Assembly: GCF_900478135.1 (NCBI RefSeq)
Contig: NZ_LS483470.1
Location: 1,376,071 to 1,408,070 of the forward strand
Reading direction: 5' to 3'
DNA length: 32,000 nt
DNA from: Leminorella richardii
GTDB lineage: Bacteria > Pseudomonadota > Gammaproteobacteria > Enterobacterales > Enterobacteriaceae
Shown here: positions 1 through 32,000 of the stretch, one piece after another
Numbering within the stretch: position 1 is the first letter of the stretch
Layout: each line of letters starts with the position of its first letter
Program-made: the position numbers and the translations under genes
Notes under the pieces: model-generated
What the model was told of the DNA's origin: nothing
The model's input: only the letters and a program-made list of their open reading frames with translations
Database searches by the model: none

Positions 1-33
1 TATCACCCGTATTTGTGACCAGTAAGAGGACCC

Positions 34-351
34 ATGATGGAAAACGCCAAGCCTTCTTTCCAAAACGTGTTGGAATACGTACGCCTTTCTCGCCGTAAAA
101 ATAAGCTCAAGCGCGAAATCGTGGATAACGAGAAAAAAATTCGCGATAACCAAAAGCGCGTTCTGCTGTTAGAAAACCTTGCTGACTACATCAAGCCCGG
201 CATGAGTATTGAAGACATTCAGGCTATCATCGCCAACATGAAGAGCGACTATGAAGAGCGCGTTGATGAATACATCATTAAAAATGCCGAGCTGTCTAAA
301 GAAAGGCGCGACCTGTCGCAAAAGATGAAGGGCATGTCTGAGGTTAAATAA
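34..351 (+). CDS. yeeX: YeeX-family protein (UPF0265/DUF496)
   Basis: 105-aa ORF. It is collinear with E. coli YeeX as I remember it ([45 protein letters not shown]...[14 protein letters not shown]). AAGAGGA Shine-Dalgarno at 23-29. Hairpin plus T-run terminator follows. Confidence 0.9.
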
Positions 352-369
352 CCTGACAGGTTCGACAGT

Positions 370-410
370 AAAAAATCCGCACCGTAATGGCTACGGGCGG
401 ATTTTTTTTG
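370..410. terminator. Bidirectional rho-independent terminator between convergent yeeX and the PTS gene
   Basis: Hairpin atccgc(a)ccgta / tacgggcggat at about 375-402. It is flanked by an A-run on the left and T8 (402-409) on the right. Confidence 0.75.
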
Positions 411-434
411 ACTTAAAAGTGGCGATATTCGGGG

Positions 435-1894
435 TTAATGGGTTCGAATATAGTCATCCATATCGCTTTTCAAGTTGTCCGACTTGGTGCCGAAAACAGC
501 CTGTACACCGGAACCCGCAATAACTACACCAGCGGCTCCGAGCTTTTTTAATCCTTCTTTATCTACCTTATCTATGCTGGTAACGCCGATGCGTAGGCGG
601 GTGATACAGGCATCCAGACTGGTGATGTTGTCTTTACCGCCAAACGCATTGACCAGCGCTGCTGCCATGTCTGAGCTCGTGGTCGCTGTGCTTTTCTCCA
701 CGGTCTCTTCTTCTCGGCCCGGCGTTTTCAGGTTTAGCTTAACGATGGCGAAGCGGAAAACCGCATAGTAGAACAGTGCATACAGCGGCCCTAAAATGAA
801 GAACATCCAGCCTTTGGTTGAAAGGTGATAGAACAGAATAAAGTCGATAGCGCCGTGAGAGAACGTCATGCCGTGTTTAACGCCGAGCAGAATGGTAATG
901 ACATAGGCCAATCCGGCAAGCAGGGCGTGAATAGCGTAAAGAACAGGTGCGACAAAGAGAAAGGCAAACTCAATGGGTTCAGTAATGCCTGTCAGGAATG
1001 ACGTTAGAGCAGCGGAAATCATGATCCCGCCTATCTTAGCGCGGTTTTCTGGACGTGCAGTGTGCCACATGGCGACGGCAGCCGCGGGAAGTCCCCACAT
1101 TTTAAACAGATAGCCCCCCGCCATATTGCCCGCAGTAGGATCTCCCTGCAGGTAGCGCTGTATTTCGCCAGTGATCCAGCGGCCTCCGTCAGCGTTGCAG
1201 GCGGCTTCGGTGGCAAATCCAGGGACGACTTTCCCATTAATCACGCAGGCCTGACCCGCTTCGTAAAAGAAGGGGACGTTCCAGATATGGTGCAGACCAA
1301 AGGGGATCAGTGAGCGCTCAACAACGCCGTAAATCCCGAAGGCCAGCGCGGGGTTCTGATAGGCAGCCCACTGGGAGAATGCGTTAATGGCATGGCCAAC
1401 TGGCGGCCAGATAAAGGAAAGCGCTATGCCCAGCGCGATACAGATAAAGCCAGTGATAATCGGTACAAAGCGCTTACCGGCAAAGAAGCCAAGGTAGTCG
1501 GGAAGCTGGATGCGATAAAAGCGGTTAAACAGATAGCCCGCCAGCCCGCCCACCAAAATTCCCCTAGAACGCCGGTATCTATCTTGCCAACGCCTAGTGT
1601 TTCTGCCATTACTTTCAACGTCGCTGCCATGATGCCATAGCCAACAATGGCGGCTAGTCCAGCCACGCCGTCATTATTGGTGAAGCCGAGTGCGACGCCA
1701 ACGGCAAACAGCAGAGGCATTTGATCAAAAATAGAGCCGCCTGCCTGTGCCATGACTTTAGATACAATAGCCGGTAGCCAGCTAAATTCGGCGCTACCGA
1801 CCCCTAAAAGAATACCCGCAATGGGTAAAACGGACACCGGAAGCATCAGCGCTTTACCCACTTTTTGTAGACTCGCGAAGAGATTTTTAAACAT
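435..1894 (-). pseudogene. PTS glucose-family EIICB component (PtsG-like), split by a 1-nt frameshift
   Basis: Two overlapping minus-strand ORFs. 1424-1912 encodes the N-terminus ([34 protein letters not shown]..., ATG at 1894). 435-1556 encodes the rest of EIIC plus EIIB, including the CITRLR phospho-cysteine motif. Both align in order to E. coli PtsG from memory. The frames join if one G is added to the GGGG run (plus-strand cccc, 1561-1564), which restores ...[24 protein letters not shown]... Confidence 0.8.
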
Positions 1895-2801
1895 AAATAA
1901 GCCCTTAACCAAGTATGTCGCTGAATAACCGACAAATAATATGCATCTGCCGAACGTTGAGGTATCGGTTAATAAATGTGTTATAAAGTGATGACGATCA
2001 CGGCATCAAAGTGAAGGACAAATTATAAATAGAAGATCTGCTTTTTATTTTTCCTGTCTTTACAATATCCTTATATAGGGATAATTATTTTAAATAAGTA
2101 TAGTTACCTTTTTTATCATTGCTTAAGAAGCGCTTTAAATTTTTAAATATTAGCTTTATTTATTTTTAATTGATTAAAATCAATCAGTTAATTTTATTCT
2201 CTGAATGATATTTCGAAGAGTGGAAAATGATTTTTCGATTCTTTTTTCATTAAGAATGAGGGAAGTGATTGTTTATTTTACTATCTCTATTTTTTACGCT
2301 TTTAGCAGATAAAGTGTATTGACAAACGCAAATAAAAGACTAAATTTATAAATAACGCAGGCGAGGTTAGCCGAGTGGCTAAATAAAGATGTTTGCGTTG
2401 TTAATGCGCGATAAGGGCCTTGTAGTTAACCTATGTTAATTGTGAAAGAGGATGCGGACGCAGATACGCGTAGGTATATGTAAGTAGGTGTAGGTAGGTA
2501 TTGAAAAGCCGCATCGGAAGTCGGGTCATGTAGTGAGAGTATCATCGCGCTGGGAACGAAAGGGGATACACGGTCAGCCAAACGTAGGCCGCTGTATCAG
2601 GTGATGTTGTGAGTTGGCTTAACATACAGATATGCCGCTCGACCTGTTTAGATGTGAAGAAAAAAGCGTTTTGGTTAATAAATCGGAGGGTTTTTTACTA
2701 CGACAGCTTGATTTCTCGCTTATAAAACAAGTGCATCAAACTGCTACTGTTTTAGTCTATTAACTTAATTCATGTTTAATTTATTATCGGTTCGACCTTA
2801 A

Positions 2802-2828
2802 AGCCCTGGCGCAATGTCAGGGCTTTTT
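2802..2828. terminator. Intrinsic terminator hairpin downstream of the MFS gene
   Basis: Stem agccctg (2802-2808) / cagggct (2818-2824). T5 follows on the plus strand; only TTT follows on the minus strand. The stronger U-tract therefore faces a plus-strand transcript. Confidence 0.5.
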
Positions 2829-2847
2829 GGTTTCTGGATGTCTGTCT

Positions 2848-4095
2848 CTATTGGACTGCTTTCATCTTGGCAATTCTCTTCACCAGCAGGACGGAAACGA
2901 CACCGCCGCAGCCAGCAAAACATGCCATGATAGCAAAGACGATCTTGTAGCCCATGATGCCAGGGTTGAGATCTAATATATAACCATAGAGGCTGAAGCA
3001 GAACATGGCAGGGGCATAGCCGATAAAGCTGCCTAAGGCCATTGCGGCCCCGGTTTGCTTTTCAGAAATTTTTGCTTCCCCAATGGGGGCGAAAAAGACG
3101 GCTCTCTGAGTGAAGACGATTGCGCCGAATCCCAGCGTGCACATCATACCTAGATAGACCGGCATGCTCTCATGAGGAAGAAGAATCAGTACAACAAGCG
3201 CAATGGTGCTGATCATAAAGGTGTAGCACAGATATTTGCTGGGCGACTTGAGAATTTTATCCGAAATGAGTCCGCCTATGGGGCCTCCAACCATTTTCAG
3301 ACAGTACTGATTGATGATGCCGTAAGCGCCAACCAGCGCAATGGGCAGCATATAGATATTTTTTAAGAAGGGAATAAAGAAGGTCAACCCACAGTAGACG
3401 GCATAGACAAAGAAGACGTTGAAGGCGATAAGCCAGACGGTTTTGTCTTTAAGCACCGAGGTCATTTTGCTGTCTTTTGCCGACTCGCTGCTTTTCTCAC
3501 TGGGCGTATTTTCACCGTCACTGTCTTTAAGAACAAAAAAGATGATGATACCAACCGTGATAACAATACCGGAGTAGAACCAGATCCCTGCTCTGAATCC
3601 CATCAGCTCGCTGCCGAAATAGGTGAATACTGCCAGAGCGGAAAAGGCAACGATGGTATCAACAATGCCGCGACCCGTTTCAAAAAAGCCAAAGAGGCGC
3701 CCCTGCTGTTCGCTGTTGCCTAAACGGCTGACGGATTTAAGTAGGACAGGCCAGTTCAGCATATCGCAGGTGACGCCAAAGAGCGCCCAGACAAACAGGA
3801 TGCCCCAATAGCCCGGCATCGTGGACAAATAAATACCCAGTAGCCCCGTTGCGATGAGAGAGAAAGCCATGGTGTACCGACGCGGTAGTCGGTCAGCAAA
3901 GTAAATAGAGAGAAAAAAACCGATGGTCGTTACGACAGAATTGACGGACATGGCATTGCCAATTTGTCCGTTGGTTAAATGAAAATATTCCTGCATGGGA
4001 ATATAAAAAGCGTCTTTAAGCGACGGCAGCTTATAAATTGTCGCGCCACAAAGAGTCAGTAGGCTAAATATAGCCCATTTCTTTTTCGTTAACAT
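2848..4095 (-). CDS. MFS transporter, substrate unknown
   Basis: 415 aa with about 12 hydrophobic segments and a central hydrophilic loop (DSDGENTPSEKSSESAKDSK). Last gene of a co-directional three-gene cluster. Confidence 0.85.
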   Translation of the reverse strand: MLTKKKWAIFSLLTLCGATIYKLPSLKDAFYIPMQEYFHLTNGQIGNAMSVNSVVTTIGFFLSIYFADRLPRRYTMAFSLIATGLLGIYLSTMPGYWGILFVWALFGVTCDMLNWPVLLKSVSRLGNSEQQGRLFGFFETGRGIVDTIVAFSALAVFTYFGSELMGFRAGIWFYSGIVITVGIIIFFVLKDSDGENTPSEKSSESAKDSKMTSVLKDKTVWLIAFNVFFVYAVYCGLTFFIPFLKNIYMLPIALVGAYGIINQYCLKMVGGPIGGLISDKILKSPSKYLCYTFMISTIALVVLILLPHESMPVYLGMMCTLGFGAIVFTQRAVFFAPIGEAKISEKQTGAAMALGSFIGYAPAMFCFSLYGYILDLNPGIMGYKIVFAIMACFAGCGGVVSVLLVKRIAKMKAVQ

Positions 4096-4234
4096 GATAA
4101 TACCCTTACTGTATTGTCATCATAGTGTGTTAGCTGTTTTTTAGGTAAGAAAGCACATCCATTTAAAAGAAAATAGAGGGGGTAGGGCCGTTTATTCGGC
4201 CATGCTTTCTTTTTAATATCGCTGTTAATTAATT

Positions 4235-5212
4235 CTAAATAGAACCTAATGCTTCAGTTTTGATTTCATTTAATACGCGGCGAACAAATCTCAGCTGATT
4301 TAACGCATCTTCTTTTTCTTGTATTAGACGTGCTTCTAAATGTTTAGCTTCAGGTAAAGGCGTTTCACTCATTTGTCGCCATGGGATCCATGGATTCTCA
4401 CCTTCGTTGTCAAAGCGGAAAGGAGGAGCATAATAGTCAACTTCTTCCTCAAGCCCATATGAAATAACCTGTGGTTGCTCCTCGCCAAGGCAAATGAGGC
4501 GGGTTAGCATTTCTTTAAACGGCATATCTCCCTGACCAGATGCGCAGGCTCTATGACCAAAGCCTGCACTTTCCTTAACGATTTGAGCATCTTTGATATG
4601 CACTTGCGTAATTAGCGGGGAAAGCGTTTCCAGAGCCTCTAGAGGCTTTTCATTGGCGTTAATCATATTGGCGAAGTCAAACAGGATGGACAGGTTAGGC
4701 ATACCGCTTTGCTGTACGAGCGTCATCAGTTCGGCGCTTGTTAGGTCTTCATGCTGTTCAATCACAAAAGTTAAGCCACAGGCGGCGTAGCTATCTCGCA
4801 GGTAGCGTATGTCTTCAGTGACATAGGCCATAACGTCCTGAAGATGGCCTTCATAGCGAGGGTAGAACCGCACGGATGATGACCCGGTTTTTAAGGCAAT
4901 GTCTACTGCCAGATCGATGTCTTTCTTATCAGAAGAGCTGGTTTCAATATTGACGTCAAGATTCAGGCGATGCGCCTTGTCTTTAAACGCTGCCAGCTCG
5001 ATATCACTCATGTTTTGCAGCGCCCGACTTTCGCCGTCAAGGACGTGGATTTTTACACCACTCAGCTTTTGTTGATGGGCAATATCCAGAAGATCGTTAG
5101 GCAATATCCTCTCAACACGCATATTCAAGTGATATGCATAGGCGTGTAGATAAAGAGGAAGTTTATCTATCCGAGAAAGTATTTTAGAGGCGTTGTGTTT
5201 TTTTATTGTCAT
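4235..5212 (-). CDS. Sugar phosphate isomerase/epimerase (xylose-isomerase-like TIM barrel, AP_endonuc_2 fold)
   Basis: 325 aa. Strand-end motifs typical of the family: VKIHV, IETS, VIEQHED, FDFANM, VHIKD. 11-nt gap to the upstream GntR gene. Confidence 0.7.
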   Translation of the reverse strand: MTIKKHNASKILSRIDKLPLYLHAYAYHLNMRVERILPNDLLDIAHQQKLSGVKIHVLDGESRALQNMSDIELAAFKDKAHRLNLDVNIETSSSDKKDIDLAVDIALKTGSSSVRFYPRYEGHLQDVMAYVTEDIRYLRDSYAACGLTFVIEQHEDLTSAELMTLVQQSGMPNLSILFDFANMINANEKPLEALETLSPLITQVHIKDAQIVKESAGFGHRACASGQGDMPFKEMLTRLICLGEEQPQVISYGLEEEVDYYAPPFRFDNEGENPWIPWRQMSETPLPEAKHLEARLIQEKEDALNQLRFVRRVLNEIKTEALGSI

Positions 5213-5223
5213 GAGCCTATAGC

Positions 5224-5934
5224 CTATAGGTTAATAAATAAGTCGACGGACTCGAAGCGCCAATATTCGATATCTATTTGAACGATATTTCCATCGCTGT
5301 CTGCCCGGTGTTTTTCTATGAGAATAGCGGGTGTTCCGTAAGAGCCTCCTATAAATTTACAGATATCGTTGGACATTCTGATTGGCCTAAAAGCCAATTT
5401 TTTAATAACGACGCTTTTTCCGTATTCCTTTTCCCACACGGATGAAAAAGAATGACTTTCAAGTTTCTCTATGAATCCAGGGGCAACGTTAGGATTGATA
5501 AAGGTCTCGTGATAAAAAACTTTATGCCCGTCCAGCGCTCCCCAGCCGGTAATGCGATAAAGCTCACTGGATTTTGTACCATTAAAAAGCGGTAAGGCCG
5601 CTTCAGGGATCCCCGTAACACGGCTTTTTTCAAGGAATCCCCAAGAGGGTTCACGGCCTTGTTCCTGTGCCGCACGCTGAAAACTGGCGGACAGCTCAGG
5701 GTTGTAGTTAAAGCGGGGCTGAGTTACAAACCATCCTTTACGGTCTTTGCGAAAGATTTTGGATTCTGACTCTAGGTTTAATAAAGCCTGACGCAGCGTC
5801 ATGCGCTTAATGCCAAGCAATTCCCCTAGCTCCCTTTCTGAAGGGAGCTTGCTGCCCGGAGTGACAATTCCTTCTTTTAACCATCGGTCAATTTTGTCTT
5901 TTGCATTTTCAACGGTTGACGGATTTTTATTCAT
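5224..5934 (-). CDS. GntR/HutC-family transcriptional regulator (wHTH plus UTRA-like effector domain)
   Basis: 236 aa. N-terminal GntR wHTH (LPSERELGELLGIKRMTLRQALLNLESESKIFRKDRKGWFV). The C-terminal roughly 150 aa are UTRA-sized. Confidence 0.85.
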   Translation of the reverse strand: MNKNPSTVENAKDKIDRWLKEGIVTPGSKLPSERELGELLGIKRMTLRQALLNLESESKIFRKDRKGWFVTQPRFNYNPELSASFQRAAQEQGREPSWGFLEKSRVTGIPEAALPLFNGTKSSELYRITGWGALDGHKVFYHETFINPNVAPGFIEKLESHSFSSVWEKEYGKSVVIKKLAFRPIRMSNDICKFIGGSYGTPAILIEKHRADSDGNIVQIDIEYWRFESVDLFINL

Positions 5935-6250
5935 GTATTAACCCAATTGGTTTAAACCAGATGGTGTGATAATACTCTTGAAAAGAAAAAGAAGGCAATG
6001 GCCTCGCTCATTTATAGGAATAAATGTGATAGATGTCTCAAATGGTGATTTGACTACACCGTGCCCTATGGAGTCTGGCTCCCCCTATTTTGAATAAATG
6101 ACTTTGATGGGGGAGAGTAGGGAGGTTAAATAACGCCTTGGTTTTTTTATTTGGCTATTCAGGCTTGACTCTAGCACATAGGACAAGCCTGAATCGGTCA
6201 GCAGAAAAAGGTATTAGCGGTTTTGTTAGGTCACGATTTGTAAACAGGCG

Positions 6251-6988
6251 CTATATCTCTGTCCTCATCAGCACGAAAAGGCATTCTCCTTTTGTATCGG
6301 AACGCAGCTGTAGCTGTTCTTCTCCGGAAATGCGGGCATGGGCTCCCGTTTCCATTTGGCTGCCGTTACATACAATATTCCCTTCTATCACATAGAGTAA
6401 TGCCTTATGCCCTTCAGGAACGGAAAACGCCAATTCAGAAGGGCCAACCGTGACCCGATAAAGCGTTGCTGCGGCGTTAAACGAAATGGCAGGGTAGCCC
6501 GGGATGGATTGCCGCACTGGCTGGTCTGAGACGATAGGGTAGAAAGCGCCATTCCACAGCTGTGGATCGTACTCTTTAACATCATGCTCTGGATGTTGGT
6601 TCTGCGCTTTTGGAAGCAGCCACACGCCAATGTAGCGGGCCGGTAGCTTTGTTTTATTGTGATTAGAACGAGCATAGCCAGAACCCGCTGTGATCCGCTG
6701 TACGGATCCCTTTTTGAGCACCAGAGTATTCTTCAGGCTGTCTTGATGAGTTAGCTCTCCCTCAATAATAAAGAAAACCTGTTCCAGATTTTGATGCGGG
6801 TGCATGTCATAGCCAAAACCCGGGAGGATTGTATAGTCATTTATTAACAGGATATTGCCAAAATTTTTCCCCAAGTCCTGATTTTTATTGCCAAGGTCGT
6901 GGGTAGAGTTAGCGGGAAAAAGGCAATATACCTGACTCCAACCGTGGTTGGCATAGTAGCGCTTTTGGGCTTCAATAATCGAGATCAT
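6251..6988 (-). CDS. Pirin-family bicupin protein (YhhW/YhaK-like; possible quercetin 2,3-dioxygenase)
   Basis: 245 aa. N-terminal HGW...F motif and a cupin metal-binding motif (HPHQNLEQVFFIIEGELTHQDS), matching the pirin HPHrGfE....l.G...H.DS pattern. Confidence 0.75.
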   Translation of the reverse strand: MISIIEAQKRYYANHGWSQVYCLFPANSTHDLGNKNQDLGKNFGNILLINDYTILPGFGYDMHPHQNLEQVFFIIEGELTHQDSLKNTLVLKKGSVQRITAGSGYARSNHNKTKLPARYIGVWLLPKAQNQHPEHDVKEYDPQLWNGAFYPIVSDQPVRQSIPGYPAISFNAAATLYRVTVGPSELAFSVPEGHKALLYVIEGNIVCNGSQMETGAHARISGEEQLQLRSDTKGECLFVLMRTEI

Positions 6989-7015
6989 AGTATCTCCTTT
7001 ACAATCTGAGGGTAG

Positions 7016-7762
7016 CTAACTTTCTGTATTTTTTGCAATATCTTGTAAATTCCTACCTTCATACGATCGCCATACACCGGAAATTGAACCAACCAGAGGC
7101 ACGAAAAGGGTATGGTTCATGTCAAGAACAACGGGTTCATATTCGGGATTATCGGCAACGCAAATAAGCATGTTGTCTTTGACGTAGCAGCGTTTCAGCG
7201 AGAGACCGACTTCATCTGCGACACTCATGCGAACGGCAAAAAGCTCTTTAAACGGCACCGTTTGTAGAAAAGTGTGGGAGACAAATGACGGCTGAATGAA
7301 GACGATATCGCCCACAAGAAGCTCGTTCGACATGCTGTCATCTTCTATCTGTAGTGCATATGGTCGTTTGAATGTTACGGCGTCAGCACTGTCATTTTGT
7401 GCTTTAAGCCATCCTCGAGGACTTGGCGGCATTCCTTCACTGGTCACTCTTGGTAAAGAGGTATATAGGGGTATCCAACTGCCGTCGTTTCCCGCAGGAG
7501 GGTGCTCTCCAGTAATAAATTCCGGCTTGCCGTTTCGTAGTCCAGGGGTATGCAAAGGAGAGGGCATTTCACATCCCAATAGATAGTCAATAGAGACGTT
7601 AAGGCTCTGCGCTATCTTGATCAGAATGTCATAACCCGGTTCACTTCTTCCTTTTATATAGTTGTTCAGCCTAGCGCGGGTGATCCCCGTTTCATCAGCA
7701 AACCTGCTTTGGGATAAGTTCCGTTCTTTGATCAGTTCTTTAAGTCGTTCACTAAAAGACAC
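7016..7762 (-). CDS. XRE-family HTH repressor with C-terminal S24 (LexA/CI-like) peptidase domain
   Basis: 248 aa. N-terminal HTH (LSQSRFADETGITRARLNNYIKGRSEP...IAQSLNVSIDYLLG). C-terminal DDSM serine motif and LKRC lysine motif with the spacing seen in LexA/CI. A-G dipeptide in the linker (PPAGNDG). Confidence 0.8.
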   Translation of the reverse strand: MSFSERLKELIKERNLSQSRFADETGITRARLNNYIKGRSEPGYDILIKIAQSLNVSIDYLLGCEMPSPLHTPGLRNGKPEFITGEHPPAGNDGSWIPLYTSLPRVTSEGMPPSPRGWLKAQNDSADAVTFKRPYALQIEDDSMSNELLVGDIVFIQPSFVSHTFLQTVPFKELFAVRMSVADEVGLSLKRCYVKDNMLICVADNPEYEPVVLDMNHTLFVPLVGSISGVWRSYEGRNLQDIAKNTES

Positions 7763-8001
7763 GTGTACTCCGTTTTTGCAATTCCCGGCGATCCGAGTGG
7801 GGTTGAGCGGTATTGTATTGCTATAAGCCCAGAATCATGAGTTCTCTTGCGTTAAAAATACACTATAACTCTCTTTTTTGTCAAAGATATGTGTACAAAA
7901 CGTTTTTATTCTCTCGCTTTTTTTATGCTTATGGTCACTTATTTGCCATTTTTTATGTCCATATTTCTTTTTTATAATGCTGATCACATTTTTTACCCAT
8001 A

Positions 8002-8022
8002 AAGTACATATTATTTGTACTT
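8002..8022. promoter_or_regulatory. Candidate operator in the divergent XRE-S24 / dcu intergenic region
   Basis: Perfect 7-bp inverted repeat aagtaca-N7-tgtactt. A further TGTACA lies at about 7892. Confidence 0.3.
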
Positions 8023-8110
8023 AAATTGTATTTTGTTGCGATTTTATTTACTAATGGTTCGGTAAGTATAGGATATGACCCAATACCAACAATAACCTAC
8101 AGAGGTAGAT

Positions 8111-9430
8111 ATGGTCTCATTTTGGTTACAGCTAGCGATAGTTCTTGCATGTATCGTGATTGGAGCACGTATTAGCGGAGTCGGCATCGGCATTGCCGGA
8201 GGGTTCGGGCTAGCCTGTCTGACGTTTCTTTTTCACCTTAAGCCGAGTTCACCGCCGATCAATGTTTTGCTTATTATCGCGGCGCTGGTGACGATAGTCA
8301 GTACGCTACAGGCCGCAGGCGGGCTGGATTATTTAGTCAGTATTGCTGAGAGACTGCTTCGAAGGAATCCGAATCGTATTACCATCATCGGACCTCTCGT
8401 GGCCTATCTGTTCACTATTCTGGCTGGAACGGCCTACGTTTCTCTTTCCCTATATCCAGTTATCGCTGAGGTTGCCCTTGAGGCTAAGGTTCGACCGGAG
8501 CGCCCAATTTCTGCCGCACTGATCGCCGCCAAGTTCGGTATTACCAGTAGCCCAATGAGTGCAGCTACGGCAGCGATGCTGGCAATCCTTGCGCCAAGCG
8601 GCGTGAGTATTACCCAAATTCTGCTGGTGTGTATTCCCTCTGGCATTATCGCCACGCTTGCTGCCTCTTTTGTGGTGTATAAGAGAGGGCTTGAGCTGGC
8701 TGACGACCCTGAATTCCAGCGTCGAATTGCCTCTGGGGAAATAGAATCCGCCGTTCGAAAAGAGAAAAGTGAAGTGAGCCGTTCGGCCAAAATCTCGGTA
8801 TGGCTGTTCAGTATAGCGATTCTTCTGGTCGTGATTTTTGGCTCGTTCAGCTCTTTGCTGCCGACCTGGCAGGTGGGTGAGAAGATAGTTAGGCTAAGCG
8901 TTCCCCATACGATCGAAATGCTGATGCTGGGTACGTCGCTGCTTATCGTATTAGCCTGTCGCGTTAAATCGTCGAAAATCGCCACAGCCTCTACGTTTCG
9001 TGCAGGAATGGTCGGCTTCATGGCTATCTTTGGCGTCGCATGGATGACTGACACATTCTTTATTCAACATAAAAGCCTTTTTATTGAAACATTCGCTGAC
9101 GTAGTGAAGGCATATCCTTGGCTGTTCGCTGTTGCACTCTTCATGATGGCAGCCATGCTGTTTAGCCAGGGTGCCGCCGTCGTGGCGCTGATGCCTTTGG
9201 GGCTGTCGCTAGACATTCCCGCTCCCTATCTTGTTGCAATGTTTGCCGCTGTAAACGGCACGTTTTTCTTCCCCGCAACGGGAACAACGGTGGGGGCCAT
9301 GTCCTTTGACCGTACCGGAACTACAAAAATCGGCAAGTACGTCCTCAATCACAGCTTTATGTTGCCCGGCCTCGCCGCTACGGTGACGGCAATCGCTATG
9401 GGCTTTGTCCTTAGCTACTTTGTTTTTTAA
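8111..9430 (+). CDS. Anaerobic C4-dicarboxylate transporter, DcuA/DcuB family
   Basis: 439-aa polytopic membrane protein. It is collinear with E. coli DcuA from memory (GARLGG-like N-terminus, AGGLDYLV..AE.LLRRNP..IT...P.V.Y, VIAEVA, RP.S motifs). As with E. coli aspA-dcuA, it is linked to aspartase-like genes. Confidence 0.9.
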   Translation: MVSFWLQLAIVLACIVIGARISGVGIGIAGGFGLACLTFLFHLKPSSPPINVLLIIAALVTIVSTLQAAGGLDYLVSIAERLLRRNPNRITIIGPLVAYLFTILAGTAYVSLSLYPVIAEVALEAKVRPERPISAALIAAKFGITSSPMSAATAAMLAILAPSGVSITQILLVCIPSGIIATLAASFVVYKRGLELADDPEFQRRIASGEIESAVRKEKSEVSRSAKISVWLFSIAILLVVIFGSFSSLLPTWQVGEKIVRLSVPHTIEMLMLGTSLLIVLACRVKSSKIATASTFRAGMVGFMAIFGVAWMTDTFFIQHKSLFIETFADVVKAYPWLFAVALFMMAAMLFSQGAAVVALMPLGLSLDIPAPYLVAMFAAVNGTFFFPATGTTVGAMSFDRTGTTKIGKYVLNHSFMLPGLAATVTAIAMGFVLSYFVF

Positions 9431-9670
9431 CGGTATGAGTTTTTTAAACGGTGCTTGCTAACGGCGCTCTTTAACAGCGCATTTCAACAGCGCATTTCAA
9501 CAGCGGTTTTTTAACGGTGAATCTTTAAACGTGAGCGACGAGCAAGACGCGCGCTGCGGTAGCGGCTGCGCAAAAAACGGCAATGACAAGATGATTTAAA
9601 CGTACGACACGGCTGTACGCCCTGATGTTAGAGGGGATCAGCAATGACCCAATTTTACAGGAGAACAACG

Positions 9671-11098
9671 ATGCGCGTAGAAAAAGACAGTGTAGGTACA
9701 CTGGAAGTGCCTGATGATGTGTACTACGGGATCCAGACCGTACGCGGTAAAGCAAACTTTGACGTTTCTCCCAAAACGTTCAATGACTATCCAAACGTTT
9801 TAAAGGCCTATGCCGAAGTGAAAAAGGCCTGTGCGTTTGCCAACCGGGATATCAACGCGTTGGCACCGGAAAAGGCTGAAGCCATTAGTAAAGCCTGCGA
9901 TGAGATCGTTGCAGGAAAGCTGGCGGGGCAGTTTCCTGTCAATGTGTTCAGAGGGTGCGGAACCTCCGCCAATATGAACATGAACGAAGTTATCGCGAAT
10001 CGGGCGAATGAAATTCTAACGGGTAAGCGAGGGTACGATCAGGTTCATCCTAACACTCATGTGAACATGTGCCAGTCCTCTAATGACATCTTTCCTACCG
10101 TTGAGTCTGTAGTGATTTACCGAGAGATTGGCACGCTGCTGGAAACTATTCCTTTGCTTGAAAACGCGCTGGAGGCAAAAAGCAGGGAGTTTGCCGATGT
10201 CGTCAAGATTGCCAGAACCAGCCTGCAGGACGCCCTACCAATCACTTTAGGGCAGGCCTTTTCTGGCTACGTGGCAGCAATAAAGCGAAACCGCCTGCTG
10301 CTTGAAGGTTATCAGAATACCTTTAGAGAGGCGATCTTGGGGGCGACGGCGGTAGGGACGGGCATGGGGGTGATGCCCGGCTTTATCGAGAATGTGTATA
10401 AATACATGAGCGATATTGTCGGTTTTCCCATGCATCGTCACGAAAACCTGATTGACGGTATGCAAAACGCCGATCACTTCATCATCCTTTCCGCCTACGT
10501 GAAGGCCATTGCGGGTATGGTCGGTAAAATTGCCAACGATTTTCGTCAGCTCTCTTCTGGTCCAAGAGGCGGCTTTAATGAGCTTATTCTGCCGGATATG
10601 GGTGCTAGCTGCGCCATCATGCCCGACAAGGTCAACCCTGTCATTCCTGAGCTGATGGTACAAATGATGCATCAGGTGTGCGCTAACGACTGGGGCATTA
10701 GCCTATCGGTTCCCTCAGGGGAGACGGACATTGTTCCGTCAGCCGTCATCAACTTTATGGGTTCGCTGGAATCCATGGAAATTCTTACCAAAGGGATAAA
10801 GCTGTTTACGACTCACTGCGTAGAGGGGTTGGGAGCCAACGTGGAAGTGTGCCATCGCTATGCTGAGGGCTCAACTTCTCTGGCGACGATGGTCAGTGCC
10901 CTTTACGGCTACGAAATTGGTAACAAGATTGCCAAGATTTCTTATGAACAGGGCGTGACGTGTAAAGAGGTGGCGATTCAGGAAAATCTCTTGCCGTTGG
11001 ACGTGGCTGAAGAGCTGTTTGACATCAAAAAACTGACCGAGCTGGAGTCTACCGTCGCCATGTTCGAAAAGTATAAAGACATTCGGCGCGTTAACTAA
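9671..11098 (+). CDS. Aspartate ammonia-lyase-like protein (aspartase/fumarase class II superfamily), paralog 1
   Basis: The ORF track starts at 9644, but the ATG at 9671 has an AGGAG 6 nt upstream and gives MRVEKDSVGTLEVPDDVYYGIQTVRG, an AspA-type N-terminus. Motif 1 is GCGTSANMNMNEV and motif 2 is HVNMCQSSND. Motif 3 is atypical: GASCAIMPDKVNP in place of GSSxMPxKxNP. Confidence 0.85.
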   Translation: MRVEKDSVGTLEVPDDVYYGIQTVRGKANFDVSPKTFNDYPNVLKAYAEVKKACAFANRDINALAPEKAEAISKACDEIVAGKLAGQFPVNVFRGCGTSANMNMNEVIANRANEILTGKRGYDQVHPNTHVNMCQSSNDIFPTVESVVIYREIGTLLETIPLLENALEAKSREFADVVKIARTSLQDALPITLGQAFSGYVAAIKRNRLLLEGYQNTFREAILGATAVGTGMGVMPGFIENVYKYMSDIVGFPMHRHENLIDGMQNADHFIILSAYVKAIAGMVGKIANDFRQLSSGPRGGFNELILPDMGASCAIMPDKVNPVIPELMVQMMHQVCANDWGISLSVPSGETDIVPSAVINFMGSLESMEILTKGIKLFTTHCVEGLGANVEVCHRYAEGSTSLATMVSALYGYEIGNKIAKISYEQGVTCKEVAIQENLLPLDVAEELFDIKKLTELESTVAMFEKYKDIRRVN

Positions 11099-11142
11099 CA
11101 CCGCTATCCGTTCAGTATTGAGACAAACCTAAGGAGAATTTC

Positions 11143-12564
11143 ATGCATTCCGATACCGCAGTACGTGAAAACGCGTCTAGCCCTGATAAAGTGTATTACG
11201 GTCCTGAAACGGCCAAAGCAAAAGACTATCTTAACCTCTGTGAAACAACGCTTGAGAAATATCCCCAGATTCTGGTGGCGATGGGCAAGGTAAAAAAGGC
11301 CTGTGCGATGACCAACCGGCAGGTACAGGCTCTGGAAACAAAAAGGGCTAATGCGATCGCTGCTGCCTGTGACGAGCTGATTGCCGGTCAGTTTATGGAT
11401 CAGTTCCCTTTGTGCGCCATTGGCGGGTTTAGCGCTTCTCTGAATACGGCAGTAAACGAAGTGCTCGCCAAGCGGGCCAATGAGATTCTGGTTAAAGAGG
11501 GGAGGGCAGGAGACATATGCCCGAACGTTCATGTCAATATGGGACAGTCGTCAAATGACGTGCTTAAAACCGCCAAAGCGCTGGCCGTTTATGATGAAAT
11601 CGGCGTTTTGCTGGAGGCTATCCCACACTTGGAAAAACCGCTGGCGGACAAAAGCGAAGAGCTGAAGCAGGTGGTTAAAATGGGGCGCACATCGTATCGA
11701 GATGCGGTTCCCGTTACTCTAGGGCAGGAATTTTCCGGCTACTACAGTCAGATAAAGCGCAACCGACTGCGTTTGGAAGAGGAGCGCCAGCGCTGGAATC
11801 ACGTACCTCTAGGCGCTACGGTTCTGGGGACTGGGTTTGGCTGTATGCCGGGTTACTTTGACGCCGTGTGCGAGAGCCTGTCTGCCGTTTGTGGAAGAAA
11901 AATTGTCCAAAGCGATAACCTGTTTGACGCCATGCAGAGTACTGACGCCTACGTGATGCTGCACGCGCATATTCAGTCTCTGGCTATCTGTGCTGCTAAG
12001 GTGGCGACTGATATCCGCCTGATGGCTTCCGGCCCGCGCGCTGGGCTGCGGGAAATCACCCTTAAAGCCTTGCAGCCGGGCTCTTCTATTATGCCGGGGA
12101 AAGTAAACCCGGTGATCCCCCACATGGTGATGCAGATTAGTCAAAAGATCTCCGCTAACCACGCGGGCGTCGCTCTGGCTGCGTCGTCTGGAGAGCTTGA
12201 TCTCGGTTCAACGAGCTCTATCGTTTTCAAGACGGTGCTGGACTCTATGGAGTTGATTGGCAAAGGGATGAAAATTATGGGTGAGAAGGTTGTTCCCGGC
12301 CTGACGCCGAATACAGAACGCTGTCGAAGTCTGGCAGAACAGTCACTGTCGCTGTCGGGGGTTGTCGGTGCGCTGTTTGGCTATTCGGTAGGTAAGAGAG
12401 TCGCCCAACGCGCCTATGAAGAGAATATCACCTGCAAGGAAGCCGCGATTAAAGAAGGGGTTTTAAGTCAGGGAGAGGCCGATGAGCTTTTTGACGTTTT
12501 AACATTAACGGATGTTCATAAAAGTGAAAGGATGTTTAAAAAGTATATGAACAGAGCCTCGTAG
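11143..12564 (+). CDS. Aspartate ammonia-lyase-like protein (aspartase/fumarase class II superfamily), paralog 2
   Basis: 473 aa. AAGGAG SD upstream of the ATG. Motif 3 is canonical (GSSIMPGKVNPV) and motif 2 is HVNMGQSSND. Motif 1 is degenerate: GGFSASLNTAVNEV versus GGAGTSVNMNTNEV in E. coli AspA. Confidence 0.85.
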   Translation: MHSDTAVRENASSPDKVYYGPETAKAKDYLNLCETTLEKYPQILVAMGKVKKACAMTNRQVQALETKRANAIAAACDELIAGQFMDQFPLCAIGGFSASLNTAVNEVLAKRANEILVKEGRAGDICPNVHVNMGQSSNDVLKTAKALAVYDEIGVLLEAIPHLEKPLADKSEELKQVVKMGRTSYRDAVPVTLGQEFSGYYSQIKRNRLRLEEERQRWNHVPLGATVLGTGFGCMPGYFDAVCESLSAVCGRKIVQSDNLFDAMQSTDAYVMLHAHIQSLAICAAKVATDIRLMASGPRAGLREITLKALQPGSSIMPGKVNPVIPHMVMQISQKISANHAGVALAASSGELDLGSTSSIVFKTVLDSMELIGKGMKIMGEKVVPGLTPNTERCRSLAEQSLSLSGVVGALFGYSVGKRVAQRAYEENITCKEAAIKEGVLSQGEADELFDVLTLTDVHKSERMFKKYMNRAS

Positions 12565-12592
12565 CGTTTCATTAGCTAAAAGCCTGAGCGGG

Positions 12593-12612
12593 AAAAGCCT
12601 GTTCAGGCTTTT
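12593..12612. terminator. Terminator between convergent aspartase paralog 2 and the MocR gene
   Basis: aaaagcctg..caggctttt hairpin followed by tattt. Confidence 0.55.
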
Positions 12613-12632
12613 ATTTATTGAGGTGATGAATA

Positions 12633-14075
12633 CTATTGGCCTGCAGCAAGGCGCCTGACGATCGTCGCCAAGTGGGACACGGCCCGCTCTGTTTCTTCAG
12701 GGTTGGTAAAGTTGGCAAATCCCACCAGTAGCCCTTGCTCCACACTTTCAGTCGTTTGCCAGTGTGACAGCGCCTGCACAGCAAGTCCCTGCTGCCAAGC
12801 GTGTTGAGCAATCTCAATATCTGACAGGGCACATTTTAGTTTGGTCAGCAGCTGGATGCCTCCCGCTTGAGGAACGACCTCCAAAAAGTCTCCTAGCTGC
12901 TGTTCCAGCGCCTGCGCCAGCCACTCACGCCGCTGGCGATAAAGTACTCTCATTCGCTTTAGGTGGCGATAAAAATGACCTTGGTGAATAAAATCTGCCA
13001 CGCCTCCCTGAATGAGCGGCGGGCTGGCACAAACGTGCAAACGGTTAGTCGCCTCAAAGGCGGTAACCAGCTCATCGGGAACCACAAGATAGGCTAGGCG
13101 TAGAGCCGGGAAGAGCGCTTTGCTGAATGTGCCGATATACAGCACGCTGTTCTGGCGATCGATGCTTTTTAGCGGCGGAAGCGGCCTTCCGTGATAGCGA
13201 AACTCACTGTCGTAGTCGTCTTCGACTATCCATGAGGAGCGGCTATTGGCCCAGTCCAATAGCGCGAGTCGTCGTTCCAGGCTAAGGGATACGCCCAGCG
13301 GACTTTGGTGGGTAGGCGTTAAGATTGCCATGCGAGCATTTGGGCAGGCGGCCGCGCCTGCGGCGATATCCATTCCCTGTTCATCTACGGCAACGGGGAC
13401 TGGCTGCATTCCCGACAGGGCTAGTAGAGATGACGTGACGGGATAGCCAGGGTCTTCATGCCATACTGCATCACCGGGCTGTAATAGCGTCTTGAGGATC
13501 ATATCCAAAGCCGTAGGGTAGCCTGCACAGATAAAAATCTGCTCTGGACTGCAAACAATGCTTCGAGAAACGTGCAGATAGTGTGCAATTGCCTCACGCA
13601 GTTCAAACAGGCCGTTTAGAGCAGGAAGCGACAGCGAGGCGGCTGTGGAAGCTCGCAGACGGCGAGTAACAAGACGCTGCCAGAGCGCGCGTGGAAACAT
13701 ATCTAAAGCCGGTAGCCCCAGCTGAAACGGTCGAGAAGATTCTGAAGAGTAAAAGGCGGTTGCCGGAACGGCTGCGGTGGGTTTTTTAGCGGCTGTGGCG
13801 CTGAGTATTGATGCTTTGGTGAGTTGAGCAGAGACGTAAGTACCTGCCTGACCGCGGCTTTGCAAAAAGCCTTCCGCAATTAGCGCGCTGTAGGCATTTT
13901 CTACCGTAGCGCGCGCAACGCCGAGGTCACTGGCTAATCCTCGCAGCGAAGGTAGTCGACTGTTGGGAGCCAGCGTCCCTTGAATAATCGCTTCTTTTAA
14001 CCGCTGATAAATTTGACGATGAAGCGGTTCGAGCTGGCGTCGTTCTCGTGAGAGGTTAGCTAAAATAGAGTACAT
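12633..14075 (-). CDS. MocR/PdxR-type regulator (GntR wHTH fused to a fold-type I aminotransferase-like domain)
   Basis: 480 aa. N-terminal GntR HTH (LPSLRGLASDLGVARATVENAYSALIAEGFLQSRGQAGTYV). Long C-terminal aminotransferase-like domain (DDYDSEFRY, GTFSKALFPALRLAYLV with the PLP-lysine context). Confidence 0.85.
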   Translation of the reverse strand: MYSILANLSRERRQLEPLHRQIYQRLKEAIIQGTLAPNSRLPSLRGLASDLGVARATVENAYSALIAEGFLQSRGQAGTYVSAQLTKASILSATAAKKPTAAVPATAFYSSESSRPFQLGLPALDMFPRALWQRLVTRRLRASTAASLSLPALNGLFELREAIAHYLHVSRSIVCSPEQIFICAGYPTALDMILKTLLQPGDAVWHEDPGYPVTSSLLALSGMQPVPVAVDEQGMDIAAGAAACPNARMAILTPTHQSPLGVSLSLERRLALLDWANSRSSWIVEDDYDSEFRYHGRPLPPLKSIDRQNSVLYIGTFSKALFPALRLAYLVVPDELVTAFEATNRLHVCASPPLIQGGVADFIHQGHFYRHLKRMRVLYRQRREWLAQALEQQLGDFLEVVPQAGGIQLLTKLKCALSDIEIAQHAWQQGLAVQALSHWQTTESVEQGLLVGFANFTNPEETERAVSHLATIVRRLAAGQ

Positions 14076-14179
14076 GATGGCCTAGTTAAATAAGCATTTT
14101 ATGGCTCTATGATATGAACCATGTTGGCGCTAAAGTCTACCTTAATCAATCCTGAACGATGAATATGAAGAGGTTATAG

Positions 14180-14611
14180 ATGATTAAGCAGCGTTTAAAA
14201 TATGCCGAACTGTCACCTGCGCCGTATCAAAGCATGCTGGCAACGCTTACTGCGCTGGGAAAAGGCGAGTTGGATAATGCCATTATCGAACTTGTCTATA
14301 TGCGAGTGTCCCAGATCAACGGCTGTGCTTACTGCTTAGACATGCATGGGAAAGCGTTGCGTAAGTCTGGATATAGTCAGGCCAAGCTTGATACTCTGGC
14401 CGGCTGGCAGGTTAGTCATGAATTTAACGAAGCAGAGCGTGCTGTTTTAGAGTGGACAGATTCAGTTACGTTGATTGCCGCCACCGGTGCACCGGACAGC
14501 GCGTTTAACGCTCTACAGGCGCACTTTAGCGACAGCGAAATTAGTGAACTGACGTTTGCTATTAGCATTATGAACGCCTTTAATCGCTTGGCCATTAGTA
14601 TGAGGCAATAG
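14180..14611 (+). CDS. Carboxymuconolactone decarboxylase / AhpD-like family protein
   Basis: 143 aa with a CxxC motif in the typical context (SQINGCAYCLDMH). Divergent from the MocR regulator. Confidence 0.75.
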   Translation: MIKQRLKYAELSPAPYQSMLATLTALGKGELDNAIIELVYMRVSQINGCAYCLDMHGKALRKSGYSQAKLDTLAGWQVSHEFNEAERAVLEWTDSVTLIAATGAPDSAFNALQAHFSDSEISELTFAISIMNAFNRLAISMRQ

Positions 14612-14705
14612 TCGATCTTTGTGAGCTTCCAGACTATCGTCACAGGTATGAAGGCTGTATGTTTGTGTACAGGAGACCGTCTGTGGCGATAGCGTGGAGT
14701 TAAGC

Positions 14706-15377
14706 ATGAAAGATACCGTTGAGATTTTTAGCCGACGTCGCGTGAACGTTGAGAAACTGCTTCCTTACGGATTTCAACAGGATGACGGTGGCTATCTTTA
14801 TCAGGCCGATTTAGTTAAAGGCCAGTTTAAGATGACGGTGGTGGTTTCTCCTGAAGGCGCTGTGACAACGGCAGTGGTGGACGCATCCACAGGGGAGGAC
14901 TATGTACTTCATCGCGTCGCGGCTACTGTTGGCGAGTTTGTCGGTAAGGTGCGTGAAGAGTACGAGCAGGTGCTTATTCATATTGCCGATACGTGCTTTA
15001 CCTCCGACGTTTTTAAAAGCCAAATGGCTAAGCAGATTATTCAGTTTGTCCGCGATAAATATCACTCCGAGCTGGAGTTTCTCTGGCCTCGCACTCCCGA
15101 TAACGCTATTTTTCGGCGTGTAGACAATGCCAAGTGGTACGGTGCAATACTGACAGTCAGTGGTAAAACGCTGGGTTTGGATGATGCTTCTCGGCTAGAA
15201 ATCCTGAATGTGCGTATGAGGCCGGATGACGTCGTGGCGCTGACTGACGGTAAAAAATACTTTCCAGGCTACCACATGAACAAAAAGCACTGGGTTACTC
15301 TTCGCCTAGACGGTTCTGTGCCTATCGAAGAGATATTGATGCGGATTGATGATAGCTTTGGGCTTGTGGGGGCCTGA
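14706..15377 (+). CDS. MmcQ/YjbR-family protein
   Basis: ATG at 14706 with a GGAG 7 nt upstream; the ORF track opens at a GTG at 14694. The C-terminal part (FRRVDNAKWYGAIL...PGYHMNKKHWVTLRLDGSVP) matches the YjbR fold signature. Confidence 0.7.
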   Translation: MKDTVEIFSRRRVNVEKLLPYGFQQDDGGYLYQADLVKGQFKMTVVVSPEGAVTTAVVDASTGEDYVLHRVAATVGEFVGKVREEYEQVLIHIADTCFTSDVFKSQMAKQIIQFVRDKYHSELEFLWPRTPDNAIFRRVDNAKWYGAILTVSGKTLGLDDASRLEILNVRMRPDDVVALTDGKKYFPGYHMNKKHWVTLRLDGSVPIEEILMRIDDSFGLVGA

Positions 15378-15462
15378 CGAAAGATGAAGTCGTGTGCAGT
15401 ATTTCTTTGAAGAAATTATCGAGCGTGAGCGAGTGACAAAGGGAGTATTAAAGGAGCGGTAA

Positions 15463-16626
15463 ATGGAGCAGTTAAAGCGATTAAGGCGCTTAACGCTAGC
15501 GAAGCAGGGGCTATTATCAAAGAAAGTATTTAGCGCTGATATCACAGGAACGCTGAGCGCCATTGAGCATTTGGGATATGTGCAGATTGATACGATTTCC
15601 GTCGTTGAGCGGGCACATCATCATGTTCTCTGGAGCCGTGTGCCAAACTATATCCCCGCTCAATTAAACACACTGATCGAAAATAGGGATATTTTTGAGT
15701 ATTGGTATCACGCGGCCTCTTATCTTCCCATGAAAGATTTTCGATTTGCTTTGCCGCACATGAATGCTATTCGGCGAGGTGAAAAGACGCACTTTCATTC
15801 CTCTGATAAAAAAACGATGAATGAGGTTATTTCTCGAGTTAAGGCCGAGGGGCCTGTACGAGCAAGAGATATGGAAAGCAAGTCCAATGAAAAAAAGGGC
15901 GGCTGGTCCATTTCTAATACCCATAAGCGAGCGTTAGAAGCCCTGTTCATACGGGGTGACCTGATGATTTGTAAGCGGAACGGCATGGAAAAAGTCTATG
16001 ATTTGACTGAGCGCTGTTTACCTTCAGGCATAAATACCCAAGAACCAACAGTGGACGAATATGCTGAATATATTCTTGAGACAACAATCAGGGCTCACGG
16101 TGTATTTGACTGGAAGCAGTTAATGCATTTGAAAACGGGTAAACCGCTGAAAGAGGCTATGCAGCAGGGGCTTAACGATCGTCTTCAATCAGGGGTCGTA
16201 AAGAAAATCGTCCTTGATGATTCAAATGAGCTTTATGTGGACTCAGTAGCATACGAACAGCCACTTGCTTTTGATAGCGCAATAAGGATTTTATCGCCTT
16301 TTGATAATTTGGTGATTCACCGAGATAGATTGAATTCGCTTTTTAATTTTGACTATAAAATCGAATGCTATGTGACTCCCAGTAAAAGAAAGTATGGCTA
16401 CTTTTGTTTACCGATCCTCTATAACGAAACGCTGATTGGTCGAATTGACTGTAAAGCCCATAGGAGTCAACGCCGCTTTGAAGTGGTGGGGCTGTTTTTA
16501 GAAAATCATCAATTTGAGAGGGATGAGTTTTATTCGACTTTAATTGATGAATTACAAAAATTTGCTGATTTCAATGAATGCCCTGAACTTGATAAGAAAG
16601 TTGTTGATAACGTTTTAAAGCATTAA
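15463..16626 (+). CDS. YcaQ/AlkZ-like winged-helix DNA glycosylase family protein
   Basis: 387 aa. Collinear with E. coli YcaQ from memory: QIDTISVVERAHHHVLWSRVPNY, EYWYHAASYLPMKDFRF, HKRALEALFIRGDLMI, VYDLTERCLP, ILSPFDNLV..RDR...LF.FDYKIECY.P..KR.YGYF.LPIL. Confidence 0.85.
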   Translation: MEQLKRLRRLTLAKQGLLSKKVFSADITGTLSAIEHLGYVQIDTISVVERAHHHVLWSRVPNYIPAQLNTLIENRDIFEYWYHAASYLPMKDFRFALPHMNAIRRGEKTHFHSSDKKTMNEVISRVKAEGPVRARDMESKSNEKKGGWSISNTHKRALEALFIRGDLMICKRNGMEKVYDLTERCLPSGINTQEPTVDEYAEYILETTIRAHGVFDWKQLMHLKTGKPLKEAMQQGLNDRLQSGVVKKIVLDDSNELYVDSVAYEQPLAFDSAIRILSPFDNLVIHRDRLNSLFNFDYKIECYVTPSKRKYGYFCLPILYNETLIGRIDCKAHRSQRRFEVVGLFLENHQFERDEFYSTLIDELQKFADFNECPELDKKVVDNVLKH

Positions 16627-16896
16627 GCGAATCGAGGAGAGCTATTTGTTATTCGCATTTGTATCATCTTTCCCCTACTAGACGCTGTTTTATAGCAGCT
16701 TCTAGTCTTCACGCAACACCCATATTCTGAGCTAATTTTGTGCTACCGATCGTAACATGATGCATAATTCTCACATCATCCACTGAAATATCTGAACGCT
16801 TCTCCAAACCTCCAATAACAGTACAGGGTTTCCTCACTGAGTTTCCTCATAACCTTTATTATAGCTTTACACCTATATAGTCTATGATCTATATTT

Positions 16897-17262
16897 ATGG
16901 AGGGTTCTGTGTGGACAATTAAAACAACGGATAGGTTCGATAATTGGTTTACCTCACTCAGCGATACCGATCGCGTTAGTGTGCTCGCTGCACTGATGAT
17001 TCTGCGGGAAAGAGGGCCGGGGTTACCCAGACCTTATGCCGATACGCTCAGAGGCTCCAGCTATAGCAATATGAAAGAGCTGCGTATACAGAGTCGGGGC
17101 GATCCGATACGGGCATTTTTCGCTTTTGACCTTGAGCGCACTGGGATTGTGCTGTGTGCTGGTAATAAAGTTGGTAATGAAAAGAGTTTTTACAATGAGA
17201 TGCTCCCGATTGCAGACAGGGAGTTCACAAACTGGCTAAATACATTAAAAGAGAAGGAGTAA
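16897..17262 (+). CDS. Type II toxin, RelE/ParE superfamily (HigB-like addiction module killer protein)
   Basis: About 117-121 aa. An alternative GTG start at 16909 lies 4 nt after GGAGGG. WTIKTTDRFDNWF...MKELRI....IRAFFAFD....VLCAGNK is the pattern of the phage Gp49-like killer family. The stop is 4 nt from the antitoxin start. Confidence 0.75.
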   Translation: MEGSVWTIKTTDRFDNWFTSLSDTDRVSVLAALMILRERGPGLPRPYADTLRGSSYSNMKELRIQSRGDPIRAFFAFDLERTGIVLCAGNKVGNEKSFYNEMLPIADREFTNWLNTLKEKE

Positions 17263-17266
17263 CGCG

Positions 17267-17569
17267 ATGGGCAGAACGCTGGAACAGCTTATTGCTGATG
17301 AAAAACCAGAGGTTGTCGCTGAAGCGCAGGCAGTGGCGACAGATATTTTGCTCAATATCCATCTTGCTGAACTGCGCGAAAAAGTGCAGAAAACGCAGGT
17401 CGAAATGGCTCAAACTCTGGGTATTAAACAGCCTACTGTGGCAGGGATGGAAAAACCGGGACGTGACCTGAAACTTTCTACACTCAAACGCTACGTTGAG
17501 GCGGCGGGCGGCAAACTGCGACTTGATGTTGAACTGCCGGATGGCTCTCATTATGGGTTTGTTTTGTAG
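17267..17569 (+). CDS. XRE-family HTH antitoxin partner of the HigB-like toxin
   Basis: 100 aa with a central HTH (KTQVEMAQTLGIKQPTVAGMEKPGRDLKLSTLKRYVEAAG). Toxin-first order as in higBA. Confidence 0.75.
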   Translation: MGRTLEQLIADEKPEVVAEAQAVATDILLNIHLAELREKVQKTQVEMAQTLGIKQPTVAGMEKPGRDLKLSTLKRYVEAAGGKLRLDVELPDGSHYGFVL

Positions 17570-18038
17570 GTGTGGGGTGGGGGATTTGGGGTAGCAAATG
17601 TGCTGATACGCCTCTGAGATAGTCGCGAGAGATTAATCGTGAAGCATGAGGCATTGTACCTAAGCAAATATAACCTTCGTCCTGTCGTTAGTGTCTCTCC
17701 GGCGCGGCTTTGATATGGAAGCTGTGCCGCATTTCGTTTATTTGATCCATCATAATCCTTTGAACTATAAAAACAGTTTTCTATTATCGACCTTCTTACC
17801 ACGAACTAAGCTCCCGCCTGCACAAAATGCTTCATGACCTGAAAGAAGCGCCTTATGTATCAGGATGGTCGCTGTTTTACCGACAATGCCGCATTTGAAA
17901 ACTGCCGGATCTGTCCTTAGATGGATTACGGCTTTCCTCACGCATTATTACGCTAAGGAGATCGTAATGAATATGATGAATAATTGTGCATCGTCTATCG
18001 CAAATGTTATATTAAAATATAATATTTGGAGGTGCTCT

Positions 18039-18296
18039 ATGTATACAACTCGCCTGAAAAAGGTCGGTGGCTCTATCATGCTGACGGTTCCTCCTGCTGT
18101 GTTGAAAACGCTGGCGCTGTCGACGGACAGCGAAGTGGGTATGACTATTGAGAATGGCTGCCTGATTATTGAACCCCAGAAACGGCCCCGTTATTCGCTT
18201 GAGGAGCTGCTGGCGCAGTGCGATCCGCACGCCGAAATGAGCGAAGAGGATCGTGAATGGATTGATGCGCCTGCGGTGGGTAAGGAGATCCTCTAA
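18039..18296 (+). CDS. pemI: PemI/MazE-type antitoxin (AbrB/SpoVT fold)
   Basis: True start is the ATG at 18039, preceded by GGAGG at 18028-18032. MYTTRLKKVGGSIMLTVPPAVLKTLAL... is PemI/ChpS-like. The stop abuts the pemK ATG at 18297. Confidence 0.85.
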   Translation: MYTTRLKKVGGSIMLTVPPAVLKTLALSTDSEVGMTIENGCLIIEPQKRPRYSLEELLAQCDPHAEMSEEDREWIDAPAVGKEIL

Positions 18297-18629
18297 ATGG
18301 ACAGAGGGGAAATCTGGCTTGTTTCACTGGATCCGATTGCTGGTCACGAGCAAAGCGGAAAACGCCCGGTACTTATCGTATCGAAGGCATCGTTTAACAA
18401 TCTGACCCGGCTACCCGTTGTTGTTCCCGTTACCAGCGGCGGAAACTTTGCCCGCACAGCCGGTTTTACCGTCTCACTGGATGGTTCGGGAACAAAAACA
18501 ACAGGGGTTATTCGCTGCGACCAACCGAGAACTATTGATATAGGCGCTCGTAATGGCAAGCGGTTGGAGCGTATACCTGACAGTATTACCAACGAGGTGC
18601 TGGCTCGACTAGGGGCTATTCTTTTCTGA
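18297..18629 (+). CDS. pemK: PemK/MazF-family endoribonuclease toxin
   Basis: 110 aa. Nearly collinear with plasmid R100 PemK from memory: M.RGEIWLVSLDP.AGHEQ.G.RPVLIV....FN..TRLPVVVPVTSGGNFARTAGF.VSLDG.G..TTGV.RCDQPRTID..AR.GKRLER.P. Confidence 0.9.
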   Translation: MDRGEIWLVSLDPIAGHEQSGKRPVLIVSKASFNNLTRLPVVVPVTSGGNFARTAGFTVSLDGSGTKTTGVIRCDQPRTIDIGARNGKRLERIPDSITNEVLARLGAILF

Positions 18630-18642
18630 TATATGAAAAGCA

Positions 18643-18670
18643 AAAAGCCCGCTTTATAAAGCGGGCTTTT
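18643..18670. terminator. Bidirectional terminator hairpin; native tRNA-Asn terminator left behind at attL
   Basis: aaaagcccgc-tttataaa-gcgggctttt. Nearly the same hairpin lies directly 3' of the second tRNA-Asn at 29574-29598. Confidence 0.7.
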
Positions 18671-18671
18671 G

Positions 18672-18693
18672 AAATTTGGCTCCTCTGACTGGA
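18672..18693. repeat. attL: 22-bp direct repeat containing the last 17 nt of tRNA-Asn
   Basis: aaatttggctcctctgactgga is identical to 26597-26618 and 29601-29622. Confidence 0.9.
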
Positions 18694-19137
18694 TGCGACA
18701 TTCTTTTTATCTAATTGAATTTAAAATGATTTTATTTTTTAAATCAAAATGAGGCCCTTATAAAGGCCCCATATGTTATTGCTGTTTTGAAATGTGACAT
18801 TTGTCACGTTTTATATTGCTGTACTGTCAGTTGATAGATATTACAGTCGACTTTGTGCCAGAAGCGGATGTTGCCGACACAGTACTGCGTCATTGAAAGG
18901 GAGTAAACCAATGAAACTGACGTTAGCGGGTTCTCATTTTCTGATTTCGAAGAGCATTTTGTAGGATATCAAGAGGCAAGATTTCCATGAGGATGCTTAT
19001 GTGAGGCTGCAATTTTCTGAACTCCTTTAACATTTTCGGTGATCAGCATTTGAACTATCCATCTGCTTGCAACATACTGTCAAATATGGGAATTAGTAAT
19101 TTCAAAGAAACCATCAACGATAACTATTGGATATGCC

Positions 19138-20349
19138 ATGGCCGACAGAAGTGCAGTTGACACAATACGAGGTTATTTTTATCAATTTGATCTAACTATT
19201 CTAAGCATCTTGAAACTAACATCCTTAGACGAATCTGTTGAAATCGAATGCACTGAGGACATTGACATTCGAACCGCAACAGACGTCACAGCTACACAAT
19301 GCAAATATTACGCCAAGACCGAATACAACCACTCTGTCATCAAAGATGCGATAAAGCATATGGTATCGCATTTCAAGGAAACGCTATCAGGTACGAAGCC
19401 AAAGATCTTTTACTCTATATATGGACACTATGCGTCAGGCCAAGAAAAATTGGATGTAGAGATAAACGTTGATTTCCTAAAGAAACACTTCCTAACCTAC
19501 ACCAAGGAAAAAATCACATACCACCATCATCAAGATTTACAACTTACAGATGCAGATCTTGAAGAGTTCCTAAATCGGTTAACCATAAATATCAGAGCAG
19601 TAGAGTTTAATACACAGTTTCAAGAAGTGATCGACATTCTCCAAACGATCTTTAAGACTAAACAGTTCTCAGCTGAATACTTTTATTACAACAACGCACT
19701 AGCTGTTATACGAGAACTTTCAATCGAGGCAGTTCAAAAAAATCGTTCGATTACAAAGAAAGAATTCTTAGAAAGGATCAATACTTCCAGCGTTCTCTTT
19801 AATGAATGGTTCGTTGAGAAAAAAGGGAGAAAAGCACATTTTGCGGCTCTACGTAATCAATATTTCTCAGAAGTTAACATATCTCCATTTGAACGCTTCT
19901 TTCTGGTAGAAATAGATACGGCTTCTTACGTTCGATACGAACTCAAAAATCTTCTATTTGAGTTTTCCCGGAAGTGGTCCAAATTGTCGAGGCGAGAACC
20001 TGCTCCTTTCTGCCCGTACATATATATACATGGATTATCGGAGAGTGAGTTACTCGCACTAAAAAGTGAACTTAATACCGAAGGTTTTAAGTTTATAGAC
20101 GGTCACGATTTCCATGGTGCTGATTTTAGCTGCCAATCTATTGTTCAGAAAGCTACATATGGTAATGGTATCAAACTTAAAATTCTAAATATTCTTCAAA
20201 ATGTTAATCATACTGTAGATACCATTACTAAGACTCGACGTATTTACCAATTTCACATAGGCCCTAGCTTCTTTGAATACGATAAACCAGCAGTTCAACA
20301 TGTCAAAATTCAGATAGAACAACTTTCAGACGTCAAGTCAATCATCTAG
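19138..20349 (+). CDS. Hypothetical protein with a DUF4297/Cap4-like PD-(D/E)xK nuclease N-terminus and an unassigned ~300-aa C-terminal region
   Basis: 403 aa. Motifs are GYFYQ (res 12-16), the acidic cluster E35/E37/E40-D41/D43 and Q54-C-K56. This order and spacing match the DUF4297 nuclease domain as I recall it. No motif was recognised after about res 100. AT-rich. Confidence 0.6.
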   Translation: MADRSAVDTIRGYFYQFDLTILSILKLTSLDESVEIECTEDIDIRTATDVTATQCKYYAKTEYNHSVIKDAIKHMVSHFKETLSGTKPKIFYSIYGHYASGQEKLDVEINVDFLKKHFLTYTKEKITYHHHQDLQLTDADLEEFLNRLTINIRAVEFNTQFQEVIDILQTIFKTKQFSAEYFYYNNALAVIRELSIEAVQKNRSITKKEFLERINTSSVLFNEWFVEKKGRKAHFAALRNQYFSEVNISPFERFFLVEIDTASYVRYELKNLLFEFSRKWSKLSRREPAPFCPYIYIHGLSESELLALKSELNTEGFKFIDGHDFHGADFSCQSIVQKATYGNGIKLKILNILQNVNHTVDTITKTRRIYQFHIGPSFFEYDKPAVQHVKIQIEQLSDVKSII

Positions 20350-20365
20350 TTGAAGGAAACTTAAC

Positions 20366-22048
20366 ATGGACCCTAGACAAGAAGAACAAATTAATGCCCA
20401 AGTCATTGCAGTATTCCCAGATAAAGTACGTATCATCGTGGATGACCTTGAGGATTTTAAAATAGCGGAAGAGTCACTGAAAGTTGGTTCTTACGTCAAA
20501 ATTGCGGATAACGAAAATGCAGTTCTTATAGCAATCATTGAAAACTTCCAAATAGCAGTTAGCGCTGAAGGGAAGCGGGATCACATCATTGAAGCTTTTC
20601 CTTTAGGCATCTTAAGAAATGGTAAGTTTGAACGAGGCGGTGATTCACTAGCTATTCCGCCAAAAGAGGTCCAGCCCGCAACCATCTCTGACATAAAGAA
20701 AATCTATGAAGACTCGGTGCCTAAAGAGGCATCTTTTCGTTTTGCTACATTATCCTCAAATATAAGTGTTCCAGTTCCCGTAAACGGAGATAAATTTTTC
20801 AACAAACATATTGCTGTCGTCGGGTCTACTGGCTCAGGAAAATCACATACTTTAGCAACTATTATTCAGAAAGCTGTATCCGAAAAAGGAGATGGTTTCT
20901 CATTAAATAATTCACATGTAATTATTTTCGACATACACTCTGAGTATAAATCAGCATTTCCTTCAGCAAACCATATTGATATATCCAATTTAGCTTTACC
21001 ATATTGGATGCTGAATAGTGAAGAATTGGAGGAATTCTTCCTCGATACTGAAGCCAACGATCACAATCAGAGAAATATTTTCAAAGAAGCCATAATAAAA
21101 GATCGCCTTGCAAAATTTTCAGGTTCAGCCTCTGAAAAACAAAATATTCACCTCGATACTCCTATTCTATTCGATATTCGGGAAGTTCTTGCGTACGCAA
21201 TTGCAAAAAATGAAGAGATGGTCAATACCGGAGAGGTTTACGCTTCGAGCAATAAAGAGAAAGCGGGACAGCCAAAATACACACAAGGTAGTCTTCATGG
21301 AAAACTGACTAACTTTGTGAATCGACTTGAGAACAAGCTTAATGATAGTAGGCTAAACTTCTTTCTTGGCGAGCAGTCCATGAAAATCACTTTCGAAGAA
21401 ACCCTCCAAAAACTGCTAGGATACTCCTCGAAAAGTGAATCGAACGTAACCGTTATTGACTTAAGTGGAGTTCCGTTCGAAGTTCTGAGTATAACTGTCT
21501 CACTTATCTCACGCCTCGTATTCGAATACGGTTATATATACAAACGTATACGTTGTGCCAAAAACCCAAATGAGAAAATCAATAATGACATTCCGATTCT
21601 GCTCGTTTATGAAGAAGCGCATAAATATGTCCCTAATAGTGATCTTTCAAAATATCGAGCTTCAAAAGTAGCCATAGAGCGAATTGCAAAGGAAGGACGA
21701 AAATATGGCGTAACATTGCTGCTAGCAAGTCAACGTCCATCCGAAATATCCGAAACAATCTTTTCGCAGTGCAGTAACTTTATTGCTATGCGCTTAACCA
21801 ATCCAGCGGATCAAGGATACGTTAAAAAGTTACTGCCAGATTCACTCGGTTCGTTGATCGATAAAATGACATCGTTCCGTCAAGGGGAAGCATTACTGGT
21901 TGGCGAATCTATAATTCTTCCCTCAATCGTCCAAATTGAGCCATGTATACACACCCCATCTTCTAGTGATATCCCGTACTGGCAACTTTGGAAGGAAGAA
22001 TGGAAAAATATGGACTTTGCTGCTATTAAGGAAGAGTGGTATAAATAA
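20366..22048 (+). CDS. HerA/DUF87-type (FtsK-HerA superfamily) P-loop ATPase
   Basis: 560 aa. GAAGGA SD; 16-nt gap from the upstream gene. Walker A GSTGSGKS (res 153-160), VIIFDIHSEY (185-194), Walker B ILLVYEEAH (411-419), RKYGVTLLLASQRPSEI (445-461). The N-terminal segment is HAS-barrel-like. Confidence 0.8.
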   Translation: MDPRQEEQINAQVIAVFPDKVRIIVDDLEDFKIAEESLKVGSYVKIADNENAVLIAIIENFQIAVSAEGKRDHIIEAFPLGILRNGKFERGGDSLAIPPKEVQPATISDIKKIYEDSVPKEASFRFATLSSNISVPVPVNGDKFFNKHIAVVGSTGSGKSHTLATIIQKAVSEKGDGFSLNNSHVIIFDIHSEYKSAFPSANHIDISNLALPYWMLNSEELEEFFLDTEANDHNQRNIFKEAIIKDRLAKFSGSASEKQNIHLDTPILFDIREVLAYAIAKNEEMVNTGEVYASSNKEKAGQPKYTQGSLHGKLTNFVNRLENKLNDSRLNFFLGEQSMKITFEETLQKLLGYSSKSESNVTVIDLSGVPFEVLSITVSLISRLVFEYGYIYKRIRCAKNPNEKINNDIPILLVYEEAHKYVPNSDLSKYRASKVAIERIAKEGRKYGVTLLLASQRPSEISETIFSQCSNFIAMRLTNPADQGYVKKLLPDSLGSLIDKMTSFRQGEALLVGESIILPSIVQIEPCIHTPSSSDIPYWQLWKEEWKNMDFAAIKEEWYK

Positions 22049-22092
22049 TCGCATCATATCTTGGTAGAAAGCGAATACCATGTATTTACAGA

Positions 22093-22121
22093 TTGAGTCG
22101 ATTCGTCCTGAATCGACTCAA
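22093..22121 (+). terminator. Stem-loop downstream of the HerA-like gene (no U-tract)
   Basis: Perfect 12-bp inverted repeat ttgagtcgattc-gtcct-gaatcgactcaa, 45 nt after the stop. Confidence 0.4.
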
Positions 22122-22264
22122 AGTATAGGAGTTTTAATCTCAATCACACCTTAGCCTTACAAATCTCCGGTGGATCTATATTTGTCAGACTATTATTTAT
22201 TGTGAATTGGCGATTATCGTAGACTTCAATGCCGTTAAATCCACTTTTCTCTCTTATCCGATTG

Positions 22265-23137
22265 TCAAATTTGCCCATACACCTGCTCTACATACCGCCC
22301 ACGTCCATCACCATGCCCCAGATCCATCGCCACCATTGCCAGCGCCTCCTTCCTGCTAAATCCCTGCGCCAGATAGTAACGAATAGCATCCTGCGCCCAC
22401 GCATAGCGCAGCGAATGCGGAGAATATGCGCCAGTCAGACCAATACGTGCCGCCTGGTTGTGCCAGTAGTCCATAGCACTTTTCAGATCCGGCTTGTCGA
22501 TCAGTCGGTCATTACGGCTTTCAGCAATATTCAACGCATTATCCAGCGCTTTTCTGACTGCGCCAGTATCCAAAATCACCGTTTCGCGTGGCCGTCCGCC
22601 TTTGGTGCCGAACACCACGGTTAAGCGCGTATCGCCGCGCTCAACGGCCTGTTTCCACGTTTTCAGTGACTGTACACTCTGCACCGCCTCCTGCGAACGC
22701 AGCCCCATCAGCCGCGCTAGTTCCAGCGCCGCCGCCAGACCCGGATCTTTCGCATGGGTCGTTTCCAGCACATGGAGGTAATGATCCGGTGTGATGGCTT
22801 GTCGCGTACCGTTACGCGATGCACCAGACAGCCCCAGCGATTTATTAGTCAGCCGCTCATGCTCTGCCACCTGCTTACGCCCGGCCTGTTGCAGAATGGT
22901 GCGCAATGAGGCCATTTCATTTTGCAATGTGCGTTTGCCGATCCCCTGCGCCAGTCTTGCATGAATATAGTTTTCAATGTGGCGAACCTTAATCTGTGCC
23001 ACGCGCTGGATCTGGACGTTCAGCGCCCGTAAGTGGTGATCGAAACGCTGCACGATATGGATGCGATCGTTCACCGTTTTATGGCTACCGCCACAGTGCT
23101 TTGCCAGCGCCTTCATTTCACAGCCTAACTTACCCAT
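22265..23137 (-). CDS. Small tyrosine-recombinase (phage integrase family) domain protein
   Basis: 290 aa. Candidate catalytic pattern: R in LARLMGLRSQEA, HSLRYAW (H-x-x-R), GHGDGRGRYVEQVY (H...Y). It lacks the DUF4102-type arm-binding N-terminus of the P4-type integrase. Confidence 0.65.
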   Translation of the reverse strand: MGKLGCEMKALAKHCGGSHKTVNDRIHIVQRFDHHLRALNVQIQRVAQIKVRHIENYIHARLAQGIGKRTLQNEMASLRTILQQAGRKQVAEHERLTNKSLGLSGASRNGTRQAITPDHYLHVLETTHAKDPGLAAALELARLMGLRSQEAVQSVQSLKTWKQAVERGDTRLTVVFGTKGGRPRETVILDTGAVRKALDNALNIAESRNDRLIDKPDLKSAMDYWHNQAARIGLTGAYSPHSLRYAWAQDAIRYYLAQGFSRKEALAMVAMDLGHGDGRGRYVEQVYGQI

Positions 23138-24019
23138 GCACTTCCCCTTAATTTTGAGAATACAAATAGTCTCCGGCGTATGCTTTTTGGCTGTGCCAGA
23201 ACGATACCTTCACGCCGGAGTGGCAGTTTGTTGAGGTATAGGGAGTTTCAGCCAGTACGCGGTACGGGCTGCCTGCGTGAGCAGGAATTCTCCGGGGCAT
23301 CATGCCCCCCTCGGTATCGATCTTTTTCTCCTTTCTTCTTGCTGACTGCGGCCTAAAAAAGGCGTGTCAGATGCGGGAATGAGCACCGGAACCCCGAAAT
23401 CAGGCGTATGGTGCGGTGTGGTGGTTGTGCGTCACTTTGTCGCTTTGCGCGACGAAAGTGACGCACTGGTCGGGTGCAGTGCGCGAAAGAGCGCGGGGTC
23501 TGGTGCAGTTTTACGGTCACGCGGCAGCAAAGCCTTGCGGCAACGCAGGCCGCAGCCCGTAAAGTAAAAGGCGCTGATGTGGCAGCAGGTGCAGGTTTAC
23601 CGGAGCGTTTCCGGCGCAGTGCAATATTGGCCAGAGATCTGGCGCAGATAAAAAGCGCTGATAATCAGCAGGTACAGACGAACCGGGAAATCGTGAGACT
23701 TCCGGTCGGATGGAAACACAGCCAGCGAGCTGGCGCAGTGAAAGGATGTATCGTGTATAACTCTCAACCTCTGCCGCAGTATCTGCGGCCCGGCATTTTT
23801 GCAGAGGCCCTGCCGGTAAAATGGCAACCATCTCCTGACAGGTCAGGCGCTTCTTTCAGGTCATGAAGCATTGGGTGCTGTCGGCGACAGCATAGGGCAG
23901 GAGGGAGATTACAGCCGTTTTCCGCGAATGAAAAGGGGAAACCTTTTTTTCGGGAATTGAGTTGTTTGTAGATTTTTTCGCAATTTTATGAATGACACTC
24001 TGCCGCGCTTCGCTTGTCT

Positions 24020-24062
24020 TCTCCCGCTCTTCCGCCAGCAGAGCTGGCAGAAGAGCGGGAGA
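24020..24062. repeat. Long GC-rich hairpin just 3' of the Ner-like gene
   Basis: tctcccgctcttc-c-gccagc-aga-gctggc-a-gaagagcgggaga: 13 + 6 bp of pairing. No clear U-tract on either strand. Confidence 0.6.
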
Positions 24063-24074
24063 GTCGGTTTAGCT

Positions 24075-24296
24075 TCAACGGTATTCTGGCTTTCGGTAAC
24101 GGGACGGCCAGATCTGTTCAGGCGCAACGCCCAATTCTTCGGCTATCAGCCTTTCGCCTTTAGGCCAGTGTCGGTTAAGGGCATTGGTCAGCGTGGAAGA
24201 GGCCAATCCGGCCCTGCGCGATACCGCAGCCAGAGACGTTCCTTTCTTCCGTAACCCGGCGATGATGTCTGCCGGGTGCCAGTCGTCTTTATCCAT
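24075..24296 (-). CDS. Ner/Nlp(SfsB)-like HTH DNA-binding protein
   Basis: DWHPADIIAGLRKKGTSLAAVSRRAGLASSTLTNALNRHWPKGERLIAEELGVAPEQIWPSRY is collinear with E. coli Nlp from memory. The ATG at 24296 has a GGGAGA about 6 nt upstream; the ORF track opens at 24332. Confidence 0.85.
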   Translation of the reverse strand: MDKDDWHPADIIAGLRKKGTSLAAVSRRAGLASSTLTNALNRHWPKGERLIAEELGVAPEQIWPSRYRKPEYR

Positions 24297-24360
24297 TGGT
24301 TTCTCCCTGTCTGTCATCCTGAACGAAAGCACCGATCTGCTTCCGGCCTCTGCTTTATTT

Positions 24361-24407
24361 ATCTTTAGTAACTCTAAAGATAATGAATCTTAAGGAATGC
24401 TAAAGAT
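24361..24407. promoter_or_regulatory. Candidate operators between the Ner-like gene and XRE copy 1
   Basis: 8-bp inverted repeat atctttag-taact-ctaaagat (24361-24381) plus a third ctaaagat half-site (24400-24407). The arrangement recurs at 24753-24798 upstream of XRE copy 2. Confidence 0.5.
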
Positions 24408-24440
24408 GGTGTCAACGTAAGTATTAACAAGACACGTAAT

Positions 24441-24725
24441 ATGATCCCTGAACGACTGAAAGCCGCAAGGTTACGGGCCAACCTTACCCAGGAGCAATTG
24501 GGTGTCCGCGCAGGCATAGCTGAAGACACCGCTTATTCAAGACTCTCTCAGTATGAAAGTGGAACGCACAAACCGACGTTTAAAATGGTTTGTGCTTTTG
24601 CCTGTGTGCTAAACGTTCCTGAATGCTATTTCTACACGGTGGATGATAGTTTCGCCGAAGCGCTATTAAGGTTGTATGACGGCGAGGTAGTTCAGTGGAA
24701 TATGAAAGTGGGGAATTGCTCTTAA
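24441..24725 (+). CDS. XRE-family HTH protein, copy 1
   Basis: 94 aa. MIPERLKAARLRANLTQEQLGV...SRLSQYESGTHKPTF..V...A.VLNVPECYFYTVDD. Confidence 0.8.
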   Translation: MIPERLKAARLRANLTQEQLGVRAGIAEDTAYSRLSQYESGTHKPTFKMVCAFACVLNVPECYFYTVDDSFAEALLRLYDGEVVQWNMKVGNCS

Positions 24726-24831
24726 TACAAAAAGGAAACGGGCGTTTGTTCGTCTTTATGAACTCTAAAGAAAAACATTCTTGAGGAATGCTAAAGATTA
24801 CCCTCATAAATTCAAACTGATGGTAATTTCG

Positions 24832-25092
24832 ATGATCCCCAAACGCTTAAAAGAAGCCCGGTTGCGGGCGAAACTCACGCAGGAAAAGTTGGGGGTACTG
24901 GCCGGAATAGAAGAGGCAACAGCTTACTCCCGCCTCTCACACTATGAGAACGGCACTCATAAGCCTACTTTTGATCTTGTCTGCGAATTTGCCAAAGTGC
25001 TCAACGTACCGGAGTGCTATTTCTATACGGTTGATGATGATTTTGCCGAAGCGGTACTGGATCTTTATGTCCGGTGGGAAAGTAAATCCTGA
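24832..25092 (+). CDS. XRE-family HTH protein, copy 2 (tandem paralog)
   Basis: ATG at 24832 gives MIPKRLKEARLRAKLTQEKLGV..., roughly three-quarters identical to copy 1 by eye over the shared ~78 aa. Start-to-start period is 391 bp. Confidence 0.8.
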   Translation: MIPKRLKEARLRAKLTQEKLGVLAGIEEATAYSRLSHYENGTHKPTFDLVCEFAKVLNVPECYFYTVDDDFAEAVLDLYVRWESKS

Positions 25093-25103
25093 TCAGAAAA
25101 TAA

Positions 25104-25127
25104 CTTTGCCCCTGAACAGGGGCAAAG
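25104..25127 (-). terminator. Terminator for the integrase gene (also closes the XRE genes)
   Basis: ctttgcccctg-aa-caggggcaaag, followed on the minus strand by ttattttc. Confidence 0.55.
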
Positions 25128-25174
25128 AGCTGGCTTTCCGTTAATTGACGGAAAAAGAAATAGCTGTATTTTTA

Positions 25175-26436
25175 TTACGACACGTTTTTCAGGGGAGCTG
25201 CGTACTGATAAGGGGAAATATACCCGCCGAGATTTGCGTCCAGATAATTCGCCCACCACTGCATCATCGCGATCCGTTCCTCCAGATATTCAGCCTTATG
25301 GATATAAGCAGCGCGGACGCTGTTTCTTTCCTGATGGCTCATCTGCTTTTCAATGGCTTCTTTGCTCCACAGCCCGACTCACTCAGCGCGCTGCACGCCA
25401 TTGCCCTGAAACCGTGGCCGCAGACGTCTTTTTTGGTGTCGTAGCCCATCACGCGCAATGCTTTATTAATCGTGCTGTCGCTCATGCATTTATCCTGATC
25501 GTATTCGCCGGGGAAAATGAAGGCCAGATGGCCGGAGAGCGCTTCAATTTGCTTTAAGACAGCAACAGCCTGATCGGACAACGGAACGATATGTTGCGTT
25601 TTCATTTTTGTGCCGCGATGAGAGAAGCGCACGTTTTCGATCTGCTCCCGCTCTTCCGGGATTATCCAGAGTTTTTGCTGCCAGTCGATTTCACTCCAGC
25701 GGGCAAAGCGCAGTTCGCTGGAGCGCACAAAAAATAGCAGTGACAGCTTAAGCGCGTACCGTGTCAGCAGTCTGCCGGGGTAGTTATTCGTCCGCGATAA
25801 CAATTCAGGCATTTTCTCAAGGGGCAGGGCCGGGTAATGTTGCGTTTCCGGCGGTGTAAACTCGCCGTCCAGATCCAGTGCCGGGTTTGATTTGATTAAC
25901 TGCTTCTTCACCGCATAGCGCATGATTTCAGTGACGTAGTTTTTCAGCCGGGCGGTAATTTCCAGAAAGCCTTTGTTCTCCACCTTACGCAGGGTAAACA
26001 GCAAATCCTCCGTGAGGATCTGATCGATGAATTTTTCCCCGATATCCGGGAAAACGTACATTTCCAGCCTGCGCTGGATGGTCGTTGCATAATGCGCAGA
26101 CCAGCGTTTGTGATCGGCGTGCCAGTTCATGGCGATCTGCCGGAATGTTTGCCCGTTTTTCTTTTTCTGCTGCGCGATTTTTTTATCAGCAGAAGGATCG
26201 GCCCCTTCACGAACTTTAGCGCGTGCGGCATCGCGTAGCTGACGCGCCTTAAACAGAGAAATATCCGGGTAGGGGCCAAAGGCCAGCTTTTTCTCTTTAC
26301 CAAAGATGCGGTACTTCATGTACCAGAGTTTTGAGCCGTTGGGTTTGATCAGCAGGTAGAGTCCTGCACTGTCAGTAATCTTGAAGGATTTATCGGTGGG
26401 TTTGATCTTGCGGATTGCGGTATCGGTTAATGCCAT
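25175..26436 (-). pseudogene. P4-type tyrosine integrase (DUF4102 arm-binding N-terminus), frameshifted before the catalytic Tyr
   Basis: N-terminus is MALTDTAIRKIKPTDKSFKITDSAGLYLLIKPNGSKLWYMKYR. The frame is lost after ...HGFRAMACSALSESG at about 25370-25376 (CCC run 25373-25375). The next frame continues LWSKEAIEKQMSHQERNSVRAAYIHKAEYLEERIAMMQWWANYLDAN..., with the stop at 25175-25177. Confidence 0.8.
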
Positions 26437-26596
26437 AGGTGGGGGCTCCATTTTCTCAACGAACCGTGAGGCCCCCGATTAAGCCCCCAAAAACTATGGA
26501 TGTCAAGAAACCCGGTAAACCTTCGCAGGTCAACCGGGTTAAGATAAGTTCTTGTTTTTTAAACGTCTCCGGACTTACTGGGATGTCCCGAAACTA

Positions 26597-26618
26597 AAAT
26601 TTGGCTCCTCTGACTGGA
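26597..26618. repeat. attR: 22-bp direct repeat overlapping the 3' end of the intact tRNA-Asn
   Basis: Identical to 18672-18693. Confidence 0.9.
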
Positions 26619-26677
26619 CTTGAACCAGTGACATACGGATTAACAGTCCGCCGTTCTACCGACTGAACTACAGAGGA
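26602..26677 (-). tRNA. tRNA-Asn (GUU)
   Basis: The reverse complement is tcctctgtagttcagtcggtagaacggcggactgttaatccgtatgtcactggttcaagtccagtcagaggagcca. 76 nt with encoded CCA. It differs from E. coli tRNA-Asn as remembered at one T-stem position. Confidence 0.95.
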
Positions 26678-26694
26678 ATCGTATAGACAGGCGC

Positions 26695-26723
26695 ATCATA
26701 TCTGCCCGCCCGAGTGCTGTCAA
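26695..26723 (-). promoter_or_regulatory. Sigma70 promoter of tRNA-Asn copy 1
   Basis: Minus strand reads TTGACA (26723-26718), 17 nt, TATGAT (26700-26695). A GC-rich discriminator (gcgcc) follows. The -10 ends 18 nt before the mature tRNA 5' end. Confidence 0.7.
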
Positions 26724-27022
26724 CCGCTGGAAAAAGCCTGTGAGTGTATTTGCTTATTGTTCATCCAAAAAAGAGCGATTTTCGTTTCTATTTTAGCCAT
26801 GCAGGTCTTTCTTTCATCAACCCATTCTGATTTCTTCTGCATTTGAAAAGCTAACTGTCAGAAATATTTGCATTTCGGTATAGCTAATGAAAAAAGTAAT
26901 ATAGACTTTAAGGGAAAGAGAGAACGAGAGAGACCAGTGAAGAGGTGTATAGAGGTGATGTGTATAAGTTTGATTTCTCTATCCCTTAGCGACGTAATAT
27001 TTGATGGTTAAGTGGTGGGAAA

Positions 27023-29569
27023 GTGCGCTTATTTAGATCCGTATCATTAAAACCGTTAGTCACGCTGCTGTTTGTGCTGCTGCTAACGATTACATTAAGC
27101 ACTGCGCTCTTCCTACAGCTACGTAATGAAATGCGCCTTTTTGAACGGCTGAGCGACCGTGTGACAGCCACCCATATTGAATCCGTTCGTTCCCACCTTT
27201 TTAACTTTATGGAAGTGCCCATTCAGGCTAATGCTGCTGTCGAGATCGCTATACGAAACTCTCTCAATGAGTCCGATAGCTCCCTTAATGAGCTAGAAGT
27301 GCCGCTTAAGGAGACGATGGAACGCATTTTTCCCAATATGCCTCAGCTAAGCCTCATTGCCTTTGGTTCGGCTAACGGCAATTACGTTGCCGTTGACAGA
27401 GATAGCCAGACCGGTGATTTCAGGCTTCTGTTAAAGGATGTGCGAACCCGCGGCGTGATGAACTTTTATTCTGGTATGAGCACGGAAAATCCAGTGATAA
27501 ACAGCCTTAAGTATTACGATCCGCGACTTCGCCCTTGGTATCGCAACGTAGAGGTAAATCGCCGGGGAATATGGACCACAGGCTATTGGGATTTGAATAA
27601 GGTTAGAGAGCTGACGATTTCCTATAATAGCCCCGTTTATGATACTAATAAACGCTATGTCGGCGTGCTTTCCAGCGATATTAAAGTCGAGCGTTTTAAT
27701 AAGTACCTGCGTTCGATACCCAGCCTTGGTAACGGCGTTATTTTTATCCTGAACGGCGACAATAAAATGGTGTCGTACTCGTCCGATGATAAATTAAAGT
27801 TTGTACCTCAAGAAACAACGATTCTTTACGATAAAGCGACTCTCATTTCTCCGCAAGAAAGCATCAGCCCCATCATTCGGGAGATGGCTCCTTACCTTAA
27901 CGATAAGAGCATCGATAAGATTCTTTTTACCCTTAACGGCGAGGTTTTTCACGGTCGAATTGCATCATTTGGTTCGGGTCTTGGCTTAAAAAATTGGCGC
28001 ATTGTCGTTGCGGTACCGCAGAGTGATTTTATTGGCAAGCTGGATGCAGACAGGCGTTCCACGATCTTTCTTATTTTGGGCGTTTTTTTGGTAGGCATCA
28101 CGCTGGCATGGATTATTTTATCAAAAATTACAACGCCAATACTGGACGTCGCCAGGCAGGCTAGATTGATCGCTCTTCAGGAGTGGTCGCCTGCTCGAGC
28201 ACCTCGCTTCCAGCTTAAAGAGATTAGGCTGCTTAACAATGCGTTTAACGAGATGTCTGCCACGCTGTCGACGGCCTTTTCTAAATTACGACACCAGGTT
28301 AACTACGATCCCGTCAGCGGCCTGTTGAGCGCAGAAGGCCTGCTGGAGCAGATGAAGATCTCTGATACGTCCGGAGAGAAGCGTAAATGGCGTGGGTTAG
28401 TGATGCTCAGTCTGGACAATATCGGTGACGTGAACAATACATTGGGGTATCAGAAAGGTGAGTGGTTATTAAGCGAGTTTGCGGCAACGCTCAATGATGT
28501 TGTACCTAAAGAGGCACTGCTTGCTAGAGTCAATGACGTTGAATTTGCCGTGTGCTATCCGGAGGGGTGCCCTAAAGACATCCTGACTGAAGAAGTGCAA
28601 AAGTACGTTCATCTTTACGCACACGCTCAGGGCAGTGAACACCTGATGTTTGTCGGCAGCATTGCTTTTGTCGATGGAGAGTTTGACGATGCGTCGTTGA
28701 CCCAGCACCTGCGGAAGGCCTCTTTAGCGTTGGTTAACGCTCGTAAAAAGGGCACTGGGGCGTATGAGGTGTATAAGCCGGAAATGATGACTCAGGCAGT
28801 TGAAAATACCCAGATGCTGCAAGAGTTAAGTCAGGCACAGATTAATCAGGAGTTACTGGTCTATTTCCAGCCGATTGTTGAACTGCGTGACGGTAGAGTC
28901 ATCGGTGCAGAGGCACTGCTTCGCTGGCGGAGTAAAGCGTACGGTATGGTCGCGCCCTATATCTTTATTCCTCTTGCTGAGGAATCTGGCCTGATTTTGT
29001 CTATCGGACGCTGGGTGCTTAAAGAGTCCTGCCGCCAGTTGGCGCTGAAGATAGCAAGCGGCTGGCCGAGAGACTTTATTATTCATATTAACGTGTCTGC
29101 CCGGCAGCTGATGCAAACGGATTTTTATGACGTCATCGTTGAGTCTTTGCGTGAAAACGACCTTTCTCCCTGTAATTTGGCGATTGAGCTGACAGAGTCT
29201 ATTTTAGTGGAAAAGGGCACTATTATCGGCGAGCAAATTGCACGGATCCGGGCTCTTGGACTTTCCGTGGCGATAGACGATTTTGGTTCTGGGTTCTCAA
29301 GCCTTTCCTATTTGTACCGATTGCAGTTTGACTGTTTGAAAATTGATAGGGACTTTGTTTGCGGCGTGTTGGAGAGCGCTCGAAGCGAAGCTATTGTCTC
29401 CGCGGTTGTCCGCCTGGCTGACGGGCTGTCCGTTCCGCTAGTTGCTGAGGGGATCGAAACCGAAGAGGCAGCAGCGAAGCTTTATCATCTGGGATGTAAA
29501 CGCGGACAGGGATACTATTTTGGTAGGCCAATTCCGCTGGATGAATGGGAGAATCCCAGAAACAAATAA
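27023..29569 (+). CDS. Membrane c-di-GMP phosphodiesterase: periplasmic Cache-like sensor, HAMP, degenerate GGDEF, EAL
   Basis: 848 aa from a GTG start at 27023. Two TM segments (about res 10-32 and 345-367) bracket a ~310-aa periplasmic domain. The GGDEF position reads NDVEF. EAL-domain residues are intact: EALLRW, NVS, ELTES, DDFGSGFSSLSYL, KIDR, EGIETEE, QGYYFGRP. Confidence 0.85.
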   Translation: MRLFRSVSLKPLVTLLFVLLLTITLSTALFLQLRNEMRLFERLSDRVTATHIESVRSHLFNFMEVPIQANAAVEIAIRNSLNESDSSLNELEVPLKETMERIFPNMPQLSLIAFGSANGNYVAVDRDSQTGDFRLLLKDVRTRGVMNFYSGMSTENPVINSLKYYDPRLRPWYRNVEVNRRGIWTTGYWDLNKVRELTISYNSPVYDTNKRYVGVLSSDIKVERFNKYLRSIPSLGNGVIFILNGDNKMVSYSSDDKLKFVPQETTILYDKATLISPQESISPIIREMAPYLNDKSIDKILFTLNGEVFHGRIASFGSGLGLKNWRIVVAVPQSDFIGKLDADRRSTIFLILGVFLVGITLAWIILSKITTPILDVARQARLIALQEWSPARAPRFQLKEIRLLNNAFNEMSATLSTAFSKLRHQVNYDPVSGLLSAEGLLEQMKISDTSGEKRKWRGLVMLSLDNIGDVNNTLGYQKGEWLLSEFAATLNDVVPKEALLARVNDVEFAVCYPEGCPKDILTEEVQKYVHLYAHAQGSEHLMFVGSIAFVDGEFDDASLTQHLRKASLALVNARKKGTGAYEVYKPEMMTQAVENTQMLQELSQAQINQELLVYFQPIVELRDGRVIGAEALLRWRSKAYGMVAPYIFIPLAEESGLILSIGRWVLKESCRQLALKIASGWPRDFIIHINVSARQLMQTDFYDVIVESLRENDLSPCNLAIELTESILVEKGTIIGEQIARIRALGLSVAIDDFGSGFSSLSYLYRLQFDCLKIDRDFVCGVLESARSEAIVSAVVRLADGLSVPLVAEGIETEEAAAKLYHLGCKRGQGYYFGRPIPLDEWENPRNK

Positions 29570-29573
29570 CAAA

Positions 29574-29598
29574 AAAGCCCGCTTTAAAAGCGGGCTTT
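29574..29598. terminator. Bidirectional terminator for the EAL gene (+) and tRNA-Asn copy 2 (-)
   Basis: aaagcccgc-tttaaaa-gcgggcttt. On the minus strand T6 follows. Confidence 0.75.
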
Positions 29599-29600
29599 CG

Positions 29601-29622
29601 AAATTTGGCTCCTCTGACTGGA
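29601..29622. repeat. Third copy of the 22-bp att core: unoccupied attB in tRNA-Asn copy 2
   Basis: aaatttggctcctctgactgga is identical to attL/attR. The left flank (gcgggctttCg) matches the attL flank (gcgggctttTg). Confidence 0.85.
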
Positions 29623-29681
29623 CTTGAACCAGTGACATACGGATTAACAGTCCGCCGTTCTACCGACTGAACTACAGAGGA
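29606..29681 (-). tRNA. tRNA-Asn (GUU), second copy
   Basis: 76 nt, identical to 26602-26677. Confidence 0.95.
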
Positions 29682-29699
29682 ATCGTGTGAACGGGGCGC

Positions 29700-29728
29700 A
29701 TCATATCTATCCTCGCTCACCCTGTCAA
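29700..29728 (-). promoter_or_regulatory. Sigma70 promoter of tRNA-Asn copy 2
   Basis: Minus strand reads TTGACA (29728-29723), 17 nt, TATGAT (29705-29700), then a gcgcc discriminator. Same architecture as copy 1. Confidence 0.7.
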
Positions 29729-29953
29729 CGCTAAATTGTTATCTTTTATCTAAGTGTTCATCAACTAATCAAAATGACCGTTCATTGAACAGCGGCGGCG
29801 TAAAATGAGTGGGCCAGAAGCTGTATTCATCCAGCGAGAGGAAACGGCTGCTGTTTAAATAATAGAGATAGAGGGTGAAATTTCACAGCGGTGTTGCTAT
29901 TTACCAAGGCAGATAGCGTTCGTTGAATAACGTTAGAGTAGAAGAGGGGGAAC

Positions 29954-29989
29954 AATAACGAAAAGCTAGCAGGGTAGCTTTTCGTTATT
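29954..29989. repeat. Perfect 15-bp inverted repeat (stem-loop)
   Basis: aataacgaaaagcta (29954-29968) / tagcttttcgttatt (29975-29989). No adjacent gene on the plus strand. Confidence 0.6.
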
Positions 29990-30255
29990 AGGTTGTAATG
30001 TTTTTATTAGCGTAAATAAGAAATTATCAAATAAACAAGAGAAATAAAGTGCGGCGTAAGCGTATATTTTTATATAAATCTGGATACGCGAGCATCAGTC
30101 AGCTTTGCTTTTATATTACTCTCTGCGCCAGCGGCTGTCTGAATTAAAACAAACCGAGTCAATAGAGTTTATAAAATATCAAAGTGTAAAATGCTTCAGC
30201 CTAGTATATTTAATCAGCGCAATAGCTACGAACAGAGCCTAATGCACAGATACCG

Positions 30256-30279
30256 AAAATAGCGGCGGTGCTCCGCTAC
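30256..30279 (-). terminator. Intrinsic terminator of the hha-family gene
   Basis: Minus strand reads tagcgg-agcaccg-ccgcta followed by TTTT, about 25 nt after the stop. Confidence 0.55.
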
Positions 30280-30301
30280 GTAATGCTTGTGAAGATTGGA
30301 A

Positions 30302-30514
30302 TTATTTCACCTGGAACCAAATGGATTTTGGCACTTTGCCTAGGTCAAAGAGCTTACCGGCAACCAACTCAGCTCTGCGGTGATCGGCAGCGCGGTACAT
30401 ATTGGCGAGAATACCGTTGTCTGATAGGGAATAGTTTAGTTTATCGTAAAGGCGCTCTAGGCTATCCTCATTGGAGCATTTACGGAACATCATTAAATAA
30501 TCAATATCACTCAT
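30302..30514 (-). CDS. Hha/YmoA/Cnu-family H-NS co-regulator
   Basis: 70 aa. [62 protein letters not shown] is collinear with E. coli Hha from memory (DYLMRLRRC...LERV.....YELSDNEL..FYSAADHRLAEL..NKLYDK.P.SVW). Confidence 0.85.
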
Positions 30515-30613
30515 TATAGGCTACTTATTATTTAGCTCAACGTGAAGAAATGCATGCATTGATTAATACACGCGGAATATCACTCGGTACGTTGAGGTAT
30601 TGGATTAGGGGTA

Positions 30614-30656
30614 ATCTGTAACGACATAAAGACGAACGTGTGATGTCGTTACAGAT
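30614..30656. repeat. Perfect 14-bp inverted repeat between the yqhD-like and hha-family genes
   Basis: atctgtaacgacat (30614-30627), 15 nt, atgtcgttacagat (30643-30656). No U-tract on either strand. Confidence 0.6.
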
Positions 30657-30720
30657 ATCATAGTCTGTTGATAGAGAATGAACAAGCACTTATGGCGCCA
30701 TTATTTGTAATAGCGCACAA

Positions 30721-31875
30721 TCAGTAGCTTAAGCTCAGGATCCTGCGAACTTCAATTTCATTGATATCCTTATGTTCACCCAGCGGTAATAAATTAAATC
30801 TTTTTAAATAGTTAATTGCATCTTCAATACAGGACTCAGGGATCCCATAGGCTCTTAAACTGGTAGCGATACCCATTTCTTCGAAAAAGCGTCGGGTTAG
30901 CGCAATGGCACTATTTATCCGCATTTCTTCGTCGCCTTCGGTTAATCCCCAAACTCTTTCAGCATACTGTAATAGCTTCAGTCGCTTAGTCTTTTTTTGT
31001 ATATCCAAAACGGAAGGAAGTATGACCGCGAGCGTTTGCGCATGATCGAGACCGTAATAGACAGTGAAATAGTATCCCATCCGGTGAGTAGACCAGTCCT
31101 GAGGCACGCCGAGGCCAATGAGCCCGTTTAGCGCCTGAGTTGCGCTCCACATGATAGACGCTCTGGCGTCATAGTTCTCTTTCTCTACGAGTGCCTTAGG
31201 GCCTTCTTCAATGAGTGTTAACATCAGGCCTTCTGCGTAGCGATCCTGAACTTTTCCATAAACGGGATAGGTTAAATACTGTTCGGCAACGTGAACGAAT
31301 GCGTCAACAACTCCGTTGGCGACCTGTTTTTCAGGCAGGGTATAGGACTTTTTCGGATCCAATAGCGCAAAGCGTGGGAAGAGCAGAGGGTGCTTATGGC
31401 TTAGCTTAGCGTTAAGGCCTGCGTGGCTAATAACGGCAGTGCCGTTCATTTCAGAGCCGGTTGCAGGCAGTGTGACAACGCAGCCAATCGGAAGCACCTG
31501 GCTGAGAGGAATATTCTTTACCCAGCTTTCCCACACATCGCCTTCAAAATAGGCCGCGGCAGCAATAAATTTTGTGCCATCGATGACTGAACCGCCGCCA
31601 ACGGCAAGAAGAAAATCTATCTTTTCTTCTTTTACAATGTTAACCGCCTTCATTAACGTGTCGTATTGAGGGTTGGGCTCGATACCGCCAAATTCAATAT
31701 ATTCTCTTGCACCTAGCGCCTGAGTCACTTCAGCTAGGGTGCCATAGCGTTTGGCACTGCCTCCACCATAGGTGATGAGTACGCGGGCGCTGGGAGGAAT
31801 GTGGGCGTCAATATCCTTCATTCTTCCTTCGCCAAAAAGTATTCGCGTTGGATTGTAATAGTCAAAGTTAAACAT
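30721..31875 (-). CDS. yqhD: Iron-containing (group III) NADPH-dependent alcohol/aldehyde reductase, YqhD-like
   Basis: 384 aa. Collinear with E. coli YqhD from memory: NPTRILFG.G, ARVLITYGGGS.K, EFGGIEPNP.Y.TLM.AV, FLLAVGGGSV.DGTKFIAAA, TLPATGSE.N, VANGVVDAFVH..EQY.T.P, WAATQALNGLIG.GVPQDW.TH, LDHAQTLA, KLLQYAERVW. Confidence 0.85.
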   Translation of the reverse strand: MFNFDYYNPTRILFGEGRMKDIDAHIPPSARVLITYGGGSAKRYGTLAEVTQALGAREYIEFGGIEPNPQYDTLMKAVNIVKEEKIDFLLAVGGGSVIDGTKFIAAAAYFEGDVWESWVKNIPLSQVLPIGCVVTLPATGSEMNGTAVISHAGLNAKLSHKHPLLFPRFALLDPKKSYTLPEKQVANGVVDAFVHVAEQYLTYPVYGKVQDRYAEGLMLTLIEEGPKALVEKENYDARASIMWSATQALNGLIGLGVPQDWSTHRMGYYFTVYYGLDHAQTLAVILPSVLDIQKKTKRLKLLQYAERVWGLTEGDEEMRINSAIALTRRFFEEMGIATSLRAYGIPESCIEDAINYLKRFNLLPLGEHKDINEIEVRRILSLSY

Positions 31876-32000
31876 GGTTATCTCCCAGCGGTGGGCTATT
31901 TGATCACGATAAATTCAACGGAGCGAGCGAGTGCGCACGCTGTGGCTTGAAAGTGTTGCTACGCATTGATGCTTTCGACTATAGCGTATTTATATCGGGC

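Follow-up and report, generated by a model that had tools for sequence, protein, structure and literature searches.

We report that two neighbouring genes of Leminorella richardii, here called ORF1 and ORF2, very probably constitute a DUF4297-HerA anti-phage defence system, complete with its two genes, which is the cargo of a 7.9-kb tRNA-Asn island. The initial annotation of the 32,000-nucleotide stretch of DNA analysed here (the window, to which all positions refer) had proposed a self-contained, horizontally delivered module of a DUF4297/Cap4-type nuclease and a HerA ATPase, and this proposal is borne out by family models, by full-length alignments to solved structures and by conservation of the residues that characterised homologues require. 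The novelty that it implied does not hold up; the system is already characterised, having been known since 2020 (Gao et al. 2020, as cited in PMC11291478) with structures solved in 2024-25, and the pair is a standard, ordinary copy of it, departing from the norm only mildly, in its conserved leader with a uORF and in a shorter HerA insertion subdomain. The coordinates of the features discussed below are collected in Table 1.

Table 1. Features of the gene pair, its flanks and the surrounding island (positions within the window).
Feature	Position	Strand	Basis or remark
ORF1, DUF4297 effector, 403 aa	19138-20349	+	NF042945, PDLC02187, 8xav_G alignment
ORF2, HerA-family hexameric ATPase/translocase, 560 aa	20366-22048	+	NF042944, PDLC02188, DUF87, 8xau_A
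GAAGGA Shine-Dalgarno sequence for HerA	20352-20357	+	direct sequence reading
Upstream leader	18850-19137	+	presumed promoter/regulatory region; travels with the pair in closest relatives
17-codon uORF MKLTLAGSHFLISKSIL, preceded by GGGAG	18911-18964	+	inside leader
3' flank, likely end of transferred unit	22049-22130	+	79-87% identity over ~60-70 nt to related loci L006, L017 and L018
Distal att-type direct repeat, 22 nt	18672-18693	.	copy of tRNA-Asn 3' end plus 5 nt; far end of island
tRNA-Asn (GTT), island integration site	26602-26677	-	ARAGORN, Rfam tRNA
Second identical tRNA-Asn copy	29606-29681		
Integrase_1/Phage_int_SAM_2 tyrosine recombinase, outside the defence pair	22265-23137	-	PF12835 2.3e-62, PF12834 7.8e-41
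EFASI RNA motif, closely upstream of Integrase_1	23198-23325	-	RF02957, 111.1 bits (gathering score 51.2)
P4-type island integrase beside the tRNA	25339-26451	-	Pfam Arm-DNA-bind_3, Phage_int_M, Phage_integrase

The two genes are co-directional and separated by a gap of 16 nt, TTGAAGGAAACTTAAC, in which the GAAGGA sequence ends 8 nt upstream of the ATG of the HerA gene; a Shine-Dalgarno sequence at this place is consistent with an operon. This layout, as first described, agrees with the coordinates and the sequence, and so do the protein motifs read from the translations, namely GYFYQ (residues 12-16), E35, E37, E40, D41, D43, Q54 and K56 in ORF1 and GSTGSGKS (153-160, including K159), DIHSEY (189-194), LLVYEEAH (412-419) and ASQRPSEI (454-461) in ORF2. 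The pair is also AT-rich as claimed, with a GC content of 0.381 compared to 0.508 in the rest of the island, 0.473 in the left flank and 0.458 in the right flank; its GC3 is 0.34-0.35, and a pair more AT-rich than its flanks is likewise found in 14 of 14 related loci. The exact proteins of both genes are present in RefSeq under Leminorella richardii, where ORF1 bears the name [quoted passage not shown]. ORF2 was originally named "Type IV secretory pathway, VirB4 components" in GenBank, which is wrong, and is an "ATP-binding protein" in RefSeq, which is under-specific; anti-phage-associated HerA is the name that fits.

The assignment of ORF1 rests on three matches that extend over essentially the whole protein. 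It passes the equivalog model NF042945 ("DUF4297 family anti-phage-associated protein") with 553.8 bits against a cut-off of 300, residues 4-403 covering model positions 1-400 of 400; it matches the PADLOC model PDLC02187 at 7.7e-164 over model positions 1-404 of 404; and it aligns over its full length with the solved DUF4297 chain 8xav_G (2.9e-90, 39.8% identity). The initial annotation had left about 300 residues of ORF1 unassigned and suggested that they could be a novel sensor. That suggestion fails, because residues 3-403 align with residues 2-394 of 8xav_G, and the segment corresponds to the rest of the nuclease domain and a known oligomerisation and HerA-docking domain. Judged from this alignment, residues ~1-229 are predicted to form a Cap4-like PD-(D/E)xK nuclease domain with catalytic residues D41, Q54 and K56, and residues ~231-403, which align with the solved CTD, are predicted to form the C-terminal alpha/beta oligomerisation ("UFO"/CTD) domain that docks on HerA, with a putative hinge at G230, the equivalent of G224 of the E. 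coli protein. D41, Q54 and K56 align with D40, Q53 and K55 of E. coli DUF4297, which are needed for nuclease activity and defence (PMC11291478), and they are invariant in 17 sequences.

A Pfam scan of ORF1 returned no match to Cap4_nuclease (PF14130, formerly DUF4297). This says little about ORF1, because the same model also misses an E. coli protein with 93% identity to the solved chain; it misses the other members of the clade that were tried as well, apart from a sub-threshold match of 0.0083 for a homologue in a P4 satellite. A profile built from 16 family members and compared with the PDB sequences reached three DUF4297 structures only and neither Cap4 nor Avs3, so the Cap4-like fold rests on the published structures.

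ORF2 passes the model NF042944 (HerA_antiphage_2, "anti-phage-associated helicase HerA") with 917.5 bits against a cut-off of 850, matches PADLOC PDLC02188 end to end (1.6e-280) and Pfam DUF87 (8.9e-33), and aligns from residue 7 up to its C-terminus with the solved chain 8xau_A (2.4e-204, 58.7% identity). Its predicted plan, derived from this alignment, is a HAS beta-barrel, a RecA-like core, a helix bundle with a shortened insertion and a C-terminal hook, and the hook aromatics Y538, W542, W546 and W558 are invariant among the homologues aligned. Walker A residues K159 and S160, Walker B residues E416 and E417 and the arginine-finger residues R445 and K446 are invariant in 16 sequences; their E. 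coli equivalents K157, S158, E426, E427 and, acting in trans, R455 and K456 are required (PMC11291478). The mutants proposed initially, K159A in ORF2 and D41A/K56A in ORF1, correspond exactly to K157A and D40A/K55A from the published set, which also includes Q53A.

The GenBank name points to another possible reading, in which ORF2 is a conjugation, secretion or DNA-repair ATPase (VirB4/TraC/FtsK or the HerA of a HerA-NurA pair) and ORF1 is unrelated to it, and the Pfam models FtsK_SpoIIIE and TrwB, both matched weakly, point the same way. These matches are, however, limited to the P-loop (residues 146-203) and lie below cut-off, while ORF1 has the strong DUF4297-family matches described above. 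The traC and TraD models give 11 bits against cut-offs of ~520, and the island contains no transfer genes. End resection by HerA-NurA fares no better, with NF040819 at 120 bits against 970 and NF040937 at 119 against 800; ORF1 is not NurA, and the island encodes no NurA elsewhere. We consider it extremely improbable that ORF2 is an ATPase of either kind.

Among known systems, the closest to the pair is E. coli DUF4297-HerA (WP_016239654.1/WP_016239655.1; PDB 8XAU, 8XAV-8XAY; An et al. 2024 Cell Res), which has the same two genes in the same order, aligns over the full length and shares the domain plan, the catalytic and arginine-finger residues and the hinge glycine. The two differ in that identity is only 39.8% for DUF4297 and 58.7% for HerA, in that the Leminorella genes lie 16 nt apart whereas the E. 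coli genes overlap or abut, and in the insertion subdomain of HerA, which is 16 residues shorter in ORF2 and has M285 and T288 in place of the E. coli residues R284 and K287, which are reported to contact DNA. The equivalents of R284 and K287 are missing in most family members too, and it is possible that a shortened insertion without these contacts changes the admission of DNA to the ring. The HerA-DUF4297 complexes 9C1M/9C1N (Rish et al.) and 8ZIQ-8ZIT are of the same system type (HerA matches 1.7e-116 and 7.8e-110; DUF4297 matches 2.7e-16 and 6.9e-11) but more distant than the 8XAV system, above all in the C-terminal half of DUF4297.

In SIR2-HerA (8j4u/8su9, match 3.5e-28) the HerA hexamer likewise serves as an activating scaffold, but the effector is a SIR2 NADase; ORF2 scores 155 bits with the SIR2-type HerA model NF042943, whose cut-off is 800, and the island has no SIR2 gene. 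The Cap4 of CBASS, the nuclease domain of Avs3 and LmuA of Lamassu come with SAVED, STAND or SMC partners or a cyclase, none of which is present here, activation by a HerA ring being expected instead. ORF1 has no SAVED match and no CD-NTase was found among the island and flanking ORFs scanned; the nuclease domain alone resembles LmuA (4e-16, residues 3-281), and the scanned ORFs include no SMC. Kinship with the Cap4/Avs3/LmuA group was undetectable at the sequence level by Pfam PF14130 or by the family profile against the PDB.

All 14 intact related loci have DUF4297 first and HerA second (they come from Gammaproteobacteria, Betaproteobacteria and one Bacillus MAG; a contig-truncated copy in a Bryobacter MAG is additional to these), and the loci have no other neighbour in common, in agreement with Rish et al. 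The required residues of both proteins are invariant in 16-17 homologues, down to 38% identity. The nearest members of the subclade to which the Leminorella pair belongs are found in Pantoea and Rahnella (84-85% and 95% identity), followed by Pseudomonas, Paraburkholderia, Ralstonia and Vibrio. Relatives of ORF1 occur on plasmids or megaplasmids of Ralstonia, Paraburkholderia, Rhizobium and others, and one occurs in a P4-like satellite; none was found in a phage genome collection. Megablast of the pair against 5,426 complete E. coli genomes gave no match, the flanks matched only tRNA-Asn and MazEF in the same genomes, and a sensitive blastn search against E. coli recovered distant homologues only, in 12 genomes. 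The megablast result shows that E. coli is not the host.

If the pair works as the homologous E. coli system does (An et al. 2024; Rish et al.), HerA would form a six-membered ring, and six DUF4297 subunits would attach to it as a lower layer, their C-terminal domains bound by the N-terminal HAS barrels of the ring. A further six DUF4297 subunits would join these tail-to-tail as an upper layer, and the assembly would have a 12:6 DUF4297:HerA stoichiometry and a mass of ~1 MDa. The parts that build it in the characterised system are the CTD of DUF4297 with its glycine hinge and the HAS barrel and C-terminal hook of HerA. Assembly would flatten HerA into a planar, ATPase-competent hexamer and would join the nuclease domains of the upper layer as clamp-shaped dimers, activating the PD-(D/E)xK sites (D41/Q54/K56); activation driven by assembly has likewise been reported for other solved HerA-DUF4297 complexes (Rish et al.). 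ATP use by HerA (K159, E416/E417 and, in trans, R445/K446) would then thread dsDNA via the central channel to the nuclease, and the complex would degrade phage and host dsDNA without sequence specificity, such that the infected cell would die or arrest ahead of phage release, i.e., by abortive infection. A toxic nuclease of this kind could also serve the island first, through addiction, stabilisation or competition with mobile elements, with phage protection being secondary, and the location of the pair on an integrative island and of its relatives on plasmids and in a satellite is in keeping with this. On the other hand, homologues cut lambda plating 10^5-fold, their abortive infection depends on both active sites, and there is no sign of an antitoxin-like partner; we regard a primarily island-serving role as very improbable next to a role in phage defence.

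The island itself is delimited by a 22-nt repeat, AAATTTGGCTCCTCTGACTGGA, found exactly at 18672-18693 and 26597-26618 (expected by chance 0), and immediately to the left of the distal repeat lies a sequence similar to the native terminator that follows the second tRNA-Asn gene. With these direct repeats and an integrase beside the tRNA, the tRNA-Asn island stands as first described, and the pair was correctly placed at the att-distal cargo end, because it starts 445 nt inside the distal repeat. Besides the pair, the island contains two integrase genes, three small HTH genes and the EFASI RNA. The earlier statement that no other partner is encoded nearby is right for the island, which has no methylase, SIR2 or TIR gene, but MazEF and HigBA-like toxin-antitoxin genes lie immediately outside it.

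The P4-type integrase is shortened by a 1-nt deletion, a C missing at ~25372 in a C-run, relative to the near-identical contig L001, in which the integrase is intact (420 aa). A frameshifted integrase raises the question of whether the pair is decaying or already silent, intact by sequence yet unexpressed or non-functional, on an immobile island. Truncated or frameshifted copies do exist in four related loci (L018-L021), and no consensus sigma-70 promoter was found upstream of the pair on the plus strand. Nevertheless, the reading frames of both genes are intact, both are full length relative to their models with all catalytic residues in place, and the identical ORF1 protein recurs in five assemblies made independently from public sequencing runs; the integrase frameshift, which amounts to one base within a C-run, may have arisen in assembly. 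Decay or silence of the pair is in our judgement quite improbable, and an intact defence system remains the preferred reading.

How such a system would be controlled leads to the ~290-nt leader upstream of ORF1, which is common to the Enterobacterales members of the subclade and absent upstream of the E. coli genes. It shares 70-79% identity with the DNA that precedes the orthologues in Pantoea and Rahnella, and it contains several invariant blocks and the 17-codon uORF, which has a Shine-Dalgarno sequence in front of it. The fold of the leader as a single RNA sequence is no better than that of shuffled sequences (z = +0.77), the covariation term of a four-sequence consensus fold is negligible, and the stretch from the uORF to ORF1 contains no terminator or attenuator. 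More distant homologues are not preceded by the uORF, and two metagenome pattern scans for the leader blocks yielded nothing except one unrelated chance match. An et al. left open the option that the system is expressed only upon infection, and the leader could conceivably supply the control that is still missing for this subclade, holding back expression of the toxic complex until transcription or translation is disturbed by infection; this reading, taken jointly with that of the shortened HerA insertion, is unlikely.

The pair is a further intact example of DUF4297-HerA, from a species of Budviciaceae that is seldom studied, and beyond correct annotation this carries little weight. It shows cleanly how such a cassette can be all that a small tRNA-Asn island has as cargo, and as a divergent orthologue (sharing 40% and 59% identity with the solved E. 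coli proteins) it may serve comparative biochemistry. The conserved leader offers a testable handle on how a constitutively active, toxic complex is restrained before infection.

ORF1 and ORF2 form an intact, standard member of the known DUF4297-HerA system, and the anti-phage interpretation put forward in the initial annotation is supported. ORF1 scores 553.8 bits against the NCBIfam equivalog NF042945, 'DUF4297 family anti-phage-associated protein' (cut-off 300), and ORF2 scores 917.5 bits against NF042944, 'anti-phage-associated helicase HerA' (cut-off 850); the PADLOC models PDLC02187 (7.7e-164) and PDLC02188 (1.6e-280), respectively, are matched in full. The best solved structures are chains of the E. 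coli system, namely 8xav_G (DUF4297) for ORF1 (residues 3-403 on 2-394, E = 2.9e-90, identity 39.8%) and 8xau_A (HerA) for ORF2 (residues 7-560 on 5-570, E = 2.4e-204, identity 58.7%), with weaker matches to two further solved HerA-DUF4297 complexes, 9C1M and 8ZIQ. The PADLOC LmuA model, bearing a Cap4-like nuclease, matches ORF1 residues 3-281 (4e-16). The Pfam scan detected DUF87, the HerA central domain, in ORF2 (8.9e-33) and nothing significant in ORF1. The silence of Cap4_nuclease PF14130 (the former DUF4297) on ORF1 is uninformative because this model likewise fails to detect an E. coli protein sharing 93% identity with the solved chain, or the further clade members tried. Among other ATPase classes considered for ORF2, Pfam matches to FtsK/TrwB are limited to the P-loop, and models of repair HerA, SIR2-associated HerA and VirB4/TraC/TraD score far under their cut-offs.

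The exact proteins are present in RefSeq and GenBank under Leminorella richardii (Budviciaceae); RefSeq already names ORF1 'DUF4297 family anti-phage-associated protein', and ORF2 is called only 'ATP-binding protein', or 'VirB4 components' in the original record. The system has been known since 2020 and its structural basis was worked out in 2024-25, and present-day annotation models and defence-finder tools recognise the pair automatically; novelty is not supported.

The gene coordinates of the initial annotation are confirmed. The spacer between the two genes is 16 nt long (TTGAAGGAAACTTAAC) and contains GAAGGA 8 nt ahead of the ORF2 ATG, and every motif residue quoted in the initial annotation was found in its place: GYFYQ (12-16), E35, E37, E40, D41, D43, Q54 and K56 in ORF1, and GSTGSGKS (153-160), DIHSEY (189-194), LLVYEEAH (412-419) and ASQRPSEI (454-461) in ORF2. 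For the E. coli system, An et al. 2024 (PMC11291478) reported that nuclease activity depends on DUF4297 D40/Q53/K55 and ATPase activity on HerA K157 (Walker A), and that defence needs all of these. HerA S158 and E426/E427 coordinate nucleotide via Mg2+, R455/K456 form an arginine finger acting in trans, ATPase activity drops steeply when basic residues of Walker A and the finger are mutated, and DUF4297 G224 serves as the hinge joining nuclease and C-terminal domains (PMC11291478). The counterparts are D41/Q54/K56 and hinge G230 in ORF1, and K159, S160, E416/E417 and R445/K446 in ORF2. The mutants suggested earlier are exact equivalents of published ones. Catalytic and finger residues do not vary across 16-17 homologues (identity to the window proteins down to 38%), nor do E37, E40 and D43 of the ORF1 acidic cluster or the HerA C-terminal hook aromatics; the hinge glycine is kept in 16 of 17. 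About 300 residues of ORF1 had been called unassignable, possibly a novel sensor or oligomerisation domain. Judging from the solved homologue, they comprise what is left of the nuclease domain, up to roughly residue 229, followed by a known C-terminal alpha/beta domain (CTD in An et al., 'UFO' domain in Rish et al.) that serves DUF4297 oligomerisation and docking onto the HerA HAS barrel, which bears out the second guess and not the first.

The Leminorella HerA differs from that of E. coli in that its insertion subdomain is 16 residues shorter, and the reported DNA contacts in the E. coli insertion, R284 and K287, align with M285 and T288. Because R and K occupy these columns in just 2 of 16 family members, we regard this as variation within the family rather than as failure of a defining feature.

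Scanning one genome per species, we found 17 loci with relatives of the pair. Identities are highest in Pantoea sp. B65 and Rahnella rivi (DUF4297 84-85%, HerA 95%), followed by Pseudomonas, Paraburkholderia, Ralstonia, Vibrio, Erwinia, Shewanella, Iodobacter, Acinetobacter, Derxia and a Bryobacter MAG (53-73% and 78-88%) and a Bacillus MAG (51% and 66%). DUF4297 precedes HerA in all intact loci and the pair are the only window genes in common, in agreement with the published gene cluster, which has no further conserved family (Rish et al.). At four loci (L018, L019, L020, L021) DUF4297 and/or HerA is truncated or frameshifted; the system evidently decays repeatedly. The hosts of these copies are Pantoea sp. 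BAV 3049, Derxia lacustris, Pseudomonas capeferrum and a gammaproteobacterial MAG. Plasmids and megaplasmids likewise carry relatives, and distant E. coli homologues lie beside a relaxase gene and within a P4-like satellite; no relative was found in phage genomes across the phage collection. The pair is AT-richer than its surroundings in 14 of 14 intact loci, and in the window its GC content is 38.1% (GC3 34-35%), compared with 50.8% in the remaining island and 46-48% in the flanks, as the initial annotation had described. Together with the plasmid and satellite relatives, this composition makes horizontal delivery well supported.

Features of the pair, its island and adjacent toxin-antitoxin genes (window coordinates)
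Feature	Position	Strand	Remarks
Gp49/HigB-like toxin + HTH antitoxin	16897-17569	+	type II pair just outside island
MazEF (MazE + MazF/PemK)	17865-18629	+	type II pair just outside island
Distal direct repeat	18672-18693		exact 22-nt copy of tRNA-Asn 3' end + 5 nt beyond
Leader	18850-19137	+	70-79% identity to Pantoea, Rahnella cassettes
uORF	18911-18964	+	17 codons, behind GGGAG; MKLTLAGSHFLISKSIL
ORF1 (DUF4297)	19138-20349	+	403 aa
ORF2 (HerA)	20366-22048	+	560 aa
Integrase_1/Phage_int_SAM_2 recombinase	22265-23137	-	second recombinase of island
EFASI RNA	23198-23325	-	Rfam RF02957, 111 bits (gathering score 51)
P4-type integrase	25339-26451	-	adjoins tRNA-Asn
tRNA-Asn copy 1	26602-26677	-	island insertion site
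tRNA-Asn copy 2	29606-29681	-	same sequence as copy 1; unoccupied

No chance matches to the 22-nt repeat are expected, and the sequence left of its distal copy resembles the terminator 3' of the second tRNA-Asn; a 7.9-kb element (about 18694-26601) has therefore inserted in the tRNA gene. From the tRNA it carries the P4-type integrase, three small HTH genes, the EFASI RNA, the Integrase_1 gene and the pair, and, as noted initially, no methylase, SIR2 or TIR gene. The EFASI RNA lies 60 nt upstream of the Integrase_1 gene, placed like its 5' leader. The tandem HTH_3 genes (24441-24725 and 24781-25092, +) are mutual paralogues (68-74% protein identity).

Five contigs built from public sequencing runs encode a protein identical to ORF1, and one of them, L001, is 99.95% identical to the window over 12.9 kb. 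The P4-type integrase stops at 370 aa, one C being missing from a C-run at ~25372, compared with 420 aa and a retained catalytic C-terminus in L001; either the gene is a true pseudogene, leaving the island immobilised, or the assembly has a homopolymer error here. The remaining differences between the window and L001 are a 2-nt indel and two substitutions in a YjbR-like gene (15264-15267), two neighbouring substitutions in the Integrase_1 gene (22456-22457) and one T in a T-run (23944). An additional HTH_35 gene is called in L001 on the opposite strand, equivalent to ~24074-24295.

The ~290 nt 5' of ORF1 and ~80 nt 3' of ORF2 are 70-87% identical to the Pantoea and Rahnella cassettes, which points to a transferred unit of roughly 18850-22130. 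The leader holds several invariant blocks, e.g. GGTTCTCATTTT and ATCAACGATAACTATTGGATA; neither a consensus promoter on its coding strand nor a terminator was found, its RNA fold is no better than shuffles, and metagenome scans gave no additional examples. More distant homologues lack a uORF of the Leminorella type in their upstream regions. The Ralstonia (-83..-29) and Bryobacter (-89..-35, from the DUF4297 start) loci share another 17-codon uORF (MAAKFAELKNQNASDAG / MATKFAELKNETPADEG) of unrelated sequence; the resemblance in length may reflect chance, or leaders of this kind may repeatedly contain short uORFs. We regard the leader and its uORF as a minor lead.

Both toxin-antitoxin pairs sit immediately beyond the distal repeat, and the MazEF segment, unlike other flank DNA, shares 84-90% identity with E. 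coli DNA. A ptsG-like PTS glucose IIBC gene (435-1912, -) appears split, possibly by another frameshift or assembly indel: one ORF (435-1556) covers model positions 125-477 only, and a second (1424-1912) overlaps its start. The stretch 8111-12564 (+) encodes an anaerobic C4-dicarboxylate transporter and, after it, a tandem pair of aspartate ammonia-lyase-like paralogues that both score under the aspA equivalog cut-offs.

By homology with the E. coli system, DUF4297 and HerA would each be nearly inactive alone, and 12 DUF4297 and 6 HerA subunits would assemble into a ~1 MDa complex in which HerA adopts a planar ring competent for ATPase and the upper-layer nuclease domains pair up into an active clamp. 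As possible means of control, the authors named tight negative regulation or expression upon infection only (An et al. 2024, PMC11291478). HerA would thread dsDNA along the central channel, and both the nuclease and ATPase activities would be required in vivo. The complex would degrade linear and circular dsDNA without specificity, host DNA included, and such degradation would yield DNA-less cells and an abortive-infection phenotype.
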